Below, one piece after another: positions 1 to 64,000 of a stretch of 64,000 bases of DNA. The notes under the pieces were generated by a model. The model was not told the origin of the DNA, did no database searches, and saw only the letters and a program-made list of their open reading frames with translations. Position numbers and translations under genes: made by a program. Positions within the stretch are counted from its first letter, which is position 1; each line of letters begins with the position of its first letter. This DNA comes from Alphaproteobacteria bacterium (GTDB lineage: Bacteria; Pseudomonadota; Alphaproteobacteria; UBA828): positions 256,001-320,000 of the forward strand of contig CAXXVO010000005.1 in the NCBI GenBank assembly GCA_963422645.2, read 5' to 3'.

Positions 1-67
1 GCGGTCTCAGCCAACGCCGTGACCTCGGGGTTGGAGCGTCACCGCGCGTCCCTCGCCAGAATCTGTT

Positions 68-382
68 TCACGGCAAATCCTTGTAGGCGATGGAGCCCGA
101 GACCGTGCGCAGGTCCTTGGTGCAGACGAGGTCCTTGATCCCGACCGGCACGCCCGCGAGCGGGCCCGGGTCCTCGCCCGCCGCGATCCTGGCATCCACC
201 TTGCGGGCGGCGGCGCGGGCGTAGTCGGGCGCCGGCGTGCAGAAGGCGTGCAGGTCGGGTTCCACCTGCTCCATGTGGGCGATCACCGCCTCGGCAACCT
301 CGATCGCCGAAAGCTCTCTGGCCCGCACCCGCGTGGCCAGGGACACGGCGTCCATCCGGCAGATTTCGTTGGCCTGCGGCAT
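68..382 (-). pseudogene. Amidase-signature family protein (GatA/AtzE-like), N-terminal ~104 aa only
   Basis: MPQANEICRMDAVSLA...GPLAGVPVGIKDL...GS is the N-terminus of amidase-signature enzymes. The frame stops at KDLP* and no amidase-like continuation is visible in bases 1-70. Confidence 0.7.
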
Positions 383-609
383 GCGCCCTCTCCCGTCCTC
401 AGGCTGCCGCCGAGGCGGCCCAGCTTGGCAACCTGTGTGGCCCGGCGGTGCGCCGAACGCAACCCCGGCGGGCCGCAGGAGGTCCGGCGCGCGGGCGGGG
501 AGGCCAGCGCTGCGCGCGGCCTTTGGGGCCCCGACCTTCACCTTTTGGACCTAATGTGATATAAGGGTTACGCAATTAAAAAGACCAATGGTTATGGGGA
601 GATACAACT

Positions 610-2007
610 GTGAGTGTTCATGCGATCCCGGGGGCAGCGGTCCTGCGAGAGTGGTCGAGCGCGAACCGCCCACGTGATCTGAAGAGTTCCGCGCAATCGG
701 TCGGCAAATTCAAAGCGCTGACCCGGAGGAATCTCGATTTAATTTCTCAACACGGTAACGTGACCGAGGACGACTTGTTCGCCATGAAAGTCGTCAGTGC
801 CGTGCTGCCCTTCCGCACCAACCGCTACGTGATCGAGCACCTGATCGACTGGGACCGGATCCCGGACGATCCGGTCTACCGGCTGGTATTCCCGCAGCGG
901 GGAATGCTGGAAGAGGGCGACTTTAGCCGGATCGCCGATCTCATGACCCGCGACGCCACGGCGCAGGAAATTGAACGCGCGGCCGCCGAAATTCGCGTGC
1001 GCCTCAATCCGCATCCGGCAGGGCAACGCGAGCTCAACATTCCGCATGAAGAAGGCGAAACTTTAGAGGGTCTTCAGCACAAGTATCGGGAAACTATCCT
1101 GTTCTTCCCGAGCCAGGGCCAGACCTGCCACGCCTACTGCACATTCTGCTTCCGCTGGGCGCAATTCGTGGGCGAGAAGGAGCTGAAGATCGCGTCGAAG
1201 GATGCGGTCAACCTGCACCGTTATCTCGCCGACCATCCCAACATCTCGGATGTTCTTTTCACCGGCGGCGACCCGATGATTATGAAGACCCGGGTGATGG
1301 AGGGCTATCTCCGGTCCTTCATCGAAGATCCGGCGCTGGCCCATGTGCAGAACATCCGGATCGGCACCAAGGCGCTCACCTTCTGGCCGCATCGCTTCGT
1401 CCACGACGAGGATGCGGACGATCTGCTGCGCCTCTTCGAGAACCTCGTCAAGTCGGGCCGTCACGTCGCGATCATGGCCCACTTCAATCACTGGCAGGAG
1501 CTCAGGACCGACGTCGTGCAGGACGCGATCCGCCGCATCCGCGATACCGGCGCGGTCGTGCGCAGCCAGGCGCCGCTGCTCGCCAACATCAACAACGACC
1601 CCGACATCTGGGCGCGGATGTGGCGTGAGCAGGTGCGCCTCGGCGTCATCCCCTACTACATGTTCGTCGAGCGCGACACCGGCCCCAGGCACTACTTCGA
1701 GGTGCCGCTGGAGCGCTGCTGGGAGGTTTTCCGGGGCGCGATCCAGCAGGTCTCAGGCCTGGCGCGGACGGTCCGGGGCCCGAGCATGAGCGCAACGCCG
1801 GGCAAGGTCGAGGTGCTGGGCGTGCAGGAGGTCGCGGGCGAGAAGGTCTTCGTGCTGCGCTTCCTGCAAGGGCGCGATCCCGACTGGGTCGGCCGGCCCT
1901 TCTTCGCGCGCTTCGACCCGGAGGCGACCTGGCTCGATCAGCTCGAACCCGCCTTTGGCGAAGAGGAGTTCTTCTTCGAGGACGGCCTCCGGGCGCTGAG
2001 CGCATAG
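610..2007 (+). CDS. KamA-family radical SAM protein (lysine 2,3-aminomutase-like)
   Basis: GLQHKY, CHAYCTFCFR (CxxxCxxC), VLFTGGDP, IRIGTK, PYYMF and PGKVEV (candidate PLP lysine) motifs; GGGGAG RBS before a GTG start. Confidence 0.85.
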   Translation: MSVHAIPGAAVLREWSSANRPRDLKSSAQSVGKFKALTRRNLDLISQHGNVTEDDLFAMKVVSAVLPFRTNRYVIEHLIDWDRIPDDPVYRLVFPQRGMLEEGDFSRIADLMTRDATAQEIERAAAEIRVRLNPHPAGQRELNIPHEEGETLEGLQHKYRETILFFPSQGQTCHAYCTFCFRWAQFVGEKELKIASKDAVNLHRYLADHPNISDVLFTGGDPMIMKTRVMEGYLRSFIEDPALAHVQNIRIGTKALTFWPHRFVHDEDADDLLRLFENLVKSGRHVAIMAHFNHWQELRTDVVQDAIRRIRDTGAVVRSQAPLLANINNDPDIWARMWREQVRLGVIPYYMFVERDTGPRHYFEVPLERCWEVFRGAIQQVSGLARTVRGPSMSATPGKVEVLGVQEVAGEKVFVLRFLQGRDPDWVGRPFFARFDPEATWLDQLEPAFGEEEFFFEDGLRALSA

Positions 2008-2103
2008 CCCGCGCGCCGGGCGGCACCCCGGCGCATCCGAAACGCTTCCCTCCACCGCCGCAGCGTTGCGCGACGGCGGACGCTGCGCCACCTTGCGCCT
2101 GTC

Positions 2104-3024
2104 ATGGGACAAGCCGGAGATAGCCGGGCGATGCTGCGCATCGTCCTTGCCGACAATCTGGAGGTGCTGCGGACGCTCGAAGCCGGCAGCATCGACCTGA
2201 TCTATATCGACCCGCCCTTCAACACGGGGCGCACGCAGACGCGGGTTGCGCTCAGGACGGAGCGTGACGCAGCGGGCGACAGGACCGGCTTCCAGGGCCA
2301 GCGCTATCGCACGACCACGCTCGGTGCCACCAGCTACGCCGACAGCTTCGACGACTACCTAGCCTTCCTCGAGCCGCGCCTGACCGAGGCCCACCGGGTG
2401 CTGGCCGCGAGCGGCTCACTCTTCTTCCACATCGACTACCGCGAGGTGCACTACTGCAAGGTGCTGCTGGACGGCATCTTCGGGCGCGAGAGTTGCATCA
2501 ACGAGATCGTCTGGGCCTACGACTACGGCGGGCGGCCGAAGCGGCGCTGGCCGGCCAAGCACGACACCATCCTCTGGTATGCGAAGGACCCCGCCGACTA
2601 CACCTTCCACCTGGACGCCGTGGACCGCATCCCCTACATGGCACCGGCGCTGGTGGGGGCGGAAAAAGCCTCGCGCGGCAAGACGCCGACGGACGTCTGG
2701 TGGCACACCATCGTGCCCACCAACTCCAAGGAGAAGACCGGTTACGCCACCCAGAAGCCGCTCGGGCTGTTGGAGCGCATCGTCAAGGTGCACTCATCGC
2801 CGGGCGACAGGCTGCTGGACTTCTTCGCAGGCTCCGGCACCTTCGGAGAAGCCGCCGCCAAGCACGGCCGCTCCTGCCTCCTGGTCGACAACAATCCCGA
2901 GGCGGTGCGCATCATGGAGCGCAGGCTGGCGCGCTTCGGGGCTGAGGTGGAGGCGGCGGAAGCAGAGTTGGAAGCGTCGTCCGAACTGCACAGTCAAATG
3001 CCGGTTGACAGCAGTGTTGGCTAG
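2104..3024 (+). CDS. Site-specific DNA methyltransferase (N6-A/N4-C, beta class); no cognate endonuclease visible
   Basis: IDLIYIDPPF precedes TQKP and LDFFAGSGT; the true start may be the ATG at 2131. Confidence 0.9.
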   Translation: MGQAGDSRAMLRIVLADNLEVLRTLEAGSIDLIYIDPPFNTGRTQTRVALRTERDAAGDRTGFQGQRYRTTTLGATSYADSFDDYLAFLEPRLTEAHRVLAASGSLFFHIDYREVHYCKVLLDGIFGRESCINEIVWAYDYGGRPKRRWPAKHDTILWYAKDPADYTFHLDAVDRIPYMAPALVGAEKASRGKTPTDVWWHTIVPTNSKEKTGYATQKPLGLLERIVKVHSSPGDRLLDFFAGSGTFGEAAAKHGRSCLLVDNNPEAVRIMERRLARFGAEVEAAEAELEASSELHSQMPVDSSVG

Positions 3025-3161
3025 GCGGCGAGAGGTCTTGGCCGCTGCCGCCGGCCTCTTAGTTCAGGCGGCGACTATTGAGCGATGGACCATTCTATGC
3101 ACACAACCTGATCAACACCCTGCGATGAAAATCGCCTTCGAGCCGAAAACTCGCCATCCAC

Positions 3162-3710
3162 CTATTTGGACAGAAAGTCCTTCACCTCAGCAATCGCATT
3201 TCTGACTTCCATTTGAGAATACTTTGGCTTCAGAGCCATTACATGCTTCGCGAGTTTCCCGTTGTCTTCAAATTCCTCCTGCGGCGCGTGTCGACGCAAG
3301 TAGGCAATCGTAGAAACAAGTTCCAAGCCTTTCGCCGATCTATTTCCGAAGGTCGCCAACACCTTGTTGATAGTCGTGTGGTTGTGCTCGAAAAACTCCC
3401 GCCCCCTCTCTATCATACGGTCGGTGTTCTCGTCAGGGTCTATCAGGTAGTGGTTATCCCAGCTGATGTAACGAACTATCGCGCCACCGCTATTTGCAAT
3501 TACATCTAAATCTCCAGAAAGACTGACCGAATACGGCCCATACGTGTAGAACGAAAATCGATACCCCGTATCGACGCCTCCCAATTCCTGTATGAGATGC
3601 ACTTTCTTCTGAAGCGCCTTCTTACCGAGTTGCTGGTGGACCTGCGCCGCTTGCTTGATCAAAAATGCGACCAGAGCGTACTGATCAATCTTTCCGGTTA
3701 TCCCTATCAT
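3162..3710 (-). CDS. Hypothetical protein, YwgA-like partner of an HD-domain protein
   Basis: GKKALQKKVHLIQ...YRFSFYTYGPYS...LELVSTIAY pattern; lower GC; lies 10 bp downstream of the HD gene. Confidence 0.65.
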   Translation of the reverse strand: MIGITGKIDQYALVAFLIKQAAQVHQQLGKKALQKKVHLIQELGGVDTGYRFSFYTYGPYSVSLSGDLDVIANSGGAIVRYISWDNHYLIDPDENTDRMIERGREFFEHNHTTINKVLATFGNRSAKGLELVSTIAYLRRHAPQEEFEDNGKLAKHVMALKPKYSQMEVRNAIAEVKDFLSK

Positions 3711-3720
3711 GTGATTCCCC

Positions 3721-4571
3721 TCAATCCTCCGTCCATTGTCGAACGGCCGTCTCGGCAGCCCGGCGATTGCACACGGGTACGTATAGTCGGCGCTGGTTGA
3801 CCCTGATAAGTCCTCTAACGACGGGCGATAGCGTTTGTAGAGGCACTGAACGCTCGATACTACCCGAGGTACGCCATACCTTAATCTCTTCCGATCCGGA
3901 TTTGTACCACGACTTCTCGGCGTCGCGGACTACACACCCGTAAGGCTCGAGTTCGTTTGCGAGCTCCTCCACTTTTCTTATCTCATCGTCGGTAACGACT
4001 TCAGTGGTGGTAAACACCATCCGATAATGCTTTCTGGAACTGAGAATCTCACCGTGATTGCCCCCGGTTCCTTGGGAAATTTGACCGAGCACCTTCCAGT
4101 CGTCCCAGTCAAGAAACTCAGCGATGGAGATAGGAGACGGAAATTCGCCGCCACTACTCTCAAGTAGCTTCCCCAAACACTCAATCAGATGATAGTCATA
4201 AATCGTGCGAGTCTTATGGAAATAGAGCTGTGTGAACATCATGAAGCGAGCGATGAGTAATCCTTCAACGGCATGGACACCGTCTTCCTCGACACCGATG
4301 TAGTGGCCTTCCGTTTCGGGGTCTGGGCAGAGCCGCAAGGTATAGATGACTCTGTCCAAGTCGTATCGCCCGTACTGTACGCCGGCGTGGTGCGCATCAC
4401 GTAGCAAGTAGTCCATCCGGTCAGCATCCATCTGTCCGGAGACAAGGTCTTTCCAAACCAACACGCCTGGCGAGTGAGCGGGCGTCTCAAATATCTCGAG
4501 AATATCCGCAACGTGAATCCCGTTTGTTCTCGACTCTTGGTGGTTCTCAATTAAGTCGTCCAGAAATAGTC
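3721..4571 (-). pseudogene. HD-domain dNTP triphosphohydrolase-like protein (YwfO/SAMHD1-like), N-terminal half missing at an IS end
   Basis: SGQMDADRMDYLLRDAHHAGVQYG and ARFMMFTQLYFH motifs. The frame stays open upstream (LFLDDLIENHQ...) to the IS terminus at 4572, and the HD motif region is absent. Confidence 0.8.
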
Positions 4572-6948
4572 TCAGACTTCCTGACCTCTGCTGATTTTAG
4601 GTGACACGAGCCGCGCGGATTCCGAGGCCCCGTCGATGTCGTAGACTATGCGCAGACGGGTGCCGGGGAAGACCGTTTCGGTGGCGTTCAGGTCGCTCAG
4701 AACCGCATCGATCCAACGGTCGCAGGCGTCGTTTGCGAGGCCAAGAATGTGGACCCGCAGGAGGCCATTGCCAGGATCCGGCAGGATGTCGGCATCGGCG
4801 GTGAGCAGCGCTTGAAGCAGTTTCCGGGGATGGGGCTTGTGGCCCTGCGCCTGCATGACGGGAAGCATCATGCGGGTTTCGGCGCGGTAGGCGATCATCC
4901 GGATGACGTCGAGGAGGAGGCGCTCGCGCGCGGGCAAGGCATCGAGCTGCTCGGCTTCGTCGAGGTCGCCGGCCCGGCAGTGCTTGGGCGTCTCCCTGCG
5001 GCTGGCCCTGACGATGTCGCGGACATCCTGGAGGTCCCTGACTTCCCTCCTGAGTTCCGCCGTCGGCTGCTTCTTCCGGGCCGTGTCGGCGATGCGGTTG
5101 CGCAGGCGGCCAAGCTGGCGGTCGAGGCGATGGATTGCCTTGTCATAGGCCCGCCGCAGCGGGTTGACGACCATGGCGGCGGGATCGAGAGGCTCGAGCT
5201 CGTGGGTCGGCAGGGCGTCGAGATTGAACTCGTCACGCATGTACTTGAAGAAGTTCTCCTGCGACCAGCGCGAGAACATGGCGCCCGCAACCTCAGCCAT
5301 CGGCTTGTGCGGATCGGTGGTGATCAGCGGCACCTGACGGCCGTTGTCGAGCAGGCGGCGGATCTGGCGCACCCTGAAGCCGTTCGGCAACGTCACCGGC
5401 TTCTCAGCCAGCCGCATGGTGGCGCTGCCGTCCGCCGCCGGTCCGTGAATGGGAACGGTCATCGCGCCGAAGTCCTCGGCCGGCCAGTCCTCGCCCCTGA
5501 AGTTCTTGTGCCAGGTCAGGCAGGCGACGCCGCGCCTCGCCAGCCGGCGGAACAGATCCGGGCTCCAGCCCTCGCGGTCGAAGACCAGGGTGAGCGCCGG
5601 CTGGCCGGGATGCTCGGCGGTCAGGTCCGGCGCCCCGGCGCCAACGATCCCAAGCTCCTGCAGCGCCGGCACCACGTCGGCTTCGATGGCCGCGACCATC
5701 TTCGGGTCCAGCGGCTTGTGCAGACAGAGCAGCGGCTTGCCGCCCAGAGCGTTGATCCAGTAGCTGGCGCTCGCCGGCAGGCACAGCTTCTCGCGCGAGA
5801 CGAAGTGCTTGGGCAAGCGCCCCTTGCGGCCGGAGTAGACCTTGACGTGCCCGTCGATGGCCAGCGTCGCCCAGAGCTCCGGCTCGTCGGCCTTGCCAGC
5901 GCCTGGCAAGGGCGAGCTGCCACGCCCGCACGCCGGCCTCGTCGTCGGCGATGAGAGCGATCTTGCGGCGCAGCGTCTTGACCTCGGGGCAGCGATCGAG
6001 GCCGAGAATGGCGCCCCATTCGCCCGGCGCCTGGTAGCGCAGGCTCTCGGGGTTGCGCACCCGCGCCAAGGTCATGAAGGCCAGGAAGAGCAGGATCGTA
6101 GGCAAGCCGTAATAGCCCTTCGGCAGCAATGGCAGGAGACCGGTCTCGGAGAGAAGACCTTCCTTCAGCAGGGCCGGCAGGGCGGCGAGCACGCCGCCGA
6201 AGCGGACACCGCGGGCGGCGGCGGCGAACTGCGGTTCGACCGGCCCCGCCTGTCCACAACTGGCCAGAACCCGAGCCGGAACATCGCAAGTCGCACGCCC
6301 CATCGGCGCCTGCCGGTCCCGCCGATCGCGCGCGCTGCGATCCGTTTGCGGCTGCGCTTCCAGCCCCGGCGCCGTCTCCGGCCCCGGGGCACCGGTACTC
6401 TCTTCATCGACACGGCCTTCAGGAGCCGCACCCGCGTCAGGCGGCGCAGCCAGCGCTGAGCGTCCGGGCTCCCCATCCGCCTCCGTGTTGCCGATCAGTC
6501 CCTGACGGCGCCACTTGTTGACCGATGGCGCTGACACGCCGAGAACCCGGGCCGCCGCAGAGCCGCTCAGGCCCGATGCCAGCAACGCCGTCGCCTTCTC
6601 CGCCAACTCCGGAGTGAACACCGACGGCCCGCGACCGCGCCGGGGCTTCATGAACCCCGCTTCGCCCTCGGCCAGGTAGCGCCGTCGTGCGCGCTGCACC
6701 GTCGCGCGCGAGACAGCGAAAGCGTCAGCCAGTTCCTGCGGCGAGACCGCGCTGATCGCCGCGAGGCGGCCGATCCGCAAGAGCATGGCCGTGCGGTCAT
6801 CGGCGGCGTGGCTGTCAAAGGGAATGAGGTTGGAAAAGTAGGTGAAGGTGTCGTCCGAGATCAGGACGGCGAAGCAGCTGTTGCCGATCGAGACCGCCTC
6901 TGGAGGGCACATTGGGAGGGTACTGGGCATGGTTGAGACCCCGTGCAA
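4572..6948 (-). CDS. Transposase of IS A, split by a 1-nt frameshift near 5895
   Basis: N-terminal HTH region, IDGHVKVY, VFDREGWS and FSRWSQENFFKY (D-D-E); the stop codon is the terminal TGA of the TIR; homologous to 7344-9623. Confidence 0.85.
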
Positions 6949-7087
6949 TTGGTATCAAATTATACTATCAGACCTCGGGCGCGACACCCAGCGAAAAACC
7001 GCCTGAAACAACCGAAATGTATCAGAATTCAAGGAGTTCCCGGCACGCTGCCCAGAACAGCCAGCATCACGAGGTCAGGAAGTCTGA
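4572..7087 (-). mobile_element. Insertion sequence A (unclassified large DDE transposase, TCAGA ends)
   Basis: Perfect 17-bp TIRs TCAGACTTCCTGACCTC (4572-4588) and GAGGTCAGGAAGTCTGA (7071-7087); no TSD. Confidence 0.9.
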
Positions 7088-7343
7088 ACCTCAGACTTCC
7101 TGACATTACGCTGGTAAGTGATTGAATCATTGAGAATGTTTTGGGAACCGCCGGCCGACCTTCGTAATGTCAAGTGTTGAGGCGAAAAGATGCGGGACGA
7201 GCGGCAGAAAGAAGCGGTCAGAATAGCAGGGTATTCCAACTAATGTCAATGATATGGGCGCTGTAAAGGGGCCTCGTAGTGAGCAGCCGAACTCGCTTAC
7301 AATGCGCGGCAAAGGGGCACAACGCGGTTCAGGAACATAGCCG

Positions 7344-9623
7344 ATGCAGCTTCAGTTTCCGCTGTGGCCGGAAAACGCCATCGTCATCTCCGAGACGCTC
7401 GCAATGGTCGAAGAGGACGGAAGGGTCGTCTTTTTCAACAGCGCGGGCCCGATCTTCACCTATGCCGAAGACGATGCCCTCGGGAAACGCCACGCAATGG
7501 CGATGCTCACTGCACAGCGTCTGGTCTCAGCCGAAGCTCTGGCAAGGGCGATGGGTGTCAGCGGGCAGACCGTCCGGCGCAATCGTGACAAGTATCTCGA
7601 CGGTGGGCTGGAGGCGCTCATCGCGAAGCCGCGTCCAAGAAAAGGATACAAGCTGGCCGGGGCCGAGCTCACCCTGGCACAGGAGCTGCTCGACGCAGGT
7701 GCGAGCGTGTCGGCAACAGGGCGTGCCGTCGGGGTCTCGGAAGGGTGCGTCAGGGCGGCGATCAAGACCGGCAAGCTGGTGCGGCCGGGCAAGCGGACGG
7801 CGCGAGGAGGCAAGGGTGCCGGGCCGGCGCAGGGTTCGGTTGCAGCTGCACCGGCGCCGGGCGCTCAGCGAACGGAAGCGCCGGTATCGTTGTCGCTCCC
7901 ACAGGGCATCCTGGAGACCGGGCCGGGACCGTCGCTGCGTTCGGCGGCGGATGCGCAGTGCAGCGCCGGTGTTGCCGTCAAGCGGATTGAGGAACGGACT
8001 CTGGCGATGGCCGGCCGCCTGACGGAGGCGCCGATGCAGGTGCAGGCGGCGGAAGCGGTGCCGGGAGCCGGTGTGCTGCTGGCGCTGCCGGCGGTGCTGG
8101 ATCAGGGCCTGTTCGCGGCCGGCGAGCAAGCCTACGGCCATCTCAAGAAGGGCTTCTTCGGTCTGTGCAGCGTGCTGTTGTTGCTCACCTTCATGGCGCT
8201 GCTGCGGATACGCACGCCGGAGCAGCTCAAAGCCCATGCGCCGGGCGAACTCGGCCTGCTGCTCGGCCTCGACCGCGCGCCGGAGGTGAAGACCTTGCGC
8301 CGCAAGCTCGCGGAAATCGGCGCCATGGGCAAGGCGCGCCACTTCGCCGATGCGCTGGCCCGGCGTTGGGCGCGCCCCGAGGCGCTGGGCTATCTCTATG
8401 TCGACGGCCATGTCCGGCCCTATCATGGCCGCAAGTACAAGATCCCGAAGACCTGGTCGCCGCAGCGTCGGCTGTGCATGCCGGCGACCTCCGATACCTG
8501 GGTGAACGACGCGCAGGCGCAGCCCTGGTTCTTCGTCACCGCCGAAGCCAATGACGACCTGCTGTCGATGCTTGAGAACGCGGTTCTCCCGAAAATCCGC
8601 GACGAGGTCGGCGCCGGGCCGCGGCCGACCGTGGTGTTCGATCGCGGCGCCTGGAGCCCGGCTGCCTTCCAGCGCTGGTCGATCGCCGGCTTCGACATCA
8701 TGACCTATCGCAAGGGTCGCTACGCCCCCTGGCCACAGCAGGACTTCGTCACCGTTGTCGATCCGAGCGGCCGGCAGAAGGCAGGCAAGCCGATGACCTG
8801 GAAGCTGGCCGAAAAGCCGCTCGCGCTCAGCACCGGGGGCGGTGACTCTCTGACAGTGCGCGAAGTTCGCAGGCTATGCGACAACGGCCACCAGACCTCG
8901 ATCGTGACCACGCGCACCGACCTGTCGACCGGCGCCGTCGCCGCCCGGATGTTCGCGCGATGGCGGCAGGAGAACTACTTCAAATACATGCGCCAGGAAT
9001 ACGCCCTCGACCATCGGTGCAGCTATGCCGCAGAAGCCGCAGACCCCGACCGCCCGATGGCAAATCCTCAGATCAAGGCTCTGGAGAAAAGCCGGAAGAT
9101 CGTGAAGAAGGCGCTCGACAAGCTTCGCATTCGCTACGGCGAACTGCGCGACCGGAAGCCGAGCGATCCGGACCTGCCGGACATCAGGGAATGGATCGGC
9201 GAGTTCGACCGTATCCTCAAGGAGATCCGGGCCGGGAAGAGAGCCTTGCCGAAGAAGGTGTCGGCCAAGACCGTGATGGACGAGGCGGACATCGTTCGTC
9301 TCGAGATCGAACGCAAGCGCTTCACCGACCTGATCCGCATGATCGCATACCGCGCCGAGAGTGCGATGCTGCCCATGATCGCACCGCTGTTCATGCGCGA
9401 TGCCGAGGAGGGCCGCACTTTCCTCAAGGCGGTCTACCAGCTTCCGGCCGACATGATCCCGCGACCCGAACGACAGATACTCATCCTCCGCTTCCACTCC
9501 ATGGCCAACCCGCGATTCAACCGCGCTCTCGCTCATCTCTGCGAAAATCTCACCGCCGAATCGCACCTCTATCCGGGAACGCAACTCCGATTCGTCGTAA
9601 CTACCCAGGTACCCCAATCCTGA
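7344..9623 (+). CDS. Transposase of IS B; the last few codons are replaced by the nested element
   Basis: YVDGHVRPYHG, VFDRGAWS and FARWRQENYFKY motifs; shares LLGLDRxPEVKTLRRK with the IS A transposase. Confidence 0.9.
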   Translation: MQLQFPLWPENAIVISETLAMVEEDGRVVFFNSAGPIFTYAEDDALGKRHAMAMLTAQRLVSAEALARAMGVSGQTVRRNRDKYLDGGLEALIAKPRPRKGYKLAGAELTLAQELLDAGASVSATGRAVGVSEGCVRAAIKTGKLVRPGKRTARGGKGAGPAQGSVAAAPAPGAQRTEAPVSLSLPQGILETGPGPSLRSAADAQCSAGVAVKRIEERTLAMAGRLTEAPMQVQAAEAVPGAGVLLALPAVLDQGLFAAGEQAYGHLKKGFFGLCSVLLLLTFMALLRIRTPEQLKAHAPGELGLLLGLDRAPEVKTLRRKLAEIGAMGKARHFADALARRWARPEALGYLYVDGHVRPYHGRKYKIPKTWSPQRRLCMPATSDTWVNDAQAQPWFFVTAEANDDLLSMLENAVLPKIRDEVGAGPRPTVVFDRGAWSPAAFQRWSIAGFDIMTYRKGRYAPWPQQDFVTVVDPSGRQKAGKPMTWKLAEKPLALSTGGGDSLTVREVRRLCDNGHQTSIVTTRTDLSTGAVAARMFARWRQENYFKYMRQEYALDHRCSYAAEAADPDRPMANPQIKALEKSRKIVKKALDKLRIRYGELRDRKPSDPDLPDIREWIGEFDRILKEIRAGKRALPKKVSAKTVMDEADIVRLEIERKRFTDLIRMIAYRAESAMLPMIAPLFMRDAEEGRTFLKAVYQLPADMIPRPERQILILRFHSMANPRFNRALAHLCENLTAESHLYPGTQLRFVVTTQVPQS

Positions 9624-9738
9624 GTTGAGGACGGTGATTATGGCGGCGGCCGCGGCCTGGTTCTGCCACCGCGATTGGTTCTTGACCTCATAGAGTTGCG
9701 GGACTATGGACTGCTCTCTCGCGTGACGGGAGCGGTCC

Positions 9739-10404
9739 ATGGGGTATTTCGGCTCGAAGGCGACAGCAGGTCTGTGCCAAGCGCTGATTGCGCTGATGCC
9801 GCCGCACTCCGTCTACATCGAAAGCCACCTTGGGGGCGGGGCGCTGACGAAGCGCAAGCCGCCGGCCGTGCGTTCGATCGGCATCGACCGCGATGCGCAG
9901 GCGCTCGAGGCCTTCGTCTGCGACTACCCGGTCGATCTGGTTCACGGCTGTGCCCATGACTTCCTGGCCTCGTTCCCGTTCCTGGGCCCGGAGCTGGTTT
10001 ACAGCGATCCGCCCTATCTGCACGCGACCCGCCGCTCGGCGCAGCGCTACCGCTTCGAGTACGAGGAGGCCGGCCACGTCGCGCTTCTCGCGCTGCTCAA
10101 GGCTCTGCCCTGCCAGGTCATGATCTCGGGCCATCCGTCGGCGCTCTATGACGAGGTGCTGGCGGGATGGCGCCGGCTGGCGCTGCAGGTCACGACCCAG
10201 GGTCTGGTGCGAACCGAGGTCGTCTGGTTCAACTACGCCCCCGACCGGATGCATTGGGCCAGCCACGCAGGCCGGAACTTCACCGACCGCCAGCGCATCA
10301 AGCGCAAGGCAGCCAACTGGGGCCGGCGCTACCAGGCCTTGCCGCCGGGCGAACGCCTCGCCGTGCTCGCCGCCATGATGGCCGTCGAGGCCGAAGACAC
10401 GTGA
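9739..10404 (+). CDS. Small DNA adenine methyltransferase (Dam/D12-like)
   Basis: GYFGSK, YIESHLGGGA (SAM-binding motif I variant) and VYSDPPY; GGAG RBS. Confidence 0.8.
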   Translation: MGYFGSKATAGLCQALIALMPPHSVYIESHLGGGALTKRKPPAVRSIGIDRDAQALEAFVCDYPVDLVHGCAHDFLASFPFLGPELVYSDPPYLHATRRSAQRYRFEYEEAGHVALLALLKALPCQVMISGHPSALYDEVLAGWRRLALQVTTQGLVRTEVVWFNYAPDRMHWASHAGRNFTDRQRIKRKAANWGRRYQALPPGERLAVLAAMMAVEAEDT

Positions 10405-10646
10405 CGGTGTCGCACTGGCACGAAGACCTCGCCGCCCGTAACGAGGCCTTCTGCTGCCTGAAGGAGCTTCTCGAGCCATCATCCCTCGCAACCACTGTCG
10501 TCGTTGCCGTCCGGGAATGGGGGCAGGGGCTGCTGCGATCAGCCACCGCGCTCGCCCGGGAAAATGCCGCACTCGAGCAGGAGAACGCGGCCCTGCGCGA
10601 GCGCATCGCCGAACTCGAGCGCAGCGCTCATATACTGCGCTCCTGA
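10401..10646 (+). pseudogene. Short coiled-coil ORF, probable IS66 transposase N-terminal remnant
   Basis: GTGA overlap with the MTase stop; LARENAALEQENAALRERIAELER resembles LREENAWLRQQNARLEEQVARLVERIEELER of the 43756 transposase. Confidence 0.5.
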
Positions 10647-10874
10647 ACTTCTCCGGCTCATCCTGAGTATCGCTGTCCTCTCATCTTGTTCGCGACGCGG
10701 CGTTCATCATCCTCTCGCGCTCAAGAGAGTAGGCACCCCCGCGGCGTGGGGGCGTTGACGCAAAAGGAACTGGCTTGTTCCATAAGAGAGAGGGGGTACC
10801 TGGGCAGTTACGATTCGTCTTCCAGCCCCCGGCTCTTTCCGCCATTTGAAATTGCACCATGTCAGGAGTTCTGA

Positions 10875-11454
10875 TATTGTGACCCCTTTCCGCGCCTTCT
10901 TCTCCAATTCTCGAAGCTCGCGCTCCAAGTTGCCGAGTTCTTGTTCGACCGCTCGCGCAATCTCGTCGGCGAGGAACTTCAGAACCATCCTGCTCTGCAG
11001 GGCATTCATTCTGGAATGCTCCGCCTCGTATTCCTCTAAAACCTCATCGACACGAAAGGAGCGCCGTGCGTCGAAATAGCGATGCATTCTGTCTGTATAT
11101 TCCGCGTAGCTTCCGATGCTTTCATTTTCCGGGCCTTCACATACGTGACAGAGCGCTGTGAACTTATCCGGTCCACGCCATTCGCGATAAGCTCGGGTGT
11201 TCACGAGTGCTTCCTCTATCGCCGCAAGCTTCTTTTCCAGTTGTTTGACCTTTTGCCCCAATGAGGACGCTTCGACAGCCTTGTTCGCACGCTCTACCGC
11301 GCGCCTGTAAAGCTTCCAAGGCCGTCGCTTCGGCCTCCAGTTCCCGCTCGACAGCCTCGACATCAGCGGCGTCATCGGCGAGAGACTGGACCGCAGGGAG
11401 TGCCAAGGCGAAGGCGAGAGTTGCAACAGCCAACGCGAGATAAATCTTGCCCAT
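10875..11454 (-). pseudogene. Secreted coiled-coil hypothetical protein, frameshifted near 11305 and cut at the IS B end
   Basis: Signal peptide MGKIYLALAVATLAFALALPAVQSLA with an RBS; continues in ORF 10707-11426 and runs into the IS TIR at 10874. Confidence 0.55.
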
Positions 11455-11704
11455 CGGTCTCGCCTTCTCCAGGATGGTGGCGCTCAGAGCGAGGCGTGGC
11501 CAGTGGGAACGTTCGGGATTCCGCCATCCGAGACAGGATGCGCTAACCATCCAGCCCGATGCGGAGTGCGTCGTTCCGCTACCGGCCACGCCTCAGTTAT
11601 AGATGGTAGAATGGGCGCTGTCACTTAGGCAAGCGGATAATCCCCCATCGCACCCACGTCTGCTCGGTCGATGCACTCCGCGCACTCTCCCTTCCGTCAG
11701 CACC

Positions 11705-14184
11705 TCAGAACCGCATGTTGAGGGTTACGAAGAAGGTGCGTCCCCAGCCGGCCGCGCGCGGCCCGTCGGTCACGGAGGGGTTCGCGGTGTTCGTGGAGAG
11801 CTTCGTGTCGGTGACGTTGTACAGGCCTGCGGTTATCCGCGTGCTTTCGAGCCCTACTGGCTCTCTCCAGTCGAGGGTCAGGTCGTGGCCGGTCCAGGAC
11901 TTGAACCGTCCGTCGCCCCACCGGCTCTCGATCTCATCGCGGTAGTTCACGGCCCAGAAAGCGGTGAGGTCGCCGCGCCCGACCGAGGTCACGATGCGCA
12001 CGGCGTTGCGCGGGAGCGGGTACGGCCGTTCCTCGCCTGCGATGTGCTCCTCGCTGCTGGTGACGTAGCGCCAGAACCCACGCATTGCGACGAAGCCCCA
12101 GCCGGTCTCCGCGCGGGCTCCGAACCTGGTGTTAACTCCCGAGATCTCGGTCTTGACGATGTTCGCGAAGCTATCGTGGATGGTGATGTCTCCGGCCGCG
12201 CGCGCGATGCAGCTGCCGCCGCCGCCCGGCGGACACTCGGGGTGGTTGAGTATCGCCCAGGTGGCATCGTGCTGCCCCGGCAGCTCCGAGGTCGTGAGCC
12301 AGTACCAGTCGGCGACGAGGTAGAATGGCCCCCTGCGGACCTCGGCGCCGATGGAGCGCCTCCCCGATCCCGACGGCTCGAGTTCGGGGTTGCCGCTCGT
12401 AAGACGGGTCACCTGCCGGTAGTTCGCCGTGTCGCACGTGCGAGGCGGCGGTCCACTCTCCGGGACGCAACGGACATAGGGGTGGTCCTGCGATGCGGTG
12501 CTGTGCAGATGGTGCATCGAGGGCGCTTTATCGCCCGTGCTCAACGAGCCGCGCAGCGTCACGATGTCCATCGGGCGGTACTCGGCCCCGAGGCGCCACG
12601 CGCGCAGCCCGCCGACGTCGTCGTACTCGTCGGCCCGTGCTGCGGCTCTCACATCCACGCGGTCGGCGAGGGGCAGGGACGCCTCGGCGAAGGCTCCAGC
12701 CGCATTGCGCTCGCCGGCGTAGCTGGTGCCGCCCGACCCGAGCACGCCATTTACGTCGAGGGTCCGGCCGTCTCTCGCCCGGAACGCCAGCCGGCTGTGG
12801 GCCTCCACGTCGGCGAGTTCGACCCCCGCAGTCCATGCCGAGTCGCGCCCGCCGATGCCCGGCCCGGCGCCCTCGAGCGCGAGACGCGCGCCCAGATATC
12901 GCGAACCGAGGTCCTCCTCCTCGCGTAGGCTGCTCCTCTTGATCGCTTCGAGGTGGTCCGATTCCACCGACAGCGGATCGGTCAGGTCGTACCTTCCGGC
13001 CTCGATCTCTTGCCCGATGATTTCGCGGCGTCCACGAAGGTATCGCCTCTCACCGCGCCGTCGAACCTGAAGGCGCTGACGAGGGCGTCGTAGCCAAGGC
13101 CTTCGCTGAACCGGCCCTTGACGCTTGCCGAGACGTCGTACTCCTCGGTGCTCGTCCTCCAATCCCGGTTGCCATGTCCGATGAAACGGTGCCCGACCGC
13201 GAAGACATCCTCTCCCGTCGCCTCGAACACCGGGTCGGCGTTGCGCGCCGATGCGTTGATTGCGTTGAGCAGGCTCTCGCTCGGGGAGGCGGAGAAGACA
13301 TCGACCGACGGTGCGTAGCGGAAGGCCGAGCTTCCGTCCGTGACGTTTGCGTCCACGTGGAGCTCGGTGTGCTCTCCGAGCGGGTGGTCGAGGCTCAGGA
13401 TTGCGTTTCTCTGGTCGTAGCTCGCGCTGTCCCACCAGAAGTCGCCGTAGGCGAACCCGCAGCCCTTGTCGCCCGAGTCGATCCCCGGCGGGTTGCTGAG
13501 CGGGCCGGTGTAGCCGTGCGCCGGGTCGCATGTGCCGAGCGGCACCGTCCTCAGCGCGCCTTCACTTCTATCGAAGACGTAGACCGTGTTGCCGCCGACG
13601 CTCACGTTTTTCGCCTCGGCGAAGCTCCCGCCCTCCGTCCAATCCGAGCGGCTGTGCTCGCGGGTGCTGCCCGTGATCTCCTGGCGGTCGAGGATGTCGA
13701 CGCCGATGGTCATGTGTCCGCCATCGCCGATCGCGCCGCCCCATACGACGCTGCCCTGACGCGCGTCGCCGCCGTCTTGGCTCGGCATCCTGGCGACCGA
13801 GCGCACGTCGAAGCCGTCCAGATCCTTTCTCAGCACGAGGTTGAATGCGCCACGTACCGCGGCGTGGCCGCCGATCGTCCCCAGGCTCTCGCCTCTCAGC
13901 ACCTCGATGCGCTCGACCGCCGAGAGCGGGAGGGAGTCCAGATTGTGCGCGGTCGTCGCGTAGGGCCGACCGTTCAACATGATGAGCAGGTCGCGCCCTC
14001 CGGTGAAGAAGTAGCGGATGATGCCCGTGTCGAGCATCTCGCCGAACGTCTGGGCGCCGGAGCGCTCAATGAAGCTGCGGTCGTACTCGGCGATGATCTG
14101 CGGGGCCGGCGCGAGGGAGCCGGCTTCGGCTGCGCTCACTCCCAGCAGGGCCAAAACGGCAAGCGATGCCAAAAGGGCCTTCAT
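11705..14184 (-). CDS. TonB-dependent receptor (1-nt frameshift near 13020)
   Basis: Signal peptide, plug motif LDSLPLSAVERIEVL, GNPELEP, GLYNVTD and C-terminal GRTFFVTLNMRF; two ORFs join at an A homopolymer. Confidence 0.85.
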
Positions 14185-14435
14185 CGGATATTTCGTTGGG
14201 GTTCGCCTGCCACGATCCGCCGCTTCCGTGCGTCGCTCGACCTGCACGATCCCCCGCGATCGGAACAGACGGCCTAAGGCGGATGGGTACAGATGTGTCG
14301 CGTTCATACGGGTGCCCTCCCCTCACCCTATGCCGCCGAATCGAACTCGCGGCGTCCGGACGATGGCGCGAGCATAATCGCAACGCTCCCCTGATCGAAG
14401 AGTGACTTTCTTATAGCGGCAATAACATAATCGAA

Positions 14436-15461
14436 GGCTCAATTCGCAAAGCGTAGGCGCGGTCTGGCCATCGCCGCCTCGAGGCACGCTCTGGGCGATG
14501 GCTGATCGCCGAGTTCGATGAGATGGAACCACCTCAGATAGCTGTCCAGGTACTTGGTGGCGATGCCGCGGAAGCCGCGCAGGAAGCCCTTGATCTGGCT
14601 GTGGCGGCTATTGACCGTCTGGATGTGCAGCGCGCCCCGGACCCGCTCGCCAGCAGAAGCGTTGATGCTCTCGTGAGGTATGTCGAGCGCCGCCGCGACG
14701 GGCGGATAGCAGCGCTTGGCGTCGGAGACGAGCAGCGCATCCGCTGCGACCGGCTCCAGCACCTCCTTCACGCTCTTTGCGTTGAGGGCGGGCAGGCTAT
14801 GGCTGAGGGTCTCGCCCGCACGGTCGGCGGCGACCAGGATCGGCACCTGCTCGCGCGAGAGGCCGCGTTTGCGGGCCTTGCCGCCGCGACGGCGCGGCTT
14901 GCGATCCAGCTTCCGCTCCCCCTTGCGGCTCTCGAGAACGAAGGTCTCGTCGGCCTCGACAATCCCGGCAAGCCGGTCCGGCGCTTGCCGAACCGCCGCC
15001 AGGAAGCGGTGGCGCCAGCGATGCGCCGTGCTCGGCGCAATCCCGCAGCGCTCGGCGGACTCCTTGATCGTCTCGCCCTCGGCAAGCGAGGCGCCGAAGG
15101 CCAGCCAGCGCTCCTTGTGGTGCAGCCCTGACAGCGCCGTGCCCGTGAGTGCACCGAAGGTCTTCCCGCAGTCCTTGCACCGGAAGCGGCGAAGACCTCG
15201 CGCCTTGCCCCGCGACACCGCCCCGCCTGCGCCGCAATGCGGACAGCGCCGCTCGTCATCCACGCCCAGCTCGATCGCCGCCAGCGAGGCCGCGCCCTCC
15301 GGAGGCTCCGACAGCACCGCCCCGACCTCCTTGCGCTGCGCCGCCGTCAACTCATCGACACGCGAGAACCACTCCCGAAACCGCTCGTGATCCATCTGCC
15401 TGACCTCCAAGGCGAACCGGGAAAGATTCTATCACAATGCATACGATTCACGAATTGAGCC
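14436..15461 (-). mobile_element. IS1595-family insertion sequence
   Basis: TIRs GGCTCAATTCG(C/T)...; 8-bp TSD TAATCGAA at 14428-14435 and 15462-15469. Confidence 0.95.
14439..15410 (-). CDS. IS1595-family transposase
   Basis: CPHC...CKDC zinc ribbon, HTH, IVEADETF, LVSD, HIQTVN and GIATKYLDSYL. Confidence 0.93.
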   Translation of the reverse strand: MEVRQMDHERFREWFSRVDELTAAQRKEVGAVLSEPPEGAASLAAIELGVDDERRCPHCGAGGAVSRGKARGLRRFRCKDCGKTFGALTGTALSGLHHKERWLAFGASLAEGETIKESAERCGIAPSTAHRWRHRFLAAVRQAPDRLAGIVEADETFVLESRKGERKLDRKPRRRGGKARKRGLSREQVPILVAADRAGETLSHSLPALNAKSVKEVLEPVAADALLVSDAKRCYPPVAAALDIPHESINASAGERVRGALHIQTVNSRHSQIKGFLRGFRGIATKYLDSYLRWFHLIELGDQPSPRACLEAAMARPRLRFAN

Positions 15462-15510
15462 TAATCGAATGGTTGCGAGGGCCGACGGCCTCGTCGCGGA
15501 GGGGCGGTAC

Positions 15511-16368
15511 TTAGCGACCGTAGTTGAAGTCTGTCTCTTCGCTGTCCTCGTACTCGGCGAGCATTTCATCCATCTCCGCGTACATCGCCTCTTCTTCTTC
15601 CTGCTTCTTGCGGCGCTTCTTCTCGACGAAGCCGACAGAGATGATCGAGATCTCATAGAGCGCGATCAGCGGGATGCCGAGACCGATCTGGCTGAACAGA
15701 TCGGGCGGGGTGAGGATCGCCGCCGCAATGAACACGATGACGATGGCGTACTTCCGCTTGCGCCTGAGCCCGGCAGAGGTGGCGAGGCCGGCGCGGCCCA
15801 TCAGCGTCAGCATCACCGGAAGCTGGAAGGCAATGCCGAAGGCGAAGATCAGCTTCATCACCAGCGAGAGGTACTCGCCAATTCTTGGCAGCAGCTCGAG
15901 ACCGAGGCGGTCGTCGGTACTTCCTTCCTGGAAGGAAATGAAGAAGTTGAAGGCCTGCGGAAAGATGAAGTAGTAGACCAGCCCGCCGCCCGAGAAGAAC
16001 AGGATCGGCGTGATGAAGAGGAAGGGCAGGACAGCCTTCTTCTCGTTCCTGTAGAGTCCCGGCGCCACGAACATCCAGAACTGCATGGCGATCAGCGGGA
16101 AGGAGACGAAGAAGGCGCCCCAGAAAGCGATCTTCAGCTCGGTGAAGAACGCCTCCAGCAGGTGGGTGTAGATCAAGTTGGTATCGTACCCTCCCTCGGC
16201 GAGCACGTCGCGCAAGGGCTCGACCAGAAAGGCAAAAATTTCCGGGGCCACGTACCAGCAGCCGAGAAAGGCGATGACGAGCCCGATGGCCGCGAAGGCG
16301 AGACGACGCCTGAGCTCGATCAGATGTTCGATCAGCGGCGCGCGCGATTGTTCGATCTGGTCAACCAC
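15511..16368 (-). CDS. tatC: Twin-arginine translocase subunit TatC
   Basis: PLIEHLIELRRRL, FVAPGLY, FGIAFQLPV, LTPPD and LYE motifs. Confidence 0.97.
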   Translation of the reverse strand: MVDQIEQSRAPLIEHLIELRRRLAFAAIGLVIAFLGCWYVAPEIFAFLVEPLRDVLAEGGYDTNLIYTHLLEAFFTELKIAFWGAFFVSFPLIAMQFWMFVAPGLYRNEKKAVLPFLFITPILFFSGGGLVYYFIFPQAFNFFISFQEGSTDDRLGLELLPRIGEYLSLVMKLIFAFGIAFQLPVMLTLMGRAGLATSAGLRRKRKYAIVIVFIAAAILTPPDLFSQIGLGIPLIALYEISIISVGFVEKKRRKKQEEEEAMYAEMDEMLAEYEDSEETDFNYGR

Positions 16369-16505
16369 GGGCTAAGCTCTCGCCGGGGCAGCGCCCCGCA
16401 TCGTCCTGAAAAGATTGCACCGCACGCGCGCCCCCGGGTCGGGCCTGCGCGGCGCTGACACGCCAAGCGTGAGCCGCTTCGACATCCAACTAATCTACCC
16501 TGCGC

Positions 16506-17033
16506 CTAGGCGCTCGCGCCACGCGGGGGTGGGTCGTCTGTGCCGCTGCCTTGAGCCTCCCCAGCCGCCGTCGGTGCCGCCTGTGCCGTTGCGGGCTCGC
16601 TCTCGGCCGCTGATGCGGCAGCGGTCTCGGCCTGGCCGCCGTCGGTTTCGGCCGGCTGGCTGGCCGGCGGCTCCCCACCGTTGGGCTTGGCCGCCGCGGT
16701 CTTGGCCGACGCCATGGCGTCCTCGCTGAACATTTTGTTCACCGAATCCGTGCCCTCGGCGACATCCTTCTTGATCGCGTCCGCACCTTCAGCCACATCG
16801 CGCTGGGCGGTGGAGAGCTCGCGGTTGGCCTCATCGATTTCCTTCTTGACCGCATCGATCTCGGTCGCGTCCGCGGCCTCCTCGATGGTCCTCTGGAAGT
16901 CGCGAGCGTAGCCGCGCGCCTTGCCCATCCACTGCCCTGCGGTCTTGACGATGCGAGGCAGATCCTTCGGCCCGACGACGATCAGGGCGATCAGCATCAG
17001 GATGATGAGCTCTTGCCAACCGATGTCGAACAT
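16506..17033 (-). CDS. tatB: Twin-arginine translocase subunit TatB
   Basis: MFDIGWQELIIL...VVGPKDLP. Confidence 0.95.
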   Translation of the reverse strand: MFDIGWQELIILMLIALIVVGPKDLPRIVKTAGQWMGKARGYARDFQRTIEEAADATEIDAVKKEIDEANRELSTAQRDVAEGADAIKKDVAEGTDSVNKMFSEDAMASAKTAAAKPNGGEPPASQPAETDGGQAETAAASAAESEPATAQAAPTAAGEAQGSGTDDPPPRGASA

Positions 17034-17097
17034 TGTTTCCCCCGCTGCAGTAGCGGGTGATCTCCCTATTTCTGTTCAGCCGCTCGGCGTCTAGCGT

Positions 17098-17364
17098 CTA
17101 GGTCTTGGCGGCTTCGTCCTTCTTGACGGCGCTGGCTTCGATGGTTGCGGCATCGCCCTCGATCACCTTGGGCTCCTGCGGAGCCTCAGCGGTCGCGGTC
17201 GCGGTCTGTGCCGGCGGCGGAGGCGCCTCGCCTTCCCGCATACCGCTCTTGAAGCTCTTGATGCCCTTGGCGAAGTCGCCCATCAGGCGCGGCAGCTTGC
17301 CGGCGCCGAACAACACCACGACCACCAGGACGATCAGAAGGATTTGCCAAATCGAGATACCCAT
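17098..17364 (-). CDS. tatA: Twin-arginine translocase subunit TatA
   Basis: MGISIWQILLIVLVVVVLFGAGKLP...GIKSFK. Confidence 0.96.
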   Translation of the reverse strand: MGISIWQILLIVLVVVVLFGAGKLPRLMGDFAKGIKSFKSGMREGEAPPPPAQTATATAEAPQEPKVIEGDAATIEASAVKKDEAAKT

Positions 17365-17458
17365 GACACGGCTCCAGTTTCACCACGGCTGCGGCGGCAC
17401 GACGCCCGGTCGCGGGCGCTTCATCCGCCGTACGTTATCGGTCCCGCAGCCTTGTCGC

Positions 17459-18559
17459 CTACAGGTCCCGTGTCGCAGGGAACACAAAAGTTCGGCGTGG
17501 GTCAAGCCGAATGCGGACAACGTCGTCGACGCCAGGTGCGCAGTCGTCGGCGACGTTGAGCGTCAGCGGCTCCGCGTGGCCGTCGATCGCGAGCTTCAAT
17601 TGGCTGGTCGAGCCCATCGGCCGGCTGTCCAGAACCCGGGCAGACGGCAGCCCGTCGGCGTCGTCCGCCGCGCCCTTCAGCAGCGCCACGGCCTCGGGCC
17701 TGACGTAGACACGCACCTTGCAGCCCTCGCCGCAGCCGGTGGGTGCGCGCCCGATGGGCGTCTCCACCGCGCGGTCTCTGACCCGGCCGTCGAAGGCCGG
17801 GAGCGCGCCGAAGAAGCGCGCGACGAAGGGGCTCGCCGGCTTTCGGCAGAGCCGGTCCGGGCTCCCCACCTGGACCAGCACGCCGTCCCGCATCAAAGCG
17901 ATCTGGTCCGCCATCAGCAGCGCTTCGTCCGCATCGTGGGTGACCAGCACGATCGGCACCCCCGCCTCGCGGAGAAAGCGCAGAGTGTCGTCGCGGACCT
18001 GCTCCCGAAGGCGTTCGTCCAGGCCGGAGAAGGGCTCGTCCAGCAGCATGGCGCGGGGCGCCGGCGCGAGCGCGCGGGCAAGCGCCACGCGCTGCTGCTC
18101 CCCGCCGGAGAGCTCGTGCGGATAGGCCTTGGCGAGCGCCGCGAGCCCGAGCCGCTCCAACATCCCGAACGCCACGCGCCGGCGCTCCGCCCTTGGCGCT
18201 GCCGTCAGCCCGAAGCCCACGTTGTCGATGGCGCGCACGTGCGGGAAGAGCGCGTAGTCCTGGAACATCAGGCCGATGCGGCGCTTCTCCGGCGCGACGA
18301 AGCGGTGCGGGCCGGCGACTTCCTCGCCATCGATCAGAACGCGGCCTGCGTGCGGGCGCTCAAGGCCGGCGGCGATCCTGAGCAGGGTGGTCTTGCCGCA
18401 TCCTGACGGGCCCAGCAGGCACATGATCTCGCCGGGTCCGACCACCAGATCGACGCCCTTGACCACCGGCGCCGCGTCGTAGGCGTGGTGGATGCCTTCG
18501 AACGCCAGCCACCTCGACGCGCCGGTGCCCGGCGCACGCGCCGCCCTTTCGGCCGCCAT
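17459..18559 (-). CDS. ABC transporter ATP-binding protein (FbpC/PotA-like)
   Basis: GPSGCGKTT, FQDYALFPH, LSGGEQQR, LLDEPFS and a C-terminal TOBE-like region. Confidence 0.9.
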   Translation of the reverse strand: MAAERAARAPGTGASRWLAFEGIHHAYDAAPVVKGVDLVVGPGEIMCLLGPSGCGKTTLLRIAAGLERPHAGRVLIDGEEVAGPHRFVAPEKRRIGLMFQDYALFPHVRAIDNVGFGLTAAPRAERRRVAFGMLERLGLAALAKAYPHELSGGEQQRVALARALAPAPRAMLLDEPFSGLDERLREQVRDDTLRFLREAGVPIVLVTHDADEALLMADQIALMRDGVLVQVGSPDRLCRKPASPFVARFFGALPAFDGRVRDRAVETPIGRAPTGCGEGCKVRVYVRPEAVALLKGAADDADGLPSARVLDSRPMGSTSQLKLAIDGHAEPLTLNVADDCAPGVDDVVRIRLDPRRTFVFPATRDL

Positions 18560-18742
18560 CGGCTCAGCCAATCCGTGCACGATCAAGACCCTGCGAGTGC
18601 AAGTCATTGTCAGAATAGCGCGACGGCAGACCACTGTCTATCCCCCGAGCGGGCGGTATCGCCTGTCTCGGCAGCCCGGGTTGATGAGGCCCTAATCTAT
18701 GACTACGGTGCCGCCCGTCACCGCGCCATATCGGGGGAGAGC

Positions 18743-20549
18743 ATGGAGCTTCGACGGGAAGCCTTGATCGACGTGGCGATGGGCTACAAGCCCGCCGACA
18801 CGGTCATCACGGGCGGCCGTGTGGTCAATGTCCACACCGGCACCATCAAGGCGGAAGGCATCGCCATCAAGGGCGAGCGCATCGCGGCCGTCGGCGACGT
18901 CACGTACGCCGTCGGCGACGACACCGAGGTCATCGATGCCGAGGGCCGTTTCCTGGTGCCGGGGCTGATCGACCCCCACTGCCATCAGTGGCACACCTAC
19001 GCCAACTCCACCGTCTTCGCGGCCTGCAGGCTACTACACGGCTCGACGACCATCGTGGACGGGGCTTCTACGGCCACGCCATCGTCAACGGTATGCGCGC
19101 TTCGCGCTTCTTCCTCGACGAGCTGCTGGCGACGCCGGTCAAGCCGCTCTTCGTCACCCCCACCATGTGCTACACCCAGAACCGCGGCATCGGCTTCCCC
19201 GCCTCGCCCAATGCGCCCAGCATCGACGACCTGCGCGACTCGCTGACCTGGCCGGAGACCAAGGGCATCGAGGAGATCAGCCCGGAGCTGATGCTCTATC
19301 AGAACCAGCGTGACCGGGCGCTGCTCAGCCTCATGGAAGAGGCGCTCGACATGGGCAAGGTGATCCAGGGCCACTCGGCGGGCATGACCGACGAGAAGAT
19401 CACCAACGCGCCTGGGTCGCCTCCGGAATCATGCACAACCACGAGATCGTCAACGCCTCGGAGACCCGCCGTCAAGCCGAGCTCGGCATCTGGATCGTGA
19501 TCCGAGAAGGTAGCGCGTGCAAGGACATAGAGGCGTGCCTTCCGGTGATTACTGAGGAAGGCTATCACGCCCGCGCCTTCCAGCTCTGCACCGACGTGAT
19601 CACGCCCGACTGGATGCTGGAGCGGGGCCAGATGGACAACGCCATCCGCGTCGCCGTGCAGAAGGGCTTGGACCCGATGACCGCGATCCAGATGTCCACC
19701 ATCCAGCCGGCGGAGTTCTATCGGGTGAACCACGACATGGGCATGATCGCGGCGGGGCGCTTCGCCGACATCGTCTTCGTCGACACCCTCGAAGGATTCG
19801 AGATCGACCGTGTCATGGCCAACGGCAAGGTATGGGTCGAAGGCGGCAAGCTCATAGCCCCGCTCAAGAACCCGGATTACCCCGACTGGCTCTACGGCAC
19901 CATGAACATCGACCGGGTGCTCAGGCCCGAGGACTTCCGCATCGAGGCGCCGGCCGGCGCCGGGGATACCGTGAAGGTCCAGTGCATCAACACGCGGGAC
20001 GGCTCGCTGGAGACTCCGGGGTCGGTCGAGACGCTCCGCGTGGTCGACGGCTGCGTCGAGGCGGATCCCGAGAAGGGCATCAACAAGATCTGCATGATCG
20101 ACCGGATCATGGGCACCGGTGAGGTGGGCGTCGCCTTCGTCAAGGGTTTCGGGATCAAGGAAGGCTGCATCGGCACCACCGCCAACGTCTTCAACCAGAA
20201 CATCGTCCTGGTCGGCGCCTCGGACGAGGACATGGCGGCGGCTGCCAACGAGACCATCAAGATGGACGGCGGCTTCATCGCGCTGCGCAAGGGCAGGGTC
20301 GAAGCGTCGCTGCCGACGCCGCTGAACGGGCTTGCCTCCGACCTCCCTTTCGACGAGCTTTTCGAGCGTCAATACAAGCTTCTAGACGCTTGGCGTGACA
20401 TGGGTTGCGAACTCGAAACGCCGCAGATGAACCTCGAATTCGTCTCTCTCGTCACCATCCCCTACTACCGCATCAGCACCAAGGGCCTCGCCTACATGAC
20501 CCAGGACCGCTTCGAGCTCGCCGAGCTCTTCGTCGACGAAGCGGCCTGA
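18743..20549 (+). CDS. Adenine deaminase-like amidohydrolase, split by two frameshifts (~19062 and ~19409)
   Basis: DAEGRFLVPGLIDPHCH, IQGH, IREGSA, LCTD and an Ade-type C-terminal domain, spread over ORFs 18485-19246, 18988-19500 and 19431-20549. Confidence 0.8.
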
Positions 20550-20556
20550 GGCGGCT

Positions 20557-21549
20557 GTGGCGCAGGGAGCGGAGGCGGAGCAGGGCGCAGCCCGCGAGAT
20601 CAGGCTCGGCGTGATCGGCGCCGGCCACTTCGGGCGCTACCACGCCCAAAAGTATGCAGCGCTCGACCGCGCCCGCCTGGTCGCGATCGTCGACGTCGAT
20701 ACTGACCGAGCCGCCGCCGTCGCGGGCCCGCTCGGCGCCGATGCCTTGACCGACCACCGCGCGCTGATCGGCCGGGTGGACGCGGCATCGGTCGCTGTGC
20801 CCGCCGCCGCGCACTACGCGGTGGTGAAGGATTTTCTCGATGCCGGCATTCACGTGCTGGTGGAAAAACCCTTCACCGAGACCGTCGCCACCGCCCGGGA
20901 ACTGACGGCCCTGGCCGAGGCCAAGGGGCTGGTGCTGCAGGTCGGGCTGATCGAGCGCTTCTCCGACACCTTCCGCGCCGTCGCCCCGTGCATCACCCGT
21001 CCGCTCTACATCGAATCCATCCGCGTCGGCCCCTTCTCGGAGCGTGGCACCGACGTGAGCGTGGTCTTCGACCTGATGATCCACGACATCGACATCATCC
21101 TGGCGCTGGTCGACGCGCCGGTCGCCGACATCGATGCCGTCGGTACGCCGGTGTTCTCCGGTAGCGAGGACATCGCCAACGCCCGACTCAAGTTCGCCAA
21201 CGGCTGTGTCGCCAACGTCACCGCGAGCCGGGTCAGCCTCAAGACCGAGCGCTCGCTCCGCATCTTTCAGCCCGACATGTACATCGCGGTCGACCACGGC
21301 GAGCGCAGCGTCAGGATCGCGCGCAAGAAGAACGACGGCGCGCCAGCGTCACCCGACAACGTGGCGATGGAGCAGGCGAGCTTCGAGCAAGGCGACGCGC
21401 TCATGCGCGAGGTCGAGGCGTTCGTGCACGCGGTGCGGACGGGCGGGACGCCGGAAGTGACCGGTACCGACGGCGTGCGCTCGCTCGAGGTCGCCCACCG
21501 CATCACCGCCAGCATGAGCGAGAACCGGGCGGCCGTGAAGCTCTCCTGA
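20557..21549 (+). CDS. Gfo/Idh/MocA-family oxidoreductase (GnnA-like)
   Basis: GVIGAGHFG, HVLVEKP, DLMIHDID and NVTASRVS. Confidence 0.9.
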   Translation: MAQGAEAEQGAAREIRLGVIGAGHFGRYHAQKYAALDRARLVAIVDVDTDRAAAVAGPLGADALTDHRALIGRVDAASVAVPAAAHYAVVKDFLDAGIHVLVEKPFTETVATARELTALAEAKGLVLQVGLIERFSDTFRAVAPCITRPLYIESIRVGPFSERGTDVSVVFDLMIHDIDIILALVDAPVADIDAVGTPVFSGSEDIANARLKFANGCVANVTASRVSLKTERSLRIFQPDMYIAVDHGERSVRIARKKNDGAPASPDNVAMEQASFEQGDALMREVEAFVHAVRTGGTPEVTGTDGVRSLEVAHRITASMSENRAAVKLS

Positions 21550-21572
21550 GTCCCGGTCGCGCGTCTGGTGCG

Positions 21573-22340
21573 TTACTCCGCCGCGTCGCGGGCCAGTCCG
21601 GCTGCCGGCAGCGGCTCGTAGCCGACCACGGGCTTCGACGGCGGCTGCTCGTAGGTGATCTTGCTGTGGCTCAGCCCGGCGTCCACCAGGCTCGCGGCCG
21701 TCTTGATCGCCCACGGGATCGGATCGACCACGGGAACGTCGTAGCCCCGGGCAAGCAGCCCCTGGCGCACGGCCTCGGCGCATCCCAGCATGCCGGTGCA
21801 GCCGAAGATGATCGCATCGGCGCCGTCGTCCTCGACCGCGCGGACCGCCTCTTCGACGAGGGCTTCCTTGGTGCGTTCCAGGTCCTGCTCCAGCTCCAGC
21901 ACCGGGATCGAGACCGAACGAACCGAAGCGAGCTTCTCACGCACGCCGTAGATCTGCGCCTGATGCTCGAACTGGGCCCGCAGGCGCTTGAGCACGGTGA
22001 GGACGCTGAAGGTGTGCCCCAGCATCGAGGCCACGTGCATCGCCGCCTCGCAGGGCCCGACCACGGGGATGGAGACGCATTCGCGCCCCGGAAACATGCC
22101 GGGGTCGCCCATGCAATCGATCACCACCGCGTCGCAGCCGTCGCGCTCGGCCTCGACGATCTTGGTGATCGTGCCGGGAACGGCGACGGCCTCGTCGTAC
22201 TTGCACTCGATCGAAGCCGGCCCGGTCTCGATCTCGATGTGGCTGATCGTCAGACCCGGCCGCTCCAGAGCGCGAAACTCGGACTTGTCGCGAAATCCCC
22301 AGGTCGTGATTGGGGTCACCACCCTTACGTCCATTGCCAT
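21573..22340 (-). CDS. Hydantoin/Asp/Glu racemase family protein
   Basis: GPASIE, IDCMGDPG and IFGCTGM (two-cysteine racemase). Confidence 0.9.
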   Translation of the reverse strand: MAMDVRVVTPITTWGFRDKSEFRALERPGLTISHIEIETGPASIECKYDEAVAVPGTITKIVEAERDGCDAVVIDCMGDPGMFPGRECVSIPVVGPCEAAMHVASMLGHTFSVLTVLKRLRAQFEHQAQIYGVREKLASVRSVSIPVLELEQDLERTKEALVEEAVRAVEDDGADAIIFGCTGMLGCAEAVRQGLLARGYDVPVVDPIPWAIKTAASLVDAGLSHSKITYEQPPSKPVVGYEPLPAAGLARDAAE

Positions 22341-22596
22341 CGTCGGGCCCTCCCTTTGCCGTGCTTGTGACCGGAGTACCGCCAGTGCCCGTCTCGTTCA
22401 AGGAAATACGTGGGCGCAAGCCTTCGGGCGGGGTGCGGTCCGGGCGCAAACGCATCGGTGCCGGCGAGGGCTTGGTGCGATTTGATCCGGCCTTGCCGAG
22501 TGTGTATCCATGCCGGCCGCCGTCGCCGGCAGGCGCACGACCGCCCGGCGATCACGCGGCTGCGCTCCTGAGCAACCAACCTCGACGAGTGCGACC

Positions 22597-23286
22597 ATGA
22601 ATGAGAAGCAGCTCGACACCGGGCTCCTGCCCTACCCCCTGCCGCCGTGGAAGCATCGCTTCCGCACCCTCAGCATATTCTGCGAGGTCGACGAGGCGGC
22701 GCTCCGCCCCCGCGTGCCGGCGCCGCTGGAGCTCGCCACCAACGTCGTACAGATCACGGTCATGCACTTCGAAAGCAGGGTGCCGACGCGCCCCTATTAC
22801 GACAGCGCCGTGATCGCCCAGGTGCGCTACGGCGGCGAGATCGGAGGGCACTGGGTGCACGCCTTCACCAGCACCGACCAGGTATGCGCGGGCACCCGCG
22901 AGCTCTGGGGCTTCCGCATGAAGCTCGCGTCCATGGAGCTGCACGTCGACACCAGCCGGATCTGGGGCTTCACCGAGCGCCTGGGCCGGCGCGTGATCGA
23001 GATCGACATGCAGCCCACCGGCCGGGTATTCGAGCCGCTCAAGACCTTCCCCCGCCTCTTCGTGAAGGCGCTGCCCGAGGCGGACCGGCCGGACGCGGTG
23101 AAGCGGCAAGTGGTTCAGCTCCCGGCGGAGACCGAGATCACCGAGACCCTCTGGGGCGAAGGCAGGGTGCGCTTCGAGCCGAGCGACGACGACCCCACCC
23201 ACCTGCTGAAGCCGACCCGCATCCTCGGCGCGAGCCTCGTTTCCGGCAACCAGGTCCTCCCCTGGGGCGTGGTGCTCTCGGAGTAG
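22597..23286 (+). CDS. Acetoacetate decarboxylase-like family protein
   Basis: PYPLPPW and GTRELWGFRMKLA (Schiff-base lysine region). Confidence 0.8.
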   Translation: MNEKQLDTGLLPYPLPPWKHRFRTLSIFCEVDEAALRPRVPAPLELATNVVQITVMHFESRVPTRPYYDSAVIAQVRYGGEIGGHWVHAFTSTDQVCAGTRELWGFRMKLASMELHVDTSRIWGFTERLGRRVIEIDMQPTGRVFEPLKTFPRLFVKALPEADRPDAVKRQVVQLPAETEITETLWGEGRVRFEPSDDDPTHLLKPTRILGASLVSGNQVLPWGVVLSE

Positions 23287-23425
23287 TGGTTTGCAGATAA
23301 TAACTTAGATAGTCCCGCCTCCCCCTGCCACCGTCCCCAAAGGCGGAGGGGGAACGCAGGGGGCGCCGCCCGTTCTCCCTCTCCGCCCCTGGGGGCGGAG
23401 AGGGCCGGGGTGAGGTGGGGGGCGG
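23284..23425. repeat. Palindromic GC-rich intergenic repeat, possibly a MITE fragment
   Basis: AT-rich end TAGTGGTTTGCAGATAATAAC followed by the hairpin CCCTCTCCGCCCC-T-GGGGGCGGAGAGGG and GGGGTGAGG, a motif type common in Alphaproteobacteria. Confidence 0.5.
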
Positions 23426-23545
23426 TCGCGCCGTCCAATGGCATTCATTTGGCGCGAAGATTGTTCCGGGGTTTTTTTGGTGGTGTCGTAACGAGTTGAT
23501 TTCTTGTGTGGATTGTCGGTCTCGGCGTTTCCCGCACGAGGGGGA

Positions 23546-23574
23546 TTGACCGGCGGCGTGTGCTTTGGCACACT
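23546..23574 (+). promoter_or_regulatory. Putative sigma70 promoter of the IS4-type transposase
   Basis: TTGACC-17 bp-CACACT, 31 bp upstream of the ATG at 23606. Confidence 0.5.
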
Positions 23575-23605
23575 GTGGCTGTCCCCCTGTCAGTGGAGCC
23601 GGCCC

Positions 23606-24323
23606 ATGGACCCCCGCATCACCGCGCTGAAGTCGACGACCTTTTTCGGCAGACGTCTGACCCGCCGGCAGATTGCCGACATCCAGGAGACGGTGGCGCT
23701 GTTTCCGGCGATCAGCCGCAACGAGCTCGGGCACACGATCTGCGAGCATTTGAACTGGCGCGCGCCGAGCGGGCGGAACCGTGTCGCGGTCTGCCTGCGG
23801 ATGCTGGAGGAGTTGGAGCGGCTGGGCATCCTGACCCTGCCGGCGCGGGACGAGGCGCAGGTGCGGGGGCCGCAGGAGGCGATGGCCCGGAGCGAGCGGA
23901 CGGCGCCGGCCGCGGCGATCGCGGAGGACCTGGCCGCGCTGATGCCGCTGCGCCTGTCGATTGCGGCGGGCAAGGAGGAGGGCGGGCTGTGGAACGAGTT
24001 CGTCGCGCGCCACCACTATCTCGGGCTGCATCGTCTGGTCGGCGCGCATCTGCGCTATTTTCTCCTGGACCGCCACGGGCGGCCTCTGGGCTGCCTTCTG
24101 TTTGCCCGGGCGTCGCGCGCGGTGCCCTGCCGCGACGAGTGGATCGGGTGGCCGGCGGAAGGCTTCCGCAAGCACCTCGATCTGGTCGTGGGTCACACGC
24201 GTTTCCTGATCTTTCCCTGGGTCCGGGTCGACAACCTGGCGTCGAAAGCGCTGTCGATGGCGCTGCGCCAGCTGCCCGGCGACTGGGAGGCGCGCTTCGG
24301 AGCGCGCCCGGTTCTGGTGGAGA
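23606..24323 (+). pseudogene. DUF4338-DDE transposase, 5' part (HTH plus DUF4338-like domain)
   Basis: SRNELGHTICEHLNW, LWNEFVARHHYLG, RDEWIGW, RFLIFPWVRVDNLAS and RPVLVE| ending at the insertion core. Confidence 0.88.
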
Positions 24324-24512
24324 TGAAGGCTTCATAATGCTTCTCCGTTGTGCAGGTGGGCGGGCGTTTCTACCGCATTGATAGAAAAGGCGGTTTGGAT
24401 TCCGTTGTTGCCGCCGCGGCGACCTTTACATCGTGCCGGACGTGATTTTCCAGTATCGCACGTTGGAGGTGCGGATCTGCATCGGGCGTTTTGCCTGACG
24501 GTCCGGGCATGG

Positions 24513-26693
24513 TCACCCCCCATCACCGTTGAGCCCGCGCAGCAGCGGCAGTTCGTCCTCGACCGGCAAACGCACATACAGTCCGCGCGTCTTGCCGCGG
24601 GTCACATGGCAGCTGTCCAGCCTGCCCGCCTTGATCCGTTCCCAGACCGTCTGCCGCGTGACACCCAGACGATCCATTGCCACAGCGAGGGGAACAAACC
24701 CCTCCGGAGGCGCCTCACGAAAGCGCTCGCGCAAGGTCGGGGTCATCCGGATCCGAAGAGGAGCACCTTCGATATCGGGCTGGGCAACCGGAACCAGCCC
24801 CTCGCGGATCCAGCGATAGATGGTGTCATCCGAGACTCCGATCTCCTTCGCCACATCGGCAACGCCCATGAGCACCGGCTCGTCCCCGTCGGGCTGGTAG
24901 GGCGCAATGCCATGGCGGCGACGCAGGCTGCCAACAAGCTCGGCCGTGAAATCCAGACCCCGTGCTGTGCGCCGTCCCTGGCGGGTGAGAACCTTCGCGG
25001 TCTCCCGGTCGTTGTAAAAGCATGACAGCTTGCGCACGAGCTCGACCGTGCTGCGCTCATCGCGCCGGGGTGTCGGAGAGCCCGCGAGCATCGGCAAAGT
25101 GATCTCGTCGATCTGCCCGCCACGCCAGCGCAATGTTGCCATGATCTCACGCTCCTGTCGCGCAAGCTCGATCGTCACCTCGTCGAGGAGGCAGGCGAGC
25201 AGGCGCTTGCGCTCGCGCATGGTCGTCGACGACGCCCCCCAGACCTGCGACAGGCGCGCGCCGAGACCCTCGAAAACCGCCGGGGCAGGGGCCGCGGGCT
25301 GACGCGCCCGTGCCGCCTCAAGCGCTTCCTGTGCAGCCTTCTCGGCGCGAAGCGCCTTCTCCCACTCGCGCTCCAGCGTTGCCGCAATCAGACGGTTGTC
25401 GGGATCGACCTGCTTGTAGCGCCGCTCGGCAAGCCGCGCCTCGTACCGGCAGTGCTCAAGATCCAGCTCCCAACGGCGCAACGCGCGCAGGCCGCGTTCA
25501 GCAACATCACAAGCCGCCTGCCGGGCCGCCTCCACCCCCGCCGGCGTGACCGCATCGAGAAACAGACGGGCAACTTCCGCATCAACGCGCTTGCCGCCTG
25601 TCGACCAACAACCGCCGCGCCGGCGCGCAGCATCGCGCTTGCGGCACTCATACCCCCAGCCCGTCTTGCTGTAGTAGACGGTCATCGGCAATCCGCAGCC
25701 GCCGCAGACCGCGAGACCCTGGAGCAGAGCCGACCCTTCCCGCGCCGCGCCGCGGGCTCCGTCCGGAGCCATGTGGTTGCGGGCCAGCTGCTCCTGTACT
25801 TCAAGCCATTCTGCCCAACTGACATATCCCTCATGCTTCTCCGGCTGAAGAATATCCCAGCGCTCCTGGACCGGCCGCAGCGGCGCACCGTGACCAACGC
25901 CGCGTTTGAAGCCGTAGGCATAGGCGCCGCCCATCGCCGGGTTGGTGAGGATGCGGTACACCCGTTCATAGCGCGCCGGGCCCCATTCCAATGCTGCCCC
26001 CGGGTGCCGGCGAGAGGGAACATCCTCGCCCGCCTCACGCAGCAGCATCGTCGCCTGGCGGGCCGAACCGGCTTGCCGAAAACGCGCAAAGACCGTTGCA
26101 ATCGCCGCCTGAACCCGGGCATCCGGATCCTTCCGCAAAGTCGAGCCATCCCGCACAAATCCGATCGGAACGCGCGAGTACAACTCGCCACGAAGCGCCT
26201 TGTTCCGCTTTCCGCCCTCCATCCGGGCGCGAATAAGAGACAGCTCAGCGGCGCTCACGGTTCCCTTGATCCCCAGGACAAGGGAGTCGTCGTCCCGGCT
26301 CGGGCAGTAGATGTGGCAGTCCTCAACCAGAACCGTGTCGTGCCTGCGACATAGATCGAGAAGCTGAAACCATTCCATCGTGTTCCTGGCGAGCCGCGAA
26401 ACCTCAATCCCGAAGATGCCCCCGACATGGTCCCGGGCGATCAGGTCGCACATCTCCCGAAAGCCGCCACGCTCGCCGCGCGCCTTCTCGCTTGCGCTCT
26501 CGCCAAGATCGGCGTCGATCGTCCGTATCCGCTCGGCCGGCCAGCCAATCTCCCGGGCACGCTCGCCAAGCGCGTATTGGCGCAGCTGCGATTCCTGGTG
26601 CGCGTTCACTTGCAAGGGTGTCGACTGGCGAACGTAGACAACTGCAAGACGCTCAAGATGACGCTGGGTGATCTTCGACGGATCGACCGTCAT
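24513..26693 (-). CDS. Large serine recombinase with zinc ribbon and C-terminal HTH domains
   Basis: VYVRQST (catalytic Ser), DLGES, EVSRLAR, LTNPAMGGAY, CGGCG...YEC...C, VDPDNRLIAATLEREW and two terminal HTH-like segments; GGGAGG RBS. Confidence 0.95.
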   Translation of the reverse strand: MTVDPSKITQRHLERLAVVYVRQSTPLQVNAHQESQLRQYALGERAREIGWPAERIRTIDADLGESASEKARGERGGFREMCDLIARDHVGGIFGIEVSRLARNTMEWFQLLDLCRRHDTVLVEDCHIYCPSRDDDSLVLGIKGTVSAAELSLIRARMEGGKRNKALRGELYSRVPIGFVRDGSTLRKDPDARVQAAIATVFARFRQAGSARQATMLLREAGEDVPSRRHPGAALEWGPARYERVYRILTNPAMGGAYAYGFKRGVGHGAPLRPVQERWDILQPEKHEGYVSWAEWLEVQEQLARNHMAPDGARGAAREGSALLQGLAVCGGCGLPMTVYYSKTGWGYECRKRDAARRRGGCWSTGGKRVDAEVARLFLDAVTPAGVEAARQAACDVAERGLRALRRWELDLEHCRYEARLAERRYKQVDPDNRLIAATLEREWEKALRAEKAAQEALEAARARQPAAPAPAVFEGLGARLSQVWGASSTTMRERKRLLACLLDEVTIELARQEREIMATLRWRGGQIDEITLPMLAGSPTPRRDERSTVELVRKLSCFYNDRETAKVLTRQGRRTARGLDFTAELVGSLRRRHGIAPYQPDGDEPVLMGVADVAKEIGVSDDTIYRWIREGLVPVAQPDIEGAPLRIRMTPTLRERFREAPPEGFVPLAVAMDRLGVTRQTVWERIKAGRLDSCHVTRGKTRGLYVRLPVEDELPLLRGLNGDGG

Positions 26694-26844
26694 CGGCCGC
26701 CTCCCGATCCGCAATCCGAACCATCAGATCGGCCAGACCCTGCACGACGCGATCCCGGTCCGGAGCCGGAAACGCCAGCCACCGGTCCCGGCGCTCCTCC
26801 CACTCCATCAGCGCGATCAGCGCCAACTCCTGCTCCGCATCCAT
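26653..26844 (-). CDS. Small helical hypothetical protein upstream of the recombinase (candidate accessory or directionality factor)
   Basis: 63-aa ORF with WLAFPAPDRDRVVQGLADLM, overlapping the recombinase start. Confidence 0.55.
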   Translation of the reverse strand: MDAEQELALIALMEWEERRDRWLAFPAPDRDRVVQGLADLMVRIADREAADDGRSVEDHPASS

Positions 26845-27148
26845 CGCGCCTGAGTTCCCTCTCATCAAGGTCATTCAGAAGATTAAGGAGGGTGAGGAAA
26901 TCAGACAACTCTCCGATCAGGCGTGGTGCATCCTCGGGACGGGCTCCAAGGCTCGTCCATGCCGCTGGTATCCAACAACAGCTGCCGTCCGGCATCCGAA
27001 CCTTCAGAGTCCGGCCCCCGTAACCTCCTTTGCGCCGATCGAGAATCTCGATCGCCTCACCGTCGAAAGGATGCTTGTAGCGTCGAATGCGAACGGGCTC
27101 AGGAGCCTCGGAAGCCTGCAAGATAGTAGTCTGTGACGTTCGTGGAGA
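26690..27148 (-). CDS. DUF5372 (Y4bD-like) small protein whose start codon lies at the opposite end of the element (24335)
   Basis: HPFDGEAIEIL...PDGSCCWIPAAWTSL motif; no RBS-ATG inside the integrated right end; in frame with ATG 24335 after circularisation. Confidence 0.7.
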   Translation of the reverse strand, partial: SPRTSQTTILQASEAPEPVRIRRYKHPFDGEAIEILDRRKGGYGGRTLKVRMPDGSCCWIPAAWTSLGARPEDAPRLIGELSDFLTLLNLLNDLDERELRRDGCGAGVGADRADGVGGAPGPVAGVSGSGPGSRRAGSGRSDGSDCGSGGGR

Positions 27149-28644
27149 CCTTCGTGGACCCCAGCCTCTTCGACGGCGCCTGCTACCGCGCGGCCAACTG
27201 GCGCTGTCTCGGCGAGACCGGGGGCGGCAAGGGCAAGACCCGCAAAAGCGTCTACGTCTACCCGCTGACGCCGGACTTCCGCTCGATCCTGCTCGAAGGC
27301 CCGCGGCCGGCGCGGCGCGGGAACAGGACACGGCCGGCAGCGCTGGCGCCGGACGATCCCTTCGTGGCGCTGTGGCAGGACCTGATCGGCGCACTGGCGG
27401 CGGTGGCCGCCGATCACGACCGGGTGTGGCAGAGCCGCCGGCGGGTCCTCGACACCCTTCTCGTCATGCTCTTCATCTTCCGGCTGGCGTTCTCGAACGG
27501 CCGCGCGGGCTACGCCACGACGCTGGCCGGGCTGTGGGAGCAGTGCCGGGTCCTGGGCGTCGCACTGCCGCAGCCGGCGCCGGTCTCGGCCTCGGCGATG
27601 TGCATGGCGCGGGCCAAGGTCGACGAGGCGGTGTTCAAGACGCTGCACGCCGAGATCCTCAAGCGCGCCGACGGCCCGGCCTGGAAGGGCCACCGCGTGT
27701 TCGCGGTCGACGGCTCCAAGCTCAACCTGCCGCGGCCGCTGCTCAAGGCCGGCTACCGCACGCCCTCCGAGGCGGCCCACTACCCGCAGGGCCTGCTGAG
27801 TTGCCTCTACCGGCTGCACGCGAACATCCCGGTGGACTTCGACCTGGTCGCGCACGGCGACGAAAGAAGGGCCGCCCTCGCCCACCTCAAGGCGCTCTCG
27901 GCCAACGACATCGTGGTCTATGACCGCGGCTACTACTCTTGGGAGATGCTGCACGCCCATGTCGCCCGCGGCCTGCACCCCGTGTTCCGGATCAAGAAGA
28001 AGGCAGGCGCCGCCCTCGACGCCTTCATCGCCGACGGCCGCACGGACGCGCCGATCACCGTCGCTCCCGGAAAGGACACCCTGAGAAAGCTGCGCCGCAA
28101 GACGCCGCACGTCGACGCCACCCCGCTGCGCCTGCGACTGGTCCGCTACCGCATCGGCAGCACGGTCTTCATCCTCGCCACCACCCTCCTCGACCCCAAG
28201 GCCTGGAGCGTCGCGGAACTGGCCGAGCTCTATCACGCGCGCTGGGGAATCGAGGAACTCTACAAGACCTCGAAACAGGCCATGGCCGTCGAGGCCTTCC
28301 ACAGCCAGACCGAGCGCGGCGTCCGCCAGGAGCTCTTCGCCCACTTCAACCTCATCGCCATGACCCGGCTCTTCACCAACCGCAGCAACGCAAGCCTCGA
28401 CGCCGAGCGCCCTGCCGACGGCAAGCCGGCGATGAAAGCCAACTTCAGCAACGGCCTCGCCACCGTCGCGCGCAACCTCGAAGCGCTGCTGCTGCGCCAT
28501 ACGGCGATGGTCGCCGAAACCCTCAGCCATGTCCTCTCCTGCATCAACCAGGCGCGTCAGCGCCCGCACCCCGGCCGGTCCTGCGAACGCAGGTCGCGCA
28601 AACCCCGCGGCAAGTGGGCACGCGCAAAGCGGGCCGTCGCCTGA
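27149..28644 (+). pseudogene. DUF4338-DDE transposase, 3' part (IS4-type DDE domain)
   Basis: TFVDP...GACYRAANW, FAVDGS, VYDRGY and YHARWGIEELYK (YREK signature). Confidence 0.9.
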
Positions 28645-28735
28645 ACACCTGAACGACAGAAACGCACGCAACCGACAGCGCAAGAACACGACTCCTTAAG
28701 TGAACAGTCGAAAACCGCTAAGTGAATGCCATTGG

Positions 28736-29343
28736 TCGGCGCCCAGGGTGTCGATCCCGCCCGCGAGCGTGACGAGTTCCGGCACCCAATTGCCGGCTGT
28801 CATGGGCGGGTCGCTCCATTCAACGGTGAGCACTCGCTTGGGCGGAAGCGCCTTGGCACGTTCGGCAATCGCGGCCACCCGGGCAAGCAAGCCCGCGCTA
28901 ACCGGTTGGGCATTGACGCCGAGGGCGTCACCCACGCGCGCGATATCGTCCCAGACGTCGCCGAGGCGCATCGGCGCGAGCGAGACGATCTGCACCGGTG
29001 CTTTCAGGAACTCTGCGGCTGCGGCCTCGACTTCGGGCAGGCCCACCGCGCAGACGTCGCACTGGTCCTGGGTGACGATGTGGCTCGGGCGCGCGGCGCG
29101 CAGGATCCCGGTATCGAGGTCGTAGAGGCTGAGCGCTGCGGCGAGCAGCTTGCCCACCTCCTCGTGAATCGCGCCGCTCGGCTTGCTCGCGTCAATCCTG
29201 GCGCGGGTGCAGGCCGGCGCCTCGGCAACCTCGGGCGGCCAGTCGCACTCGTGGCTGCGGTCGACGATGCTGTCCGCGAGCCCGAGCGCCGCGACGATCT
29301 CGGTCGCGCTCGGCACCAGCGAGGCGATGCGGAATGCGCTCAC
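28736..29343 (-). pseudogene. Cobalamin/iron-siderophore-type periplasmic binding protein (BtuF-like), C-terminus cut at the IS end
   Basis: RIASLVPSATEIVAALG, SHECDWP, TQDQCDVC, EWSDPPMTAGNWVPEL; the frame runs into the TIR. Confidence 0.8.
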
Positions 29344-29350
29344 GACACTC

Positions 29351-29890
29351 TTACGGCTTGATCGTCATCGGCAGGCCGGCGGCGACGAAGACCACCCGCT
29401 CGGCGGCCTGGGCCACGGCCTGGTTGAGCCGCCCGGCATGGTCGCGGAAGGCGCGTGCCGCGGCGTTCTCCGGCACGATGCCGAGGCCGACCTCGTTGGA
29501 GACCAGCACCGTGCGCCCTTCGAGCCGGCCGAGGCAGGCGGTGAGGCGCTGGGTCTCGGCAGCGACGTCGCGGCCGGCCTCCATGATGTTGCTGAGCCAG
29601 AGGGTGAGGCAGTCCACCAGCAGCGCGGCGCCGGGGCGGCTCTCGGCCTCCAGCGTCTCCGGGAGCGCGAGCGGCGCCTCGACCGTGCGCCAGCCGGGCC
29701 CGCGCCGGGCGCGGTGCGCCGCGATCCGCTCTGCCATCTCGGCATCGCGGGGCTCGGCGGTGGCGATGTAGAGCCGGGGGCCGGCGTGATCGCCCAGCAG
29801 CGCCTCCGCATGGGCGCTCTTGCCCGAGCGGGCGCCGCCGAGAACGAGGGTGATGCGCGCCGGAGACGGCGCCTGGTCGAGACCCGCCAT
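29351..29890 (-). CDS. cobU: Adenosylcobinamide kinase / cobinamide-phosphate guanylyltransferase
   Basis: LVLGGARSGKS, YIATA, VDCLTLWLSN, VSNEVGLGIVP and FRDHAGRLNQ. Confidence 0.96.
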   Translation of the reverse strand: MAGLDQAPSPARITLVLGGARSGKSAHAEALLGDHAGPRLYIATAEPRDAEMAERIAAHRARRGPGWRTVEAPLALPETLEAESRPGAALLVDCLTLWLSNIMEAGRDVAAETQRLTACLGRLEGRTVLVSNEVGLGIVPENAAARAFRDHAGRLNQAVAQAAERVVFVAAGLPMTIKP

Positions 29891-29924
29891 GATCCTCCCT
29901 CCGAGGACGTTGCAGCCCTGCCGC

Positions 29925-30120
29925 GCAGCCGGTCTCCTGGCTCGGGGTCGTCGACGGAACCCGGCCTTCCCGATCCCTCCGGATCAGTGGCCCGCGCGAA
30001 GCGCACTGGTTCCGTCTCGCCGCTTACAGTTGCGGGGGCAGCGCCGGACTGGCCCGTACCTTCCTCCAGAGCGGGCGTCACCGGCTTCCCACGCTGCGTG
30101 ACGTGTGCACGCTACCACGG
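29925..30120 (-). promoter_or_regulatory. Cobalamin riboswitch
   Basis: Minus strand reads GGGAAGCCGGTG...CCGGCGCTGCCCCCGCAACTGTAAGC...GCCACTG...GGGAAGGC...GAGCCAGGAGACCGGC (B12 box) upstream of cobU; boundaries approximate. Confidence 0.93.
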
Positions 30121-30357
30121 ACTCCTCTCAACGGCCATGGTCCGCGGGGCACGGGTGACGTACGCGATTGTGTGTCAGGCGGGAAGGGGGTACCTCTATG
30201 CGCTCTCATTGGATAGTTCGCTGATATAGCGGCGATAATTTATCCGGTCGCCACGAAGATCCCCTTGCATCGAAGACACGGCTCCGCTTGATTGAGGTGT
30301 CAACGGCGGCGCATTCTCGTGCCGGCGCGGCGGCAAGCGCATGGGAAGGAGAGGCCG

Positions 30358-31305
30358 ATGACTGTCCCTGCAACGCTCGATACCGTTGCCGTCGTCGGTA
30401 ACGGCCTCGTCGGCCACGGCATGGCCCAGATCTTCGCGGCTGCGGGCCGCCGGGTCGTCATGATCGGCCGGCGCGAGGAGAGCCTCGGCGCGGCGATGGA
30501 GAGGATCGCGAAGAGCCTCGCCGCCTTCGAAGCACACGGGCTCGTCACGTCCGCCGAAGCGAGTGCCGCCCTGGGGCGCATCCGGGCCTCGACCGAACTC
30601 GAGGACGCGGCGGAGGCGCAGCTCGTCCTCGAGGCGGTTCCGGCCGAGCGCGCCGTCCAGGACGAGGTGTACGGGCGGCTCGACGCGATCTGCGCGCCGC
30701 CCGCCGTCTTCGCCTCCGGGAGCGGGCAACCCGCGAGCGAGCTTGTGTCGAACGTCACGCACCGCGGGCGCGTCGTCGCCGCCCACTTCTGGTACCCGCC
30801 GCAGCTCATCCCGCTCGTCGAGGTCTGCGCGGGACCGGAGACCGACCCGGACGTGGCGCCCTGGCTCTGCGACGTGCTGCGGGCAGCGGGCAAGGAGCCG
30901 GTGATCGTCGACAAGGAGGTTCCGGGCTTCATCGGCAACCGGCTCCAGTACGCGATCCTGCGCGAGGCCTGGGCGCTCTGGGCGGAGGGGGCGGCGTCGG
31001 CCGAGGCGATCGACACGGTGGTGAAGGCGTCCCTCGGGCGGCGTCTCGCGATCACCGGGCCCATCGAGTCCGCCGACGTGGGCGGCCTCGATACGCTGCA
31101 CGCGTTCGGCGCCTATCTCATCCCGCACCTGACGACGGGCTCCCAGCCCGCGTCGGCGGTGACCGCGCTGGTGGACGCCGGGCATCGCGGCCTGCCCTCG
31201 GGCCGGGGGGTGTACGACTGGAGCGGGCGCGACGGCCCGGCGCTGCTCGAGCGACGCGAGTCGGAGCTATTCCGTCACCTCGCCCGGGACAAGGCCGCGC
31301 GCTGA
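30358..31305 (+). CDS. 3-hydroxyacyl-CoA dehydrogenase family protein
   Basis: VVGNGLVGHG, AHFWYPPQLIPLVEV, PGFIGNRLQ and GPIESADVGGLD. Confidence 0.9.
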   Translation: MTVPATLDTVAVVGNGLVGHGMAQIFAAAGRRVVMIGRREESLGAAMERIAKSLAAFEAHGLVTSAEASAALGRIRASTELEDAAEAQLVLEAVPAERAVQDEVYGRLDAICAPPAVFASGSGQPASELVSNVTHRGRVVAAHFWYPPQLIPLVEVCAGPETDPDVAPWLCDVLRAAGKEPVIVDKEVPGFIGNRLQYAILREAWALWAEGAASAEAIDTVVKASLGRRLAITGPIESADVGGLDTLHAFGAYLIPHLTTGSQPASAVTALVDAGHRGLPSGRGVYDWSGRDGPALLERRESELFRHLARDKAAR

Positions 31306-31360
31306 GGCTGGAACCGACATGGCCACAGGGGGACGGACTGACGCTGGGGCGCGTCGGTCT

Positions 31361-31458
31361 TTGACGGACGCGCAAACAGGCCGCGACCGCGGCCCGCCGC
31401 TGATGCGGCGCGCCCGCGCAGGCGCCGGCCTCAGGCCGGCTGCCGTGAGCGACAAATG
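31361..31458. repeat. Dispersed ~100-bp intergenic repeat, copy 1
   Basis: Co-linear similarity with 40315-40410 (TTGACGGACGCGC..ACAGGCCGCGACCGCGGCCCGCCGCT...CAGGCCGGCT.CCGTGAGCGA.AAA). Confidence 0.85.
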
Positions 31459-31518
31459 GCCAGAGCGACACTGGCCGTGACATTGGCGAGACATGCGGGT
31501 TGGCCCGGCCCGCCGCGG

Positions 31519-31546
31519 TTGACCGGTGCGGCTAAGTCAGTAGTAT
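31519..31546 (+). promoter_or_regulatory. Putative gcv operon promoter
   Basis: TTGACC-16 bp-TAGTAT just upstream of the riboswitch. Confidence 0.4.
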
Positions 31547-31564
31547 TGCTGCACCGGTCTTGCA

Positions 31565-31770
31565 GATGAACCCCGCGGGAGAGTTCGCGTGGCCCGGCCG
31601 CGCGACGCCGAAGGAGCAAGCGTCCCGGAAACTCTCAGGCATCAGGGACCGCGGGGGGATGCAACTCTGGAAAGCAGGTGGCGCGCACCGCGCCGCCTCA
31701 CCGACGGGGTAAGCCGGCGGCAGGTCATCGGCCGCAGGGTTAATCTCTCAGGTTCCGAGACAGAGGGGGC
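31565..31770 (+). promoter_or_regulatory. Tandem glycine riboswitch
   Basis: GGGAGAG...CGCCGAAGGAGCAA...AAACTCTCAGG then CTCTGGAAAG...CACCGACGGGGTAA...AATCTCTCAGG...GACAGAGGGG, upstream of gcvT. Confidence 0.95.
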
Positions 31771-31827
31771 ACCGGACGATCCCGCACGGGATCGTTCACG
31801 GTCGACTCTGTTTGCCTGGGAGATGCC

Positions 31828-32946
31828 ATGAGTGACGACGCCGGCACCGACGCCCTCGCCCGGACTCCGCTCTTCATCGAGCATCGCGCCCTCGGCGCCA
31901 CGCTGGTGCCCTTCGCCGGCTATGCCATGCCGGTGCGCTACGGCCCCGGCATCATGGCGGAGCACACGCACACGCGCACCGCCGCCGGGCTCTTCGACGT
32001 CTCGCACATGGGCCAGCTGCGGCTTGCCGGCGACGGTGCCGCCCAGGCGCTGGAGCGCCTCGTGCCGGGCGATATCGCTGGCCTCGCCCCCTGGGCCATG
32101 CGTTACACCCAGTTCACCAACGAAGACGGCGGCATCCTCGACGACCTGCTTGTCACCCGCAGCGACGACGGGTTGATTCTCGTGGTAAACGCGTCCCGCA
32201 AGGACGAGGACATCGCCCATCTCGAACGCCGGCTCGATGCCGGCGTTGACTTGACGGTGCTCAGTGAGCGCGGCCTCATCGCGCTGCAGGGGCCGAAGGC
32301 GGCGGCGGTGCTGGAGCGCCACGCGCCGGGTTGCGCCGGGCTCGGCTTCATGACCGCCGGTTGGTTCACGGTGGGCGGCGCGGACGCGCTGATCTCACGC
32401 TCGGGCTACACCGGCGAAGACGGCTTCGAGATATCGCCGCCCGCAAACCAGACCGCGGCGATTTGGCGGCGGCTCATCGCCGATCCCGAGGTCGAGCCGG
32501 TAGGGCTCGGCGCCCGCGATTCGCTGCGCCTGGAGGCGGGGCTCTGCCTCTACGGCCACGACATCGACGAGACCACCACTCCGGTCCAGGCCGGGCTCGC
32601 CTGGTCGATCGGCAAGCGCCGCCGGCAGGAGGGCGGCTTCCCCGGTGCCCCGCGCATTCAGCATGAGCTGGCGGAAGGCCCCCGGCGCCGGCGCGTCGGC
32701 ATTCTGCCCGATGGCAAGGCCCCGGCGCGCGAAGGCACGGCGGTGCTGAACGCGGACGGCGGTGAAATCGGCATCGTCACCAGCGGCGGCTTCGGGCCGA
32801 GCGCGGGCGGCCCCGTCGCCATGGGCTACGTCGCGGCCGACGCCGCCGAGATCGGCAGACCGGTATCGCTCCTGGTGCGGGGCAAGCCCCGGCCGGCGAC
32901 CATCGTCAAGCTGCCCTTCGTCCCCCACAACTATCACCGAGGCTGA
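31828..32946 (+). CDS. gcvT: Glycine cleavage system aminomethyltransferase T
   Basis: [33 protein letters not shown] and [13 protein letters not shown]. Confidence 0.97.
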
Positions 32947-32959
32947 GTCGGAGGATTCC

Positions 32960-33343
32960 ATGAGCGGGCTCAAGTACAGCAAGGAACACGAGTGGGTGCT
33001 GGTGGATGGCAATGTCGCCACCGTCGGCATCTCCGACTACGCGCAGGATCAGCTCGGCGACGTGGTCTACGTCGAGCTGCCGGAGGTGGGCCGAAGGGTC
33101 GCCCAGAACGAGGAGGCCGCCGTGGTCGAATCGGTCAAGGCCGCGAGCGAGGTCTATGCGCCGGTCTCGGGCGAGGTGGTCGAGGTCAACCAGGCGCTGG
33201 AAGACGACCCCGCGCTCGTCAACGGCGACCCGACCGGCGAGGGCTGGTTCCTCAAGCTCCGGCTGAGCGCGCCCGGCGAGCTGGACGGGCTGATGGACGA
33301 GGCGGCCTACGCCGACTTCGTCGGCGGGCTCGGCGACGATTAG
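32960..33343 (+). CDS. gcvH: Glycine cleavage system H protein
   Basis: [15 protein letters not shown] and VESVKAASE (lipoyl lysine); GGAGG RBS. Confidence 0.97.
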
Positions 33344-33369
33344 TTTCGTCGCTTGAATAGGCGACGAAA
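33344..33369. terminator. Stem-loop between gcvH and gcvP
   Basis: TTTCGTCGC-TTGAATAG-GCGACGAAA, perfect 9-bp stem. Confidence 0.5.
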
Positions 33370-33431
33370 AGGCATTTGCGGGACGCGGCACCCATAAGCC
33401 GACGTCCGCCGACAGGGAAGGAACGACCGCG

Positions 33432-36326
<2,895 letters not shown>

Positions 36327-36596
36327 CGGGCGCGCCTCTCGTTCGTCTTCCGTCGTCATCCCCTGTGGACACAAAACGACCGCGCCCCTAATATGCGCGG
36401 GGCGACGCAAGGGAGGTAACTCGTGGGATGCCGCCCCCGTCACCGCTGCTATGCTGCGTCACCGGGGGCGGGCTTCTTTAGTCTATCCTAACAGGTGGTT
36501 GCAACCACACCGCTTCCTCCTTTCCGTTGGTTTCGTCCGGCGCGGCTTGGTAGGGCCGTGTGCGCCGAGCGCTCGAAGTACTTTGGCGGCGGGGGA

Positions 36597-37421
36597 TCAA
36601 TACTCATCCTCCGCCGCTCTTGCCTTACCCGGTTGACCCTCGACGGTTATTGCCCCTTCGCCCTGATAAATGAGGTCGAAGCACGTAGCCGCAGCCTTTA
36701 GCCATGCTACGCGCCCCTCTATGGACCACACCGTGTTTGGGCTGGGAAGGGTTTGTAGCAAGCCCTCGACGAACGGATGTCGAGTTCCACCACCGCCGCC
36801 GTTTTCGGCACGCCTTGGTGGATCGTCAATTTCATTGGGCGGTTGCGGCGGCGGCGCTCCCTTATTCTCAGCGAAGCCGGGTTTCACCAATCGATTCCTG
36901 CCTTGGTTGAAATACCCGGCAGATTGCGCTGACCGCTCAAATGATGACCGAGCCTTTCCGGTCTGCTTTTGGGCAACGCCTAGAACATGGAACTCTCGTT
37001 CAAGTGCGGCGGCTGGAGGAAGAGAATTGCCGCGATACTTCTCAAACACGGCGCGGAATAGAGGTACCTCTAAGAACGCCTCCACCTTTGCCGCACTCGC
37101 CTGAGAAGAGTCCACGATCCTTAGACCAAGGTCGGTCAGCTTATGAACTCCATGAGATTGACTCTCAATCAGGCCAAACATTTTGGATGCGTAGACGCGC
37201 AGTCGATAGCTGCTGCTCTTTTGGCTTGATGAGAGCCAAGGGGCGAGCTGATCGTCTGCACACTCGCCGGCACTCACATTCTTGTGGATAGCGGAGGCTA
37301 GCTCCACCGCCTCATCCAGGGTCTGGTATGGGAAACCGATGCTGGACCGCTCTCGCTTGGTCTCGCTCCGTTCCGCTTTGGCTCCCGAGATGGGCTCTTG
37401 CCCTTGTGCCGAACCATCCAT
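36597..37421 (-). CDS. Hypothetical protein, lower GC, probable winged-helix N-terminal region
   Basis: 274-aa ORF with an AAAGG RBS; FGLIE...KLTDLGLRI wHTH-like wing; codon usage differs from the neighbours. Confidence 0.7.
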   Translation of the reverse strand: MDGSAQGQEPISGAKAERSETKRERSSIGFPYQTLDEAVELASAIHKNVSAGECADDQLAPWLSSSQKSSSYRLRVYASKMFGLIESQSHGVHKLTDLGLRIVDSSQASAAKVEAFLEVPLFRAVFEKYRGNSLPPAAALEREFHVLGVAQKQTGKARSSFERSAQSAGYFNQGRNRLVKPGFAENKGAPPPQPPNEIDDPPRRAENGGGGGTRHPFVEGLLQTLPSPNTVWSIEGRVAWLKAAATCFDLIYQGEGAITVEGQPGKARAAEDEY

Positions 37422-37574
37422 CTGGTTGCCGCCTTTCCGATCTAGTGGTTAGTGCCTCGGCTCAGCGTGCGACTCTATTGGATAGTGGCGGATAGCGCAA
37501 GCCCTGTTGAAGGGGTGCGGATAGGAATGTGGATATGACCGGATATGGCGCTCCCACCCGCCTTTGCGGGCGCC

Positions 37575-38129
37575 CTACCTGTTGGCGCCGGGGACCCAGA
37601 GGGTGTCGGTGGCGCCGTCGTCGTTGAGGTGGCGGGCGAGCACGAAGAGGTGGTCGGAAAGCCGGTTGGCGTAGATTACCGCCAGCGGATTGACCGGCTC
37701 CTGCTCAGCCAGCGCCGTGATCAGCCGCTCGGCGCGGCGGACCACCGTGCGCGCGAGGTGAAGGGCGGCCGCAGCCCGGCTGCCGCCGGGCAGGACGAAT
37801 GACTCGAGCGGCTTCAAGCGCTCGTTGAGGGCATCGATCTCGCTTTCCAGCCGGTCAATCTGCGACTGGACGATGCGCAAGCCTTCGTCGAGCGAGCCCG
37901 GCCGGCAGAGGTCCGCGCCGAGGTCGAAGAGGTCGTTCTGGATGCGCTCCAGCATCGCATCCGCCTCGCCCTCGGTCTCCAGCCGCGCGAGGCCGATCGC
38001 CGCGTTCGCCTCGTCCACCGTGCCGTAGGCCTCGACGCGGGCGTCGTGCTTCTTCACACGCGCGCCGCCGCCGAGCGAGGTCTCCCCCGCATCGCCGCCA
38101 CGGGTATAGATCTTGGTGAGTCGGACCAC
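37575..38129 (-). CDS. pduO: PduO-type cob(I)alamin adenosyltransferase
   Basis: KIYTRGGDAGET, YGTVDEANA, IQNDLFDLGADL, FVLPGG and NRLSDHLF. Confidence 0.93.
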   Translation of the reverse strand: MVRLTKIYTRGGDAGETSLGGGARVKKHDARVEAYGTVDEANAAIGLARLETEGEADAMLERIQNDLFDLGADLCRPGSLDEGLRIVQSQIDRLESEIDALNERLKPLESFVLPGGSRAAAALHLARTVVRRAERLITALAEQEPVNPLAVIYANRLSDHLFVLARHLNDDGATDTLWVPGANR

Positions 38130-38132
38130 GGC

Positions 38133-38327
38133 CTACTTCTGGACGACGAACACCAGGAGCGCGAGCAGCGCGATCGCCGCGAACTGGAGCCCGACCCGCC
38201 AGCGCATGAAATGGTTGCTCTTGCTGTTCTTGCCGCCGGAATACATGGCGCCGAGCCCCATCACGAGTGCGACCACGACCGCACCCATCAGGACGTAGAC
38301 GACGATTTCGAGAATTTCGGCCAGCAT
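38133..38327 (-). CDS. HIG1-domain twin-transmembrane small protein
   Basis: SNHFMRWRVGLQFAA; usual position upstream of pduO in Alphaproteobacteria. Confidence 0.85.
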   Translation of the reverse strand: MLAEILEIVVYVLMGAVVVALVMGLGAMYSGGKNSKSNHFMRWRVGLQFAAIALLALLVFVVQK

Positions 38328-38482
38328 GGCAGTCCTCGCGGCCCCCGGGCCGGCAATGAATCCGTCCCTCGGCAGGTTATAGCGCGTCCCGCCGGTGCTG
38401 CCCACGACCTTCGCGCATGGTTGGCCCTATAGTGACCGGAACCCTTATCCGAGAGAGAAAGCGAGAGAGGAGCGAACAAGCC

Positions 38483-39511
38483 ATGGCGGACACCAACTGG
38501 CGCAATCGCAAGACCCTGATTCTCAGCCGCAGCGAAATGGTCGGCCTGCTCGAGCCTGAGGAGTATGTCCGCTGCGTGGAGACAGCCTTCCGGCGCATGG
38601 GGGAAGGCCGCGTCTACATGGAGCCTAAGGGTCATATCGTGCTGGACAAGTATCCGGGCGAGTGGGAGATCATGCCCTCCTACATCGAGGAGCCGGAGGC
38701 CGCACCCGCCGCCGCGTGCAAGTGGGTCTCCATCCGTTTCGAGAACCGCGCCAGGTTCAATCTCCCCACCGTGTTCTCGATCCTGATCTACACCGAGCCC
38801 GAGACCGGCTTCCCGCTCGCCATCGTGGACGGCACCCATCACACCCTGATGCGCACCGGCGCGTCCGGCGCAGTCTCCGCGAGATGGATGGCGCGCGAGG
38901 GCTCCTCCGTCCTTGCCCTGGTCGGCGCCGGCGACGTGAACACCGGCGCCTTCCGCACCTGCGTCGCCACGCATGACTGGAAGGAGGTTCGGGTCTGGAG
39001 CCGGACCCAGGCGACGCTGGATGCGTTCATGGCGAGCGAGCAGCCAAACCATCCCGATCTCGTGATCAAGCCGTCCACCCTTCTCCAAGATGTCGTGCCG
39101 GGCGCCGATGTCGTCGTCACCGGGACGACAGGCGAGACGCCGGTCCTCGGCAACGAACTGATCGAGGACGGCATGCACATCGCAGCCCTCGGCGGCGGTC
39201 TTGCGGGCACGCAGGAGCTCGATGTCGCGATCCTGCAGCGCTCTCGAATCATCGTCGACGACATGCGCCAGTGCGTCACCGACGGCGAGATCAACGTGCC
39301 GCTGACCAAGGGCGAGCTGCGGGAGAGCGACGTGGCGGGCGATATCGGCGAGGTGATCACGGGCAAGATCCCTGGGCGCACGTCTGCGAGCGAGGTCACG
39401 CTCTTCGATTCGACGGGAATCGCGCTCCAGGATTCCGCGACTCTGCCGCTCGAATACGAACGCGCCATCGCGGCAGGCGTGGGCATCGAAAAGAAGATGA
39501 TTTCGACGTGA
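38483..39511 (+). CDS. Ornithine cyclodeaminase / mu-crystallin family protein
   Basis: KWVS, TLMRTGASGA, VGAG and LFDSTGIALQD. Confidence 0.9.
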   Translation: MADTNWRNRKTLILSRSEMVGLLEPEEYVRCVETAFRRMGEGRVYMEPKGHIVLDKYPGEWEIMPSYIEEPEAAPAAACKWVSIRFENRARFNLPTVFSILIYTEPETGFPLAIVDGTHHTLMRTGASGAVSARWMAREGSSVLALVGAGDVNTGAFRTCVATHDWKEVRVWSRTQATLDAFMASEQPNHPDLVIKPSTLLQDVVPGADVVVTGTTGETPVLGNELIEDGMHIAALGGGLAGTQELDVAILQRSRIIVDDMRQCVTDGEINVPLTKGELRESDVAGDIGEVITGKIPGRTSASEVTLFDSTGIALQDSATLPLEYERAIAAGVGIEKKMIST

Positions 39512-39632
39512 GCGCGGCGGGAGCGGCAGCCCGTTCGGTAACGGGTCTCGATCGCACCGGCCGCGCCTTGTGCCGGGCGAAGCGCGCCGCCATGATCCGC
39601 GCGTCTTTCAACAGGCTTGGCGGGGAGAGAGC

Positions 39633-40289
39633 GTGAGTGCCCTGACGGGACCGGAACGGCCGCCGGCGGGCGGCGGTCAGCCGCGCAAGCTGGTCCTGCT
39701 ACTGCATGGCCTCGGTGCCGACGGCAACGACCTGATCGGCCTCGCCGAGCCCTGGGGGCGGCTCGTGCCTCACGCCTGCTTCGCCGCGCCGGACGCGCCG
39801 GAGCCCTGCGACATGGCACCCACGGGGCGCCAGTGGTTCAGCCTGAGCGACCGTTCGCCCGAGAGCATGGCCGACGGCGTCGCCCGCGCAGCAGACGCGC
39901 TCAACGCCGATATCGACGCGCGGCTCGCGGCGCTCGGGCTCGGCGAGCAGGATCTCGCACTGGTGGGCTTCAGCCAGGGCACGATGATGTCGCTCCACGT
40001 CGCCTACCGCCGCGCCGCACCCTGCGCGGGCGTGTTGGGTTTCTCCGGCCGCCTCGTGGGCGGTGAGCACCTGAAGAGCGCGCTGCGCGCCAGGCCGCCG
40101 GCCTTGCTGATTCATGGCGACGCGGACGATTTGGTGCCCGTGGGCGCGCTCTTCGAGGCGGCGACCCTCCTCGGCGCCTGCGACGTGCCGGTGCAATGGC
40201 ACGTGAGCCGGGGCATCGGCCACGGCATCGCGCAGGACGGGCTGGAGTTCGGCGGACGCTTCCTCCGCGACATCCTGGGCGAAGGCTGA
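39633..40289 (+). CDS. Phospholipase/carboxylesterase (alpha/beta hydrolase)
   Basis: LLHGLGADGNDL, GFSQG, IHGDADDLVP and GHGI. Confidence 0.9.
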   Translation: MSALTGPERPPAGGGQPRKLVLLLHGLGADGNDLIGLAEPWGRLVPHACFAAPDAPEPCDMAPTGRQWFSLSDRSPESMADGVARAADALNADIDARLAALGLGEQDLALVGFSQGTMMSLHVAYRRAAPCAGVLGFSGRLVGGEHLKSALRARPPALLIHGDADDLVPVGALFEAATLLGACDVPVQWHVSRGIGHGIAQDGLEFGGRFLRDILGEG

Positions 40290-40297
40290 ACGCCGCG

Positions 40298-40443
40298 CTG
40301 GAGCGTGTCCGTCGTTGACGGACGCGCGACAGGCCGCGACCGCGGCCCGCCGCTTTGCGGCGCCCTCGCGGAGGTGCCGGCCGCAGGCCGGCTACCGTGA
40401 GCGATAAAGTGAGTGAGCGTTTCCGGGTGAAACGGAAACGCTC
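40298..40443. repeat. Dispersed intergenic repeat copy 2, bracketed by GAGCGT hairpins (RIME/Bru-RS-like)
   Basis: Hairpins GAGCGTGTCCGTCGTTGACGGACGCGC and GAGCGTTTCCG-GGTGAAA-CGGAAACGCTC between convergent genes. Confidence 0.8.
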
Positions 40444-40450
40444 GACGGCC

Positions 40451-41692
40451 TCAGTCGAGGCCGATGTCGCTCTCTCGCAATGCCGAGACCGCCTCGTCAT
40501 CGAGGTCGAGCCAGTCGCGCAGGACCGTATCAGCGTCCTCGCCCAGCATCGGAGCCGCGCGCGGATAGTCGACCGGCGTCTCCGAGAACTTGATCGGGTT
40601 GGCGGGGTAGTCCACCTCGACGCCGAGGCTGTGCGGGATGCTCACCTTCATGCCGCGGGCCTCGACTTGCGGGTTGGCGAAGACCCGGTCGAGGGTGTTG
40701 ATCGGCCCGCAGGGCACACCCACTGGCTCCAGCACCGCGCTCCACTCGTCCATGGTGCGCTCGCGGGTGATGTCGTTCAGCGTGGCGATCAGCTCCACGC
40801 GGTTCTGCAGCCGGCCGATATTGGTCGCGAAGCGGGGGTCGTCGGGAATCTCCGGGTGGCCGGCCACGTCGCAGAACTTGCGAAGCTGGCTGTTGTTGCC
40901 GATGGCGAGCGCAAAGAACCCGTCGCGGGTGGGGAAGACCCCGTAAGGCACGATGTTCTGATGCTCGTTGCCGGCGCGCCCCGGCGCCTCGCCCCCGATC
41001 AGGTAGTTCATGGCCTGGTTGGCGAGCCACGCCACTTGCGTGTCGAGCAGCGCGAGGTCGATATGCTGGCCGCGCCCAGTGCGCTCGCGGCTGGCATGCG
41101 CGGCGAGGATCGCGGTCGCCGCGTACATGCCGGTCATCAGGTCGGCGGCGGCGACGCCCACCTTCTGCGGGCCGCCGCCGGGCAGGTCGTCACGCTCGCC
41201 GGTGATGCTCATGATCCCGCCCATGGCCTGGGCGATCAGATCGTAGCCGGTGCGGTGCGCATAGGGCCCCGACTGGCCGAAGCCCGTGATCGAGCAGTAG
41301 ATGAGGCGTGGATTGACGTCGCTGAGCGAGGCATAGTCGAGGCCGTACTTGGCGAGCCCGCCCACCTTATAGTTCTCGATCAGGACATCCGCGCATTCGA
41401 CGAGCCGCTTCACCACGGCCTGCCCCTCGGGCGCGGCGAAGTCGAGGGTGATCGAGCGCTTCCCCCGGTTGGCGGACATGTAATAGGCGGCATCGGTGGT
41501 CTCGGCCCCCGAAGCGTCGCGCAGGAAGGGCGGCCCCCAGCCGCGCGTGTCGTCGCCCACGCCGGGCCGCTCGACCTTGACCACGTCGGCGCCGAAATCG
41601 GCCAGCAACTGGCCCGCCCAGGGGCCCGCGAGGATGCGGCTCAAGTCGAGCACCTTGAGGCCCGCGAGCGGGCCGGATCTGTCTTGATTCAT
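40451..41692 (-). CDS. CaiB/BaiF family III CoA-transferase
   Basis: LDLSRILAGP, GDDTRGWGPP, NRGKRS, SITGFGQSGP and GYD. Confidence 0.95.
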   Translation of the reverse strand: MNQDRSGPLAGLKVLDLSRILAGPWAGQLLADFGADVVKVERPGVGDDTRGWGPPFLRDASGAETTDAAYYMSANRGKRSITLDFAAPEGQAVVKRLVECADVLIENYKVGGLAKYGLDYASLSDVNPRLIYCSITGFGQSGPYAHRTGYDLIAQAMGGIMSITGERDDLPGGGPQKVGVAAADLMTGMYAATAILAAHASRERTGRGQHIDLALLDTQVAWLANQAMNYLIGGEAPGRAGNEHQNIVPYGVFPTRDGFFALAIGNNSQLRKFCDVAGHPEIPDDPRFATNIGRLQNRVELIATLNDITRERTMDEWSAVLEPVGVPCGPINTLDRVFANPQVEARGMKVSIPHSLGVEVDYPANPIKFSETPVDYPRAAPMLGEDADTVLRDWLDLDDEAVSALRESDIGLD

Positions 41693-41701
41693 GGATGCTA
41701 C

Positions 41702-42265
41702 CTAGTCTCGGTCAGCGCCGCCCGCGAAACTCTCCAGCGCTTGGAGGTTCTCCCGCGTGGTGTTGTCGAGGGCGATGCCATGAGCGTCCGCCGCGCGGGC
41801 GGCGCGGTGCACGATCCGCTCGAACCCCTCGATCTGCGAATCGATCCTGAGGCTCCGGCGCCCGGCCTTGAGGGTGAGCTGCATCCAGCCGCGATCGCGG
41901 TTTCGCCTGGTGGAGTAGTAGCCGAGGGTGCAGCGGGTCAGCCGCTCCCACGGCAGGTGCCGGCGAAGGACGCCGTGCACGGTGATGCCGTCCTCGCCCA
42001 CGCTGAGCCATGTGCGGTGCCTGAGCACAGTGCGGACACCGTAAACGGCAAAGAGCGCGGCGAGCGCGCTGAGAATCCACGCCGCGGGGCCCGACGGCGC
42101 CGTGCCCGCCATCGGGCCTACGGTGAAGAGCAGGCCGAGGCCCGAATAGAAATAGTCGAGCAGGACCGCGCGTGGCGGGTAGCGGTGGCGGCTCTCGCCC
42201 GCCTCCGCCGCCTGAGGGCTGTCGGACGCGCTCTCGGGCAGGGCCTCGTGCACAGGCGCGCTCAC
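41702..42265 (-). CDS. Hypothetical membrane protein
   Basis: GTGA overlap with the ligase stop; two hydrophobic helices followed by YYSTRR...GWMQL. Confidence 0.65.
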   Translation of the reverse strand: MSAPVHEALPESASDSPQAAEAGESRHRYPPRAVLLDYFYSGLGLLFTVGPMAGTAPSGPAAWILSALAALFAVYGVRTVLRHRTWLSVGEDGITVHGVLRRHLPWERLTRCTLGYYSTRRNRDRGWMQLTLKAGRRSLRIDSQIEGFERIVHRAARAADAHGIALDNTTRENLQALESFAGGADRD

Positions 42266-43641
42266 CGGGAGGACCCCAGCCGCTCGCGCCTGATGCGCAC
42301 GCCTGCGGCCTCGCGGTCCCAACTGTCCGCCGTGATGCCCTCTGCGCGCAGCCTGTGCTTCTCGATCTTCTCGGTCGGCGTCTTGGGCAGGACGTCGACA
42401 ATGCGCACGTAGCGCGGAATCATGAAGTGGGCGAGGCGCGGCTCGAGGAATTCCAGCAGCGCTGCCGGGTCGAGCTCCTGCCCCGGCTGCAGCGCGACCA
42501 CCGCCATGACCTCGTCCTCGCCGAGCTCGCTCGGCACCGGCACCGACGCGGCCTCGCGCACCGCCGGGTGCGCCGCAACCTCGGTCTCCACCTCCAGGGA
42601 CGAGATGTTCTCGCCGCGCCGGCGGATCGTGTCCTTCAGGCGGTCGACGAAGTAGAGGTTGCCGTCCTCGTCCACGCGGCCGGCATCGCCGGTGTGGAAC
42701 CAGCCGTTGCGCCACGCCCGCGCGGTCGCCTCCGGCTCCTTGTAGTATCCGTGGTTGATCGCCCACGGGGTGTCCGCCCGCACCACGATCTCGCCGACCG
42801 CGCCCGTCGGCACCTCGCAGTCGTTGGCATCGACCACGCGAAGCTCGCAGCCCGGCCGCACCCGCCCCGCGCTCCCCGGCACGGTCATGGGCACGGTCGT
42901 CATCACCGGGCAGCAGAGCTCGGTCATGTTGTAGATCGAATAGACCTCCAGGCCGAAGCGCTCCATGAACGCGTCTACATCGTTCACCAGCGGCACCATG
43001 CCGACCGTGCGCAAGGGATGATCGCGGTCGTCCGGTCTGGGCGGCTCCTTCTCCAGGAACTGCGCCATGACGCCCAGCAGGAACACCGAGGTGACCCCGG
43101 TGCGGCGCACGGTGTCCCAGAACGCCTGCGTCTTGAAATGCTCGACCAGCGTGATCGAGGCATGCTGGCAGAGCATGGCGTAGGCGATGGTCGCGCCGCC
43201 GAGGTGGAAGAGCGGCAGGCTGATGAGGTAGCGGTCCTCCGGCGTGATGAACCGCCAGGTGTCGGGCCCGAAATTCGAGAACGCGTGGCAGTAGGAGCTG
43301 AGCACCGCCTTCGACGGCCCCGTGGTGCCGGAGGTGAAGATGATCGATTGCGTGTCCCAGGGCTCGATCGGCCGCTCCAGCGGGCCGAGCGACCCGCCCT
43401 CAGGGTGAAGCGCCGCCTCGTCCAGGACCCTGAGGTCGTCGATGGCGGGCGGTAGGCCGCCGACGGCCACCAGGGTCTCCAGGCTGGCGCGTCCGATGCT
43501 GACGAGCCTCGGCGCGAGCTCCGCGTGGGCAACCATGATGCTGGCGTCGGAGCGCGCCACCACGTGCTCCAGCACCCGGCCCTTGTAGGCCGTGTTGATG
43601 GGCACGTAGACGGCGCCCAGATAGTTCGAGCCCAGGAAGAC

Positions 43642-45529
43642 GTAACTGCCCAGGTCGTCTGATTTGTCATTTTGGGCCAGTGGATTGAGGCGTTTCTCGT
43701 TCGGAGTTGGTGGAAAGGGCTTGACGGGAATTTCGGGAAATGACTCAACAACGACATGAGCAATCCCGAGTCGCCGCGCGGCCCTTCGACGGGAGCAGCG
43801 CCCGAAACGCCCGCGCAGAAGATCGCCCGCCTGGAGGAGGAGAACGCCCGGCTTCGGGAGGAAAATGCCTGGCTTCGGCAGCAGAACGCGCGGCTGGAAG
43901 AGCAAGTCGCGCGTCTCGTCGAGCGCATCGAGGAGTTGGAGCGCCGTCTCGGCCTCAACAGCGGCAACAGCGGCAAGCCGCCTTCGAGCGATGGGCTGAG
44001 GAAGCCGAATTCGAAGCGGCGAACCCGAAGCCTGCGCGGCAAATCGGGCCGCAAGCCCGGTGGCCAGCCCGGCCACAAGGGCAAGACGCTGCGCCGCGCC
44101 GATCACCCGGATCGGGTGAAGGATCACGTCCCGGCTTCCTGCAAGGGATGCGGTTCGCCGCTTTCGGACGCGGCCAGGGCGGGAACGCCCGTCGCCCGCC
44201 AGGTGTTCGATCTGCCCGAGCCGAGCCCCCTGGAGGTGACCGAGCACCGGGCGCATGCCAAGTGCTGCGGGCATTGCGGGACGGTGACCCGGGCGGCGTT
44301 CCCCGACGGGGTGTCGGCGCCGGTGCAGTACGGCCCGCGCATTGCCGGGGTGGCGGTCTACCTTCAGCACGCTCACTTCCTGCCGGAGGATCGGCTGTCG
44401 CAGGTGATGGCCGAGCTCTTCGGCGCGCCGGTGACGGCTGCGACGTTGGCGACGATGAGCGAGAGGGCGGCCGAGCGGCTGCGGGACGCGGCCTTGCACA
44501 TACAGGACCTGGCGGCGGGCACGGCGCGGGTGAAACACATGGACGAGACCGGCTTGCGGATCGGCGGTCAGACGCAGTGGCTTCATGTGATCTGCACGCC
44601 GCTGCTGGCGGCGTACCGGGTCAGCGGCAAGCGCGGCGCCCTGCTCTCGGGTGTCTCCGGCATCGTCGTGCACGATCACTGGAAGCCGTACTTCGCGATG
44701 GAAGGGGTGGAGCACGGCCTGTGCAACGCCCATCACCTGCGGGAGTTGCAGGCGCTGGTGGACATCGAAGGGGAGGCTTGGGCCCGGCGGATGCAGCAGC
44801 TCCTGCGCCGAGCCAATCGCGCCGCCCGCATCGCGCTGGACAAGGATATCGCCGTTCCGGCGAGGCTTGTGGCGCTGATCGAGCGCCGATACGACGAGAT
44901 CATCGCCGATGCGCTGGCCTTTCACGAGAGCCAACCACCGTTCTCGCCTGGCAAGAGGAAGAAGCGCCGGAAGCGAAGGATCGGTCACAATCTGGCCTTG
45001 AGGCTGCGCGACCACAAATGCGCGGTGCTCCGGTTCCTGATCGACCTCGAGGTCGGGTTCACGAACAACGAGGCCGAGCGCGACCTTCGGATGATGAAGC
45101 TGCGCCAGAAGATCTCCGGGGGCTTCCGGTCCGCGCAGGGGGCCGAGAACTTCGCCATCCTGCGCAGCGTCATCACCACCGCCAGAAAGCAGGGCTGGAA
45201 TATCATCGAAGCCCTGACCAGCCCATCGGATCGGCTCATCGCCACCGTCAAGTGCGCGTAAGCTCACCTGGCACGGGTTCTCCAACAGCGGAGCCATTCT
45301 CATAAACGATCATGGTCGACGCCGTGCTGGACCACCCCATAGAATGAAAATCGGTGCCCGTCGCGCGGGCGGACTTCGGGCCACATCGGGGTAGCTTACC
45401 GGTCGCAGTCCGCAAGAGGGGCATCGTGAGCTGTGAAACCCGGCGACCACAGAGGAGCACACGGGCGTCGCGTGGGTAGCGTTGTGCCGAATCCCAGAGA
45501 ATTTTCACAGCAAGAACCTGGGCAGTTAC
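43642..45529 (+). mobile_element. IS66-family element, single-ORF (ISBst12-group) type
   Basis: TIRs GTAACTGCCCAGGT / ACCTGGGCAGTTAC; 8-bp TSD AGGAAGAC at 43634-43641 and 45530-45537. Confidence 0.96.
43756..45261 (+). CDS. IS66-family transposase
   Basis: Leucine zipper, NSGKPPSSD, GGQPGHKG, zinc finger, HMDETG, VHD, CNAHHLREL and TNNEAERDLR. Confidence 0.95.
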   Translation: MSNPESPRGPSTGAAPETPAQKIARLEEENARLREENAWLRQQNARLEEQVARLVERIEELERRLGLNSGNSGKPPSSDGLRKPNSKRRTRSLRGKSGRKPGGQPGHKGKTLRRADHPDRVKDHVPASCKGCGSPLSDAARAGTPVARQVFDLPEPSPLEVTEHRAHAKCCGHCGTVTRAAFPDGVSAPVQYGPRIAGVAVYLQHAHFLPEDRLSQVMAELFGAPVTAATLATMSERAAERLRDAALHIQDLAAGTARVKHMDETGLRIGGQTQWLHVICTPLLAAYRVSGKRGALLSGVSGIVVHDHWKPYFAMEGVEHGLCNAHHLRELQALVDIEGEAWARRMQQLLRRANRAARIALDKDIAVPARLVALIERRYDEIIADALAFHESQPPFSPGKRKKRRKRRIGHNLALRLRDHKCAVLRFLIDLEVGFTNNEAERDLRMMKLRQKISGGFRSAQGAENFAILRSVITTARKQGWNIIEALTSPSDRLIATVKCA

Positions 45530-45880
45530 AGGAAGACTCGGAGCGCATCGGCGCCGTTGGGCAGCCACGAGAGCACGTGGTCGCCCTGGCGCACGCCGAG
45601 CGCCTGCAGGGCGATGGCGGTCTTGATGACCTCGGCCCGGGTGCGTGCGTAGCTCCACGCCGTGCCGTCCTCGAAGACGCAGAAGATCTTGTCCGGGGTC
45701 GCCGCAGCCAGCCGGTCGAGCAGGTAGCGCAGCACGCACCTGTCCGCCGCAGGGATGCGCGGATCGCTGTGTGACGCCGCAGGGTGCTCCACCGCCCTCG
45801 CTCGCTCGTTGCCTGCCGTCTCGGACGGCCCCTTGTAGCCCGGAGCCGGCTTTGGATTAACCCGGATTTCTTGCCGCAGG

Positions 45881-47023
45881 TCAGGCGTCGGTGAGCGCGG
45901 CGTCGAGGGCGCGTTGCAGCGTCGCGGCGGCGCTCTCGATCCCGTGCTCTTCCTGCACCCGTGCCGCTGCCGCCGCGCTCATCGCCTGGCGCCTTTCGAC
46001 GTTGGTGGAAAGCTCGACCACCGCGCCGGCGAAGGCCACGTCGTCGTGGCGCGGCGTGAGCAGCCCTGTCTCGCCATTGGCGACCACTGCGGCAGCGCCG
46101 GGCCAGTCCTGCGCCACGACCGGGAGGCCCGCCGCCTGCGCCTCCAGCATGGCCATGCCGAGGACCTCCTGATAGGCGGGCCAGACGAAGAGATCGCAGG
46201 CCGCATAGAGCGCCGGCAGCGCGTCCTCCGCGCGGGCGCCGGCGAAGACCGCCACGTCCGGCCCAAGCGGTGCCAGCGCCTCCTCCACCAGCCACCGCGC
46301 CTCCCCCTCGCCGACGACAACCAGTTGCCAGGGCGGGTTCGCGATGAGGTTGAGCGAACGCCCCAGCAGGCGCCAGGAGGCAAGGGAGGCGCCGGTCTGC
46401 ATGGGTGCGACCGTCAGCAGCCACGGGCGTTCCAGATCGAGTGTCAGCTCTGCCGCGAGCGCTCGGCGTGCCGCGCTGCGGTGAATCGCCCGGTAGGGCG
46501 CGAGGTCGAGGAAGGGCGCCAGCCGGTAGAGCCGCGCGGTGCTCGGGACCAGCGGCCTGATGCTCTCTTCGTCCTCGGCGGTCAGCGAGAATACCGCCCG
46601 CGCCCGCGCGATGGCGCGGGCCGTGTACGAGAGCCAGCGCGCGTGAGCGCCGCCGGCCTCGGCCCGGGCGTAGGATGCGCCCGCCAGCAGATAGGGGATG
46701 CCGAGCACTTCGGCCACGGCGGGGCCGATCAGGTCCGGCGCGGTGTGGCGCAGGTCGCAGGTGAGCCACGCTTTGGGCCGGGCGACGGCGGGCAGGTCCC
46801 GATAGGCGATGACGAGGCGGCGGGCGCGCGCGGCGGCCTTTCGCTCCAGTGCCGTATGCCGGCGGCTCTCTCCGGCGTTCCCATCGCTCCGAAACTCGGT
46901 AGGCGCAATCGCCTGATGACCGGCAGCGTCGAGCGCCCGCGCGATCAGGTGCATCAGCCGCGGTCCACCCCACGGTGCGCTCGGGTCGGGACGAGCGGCG
47001 GGCGTGTAGAGCGCGATTGGCAT
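45881..47023 (-). CDS. Glycosyltransferase family 4 protein
   Basis: DLFVWPAYQEVLGMAMLEAQAAGLPVV and GETGLL. Confidence 0.88.
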   Translation of the reverse strand: MPIALYTPAARPDPSAPWGGPRLMHLIARALDAAGHQAIAPTEFRSDGNAGESRRHTALERKAAARARRLVIAYRDLPAVARPKAWLTCDLRHTAPDLIGPAVAEVLGIPYLLAGASYARAEAGGAHARWLSYTARAIARARAVFSLTAEDEESIRPLVPSTARLYRLAPFLDLAPYRAIHRSAARRALAAELTLDLERPWLLTVAPMQTGASLASWRLLGRSLNLIANPPWQLVVVGEGEARWLVEEALAPLGPDVAVFAGARAEDALPALYAACDLFVWPAYQEVLGMAMLEAQAAGLPVVAQDWPGAAAVVANGETGLLTPRHDDVAFAGAVVELSTNVERRQAMSAAAAARVQEEHGIESAAATLQRALDAALTDA

Positions 47024-47120
47024 GTCAGGCGGCGGGCAGCAGCACTGCCGGTGCAGCGGGGTTTGCGCCCCCTACCCTCCATCGGCGAATATCCGGCGCC
47101 AGCAACAGGGAGGATCCCCG

Positions 47121-47828
47121 GTGACCGAGACACCCCTCAACGAGTCCGAATTGGCCGCTCTGCGCGCCTACGACACGCCCACGATCTGCAACGCGCTCGA
47201 GATCGTCTGCCCCGAGCGCCGCGCCATCGGCTTCACGACCGAGACGCTGATCTGCTCTTTCCCCGACCTCGCGCCGATGGTGGGCTACGCGCGCACCGCG
47301 ACGATCCGCTCGATGGAAAAGCCCGCGAAGGACGGCGACGCCATGGCCACCGACCGCGTGGCCTACTACCGCTATGTGGAGGAGGGCCACGGGCCGTCCA
47401 TCATGGTGATCCAGGATGTCGACTCCCGGCCGGGCGCGGCCTCCTGGTGGGGGGAGGTACATTCCGCCGTGCATCAGGCCCTGGGCTGCCTCGGCGTCGT
47501 GACCAATGGCGCGGTCCGCGATCTCGACATGATCGCCGACGGCTTCCAGTTCCTCTCGGGTACTGTGGTGCCCTCCCACGCCTGGGTCCATCTGGTGAGC
47601 CACGGCGAGCCCGTGGACGTGAGCGGCATGCTGACGCACTCGGGCGACCTGGTGCACGCGGACCGCCACGGCGCGGCCATCATCCCGCATGAGGCGGCAC
47701 GCGACGTGCCGGCGGCGGCCGAGCTCTGCATGCGCCGGGAGGCGCCGATCCTGGCTGCGTGCAAGGAGCCGGACTTCTCGGCGGACGTGATGGAGCGGGT
47801 TCTGCGCGAGGCGAATGAGATTCATTAG
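47121..47828 (+). CDS. RraA / HMG-aldolase family protein
   Basis: DTPTICNALE, WGEV, GVVTNGAVRD and GDLVHADRHG. Confidence 0.88.
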   Translation: MTETPLNESELAALRAYDTPTICNALEIVCPERRAIGFTTETLICSFPDLAPMVGYARTATIRSMEKPAKDGDAMATDRVAYYRYVEEGHGPSIMVIQDVDSRPGAASWWGEVHSAVHQALGCLGVVTNGAVRDLDMIADGFQFLSGTVVPSHAWVHLVSHGEPVDVSGMLTHSGDLVHADRHGAAIIPHEAARDVPAAAELCMRREAPILAACKEPDFSADVMERVLREANEIH

Positions 47829-47858
47829 AGCGTGCCCGTCTGAAACGGAAACGCTCTA
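47826..47858. repeat. TAGAGCGT...ACGCTCTA palindrome containing the stop codons of both convergent genes
   Basis: TAGAGCGTGCCCGTCTGAAACGGAAACGCTCTA; same family as 40415-40443. Confidence 0.75.
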
Positions 47859-48620
47859 GCCCGCGCGCGAGGCGGCCCTGTCGCGGGCGGCCTCGCCGAA
47901 CGCGTCGAAGAGCGCCATCGAGAAGGGGTCCTCCGTCACTTTCCACTCGGGGTGCCACTGCACGCCGAGCGCGAACGCCGGCGCGTCGGTGACGCGCACG
48001 GCCTCGATCTGGCCGTCCGGGGCGACCGCCTCGATGGCGAGCCGGGGCGCGGGGCTGTCGATCCCCTGGGCATGCAGCGAGTTGACCGTGACCTCGCTCG
48101 TGGGCCAGAGGGAGGCCAGCAGACCGCCGGCGGCAAGCGTCACCTGATGGGCGGGCCCGTACTGCACGTCGCGGGGCTGGTCATCGTCCGAGCGATGGTC
48201 GATCCGCCCCGGCACGCGGTGAAGCTCCTGATGGAGACTGCCGCCAAGGGCGACGTTTAGCTCCTGAAAGCCGCGGCAGATGCAGAGAATGGGAATCCCT
48301 GCGTCGATCGCGTTCCGGATCAAGGGCAGCGTCGTCGCGTCGCGCTCCGGGTCGTGGAGCGTTCCGTCGGCGCTCGGCGGCCCATCATAGTGAGCCGGCT
48401 CCACGTTCGAGGGGCTTCCGGTGAAGAGCAGGCCGTCGCAGCGGTCCAGCACCGCGTCCTGGTCCAGCGCCCCGCCGAGTGCGGGCAGCGCCACGGGCAG
48501 CCCGCCTGCGGCGGCCACTACCGCCCGCATGTACTTGTCGCCGACGACGTGGAAGGGGTGGATGCCGATATCCCGCACACAGGCGGGGAGGCCAATCAGG
48601 GGAACCGGCGGTGCGGTCAT
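47856..48620 (-). CDS. Gamma-glutamyl-gamma-aminobutyrate hydrolase family (peptidase C26, PuuD-like)
   Basis: GLLFTGSPSNVEP, ICRGFQELNV, VNSLHAQ and GVQWHPE. Confidence 0.92.
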   Translation of the reverse strand: MTAPPVPLIGLPACVRDIGIHPFHVVGDKYMRAVVAAAGGLPVALPALGGALDQDAVLDRCDGLLFTGSPSNVEPAHYDGPPSADGTLHDPERDATTLPLIRNAIDAGIPILCICRGFQELNVALGGSLHQELHRVPGRIDHRSDDDQPRDVQYGPAHQVTLAAGGLLASLWPTSEVTVNSLHAQGIDSPAPRLAIEAVAPDGQIEAVRVTDAPAFALGVQWHPEWKVTEDPFSMALFDAFGEAARDRAASRAG

Positions 48621-48626
48621 GCCGGC

Positions 48627-49985
48627 TCAGCTATCACGGGGCTGATCTGCGGGCAAGAAGCCGCCGCGCCGCTGGATTCCCAGATAGATTGCGCCGAGCC
48701 CCGCGCCCCGCACCACGTAGAGCAGCGTCATCGCGAGCCAGAGGCCGTGATTGCCCATGGGCTCGCGCAGCAGCCAGGCGCAAGGTGTAAAGACGGCGAA
48801 CGCCAGCATCATCGTGTTCCGCATGTCGGCGGTGCGCGTAGTGCCGGTGAACACGCCATCGAGGAAGATACCCCAGACCGCCACCAGCGGCAGCGCGATC
48901 AGCCAGGGCAGGAAATCGTACGCCACGGCGCGCACATCCTCGATATCGGTGAGCACGCGGACAATCGGCGCACCGGCGAGGCCATAGATGGCGACCGTCA
49001 GGAAGGCGAGCGCGAAGCACCACAGGAAGCAGACGCGGATGGCGCGGGTCATGTCGTCGCGCCGCCTGGCGCCCAGCGCACGGCCGGTGAGCGCCTCGGC
49101 GGCGAAGGCGAAGCCGTCGAAGCCGAAGTTGAGGAAGACCACGAAGTTGAGCAGCACCGCGTTCGCGGCGAGCACCACGTCGCCCTGGCGCGCGCTGAGG
49201 GTCGTGAACAGCGCGAACGCCGTGATGACGAAGAGCGTGCGCAGGAAGATATCGCGGTTGATGCCGAGGAAGCGCCGCATGGCGGCAGTATCGAGCACGA
49301 GGCGGGCGCGCCAGCGGCCACCATGGCGCTGCGCGAGGCGGGCGGTGACGGCGATGCCCAGAATCAGCCCTGAATAGTCGGCGGCCACCGTGGCCCAGGC
49401 GACTCCGGGGACGCCGAGCTCATAGATGAACACCAGCACCAGGTCCAACACGATGTTGATGCCGTTGACGGTGAGCAGCAGCGCCAGCGCCGCGCGGGTG
49501 TTCTGCATCCCGATGAACCAGCCGACGAGCGCGATGTTGGCGAGAGTGGCCGGCGCTCCCCAGATGCGAATGAAGAAGTAGCGCGCGCCCTCGCTGGCAA
49601 CCGCCTCGCTCGGCTCGACCAGATAGAAGGCGAGCCAGCCGATCGGCCCCTGCAGCGCGAGAAGCGCGAGCGCGAGAACAAGCCCAATTATTAGCGCGCG
49701 GGCGAGCGTGGCGCGTGTCTCGTCACGATCGCGGGCACCGAAGGCCTGGGCGGTGAGCCCCGTGGTGCCCATGCGCAGGAAGTTGCAGCCGAAATAGAGG
49801 GTGTTGAATATCAGCGCGCCGACCGCGACCGCCCCGAGAAAGTGCGGCTCGGGCAAGTGACCGATCACCGCCGTATCGACCGCGCCGAGCAGCGGGATCG
49901 ACAGGTTGGAGACGACCATCGGCCAGGCCAGCCGCCAGACCCGCCGATGCCAGGCCCAATCACCCATCGGCAGCAACCGCCGCAT
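48627..49985 (-). CDS. MATE-family efflux transporter (DinF-like)
   Basis: PLLGAVDTAVIGHL, FLRMGTTGL and NIVLD; multiple transmembrane helices. Confidence 0.92.
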   Translation of the reverse strand: MRRLLPMGDWAWHRRVWRLAWPMVVSNLSIPLLGAVDTAVIGHLPEPHFLGAVAVGALIFNTLYFGCNFLRMGTTGLTAQAFGARDRDETRATLARALIIGLVLALALLALQGPIGWLAFYLVEPSEAVASEGARYFFIRIWGAPATLANIALVGWFIGMQNTRAALALLLTVNGINIVLDLVLVFIYELGVPGVAWATVAADYSGLILGIAVTARLAQRHGGRWRARLVLDTAAMRRFLGINRDIFLRTLFVITAFALFTTLSARQGDVVLAANAVLLNFVVFLNFGFDGFAFAAEALTGRALGARRRDDMTRAIRVCFLWCFALAFLTVAIYGLAGAPIVRVLTDIEDVRAVAYDFLPWLIALPLVAVWGIFLDGVFTGTTRTADMRNTMMLAFAVFTPCAWLLREPMGNHGLWLAMTLLYVVRGAGLGAIYLGIQRRGGFLPADQPRDS

Positions 49986-50027
49986 CAAGTCTTAGCTCCG
50001 GCGGCGGGGCGGCCGGGCGGTGACCGC

Positions 50028-50687
50028 TTATGGTCGACCGGTCTGCTTCTTGCGCGGGTCGTCGAACACGAAGAGCCTGCGCGGCAGCCTGATGTTGGTC
50101 CTGAGGTTGTGCAGGGTAACCGTGGTGGCGCGCCCCTGGGCGTCTCTCACCCGCCAATGGGTGAGGCGCAGCGGATCGGAGTCCAGGAACAGGGTCAGGC
50201 TCCCGCCGGTCGGGTCATCCTCCTGCACCACTGTAATCCCGATGCGCCCGCCGCGCTCCATGAATGCCGTTACATCGACGTCCTCGCCGAAGCGCGTCAC
50301 CTCCTTCGTGAGCGCGCCCAGCGGCGTGTCGTAGATGAACCAGTCGTCGATCTGGCCAAGCTCCTTGTCGTGATAGTGAATCAGGAAGCCGTCGCCGACG
50401 ATGAGCACAGGCACCGGCGGCGCGTATTCCACGCGGAGCAGGCCCGGCCGGCGCATGTAGATGACCCCTTCGGCGGGTTCGCCGTCGGGCCCGACCTGCG
50501 TGAAGTCCGCCTTCAGGGTCTGAAGCCCGTTCAGGTAGCCTTCCACGGCGGCGAGGGTTTTCCGCGCCGCTTCATCGAGGACGATAGAATTCGCAGCCTG
50601 AGCGGGCGTGGGCTGGACGGCAGTAAGCCAGGCCGCGAGCATCGGGGCGAGGCATAGGAGAGCGGCAGCGCGGATCAACATCGGCAT
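50028..50687 (-). CDS. lolA: Outer-membrane lipoprotein carrier protein LolA
   Basis: Signal peptide, ADFTQ, RPGLLRVEY and TPL; downstream of ftsK. Confidence 0.88.
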   Translation of the reverse strand: MPMLIRAAALLCLAPMLAAWLTAVQPTPAQAANSIVLDEAARKTLAAVEGYLNGLQTLKADFTQVGPDGEPAEGVIYMRRPGLLRVEYAPPVPVLIVGDGFLIHYHDKELGQIDDWFIYDTPLGALTKEVTRFGEDVDVTAFMERGGRIGITVVQEDDPTGGSLTLFLDSDPLRLTHWRVRDAQGRATTVTLHNLRTNIRLPRRLFVFDDPRKKQTGRP

Positions 50688-50741
50688 GGTGTGGAATGTA
50701 AGGTGCGCGGGCCGCGCGAACAATCACATGTCGTTGATGGC

Positions 50742-53159
50742 TCAGCCGGCCGAGTGGTCGGAGACCAGCACCTCGCGCTTGCCGACATGGTTGGCCTGGC
50801 TGATGACGCCTTCGCTCTCCATCCGCTCGATGATCCGGGCGGCTCGGTTGTAGCCGATCTGGAGATGGCGCTGCACGAAGCTGGTGGAGGCCTTGCGCTC
50901 GGCCGCGACCAGCGCCACGGCCCGGTCGTAGAGCGGGTCCTCGTCGCCGCCCTCGTCGATCCCGGCGGCGGCCGTATCGGGCTCTTCGGTGATCCCCTCG
51001 ATGTAGTTGGGCCGCCCGCTGGCGCGCAGGAAGTCGGTCACACGCTCGACCTCCGCATCGCTCACGAAGGGACCGTGCACCCGCGCCACGCGCCCGCCCG
51101 CACTGAGATAGAGCATGTCGCCCTGGCCCAGCAGCTGCTCGGCGCCCGCCTCGCCGAGGATGGTGCGGCTGTCGATCTTGGACGTGACCTGGAAGCTGAT
51201 CCGTGTCGGGAAGTTGGCCTTGATGGTGCCGGTAATGACATCGACCGAGGGCCGCTGCGTGGCCATGATCAGGTGGATGCCGGCGGCACGCGCCATTTGC
51301 GCCAGCCTCTGCACCGCGCCCTCGATGTCCTTGCCCGCGACCAGCATGAGGTCGGCCATCTCGTCCACGACGACGACGATGAAGGGCATGGGCGTGAGGT
51401 CGATCTCGAATTCTTCGTGGATCGGCGCGCCGGTCTCGGCGTCCATGCCGACGTTGACCCGCCAGGTGAGCTGCTCGCCCTTCGCCCGGGCTTCGGCGAG
51501 CCGCTTGTTGTAGCCCGAGATATTGCGTACCCCGAGCTTCGACATCGCCTTGTAGCGGGACTCCATCTCCCGCACGGTCCACTTCAGCGCGACGACCGCC
51601 TTGGCGGGCTCGGTCACCACTGGCGTGAGCAGGTGCGGAATGTCGTCGTAGACCGAGAGTTCCAGCATCTTGGGGTCGATCATGATCAGCTTGCACTGGT
51701 CCGGCGGCAGCCGATAGAGCAGTGACAGGATCATGCTGTTGATCGCGACCGACTTGCCCGAGCCGGTGGTTCCGGCGACCAGAAGGTGGGGCATGCGCGC
51801 GAGATCCGCCATCACCGGGTTGCCGCCGATATCCTTGCCGAGCGCGAGCGTGAGGCTGGACTCGGTGCTCTCGTATGCGGCGCTCGCCAGCAACTCGCGC
51901 AGCAGCACGGTCTCGCGTTGCCCATTGGGCAGCTCGATGCCAATGACGCTGCGCCCGGGAATCGTCGCCGCGCGGACCGAAATCGCACTCATCGAGCGCG
52001 CGATGTCGTCGGCGAGCCCGATCACCCGCGAGGTTCGCGTGCCCGGCTGCGGCTCGAGCTCGTAGAGCGTGACCACGGGCCCCGGCCTGACCTGAGTGAT
52101 CTCGCCGAAGACCCGGAAATCCTCGAGCACGGAGACCAGCATCCCCGCGTTCTGCTTCAGCCCCTCTTCACTCGCGCTATTTGCCTTGTTGGCAGCATCC
52201 GCGTCAGCGAGAAGCGCGAGCGGCGGCATCGTGTATTTGACACTGTCCTCGAGATCGAGGTCGGGCTGGCGCTCCTTCTTCTCCCGCTTGCCAGGCTTCG
52301 CCTTGCGCCGGGGCTTCTCGACGATGCTGGGCTCGGCCGGCTGTTCCTCCACCGCGGTCGGTGCCACAGGTAGCAGGCTCGGCTCGCGCCGGCGCCCGCT
52401 CTTAGTCTTCTCGGCAGATCGCGCGAAGCGTCGCGGCCTGTCCGGGGGTGCGGCCTGCTCGTCGTCCTCGATGCCGGCCGCCCGGTCTCCGCTCCTGCCG
52501 GAGGACCAACGGGCAGCCCAGGCGGCGCAGCTGACCACGCTGCGCAAGAGCCAATAGGCGCCCCGAAAGAGCTGGCGCCACTCGCGCCAAGGTACTCCGA
52601 GTGCAAAGACCAGCGCACCTGCGGCGGCAACCAGGAACACCGCACCGATGCCGGCGGCGGTCATCCCGGTGGCGTTGCCGAGCCCCGCCGAGCCCAGCGC
52701 GGACAGCGCAAGCTCGCCTGCGGCCCCGCCCGCCCCGGCAGCGGCTGGCCAGTCGGCAATACCCAGCGACGCGCAGCCGACTGCGGCGAGCAGGACGGAG
52801 AGCGGCGCGAGGGCGAAGCGCACCAGCCGCCGCGTCAGCCCGCGATGGCTGAGCAGAGCCCAGGCCCAGGCCGCGAGAATCGCCGGCACCAACGCGGCAG
52901 CGAGGCCGAGCCACTGCAGCAGAAGGTCCGCGCCGTAGGCGCCGGGGCGGCCGACCAGATTGGCGGGCGTGCCGCCGCCTGCGCTGTTGAAGGAGGGATC
53001 GGCTGCCGAATACGTGATCAGCGCGACCGCCAAGACGGCCGCAATGCCGCCGAGCGCGAGCCCTCCCAACTCGCTCAATCGGCGCGCGAAGAAGGGACCC
53101 GAGCCCGTGGGCAGAAGTGGCACGCGTGCTTCGCGTTCGGCAGTCGCTGCCAACGTCAA
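50742..53159 (-). CDS. ftsK: DNA translocase FtsK
   Basis: N-terminal transmembrane domain, [30 protein letters not shown] and gamma-domain IGYNRAA. Confidence 0.97.
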
Positions 53160-53208
53160 CTCCCACCTGCGTCCGATGCCGAATCGAACATCGCATCCAT
53201 TACAGGGG

Positions 53209-53237
53209 TTTATATAGTTATGTTACGGAGGAGTCAA
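53209..53237 (-). promoter_or_regulatory. Putative sigma70 promoter of ftsK
   Basis: Minus strand TTGACT-17 bp-TATAAA, 49 bp upstream of the TTG start. Confidence 0.6.
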
Positions 53238-53298
53238 AACTGAGGCATTTGGATCAAAGCGGGTACAAAAGCCCCGGCACCTGTGATCCCCGTTCCCC

Positions 53299-53727
53299 TT
53301 AGAACGAGACGCAGGCCTCCGTCACGACGCGGAGCACGCTCGATTGGCCGAAAGCCCGCTTGTACGCGTCTGCGATCTCATCCGTGCGCCGCATGGCGTC
53401 CTTGCCCGGCGGAGCGAGGACGAGCAGGAGCTTGGTGCGCTCCCGCACGATCTTTTCCGAGCCGTCGCGCCACTGCCCCGCAGCATCGAGCACGCTAAGG
53501 CCGTCCGGAAAGCGGGGCGTAACCTCCTCGGCGAGGAAGGCGCGCCAAGCCTCCTCGCTCACCACCTCGACGTCGCCCTGGCTCCGTCCGAAGAAGAGCC
53601 TGTATTCGGCGAATAGCTCGGTGCCGGACGGGCAGGTCGCTGCATTGGCACCGGGCGTGGGCGCGGCGGCAAACGCGAGGCCCGCGAGGGCCGCCGCAGC
53701 CACGAGGCGGCGCGCCCGCGCGATCAT
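53299..53727 (-). CDS. DUF3574-like secreted protein
   Basis: Signal peptide, LFFGRS, WRAFLAEEVTPRFPDGLSV and YKRAFGQSSV. Confidence 0.82.
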   Translation of the reverse strand: MIARARRLVAAAALAGLAFAAAPTPGANAATCPSGTELFAEYRLFFGRSQGDVEVVSEEAWRAFLAEEVTPRFPDGLSVLDAAGQWRDGSEKIVRERTKLLLVLAPPGKDAMRRTDEIADAYKRAFGQSSVLRVVTEACVSF

Positions 53728-53756
53728 GGTTCGTACGCTGCTGTGCGCTCGCGCGC

Positions 53757-62369
<8,613 letters not shown>

Positions 62370-62569
62370 GGTACCCCTCTCGGACTCTCGGCTCCGGCCG
62401 CGGCTTGAGCGCCGCGGCGGGCCGTGGGTTAGTCGTTACGTGCGGTGCGGCGGCACACGCCGCGCAGCCGTGGCCGCGCGGAGTCGTACCCGCCCACGCC
62501 GCAGCGCGACAGCGGGGCCGGTGCTACCCGGCACGTGACCGGGCGTGCGCCGGCGATAGCCAATCGTCG

Positions 62570-62947
62570 CTACTTGACCTCGACGGTCGCGCCGGCAGCT
62601 TCGAGCTGCTCCTTCATCTTGGCTGCGTCGTCCTTGGACACGTCTTCCTTGACCGCGTTCGGCACGCCCTCGACCAGCGCCTTGGCCTCCTTGAGGCCGA
62701 GGCTGGTGATCGCGCGCACTTCCTTGATCACGTTGATCTTCTTCTCGCCGAAGGATGTCAGCACCACGGTGAATTCGGTCTGCTCTTCGGCCTCCTCGGC
62801 CGCTGGCGCGGCACCGGGGGCGGCGGCGATGGCAACGGGGGCGGCCGCGGAGACCCCCCACTTCTCCTCGAGCATCTTGCTCAACTCGGAGGCCTCGATC
62901 ACCGTCAGGGTCGAAAGCTCGTCTGCAATTTTGGCTAGATCAGCCAT
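62570..62947 (-). CDS. rplL: 50S ribosomal protein L7/L12
   Basis: [10 protein letters not shown] and [20 protein letters not shown]. Confidence 0.98.
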
Positions 62948-62995
62948 GTCGTTAGTCTCCTGGGGGGTTGGACTATTCTTGGTGTGCGTTGGCTA

Positions 62996-63538
62996 TTAAT
63001 CGCCGGCTGGGTCGCTCTTGCTGGCGGTGTCTCCTTGTTCAGAATAGGCGTTGAGGACGCGCGCGAGCTGGCCTGCCGGCGCGCTCAGCACGGCGGCGAT
63101 CTTGGTCGCCGGCGCATTCAGCACACCGATCAGCTGGGCACGTAGCGTATCGAGCGAGGGCAGCTCTGCGAGCGAGCGCACATCGCCCCGATCGAGCGCG
63201 GCGCCGCCGAGGGCGCCGCCCACGATGATCAGCTTCTCGTTCCCCTTGGCGTAGGTCACCGCGACCCTGGCCGCGGCCACCGGATCGTCCGAATAGGCGA
63301 TCGCGCTGGTGCCCGTGAAGAGGTCCGCGAGCGGGGCGAAGGACGTGCCTTCGACCGCCCGCTTCGCGAGCCGGTTCTTGGTGACGCGGAAGGTGGCGCC
63401 GGCCGCGCGCATCTGGCGGCGCAGGTCGGAGGCCTCCGCCACCGAGAGCCCGCTGAACTGCGTGACGACGACGAGATTCGTGTTCTCGAAGATGCCGCGC
63501 AGGGCTTCGACGATCTCTTCCTTCTTGACTCGTTCCAC
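62996..63538 (-). CDS. rplJ: 50S ribosomal protein L10
   Basis: GLSVAE..DLR, RVTKNRLAK and LAELPSLDTLRAQL. Confidence 0.97.
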   Translation of the reverse strand: MERVKKEEIVEALRGIFENTNLVVVTQFSGLSVAEASDLRRQMRAAGATFRVTKNRLAKRAVEGTSFAPLADLFTGTSAIAYSDDPVAAARVAVTYAKGNEKLIIVGGALGGAALDRGDVRSLAELPSLDTLRAQLIGVLNAPATKIAAVLSAPAGQLARVLNAYSEQGDTASKSDPAGD

Positions 63539-63598
63539 GACTTCCTCCGGCTTATCCGGCAGACGCGAGGCGCAGACACGCGCCGCTCACGCCGCCAG

Positions 63599-64000
63599 TC
63601 ACGATGCCGCTGTCTCCGCCTGCAGGGCGGCGACGTCGAGCTTCACGCCCGGCCCCTGGGAGGAGCTGAGCGCCGCCCGCTTCATGTAGATTCCCTTGGC
63701 GCCGCTCGGCTTCGCCCGATTGAGCGCGTCCACCAGCGCGCGCGCATTTTCGGCCAGCGCCTGATCCGCGAAGCTCGCCTTGCCGATGCCGGCGTGGACG
63801 ATGCCGGCCTTCTCGACCCGGAACTCCACCTGGCCGCCCTTGGCCGCCTGCACGGCCTCGGTCACGTCGGGCGTCACCGTGCCGAGCTTCGGGTTGGGCA
63901 TGAGCCCGCGCGGGCCCAGAATGCGGCCGAGCTTGCCGACGATGGGCATCATGTCGGGCGTCGCGATGCAGCGGTCGAATTCGATCTTGCCGCCCTGGAC
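63599..64000 (-). CDS. rplA: 50S ribosomal protein L1 (5' end outside the window)
   Basis: [23 protein letters not shown] and KPSGAKG. Confidence 0.97.

What the first reader, a model, noticed from the sequence alone, without database searches (positions are those of the whole stretch)
24317..27148. Serine-recombinase element whose first gene gains its start codon only on the excised circle
Seen: a 7-bp core GTGGAGA flanks the element (24317-24323 and 27142-27148). Joining the two ends (predicted attP) gives, on the minus strand, CGGAGAAGCATT-ATG AAG CCT TCA TCT CCA CGA ACG TCA CAG ACT..., which reads MKPSSPRTSQTTILQASEAPEPVRIRRYKHPFDG. The RBS (GGAG, 7-nt spacer) and ATG at 24335, at the element's far end, therefore fuse in frame to the DUF5372-like ORF at the other end, giving a 156-aa protein. 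Its stop overlaps the recombinase ATG (ATGA at 26693-26690). In the integrated state that ORF has only a TTG without an RBS. Inference: recombination acts as a genetic switch, so the DUF5372-like protein, and possibly translationally coupled recombinase, is made efficiently only from the circle. This parallels junction promoters in IS3/IS110 circles but acts at the start codon. I do not know of a description of this arrangement.
Basis: partly seen in the sequence, partly recalled or inferred. Interest (0 to 1): 0.92.

Follow-up and report, generated by a model that had tools for sequence, protein, structure and literature searches.

The report
Gene completed only on excised circle
A small mobile DNA element keeps the start signal of one gene at one end and the rest of that gene at the other, so the gene is whole only when the element has cut itself out as a circle, and the same design recurs in many distant relatives.

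Summary
The element is 2825 bp, with 11 copies and 13 empty sites in this genome. It encodes a DUF5372-like ORF, a 73-aa ORF and a 726-aa large serine recombinase (LSR). It sits in an IS transposase gene, and the crossover lies inside GAGA. Joining the ends puts GGAG, 7 nt and ATG in frame with the DUF5372-like ORF, giving 156 aa.

The same split occurs in relatives whose LSRs are only 35-40% identical. I read 15 genome lineages by eye whose ends were fixed by copy comparison or by a split target gene, and all 15 are in frame. Three more are in frame by architecture only, one is out of frame, and one is unresolved. In 37 of 37 metagenome contigs carrying both ends, the codon at the junction start position is ATG (29) or GTG (8). 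The 63-nt leader has no stop in 36 of 36 distinct sequences, whereas the other two frames have stops in 28 and 30 of 36.

No circle junction and no expression data were obtained. The function of DUF5372 remains inferred. This is a new variant of state-dependent expression in mobile elements.

The parts
24317..24323 (.). Left junction (attL) core GTGGAGA. The exchange lies within GAGA at 24320-24323. By the spacing seen in relatives, it is most likely the GA at 24320-24321.
   Evidence: 13 empty sites carry the 7-mer once; diverged targets have ATCGAGA here. Spacing rule.
24324..24512 (-). Element end downstream of the recombinase. It holds the outward-facing GGAG (24346-24343), a 7-nt spacer, ATG (24335-24333) and the four codons before the core. 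This is the predicted first mini-segment of the DUF5372-like gene, lying within the P' arm of attP.
   Evidence: The last 32 nt before the core are identical in L009 and L010, whereas the 190-nt spacer varies.
24513..26693 (-). Large serine recombinase, 726 aa, with a C-terminal excisionase-type HTH.
   Evidence: Resolvase 62 bits, Recombinase 41 bits, Zn_ribbon_recom 24.1 bits against cut-off 25.3, HTH_17 39.9 bits.
26653..26874 (-). 73-aa ORF in the +1 frame relative to the DUF5372 ORF, overlapping both neighbours. It is conserved as a protein in L031 (47% over 49 aa).
   Evidence: No Pfam or NCBIfam match.
26690..27148 (-). Body of the DUF5372-like ORF (152 codons) running from the right core. 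It has no ATG or GTG before the conserved His-Pro motif, and its stop overlaps the recombinase ATG.
27142..27148 (.). Right junction (attR) core GTGGAGA.
23504..24323 (+). Upstream half of the interrupted IS gene (DruA/DUF4338 domain), cut at the codons for LVE|TFVD.
   Evidence: the intact copy gives a 775-aa frame.
27142..28644 (+). Downstream half of the interrupted IS gene (rest of the DruA domain plus a DDE_Tnp_1 transposase domain).

Best explanation
This is a site-specific mobile element driven by a large serine recombinase, and its attP site lies inside the fifth and sixth codons of its own DUF5372-like gene. In the chromosome the gene is in two pieces. The Shine-Dalgarno sequence, start codon and first four codons sit at the end downstream of the recombinase and point outward. 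The rest of the gene sits 2.8 kb away at the other end without a start. Excision joins the two pieces, so the full 156-aa protein can be made only from the excised circle.

In three-gene elements like this one, the DUF5372 frame ends on the recombinase start codon. Translation from the circle should therefore also feed ribosomes into the recombinase gene. In the four-gene relatives the recombinase stop abuts the junction start codon, so DUF5372 becomes the last cistron of the recombinase operon only on the circle.

Shown here: the anatomy, the exact ends, the frame, and their conservation across distant relatives. Inferred: that a circle forms, that the junction start codon is used, and that DUF5372 (a small SH3-like barrel plus a helix) acts on the recombinase. 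My guess for that action is favouring re-integration or blocking renewed excision.
For: Ends and crossover: 11 copies, 13 empty sites, and three copies in diverged targets that confine the exchange to GAGA.

Frame in this element: the junction ORF is 156 aa and open.

Relatives in genomes (LSR 35-40% identical). I read 15 of 15 lineages as in frame where the ends were fixed by copy comparison or a split target gene. They are the window type; C-type elements in G042, G043, G238, G236, G045, G046 and G030; D in G038; E in G238 and G202; F in G402; H in G039 and G202; and I in G041. The distance from the start codon to the conserved His is 24, 25, 26, 28 or 30 codons in different families, so the length differences are whole codons. 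One pair (G038 against L109) differs by exactly one codon between the ATG and the crossover.

Metagenome contigs, C-type: 80 loci, of which 37 have both ends. In 37 of 37 the dinucleotide predicted from the mirrored arm motifs is the same at both ends (35 TT, 1 CA, 1 AA). This validates the crossover assignment without using the reading frame. The three bases after the P' motif are ATG in 29 and GTG in 8, and nothing else. A GGAGG- or GAGG-like sequence lies about 6 nt upstream in most. All 37 junction frames are open as far as the His-Pro motif.

Control: among 36 distinct 63-nt leaders (median pairwise identity 0.52, GC 0.53) the junction frame has 0 stops. Frames +1 and +2 have stops in 28 and 30 of 36. 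The reverse-strand frames have stops in 26, 12 and 22 of 36.

No universal internal start: 48 of 77 C-type loci have no in-frame ATG, GTG or TTG between the crossover and the His codon. L031, L028, L092, L049 and L016 have none either.

Coupling: the stop/start overlap with the recombinase occurs in 7 of 7 three-gene lineages. In C-type contigs the recombinase stop lies within 31 nt upstream to 11 nt downstream of the junction start in all but one of 38 tails listed, 37 with both junctions plus L121.

Gene callers find no stable start: in the 150 best of 4733 profile hits the domain begins anywhere from residue 1 to residue 121 of the called protein.

Binding to the recombinase has weak support only. 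The score is 0.55 against a best of 3 controls of 0.00. That mark was reached by 58 of 80 solved complexes and 2 of 110 mismatched pairs. At 0.60 or under it was reached by only 7 of those 80 and by both mismatches. The runs agree in at least 75% of contacts and the partner pLDDT is at least 61.
Against: No circle junction was seen. Contigs of three runs show only the empty-site joint, and the one raw-read run laid no reads. There are no RNA or protein data.

The leader is not conserved as a peptide and shows no codon periodicity. Mean entropy at codon positions 1, 2 and 3 is 0.77, 1.25 and 1.19 for codons 2-5, and 1.16, 1.23 and 1.22 for codons 7-24. Only openness, length and the start codon are kept.

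The start codon and the GGTG part of the SD-like sequence lie in the P' arm, next to the motif that mirrors the P arm. Part of their constancy may therefore serve recombinase binding.

Within the C-type the fixed spacing (45 nt from motif to His codon in 78 of 80 loci) is one inherited architecture, not 37 independent events.

Internal candidate starts exist: TTG in the window, and 29 of 77 C-type loci have one, 23 of them GTG at the Val two codons before His.

One lineage (L029, G046) is out of frame by one base with an early stop. In another (L046, G039) the end dinucleotides do not match.

No sigma-70-like promoter was found in the element (0 found, 0.3 expected).

The frames of the genome lineages were read by eye.

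Some database proteins begin with Met a few residues before the conserved leader motif. I could not see their context, so a start in cis in some lineages is not excluded.
Confidence: 0.75

Rival explanations
1. The DUF5372-like protein is made in the integrated state from an internal or non-canonical start (TTG here, GTG at the conserved Val in relatives). On this view the ATG at the far end is only part of the recombinase binding site or of an outward-reading leftover.
For: The window has an in-frame TTG. Among C-type loci, 29 of 77 have an in-frame canonical start, 23 of them GTG two codons before His. The ATG lies directly beside the mirrored P' motif. The leader shows no peptide conservation. 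Gene callers often start the protein at the domain.
Against: The TTG is not kept in L031. No canonical internal start exists in 48 of 77 C-type loci. The third base of the Val codon varies freely (entropy 1.82), so GTG is not favoured. The start position holds only ATG or GTG in 37 of 37 loci, while the mirrored position in the P arm does not read as a start codon. There are no stops in the junction frame, against 28 and 30 of 36 in the other frames. Indels across families are whole codons.
Confidence: 0.15
2. The in-frame junction is a by-product of a rigid attP geometry inherited from one ancestor, and it has no function in expression.
For: Spacing is fixed within the C-type (45 nt in 78 of 80 loci). 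The ATG lies 14 nt before the crossover in most families (and readings by eye).
Against: Geometry does not explain the absence of stops in one frame only. It does not explain the ATG/GTG alternation, the SD-like sequence, or the missing start on the gene body. Families differ in leader length by 1 to 6 whole codons, and one pair differs by one codon on the P' side.
Confidence: 0.07
3. The copies spread mainly as passengers of the IS they sit in and the recombinase is rarely active, so the junction form hardly ever exists.
For: Five copies sit in IS copies with flanks that are at least 99.9% identical. Five of 11 recombinase copies carry a stop, a frame break or lowered identity. No circle joint appears in contigs.
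Against: Copies also sit in three diverged target genes with the expected hybrid cores. This requires site-specific insertion. The 13 empty sites are exact.
Confidence: 0.03

Closest known systems
Tn4451/Tn4453 and the large resolvase TnpX (Lyras and Rood 2000)
   Same: It is a small element moved by a large serine recombinase through a circle. Joining the ends changes expression of an element gene.
   Different: There the junction forms a promoter for the recombinase itself. Here the junction assembles the coding sequence (SD, start codon and first codons) of an accessory gene. I saw only the title, in the reference list of PMC13023037. The content is recalled.
Circle-specific promoters of ICEs (Pcirc of ICEclc, P3'end of ICEKp1)
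   Same: A signal at one end drives a gene at the other end only after excision.
   Different: Those elements use tyrosine integrases and act at the level of transcription, with the gene itself intact in both states. I saw the Discussion passage of PMC13023037.
Integration-dependent immunity of mycobacteriophage BPs
   Same: attP lies inside a coding sequence, so the integrated and free forms encode different products.
   Different: There the 3' end of a repressor gene is cut off on integration, and the shorter prophage form is the active one. Here the 5' end with the start codon is separated, so the integrated form should give no product. I saw the abstract of PMC4557955.
Junction promoters of IS circles (IS3, IS30, IS110 families)
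   Same: The abutted ends of a circle create an expression signal that boosts the recombination enzyme.
   Different: Those are promoter halves, not a split reading frame, and they use DDE or DEDD enzymes. This is recalled. The IS110/IS1111 paper appeared only in a search listing and was not read.

Membership tests
Large serine recombinase elements | N-terminal resolvase catalytic domain followed by a recombinase domain and a zinc ribbon | tested here: met
   PF00239 62 bits and PF07508 41 bits, both over their cut-offs. PF13408 scores 24.1 bits, just under its 25.3 cut-off. The relative L019 scores 38.6 bits for it.
Large serine recombinase elements | Conservative exchange at a short core without target duplication, with exact empty sites | tested here: met
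   13 empty sites carry the core once. Hybrid cores in diverged targets confine the exchange to 4 bp. In relatives it narrows to 2 bp.
Large serine recombinase elements | An excised circular form carrying attP | tested here: inconclusive
   assembled contigs show no back-joint, and the raw-read run laid no reads.
DUF5372 (PF17342) | Score over the Pfam gathering threshold | tested here: not met
   18.3 bits against 25. Relatives L019 (74.6 bits) and G238 (64.4 bits) pass. The window ORF joins them only through the profile built here (94 bits).
DUF5372 (PF17342) | Conserved His-Pro-x-x-Gly motif and a small beta barrel followed by a helix | tested here: met
   H26, P27 and G30 are invariant in 14 sequences; the model has four strands and a C-terminal helix, mean pLDDT 72.8.
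Circle-junction promoter systems (Tn4451 type) | -35 and -10 boxes brought together by the junction | tested here: not met
   no sigma-70-like site anywhere in 24200-27300. That scan cannot see a promoter split across the ends, and promoters of this organism may differ.
Integration-dependent gene products (BPs type) | attP core inside a coding sequence of the element | tested here: met
   the crossover falls in codons 5-6 of the junction ORF.

The most novel reading that the evidence does not exclude
A large and so far undescribed superfamily of serine-recombinase elements uses a translation-level sensor of its own topology. The profile hits number 4733 protein clusters. On this reading every member splits its DUF5372 gene across attP, so the protein exists only while the element is a free circle. 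There it binds the recombinase and commits it to re-integration. The elements also live as hyperparasites of other mobile DNA, because each lineage aims at a catalytic or otherwise invariant motif of a transposase, an IS helper gene or ssb.
Probability: 0.45. Interest if true: 0.9.

Novelty: new variant of a known kind. Interest (0 to 1): 0.82.

Why it matters
Mobile elements must behave differently when integrated and when free. The known solutions act on transcription (junction promoters) or on the 3' end of a gene (the BPs repressor). A start codon and ribosome site held at the opposite end of the element would be a third and very economical solution. It gives an all-or-none switch that needs no regulator.

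It would also give DUF5372, a family with no literature (0 papers), a first testable role as a circle-specific partner of large serine recombinases. That matters for directionality control of enzymes widely used in genome engineering.

In practice it explains why gene callers give these proteins erratic starts. It also shows that annotation of integrated elements can miss genes that exist only across the ends.

Tried and rejected
Reads. One search found 12 runs holding the stretch, none on record as RNA (no RNA holder listed). Laying X1, X2 and X5 (assembled contigs) showed the empty-site joint 24316 to 27142 and no back-joint. Contigs drop rare forms. The raw-read run X13 laid 0 reads, so it was no test.

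Promoter scan: 0 sites.

A word-based protein search with the window ORF gave no hit.

I looked for a natural joined form. Contig L109 has a recombinase gene directly upstream of a DUF5372 gene. On reading, it proved to be two different elements about 130 bp apart, not a circle. None of the 80 metagenome contigs has a terminal overlap of 15 bases or more. The one viral contig (L174) is an integrated copy.

The far end of the L031 type was sought in G033 (62% complete) and not found with that query.

Ends were missing or the recombinase was truncated in L031, L028, L062, L022, L088, L055 and the remnant at G000 C8:564671. These were not counted.

My first reading that the G046 element L021 lacks DUF5372 was wrong. 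The gene lies further upstream in the sister copies.

A fold search of the model against solved structures gave nothing significant (best E 0.059, SH3- and Tudor-like barrels).

Literature: the searches found no description of DUF5372, of these elements, or of a start codon supplied across a circle junction. Supplements are closed. Catalogues of recombinases and att sites, such as the preprint 10.1101/2021.11.05.467528 (seen only as a listing), may list such elements in tables I could not see.
Full report
What is there. The window carries a 2825-bp insertion in the coding sequence of an IS transposase gene that combines a DruA/DUF4338 domain with a DDE_Tnp_1 domain. On the minus strand the insertion holds three genes. 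The first is an ORF of 152 codons running in from the right end, with a weak DUF5372 match (E 0.0023, 18.3 bits, cut-off 25). The second is a 73-aa ORF in the +1 frame. The third is a 726-aa large serine recombinase with resolvase, recombinase and zinc-ribbon regions and a C-terminal excisionase-type HTH. The first ORF ends on the recombinase start codon (ATGA).

Ends. The window's genome holds 11 copies of the element and one remnant. It also holds 13 copies of the same IS without the element, each with GTGGAGA once at exactly this place. Three copies sit in diverged relatives of the target gene. There the left junction reads ATCGAGA and the right junction GTGGAGA. GTG is therefore element sequence and the exchange lies within GAGA. 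Six recombinase copies are intact and identical, and five carry a stop, a frame break or 98% identity.

The junction in this element. The end downstream of the recombinase carries, reading outward on the minus strand, GGAG, a 7-nt spacer, ATG and four codons before the core. A script joined the ends by slicing. It gave an open frame of 156 aa that continues into the DUF5372-like ORF. Inside the element, the only canonical in-frame start ahead of the conserved domain is a TTG with no SD.

Close relatives. Two genome records (L009, L010; recombinase 87-88% identical) are inserted at the same motif of DruA-type genes. The last 32 nt before the core are unchanged in them, while the 190-nt spacer varies. 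This is too close to tell an att site from a coding signal. L031 is more informative (same genus, DUF ORF 43% identical, same target motif). It has no ATG, GTG or TTG between the element edge and the conserved domain, and the window's TTG is CCG there. Its other end is not on the contig, and I did not find it in that 62%-complete genome.

Distant relatives in genomes. Searches of the order (49 genomes) and of 401 genomes of the class found recombinases 35-40% identical, next to DUF5372-like ORFs, often in several copies per genome. A profile built from eleven of these ORFs hit almost every recombinase locus fetched. I fixed the ends without reference to reading frames. I compared copies with different flanks, or I read the interrupted target gene on both sides. 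I then read the frame by eye.

All 15 lineages resolved in this way are in frame:
- the window type;
- the four-gene C-type in G042, G043, G238, G236, G045, G046 and G030;
- D in G038;
- E in G238 and G202;
- F in G402;
- H in G039 and G202;
- I in G041.

Three more are in frame, but only by the shared architecture: G039 L047/48, G041 L056, and the first element on L109. One (L029 in G046) is out of frame by one base with an early stop. Its two sister lineages are in frame. In one (L046) the dinucleotides at the two ends disagree, so I could not resolve it. Seven loci lack an end. The leader from start codon to the conserved His is 24, 25, 26, 28 or 30 codons long in different families. G038 and L109 differ by exactly one codon between the ATG and the crossover.

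Metagenome test. A scan with an alignment of C-type proteins returned 80 loci. In 78 of 80 the P-arm motif lies 45 nt before the His codon. In C-type elements the two arms carry mirrored motifs: ACTGCAC-like in the P arm and GTGCAGT-like in the P' arm. Each lies 14 nt from the exchange. This assigns the crossover without using any reading frame.

In 37 of 37 contigs that hold both ends, the assigned dinucleotides at the two ends are identical. They are TT in 35, CA in one and AA in one. The three bases that follow the P' motif are ATG in 29 and GTG in 8. Their entropy is 0.76, 0 and 0 bits. A GGAGG- or GAGG-like sequence precedes them. All 37 junction frames are open as far as the His-Pro motif.

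As a control I took the 36 distinct 63-nt leaders (median pairwise identity 0.52, GC 0.53). The junction frame has no stop in any of them. The other two frames have stops in 28 and 30 of 36, and the three reverse-strand frames in 26, 12 and 22. Forty-eight of 77 C-type loci have no canonical in-frame start inside the element before His. Of the 29 that do, 23 have GTG at a conserved Val whose third base varies freely.

Against the reading. The leader is not conserved as a peptide and shows no third-position excess of change. What is kept is openness, length and the start codon. The start codon and part of the SD-like sequence lie next to the P' recognition motif, so recombinase binding may contribute to their constancy. 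The mirrored position in the P arm, however, does not read as a start codon. Within the C-type the frame is one inherited architecture. I found no circle junction: contigs of three runs show only the empty site, and the raw-read run gave no reads. I have no expression data, and no sigma-70-like promoter was found. Some database proteins begin with Met a few residues before the leader motif. Their context could not be seen.

Gene order and coupling. In the three-gene families the DUF5372 frame runs through a low-complexity tail, overlapping the small ORF in another frame. It stops on the recombinase start codon in 7 of 7 lineages: ATGA in six and TAATG in one. In the C-type the order is DUF5372, an AT-rich gap, an HTH protein, a small ORF, then the recombinase. 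The recombinase stop lies within 31 nt upstream to 11 nt downstream of the junction start in all but one of the 38 listed tails, 37 with both junctions plus L121. On a circle, DUF5372 would thus be the last cistron of the recombinase operon. In the chromosome that transcript runs out into the target instead.

What DUF5372 may do. The family is large: 4733 representative clusters at E up to 0.001 and 887 at up to 1e-10. No paper in the library names it. The model is a four-strand barrel plus a C-terminal helix (pLDDT 72.8), with only insignificant SH3- and Tudor-like matches. A complex prediction with the recombinase gave weak support. The score was 0.55 and the best of 3 controls 0.00. That mark was reached by 58 of 80 solved complexes and 2 of 110 mismatched pairs. 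At 0.60 or under it was reached by only 7 of the 80 and by both mismatches. The runs agree in at least 75% of contacts and the partner pLDDT is at least 61. I therefore commit, with modest odds, to a circle-specific recombinase partner that favours re-integration. The topology switch itself I hold at about 0.75.

Comparison with what is known. The closest cases are of three kinds. First, the junction promoter of Tn4451 for its large resolvase (title seen in a reference list; content recalled). Second, the circle-specific promoters of ICEclc and ICEKp1 (passage). Third, the attP-in-gene arrangement of phage BPs, which truncates a repressor at its 3' end (abstract). The present case differs in that the ribosome site, start codon and first codons are what is separated. 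It also differs in that this is conserved across a whole superfamily. I rate it a new variant of a known kind and high in interest. It is directly testable with reporter fusions and junction PCR.

Noticed in passing
window 24317-24323 with 27142-27148; L019, L081, L092, L093, L049, L028, L054 and others: Each lineage of these elements is inserted in a conserved motif of another mobile element's gene. The window type hits LVE|TFVD of DruA-DDE transposases. The C-type hits the NGK|VER region of rve-type DDE transposases or a CxxC-rich gene. Other lineages hit the N-terminal region of IS110 transposases, two sites in IS66 tnpB and one in the IS66 transposase, and the Walker A loop of istB. The elements look like specialised parasites of insertion sequences.
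   Followed up: partly
L029 3560-4460 and L054 9975-10870 (sense strand as printed): The H-type elements interrupt an ssb gene. Downstream of the recombinase, on the opposite strand, they carry a full-length ssb gene of their own with its terminator. This appears to be a replacement for the gene they split.
   Followed up: partly
window 26653-26874 (minus strand): The 73-aa ORF overlaps the tail of the DUF5372 frame in the +1 frame and overlaps the recombinase start. It is conserved as a protein in L031, and similar small helical ORFs stand at the same place in L028, L092 and L062. Which of the two overlapping frames is translated there is open.
   Followed up: partly
L019 729-1187: The extra gene of the C-type elements matches the N-terminal DNA-binding part of IS630 and IS481 transposases (HTH_32 45.8 bits; NCBIfam IS630 59 bits, below its cut-off). 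These same elements target rve-type transposase genes.
   Followed up: no
G000, many contigs: A repeat of about 930 bp occurs in more than 80 copies in the window's genome. Several copies of the recombinase element are themselves interrupted by other insertions. The genome is heavily loaded with mobile DNA.
   Followed up: no
L109 1-3964: Two different DUF5372-recombinase elements (one D-like, one C-type) lie about 130 bp apart on one metagenome contig.
   Followed up: partly
window 24513-24870 (recombinase residues about 608-726): The recombinase carries a C-terminal excisionase/MerR-type HTH (HTH_17 39.9 bits). The same feature is present in the C-type recombinase of L019.
   Followed up: no
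G000 C8:564671-564889: A second, decayed DUF5372 remnant lies in an istB Walker A site of the same genome, with no recombinase nearby.
   Followed up: partly

What the first reader, a model, noticed from the sequence alone, without database searches (positions are those of the whole stretch)
23606..28644. The recombinase element appears to target another mobile element, at the VETF motif of a DUF4338 transposase
Seen: removing 2,825 bp restores CCG GTT CTG GTG GAG ACC TTC GTG GAC CCC (PVLVETFVDP) and one uninterrupted 737-aa ORF (23606-24323 plus 27149-28644). Both rebuilt sites show partial dyad symmetry around a central GA (attB GGTG-GA-GACC; attP TTCGTG-GA-GATGAA), as expected for serine integrases. 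Inference: this is a minimal hyperparasite that uses a conserved motif of a multi-copy IS gene as attB. It would inactivate the host IS reversibly and could ride along if the intact IS ends are mobilised in trans.
Basis: partly seen in the sequence, partly recalled or inferred. Interest (0 to 1): 0.8.

Follow-up and report, generated by a model that had tools for sequence, protein, structure and literature searches.

The report
Recombinase mini-element that parasitises insertion sequences
A 2.8-kb mobile element that carries little more than a serine recombinase inserts, always at the same codons, into a domain-coding stretch found in two kinds of insertion sequences, making it a parasite of other mobile DNA.

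Summary
Window 24324-27148 is a discrete 2,825-bp insert. It splits an IS4-family transposase gene with an N-terminal DruA/DUF4338 domain at the ETF codons. Thirteen empty copies of the same IS in this genome carry exactly the predicted uninterrupted sequence.

The element has 12 insertion sites in this genome. All lie at the same position and in the same orientation within DUF4338-coding DNA. Seven are in the IS4-type IS and five in diverged IS66-family units that also carry a DUF4338 ORF. Sixteen such sites are empty. Two other genomes hold degraded copies at the same position.

The target is the DUF4338 motif, not one particular IS. Only GAGA is shared between the junctions at diverged targets. 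The claimed dyad symmetry is weak.

Three points are new:
- An IS66::element composite sits at two loci, each with its own perfect 8-bp duplication. This supports hitch-hiking.
- The first gene (DUF5372) has its ATG at the opposite end of the element, so it is complete only in the excised circle. This holds in 3 of 3 mapped relatives.
- A 37%-identical relative in a congeneric genome targets the YN codons of IS3-family transposases.

I rate it a new variant of known large-serine-recombinase transposons. Recombination itself was not observed.

The parts
23436..28734 (+). Host insertion sequence 'IS-A'. It is IS4-family, 2,474 bp when empty, with terminal inverted repeats CAATGGCATTCA... Here it is 5,299 bp because of the insert.
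   Evidence: The ends were mapped against 13 copies. The intact copy passes NCBIfam IS4. Nine of 10 empty full-length copies have a perfect 10-bp duplication. The window copy has swapped duplication halves with the copy at C5:333654-338952.
23606..24323 (+). 5' part of the IS-A transposase gene (DruA/DUF4338 domain), cut after GAG A of the ETF codons.
   Evidence: Pfam DruA at 97.5 bits; the match stops at profile position 178-179 in every occupied copy.
24320..24323 (.). Core GAGA at the left junction (attL). The crossover dinucleotide must lie within it.
   Evidence: GAGA is the only sequence shared by both junctions at diverged targets.
24324..27148 (-). The 2,825-bp recombinase element. 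Its genes read on the minus strand. The core GAGA is counted once, at 27145-27148.
   Evidence: The genome holds 7 full-length copies. Four are identical to the window copy and two differ by the same 2-bp insertion. There are also 4 interrupted copies and 1 end fragment.
24333..24346 (-). Outward-facing ribosome-binding site and start codon at the element's left end. On the minus strand it reads GGAG, 7 nt, then ATG (24335-24333), followed by three codons to the element end.
   Evidence: Read from the sequence. It is in frame with ORF1 across the in-silico circular junction.
24513..26693 (-). Large serine recombinase of 726 aa from the ATG (733 aa from an upstream TTG at 26714). It carries a C-terminal excisionase-like HTH_17 and a second HTH.
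   Evidence: Pfam, NCBIfam and PHROGs hits. Six of 11 gene copies are intact and identical.
26653..26874 (-). ORF2, 73 aa, no known family. It overlaps the recombinase start.
   Evidence: The amino-acid sequence is conserved through synonymous changes in metagenome contig L071. A similar small ORF is annotated upstream of the plasmid homologues.
26879..27148 (-). ORF1, a DUF5372-like small beta-barrel protein. Its frame runs to the very end of the element and has no ATG in the integrated state. Its stop overlaps the recombinase ATG as ATGA at 26693-26690.
   Evidence: 13 of 16 homologues hit PF17342; fold; frame crosses the junction.
27145..27148 (.). Core GAGA at the right junction (attR).
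27149..28644 (+). 3' part of the IS-A transposase gene: the end of the DUF4338 domain plus the IS4 DDE domain. An in-frame GTG at 27133 inside the element end opens a 503-aa frame.

Best explanation
Window 24324-27148 is one copy of an autonomous, cargo-less, site-specific mobile element. It is driven by a large serine recombinase (LSR) and behaves like an insertion sequence.

Target and reaction. The integration site (attB) is a short stretch of coding DNA for the (V/I/A)-E-T-F-V motif of the DruA/DUF4338 (GNAT-like) domain. In this genome that domain occurs only on other transposable elements. One is an IS4-family IS in which the domain is fused to the transposase. The others are IS66-family units in which it is a separate downstream ORF. 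The inferred reaction is the standard LSR one. The element excises as a circle, and the LSR recombines the circle's attP with attB at a 2-nt crossover inside GAGA. Orientation is fixed and no target duplication is made.

Expression switch (inferred). The three-gene operon (DUF5372 ORF1, ORF2, LSR) has its ribosome-binding site and ATG at the far end of the element. ORF1 is therefore complete only in the circle. Through the ATGA overlap, translation of the LSR would then be boosted after excision.

Spread. Copies spread by LSR integration into new DUF4338 sites, including mobilisation of defective copies in trans. They also spread by gene conversion between copies and by hitch-hiking when the host IS transposes.

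Shown: the anatomy, copy number, identical site and orientation, empty sites, spread across genomes, and the composite at two loci. Inferred: the circle, the crossover position, the expression switch, and the roles of ORF1 and ORF2.
For: 1. Copies in this genome. Seven full-length copies are 99.9-100% identical. There are also 4 interrupted copies and 1 end fragment.

2. Site and orientation. All 11 of 11 left and 10 of 10 right junctions lie at one position and in one orientation within DUF4338 genes of at least 4 sequence types. Flanks differ right up to GAGA, for example ...CTCATCGAGA| versus ...CTGGTGGAGA|.

3. Occupancy. Sixteen DUF4338 sites are empty, 13 in IS-A and 3 in IS66-type units. 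Twelve are occupied, 7 in IS-A and 5 in IS66-type units. None of the 38 other matches to the degenerate 12-nt pattern is in DUF4338 or occupied.

4. No target duplication, and a natural intact ORF across empty sites.

5. The LSR domains are present and 6 of 11 gene copies are intact.

6. Other genomes. A Thalassobaculaceae MAG and a Paracoccaceae MAG each hold one degraded copy at 92-94% nt identity. Their left junctions follow ...LLAE and ...PVLIE of DUF4338 genes. The right junction of the first precedes TFVETPRY. A metagenome contig with a 74%-identical LSR begins with the 7-nt flank CCTTCGT.

7. Run X8 holds the IS empty on one 2,024-nt contig and almost none of the element.

8. Occupied IS-A copies carry at least 2 SNP haplotypes, each also found among empty copies. 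This points to repeated integration or excision.

9. Two defective variants each sit in two different targets: +CG after position 954, and G1093T giving a TAA stop in the LSR gene.

10. The composite IS66-unit::element lies at C6:339315-345680 and C8:580323-601633. The 8-bp duplications are TCGCATGC and ATAGGGGT. The two copies differ by 1 mismatch in 3,070 nt, against 67 in 3,071 versus the empty copy. Both carry the same 45-nt IS-A-derived patch.

11. The ORF1 frame continues across the in-silico junction to an ATG 4-5 codons before it in 3 of 3 relatives with mapped ends, at 36-39% LSR identity. GGAG lies 7 nt upstream of that ATG in the window.

12. A 37%-identical LSR element in congeneric genome G005 has 4 copies. 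All sit at the YN codons of rve/IS3-type transposase genes of 2 types.
Against: - No recombination product was observed directly. The contigs laid showed no 'go back' (attP) joint, and contigs cannot show rare molecules.
- The skip-2825 joints can all come from the 13 empty IS copies.
- Near-perfect identity among copies and the 45-nt IS-A patch in the IS66-type copies show that homologous recombination or gene conversion acts here. Some 'insertions' may therefore be conversions rather than LSR events.
- The window copy and the C5 copy have swapped flanks, which is a homologous or site-specific rearrangement.
- Dyad symmetry of attB and attP is weak.
- The Zn-ribbon hit is just below its Pfam cut-off (24.2 versus 25.3 bits).
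- No sigma-70-like promoter was found in or near the element.
- The close clade is rare. The element was found in none of the 48 other genomes of the order and in none of the 400 sampled genomes of the class at E<=1e-130. Only 2 candidates per genome were scored.
- In one relative (G020) the only 2 nt shared by the junctions is the palindrome CG, which is unusual for an LSR.
Confidence: 0.82

Rival explanations
1. The insert is a decaying relic that reached one DUF4338 gene once. It then spread among DUF4338 genes only by homologous recombination or gene conversion and by transposition of its host IS, with no ongoing LSR activity.
For: Copies are 99.9-100% identical, and a shared nonsense mutation links copies in different hosts. 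A 45-nt IS-A patch was carried into IS66-type copies. Two occupied copies have swapped flanks. The composite sits at two loci with their own duplications. Five of 11 LSR genes are damaged.
Against: At C-, D- and E-type targets the flanks differ from IS-A immediately outside GAGA on both sides. That leaves only 4-11 nt of homology for conversion. Six LSR genes are intact and identical. The same site is used in two other genomes with yet other flank sequences. Occupied IS-A copies belong to at least 2 haplotypes shared with empty ones.
Confidence: 0.1
2. The insert is a domesticated 'intervening element', comparable to the fdxN element with XisF or the skin element with SpoIVCA. Its regulated excision would switch the IS transposase on, so it would be a controller of transposition rather than a selfish parasite.
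For: Excision would restore the ORF precisely. The best NCBIfam hit is the XisF model, far below its cut-off (68 versus 375 bits).
Against: There are 12 copies in two unrelated IS families. In IS66-type hosts the DDE transposase gene is not interrupted. Copies are transferred and degraded in other genomes. Relatives target other mobile-element genes. All of this fits a selfish mobile element.
Confidence: 0.04
3. The element has relaxed specificity, like the TnpX/TndX-type 'GA' transposons. It appears DUF4338-specific only because insertions elsewhere are lethal or lost.
For: Only GAGA is strictly shared. The left half-site varies widely among used targets. Relative G020 uses three unrelated flanks.
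Against: All 12 of 12 sites here and 2 of 2 elsewhere are in DUF4338, in one orientation. The right half-site CCTT(C/T)GT(G/C)GA is conserved. The 38 other matches to the degenerate motif are empty. The genome tolerates very many IS insertions. No DUF4368 domain is present.
Confidence: 0.04

Closest known systems
Tn4451/Tn4453 (TnpX) and Tn5397 (TndX) large-serine-recombinase transposons of clostridia
   Same: An LSR acts as the 'transposase'. These elements excise as a circle and insert without a target duplication. A GA crossover dinucleotide is recalled for them, not taken from a call. The circular form of Tn4451 switches on recombinase expression. I saw only the title of Lyras & Rood 2000, in the reference list of PMC13023037.
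   Different: Those elements carry cargo (resistance and mobilisation genes) and have low target specificity. Their clade typically carries DUF4368 (passages of PMC10083194), which is absent here. The present element has no cargo and has a long target within one protein-domain motif. What is joined at the junction is a start codon and ribosome-binding site for a DUF5372 gene. A promoter was not shown.
Prophage-like element phiRv1 of Mycobacterium tuberculosis integrating into the REP13E12 repeat (recalled from memory: Bibb & Hatfull 2002; not read here)
   Same: An LSR element whose attB lies inside a multi-copy repeated genetic element, so several alternative sites exist per genome.
   Different: phiRv1 is a roughly 10-kb prophage-like element, present once per genome. 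The present element is 2.8 kb, has 12 copies, and targets transposase-associated genes of two IS families.
Integrative mobilisable elements (IMEs) with serine integrases that target conserved genes of ICEs (SNF2, PPI, traG) in streptococci
   Same: A mobile element uses a serine recombinase to home into a conserved gene of another mobile element and travels with it (passages of PMC7168690).
   Different: The hosts there are conjugative elements, and the IMEs carry cargo and mobilisation functions. Here the hosts are insertion sequences and the guest is a bare recombinase module that multiplies within one genome.
IS607-family serine transposases
   Same: An IS-sized element moved by a serine recombinase. 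An HTH_17/MerR-like DNA-binding domain is present.
   Different: IS607 TnpA is small, with the HTH at the N-terminus, and has minimal target specificity (abstract of PMC4058570 in the listing). Here the domain order is catalytic, recombinase, Zn-ribbon, then a C-terminal HTH. The NCBIfam IS607 model scores 22.7 bits against a cut-off of 110.
Junction-activated expression in IS circles (IS911-type junction promoters) and attP inside a gene (SSV1-type integrases); both recalled, not read here
   Same: Circularisation assembles an expression signal or an intact gene that the integrated form lacks.
   Different: Here the split gene is a small DUF5372 protein at the head of the recombinase operon, not the recombinase itself. 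Only the coding frame and ribosome-binding site were shown to be joined.

Membership tests
Large serine recombinases (LSR) | N-terminal resolvase-type catalytic domain with the nucleophilic serine | tested here: met
   PF00239 at 62 bits, residues 24-177. The motif ...VVYVRQST... is seen in the translation.
Large serine recombinases (LSR) | Recombinase domain (PF07508) followed by a zinc-ribbon domain | tested here: inconclusive
   PF07508 scores 41 bits and passes. PF13408 scores 24.2 bits, under its 25.3 cut-off. The G005 relative passes at 33.9 bits.
Large serine recombinases (LSR) | Catalyses attP x attB at a 2-nt crossover, with no target duplication | not testable with these tools
   Junctions share GAGA and show no duplication. 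The reaction itself was not observed.
TnpX/TndX multi-targeting LSR clade | DUF4368 domain; many unrelated targets | tested here: not met
   No DUF4368 among the 13 Pfam hits. All 12 of 12 sites lie in one domain motif.
IS607 family | Small serine recombinase with an N-terminal HTH | tested here: not met
   NF033518 scores 22.7 bits against a cut-off of 110, and only on the C-terminal HTH.
DUF5372 (PF17342) for ORF1 | Profile match over the curated cut-off | tested here: inconclusive
   The window ORF1 scores 17.8-18.5 bits, under the cut-off of 25. Thirteen of 16 aligned homologues match at E<=0.01, the best at 9.3e-21.
IS4 family (host IS-A) | DDE transposase of IS4 type, terminal inverted repeats, target duplication | tested here: met
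   NF033592 scores 156.9 bits against a cut-off of 115. Inverted repeats were mapped, and 9 of 10 empty copies have a 10-bp duplication.
IS66 family (host 'IS-B') | DDE_Tnp_IS66 transposase, inverted repeats, 8-bp duplication (the 8-bp figure for IS66 is recalled) | tested here: met
   PF03050 scores 197.6 bits. The inverted repeats are 134 nt and 99% complementary. Three of 3 copies have a perfect 8-bp duplication. The accessory TnpA/TnpB genes were not looked for.
Druantia defence system (DruA) | Full-length DruA encoded next to druB-E | tested here: not met
   Matches in this genome cover only profile positions 21-232 of 297 and lie inside IS units. Full-length matches (3-296) occur in 4 other genomes of the class. 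Neighbouring druB-E genes were not searched.

The most novel reading that the evidence does not exclude
DUF5372-ORF2-LSR modules form a widespread family of bare 'recombinase insertion sequences' that are obligate parasites of other mobile elements. Each lineage homes to a conserved codon motif of a gene carried by IS or conjugative elements. Examples are DUF4338 ETF here, the YN codons of IS3-type transposases in G005, and possibly a relaxase motif in G020. All use a start-codon-across-attP switch, so the operon is fully translated only in the excised circle. They gain horizontal and intragenomic spread by riding on their hosts' transposition.
Probability: 0.4. Interest if true: 0.8.

Novelty: new variant of a known kind. 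Interest (0 to 1): 0.68.

Why it matters
This would be a clear case of hyperparasitism among the simplest mobile elements. An IS-sized recombinase element lives inside insertion sequences and recognises a protein-domain motif shared by two unrelated IS families.

It offers a natural LSR with a defined attB that tolerates variation, of interest for integrase tools. It also offers a compact expression switch built into attP. It gives a first functional context for two uncharacterised families: DUF5372, and DUF4338 as an IS accessory domain.

It also shows how such guests, together with gene conversion and swapped flanks, reshape an IS-rich genome.

Tried and rejected
- Plasmid relatives. The closest plasmid LSRs are about 41% identical. 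The three records examined hold no DruA match at all, so they do not share the target. Their element ends could not be mapped.
- DNA search of plasmids with the element found no match.
- Class-wide DruA search. Eighteen of 401 genomes have the domain, but only 5 matches per genome were scored. Split genes ending at profile position 179 could therefore not be surveyed.
- Order and class searches with the LSR found no other close copy.
- Relatives G008, G009a, G009b and G011. Their element ends stayed ambiguous or the architecture differed, and I left them out of the counts. G020's three flanks were read by eye only (a relaxase-like SRNL|DPQLHTH, a DEAH helicase-like flank, one unknown). They were not confirmed by Pfam.
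- The promoter scan found nothing. Rfam found nothing, so an intron or ribozyme reading is rejected.
- The fold search for ORF1 gave only weak SH3/Tudor/chromo-like rows (E>=0.13), so no function is assigned from it.
- An ESM Atlas hit to IS66 for the '1156-aa ORF' was explained by an overlapping real IS66 frame. My earlier reading that these targets were 'not DDE-associated' was wrong and was dropped.
- No RNA holder was listed among the sequencing runs, so nothing can be said on expression. No attP joint appeared in the contigs.
- Literature. Searches for DUF4338 (4 papers, none on IS or LSR targets), DUF5372 (0 papers), serine recombinase with transposase gene, nested or hyperparasite terms, and LSR multi-targeting turned up no description of this element. 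Supplementary tables of PMC10083194 (target-gene Pfam enrichment) were closed and might list such targets.
Full report
**1. The observation**

The sequence is as described. On the + strand the DUF4338 reading frame runs to ...CCG GTT CTG GTG GAG A at 24323. It then meets TGAAGGCTTCATAATG..., and a stop follows four codons later. At 27148|27149 the sequence ...GACGTTCGTGGAGA is followed by CCTTCGTGGACCCC.

Pfam gives these assignments:
- 23606-24337: DruA/DUF4338.
- 27133-28644: DDE_Tnp_1.
- The 733-aa minus-strand ORF 24513-26714: Resolvase, Recombinase, a just-sub-threshold Zn-ribbon hit, and a C-terminal HTH_17.

The rebuilt gene is not hypothetical. The genome (G000; the window is C6:256001-320000) holds 13 empty copies of the same site with the exact predicted sequence. 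An intact copy encodes a 737-aa protein that passes the NCBIfam IS4 model.

**2. The host IS**

Comparing 13 copies sets the ends of a 2,474-bp IS, which I call IS-A. It has inverted repeats CAATGGCATTCA.... In the window it spans 23436-28734. Nine of 10 empty full-length copies have a perfect 10-bp duplication.

Aravind's group reads DUF4338 as a GNAT-like domain (one passage of PMC10853773). A plasmid of Candidatus Thiodictyon syntrophicum has a DUF4338 gene next to an IS4 transposase gene, separated by a later IS91 insertion. The association therefore recurs outside this genome.

**3. Copy number and target**

The 2,825-bp insert occurs as follows:
- 7 full-length copies: 4 identical to the window copy, and 2 carrying the same 2-bp insertion.
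- 4 copies interrupted or truncated by other IS.
- 1 right-end fragment.

All 11 of 11 left junctions and 10 of 10 right junctions lie at the same position and orientation in DUF4338-coding DNA. Seven sites are in IS-A and five are in diverged DUF4338 genes.

At the diverged sites the flank reads ...CTCATCGAGA| on the left and |CCTT(C/T)GTCGAGAC on the right. Only GAGA is common to both junctions there.

Sixteen DUF4338 sites are empty. The 38 other genomic matches to a degenerate 12-nt version of the motif are not in DUF4338, and none carries the element.

**4. The diverged targets are also transposable elements**

I first read one diverged target as a 1,156-aa DUF4338 protein beside a relaxase and an integrase. 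That reading was partly an artefact of overlapping frames.

The unit L041:3006-6537 is 3,532 bp. It has 134-nt inverted repeats that are 99% complementary and an 8-bp duplication. It contains an 812-aa ORF with DDE_Tnp_IS66 at 197.6 bits. The DUF4338 domain is encoded downstream in another frame.

The element therefore hits the same domain motif in two unrelated IS families. In the IS66-type host the DDE gene is left intact.

**5. Other genomes**

A scan of species-representative genomes found two MAGs, one Thalassobaculaceae and one Paracoccaceae. Each has a single degraded copy at 92-94% nt identity. Their left junctions follow ...LLAE and ...PVLIE of DUF4338 genes. In the first, the right junction precedes TFVETPRYTGAVY.

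A metagenome contig encoding a 74%-identical LSR starts with the 7-nt flank CCTTCGT. This is consistent with the same target but is thin evidence.

Logan contigs of run X8 hold a roughly 98.8%-identical IS-A that is empty on one contig, and almost none of the element.

The close clade is nevertheless rare. It was found in none of the 48 other genomes of the order and in none of the 400 sampled genomes of the class. In the class search only 2 candidates per genome were scored.

**6. Evidence on how copies spread**

(a) Occupied IS-A copies fall into at least 2 SNP haplotypes, each shared with empty copies. This implies repeated integration or excision.

(b) Two defective variants each occupy two different targets. 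One is +CG after element position 954, which splits the LSR gene; it is found in a C-type and a D-type site. The other is G1093T, a TAA stop in the LSR gene; it is found in an IS-A copy and an IS66-type copy. This fits either mobilisation in trans or gene conversion.

(c) In the two IS66-type 'B' copies, the 45 nt left of the junction are IS-A sequence, while everything further out is IS66-unit sequence. This is a conversion tract or an aberrant transfer.

(d) Those two B copies are the same composite at two loci, C6:339315-345680 and C8:580323-601633. Each has its own perfect 8-bp duplication. They differ by 1 mismatch in 3,070 nt, against 67 in 3,071 versus the empty copy. The simplest reading is that the IS66 unit transposed with the element on board. 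Conversion between two pre-existing sister IS copies is the alternative. I put the odds at about 3:1.

(e) The window copy and the copy at C5:333654-338952 have exchanged duplication halves (GTCGGCGCCC and TCGCGCCGTC). The window locus is therefore one product of a reciprocal recombination between two occupied copies.

**7. The operon and the junction**

Upstream of the LSR lie two small ORFs.
- ORF2 (26653-26874) is conserved at the amino-acid level through synonymous changes.
- ORF1 has its conserved core at 26879-27148. A profile built from 5 homologues finds a counterpart in 32 of the loci searched. Of 16 aligned homologues, 13 hit PF17342 (DUF5372), the best at 9.3e-21. The window's own copy is sub-threshold.

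The ORF1 model is a small beta barrel with mean pLDDT 75.8. It gives only weak SH3/Tudor-like matches.

The ORF1 frame runs to the last base of the element and has no ATG in the integrated state. Its stop overlaps the LSR ATG as ATGA.

On the minus strand the opposite end of the element reads GGAG, 7 nt, ATG, then three codons to the end. When the ends are joined in silico, this ATG is in frame with ORF1.

The same holds for the G005 and G020 relatives once their shared cores are counted once. That makes 3 of 3 elements with mapped ends, at 36-39% LSR identity. In 14 of 16 relatives' stop-free ORF1 frames no ATG precedes the conserved domain. This is weak support, because GTG or TTG starts are possible.

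I infer that ORF1 is complete only in the excised circle, and that by coupling the LSR is then well translated. This parallels the circular-form promoter of Tn4451, of which I saw only the title. No promoter was found.

**8. Relatives with other targets**

Congeneric genomes carry multi-copy LSRs at 36-40% identity.

In G005 a 2.65-kb element has the same Pfam architecture and 4 copies. All 4 sit in rve/HTH_21 (IS3-type) transposase genes of two types, between ...WIGF / ...SWRRH and ERPH... / VRPH.... That is at the YN codons, with the shared core TTGTA.

G020's three copies have three different flanks. I read one by eye as a relaxase motif; it was not confirmed.

The plasmid homologues at about 41% identity lie in records without any DUF4338. 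Targeting genes of other mobile elements may therefore be common in this LSR family, but I have two solid cases only.

**9. Comparison and verdict**

The element works like the TnpX/TndX transposons but is not a member of their DUF4368 clade. It is not IS607-like. Its lifestyle echoes phiRv1 in REP13E12 (recalled) and the serine-integrase IMEs that home into ICE genes (passages of PMC7168690).

Four features appear to be new, within the limits of four literature searches and closed supplements:
- its bare IS-like form with 12 copies;
- a domain-motif target shared by two IS families;
- the gene split at attP;
- the evidence for riding on a host IS.

Recombination itself remains to be shown.

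Noticed in passing
L041:3006-6537 (G000:C13:253005-256536); also G000:C6:339315-345680 and C8:580323-601633: A 3.5-kb IS66-family unit with unusually long (134-nt) inverted repeats and an 8-bp duplication. It carries a DUF4338/DruA-like ORF downstream of the DDE gene. The same domain is fused N-terminally to an IS4 transposase in IS-A, so DUF4338 looks like a recurrent IS accessory module.
   Followed up: partly
window 23422-23435 and 28735-28748, versus G000:C5:333654-338952: The window's IS copy lacks a matching target duplication. Its two flanks match, crosswise, those of another occupied copy on contig C5. This indicates a reciprocal exchange (inversion or translocation) between the two 5.3-kb repeats.
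   Followed up: partly
G000:C5:30457-31506, C8:600124-601174 and inside C5:442014-444961: A 1,050-bp IS with 19 near-full copies has inserted three times into or beside the recombinase element. Two insertions lie within 30 nt of each other near element positions 2551-2585. The Thalassobaculaceae MAG copy is also interrupted at 2551-2559. This may be a hotspot.
   Followed up: partly
G000:C5:27792-30302: A 2,511-bp IS with 81 near-full copies in the genome, one of them inside the element. The genome carries a very heavy IS load.
   Followed up: no
G000:C8:583393-597282: A 13.9-kb insertion inside the C8 copy of the IS66 unit, flanked by a 9-nt overlap of the unit sequence. Its content was not examined.
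   Followed up: no
L098, L099, L100 (G020): The related 3.4-kb LSR element of G020 has three copies in three unrelated flanks. The only 2 nt shared by all junctions is the palindrome CG, an odd crossover for a serine recombinase.
   Followed up: partly
L069 (Thalassobaculaceae MAG, G061:C1:3504358-3511879): The degraded copy there has a left flank of IS-A-like DUF4338 type (ARFGHEVLLAE) and a right flank of IS66-unit type (TFVETPRY). This is another chimeric pair of flanks.
   Followed up: no
window 27133-28644: The element's right end supplies an in-frame GTG that opens a 503-aa frame through the DDE domain. A truncated transposase could in principle still be made from occupied IS-A copies. 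No ribosome-binding site was evident.
   Followed up: no
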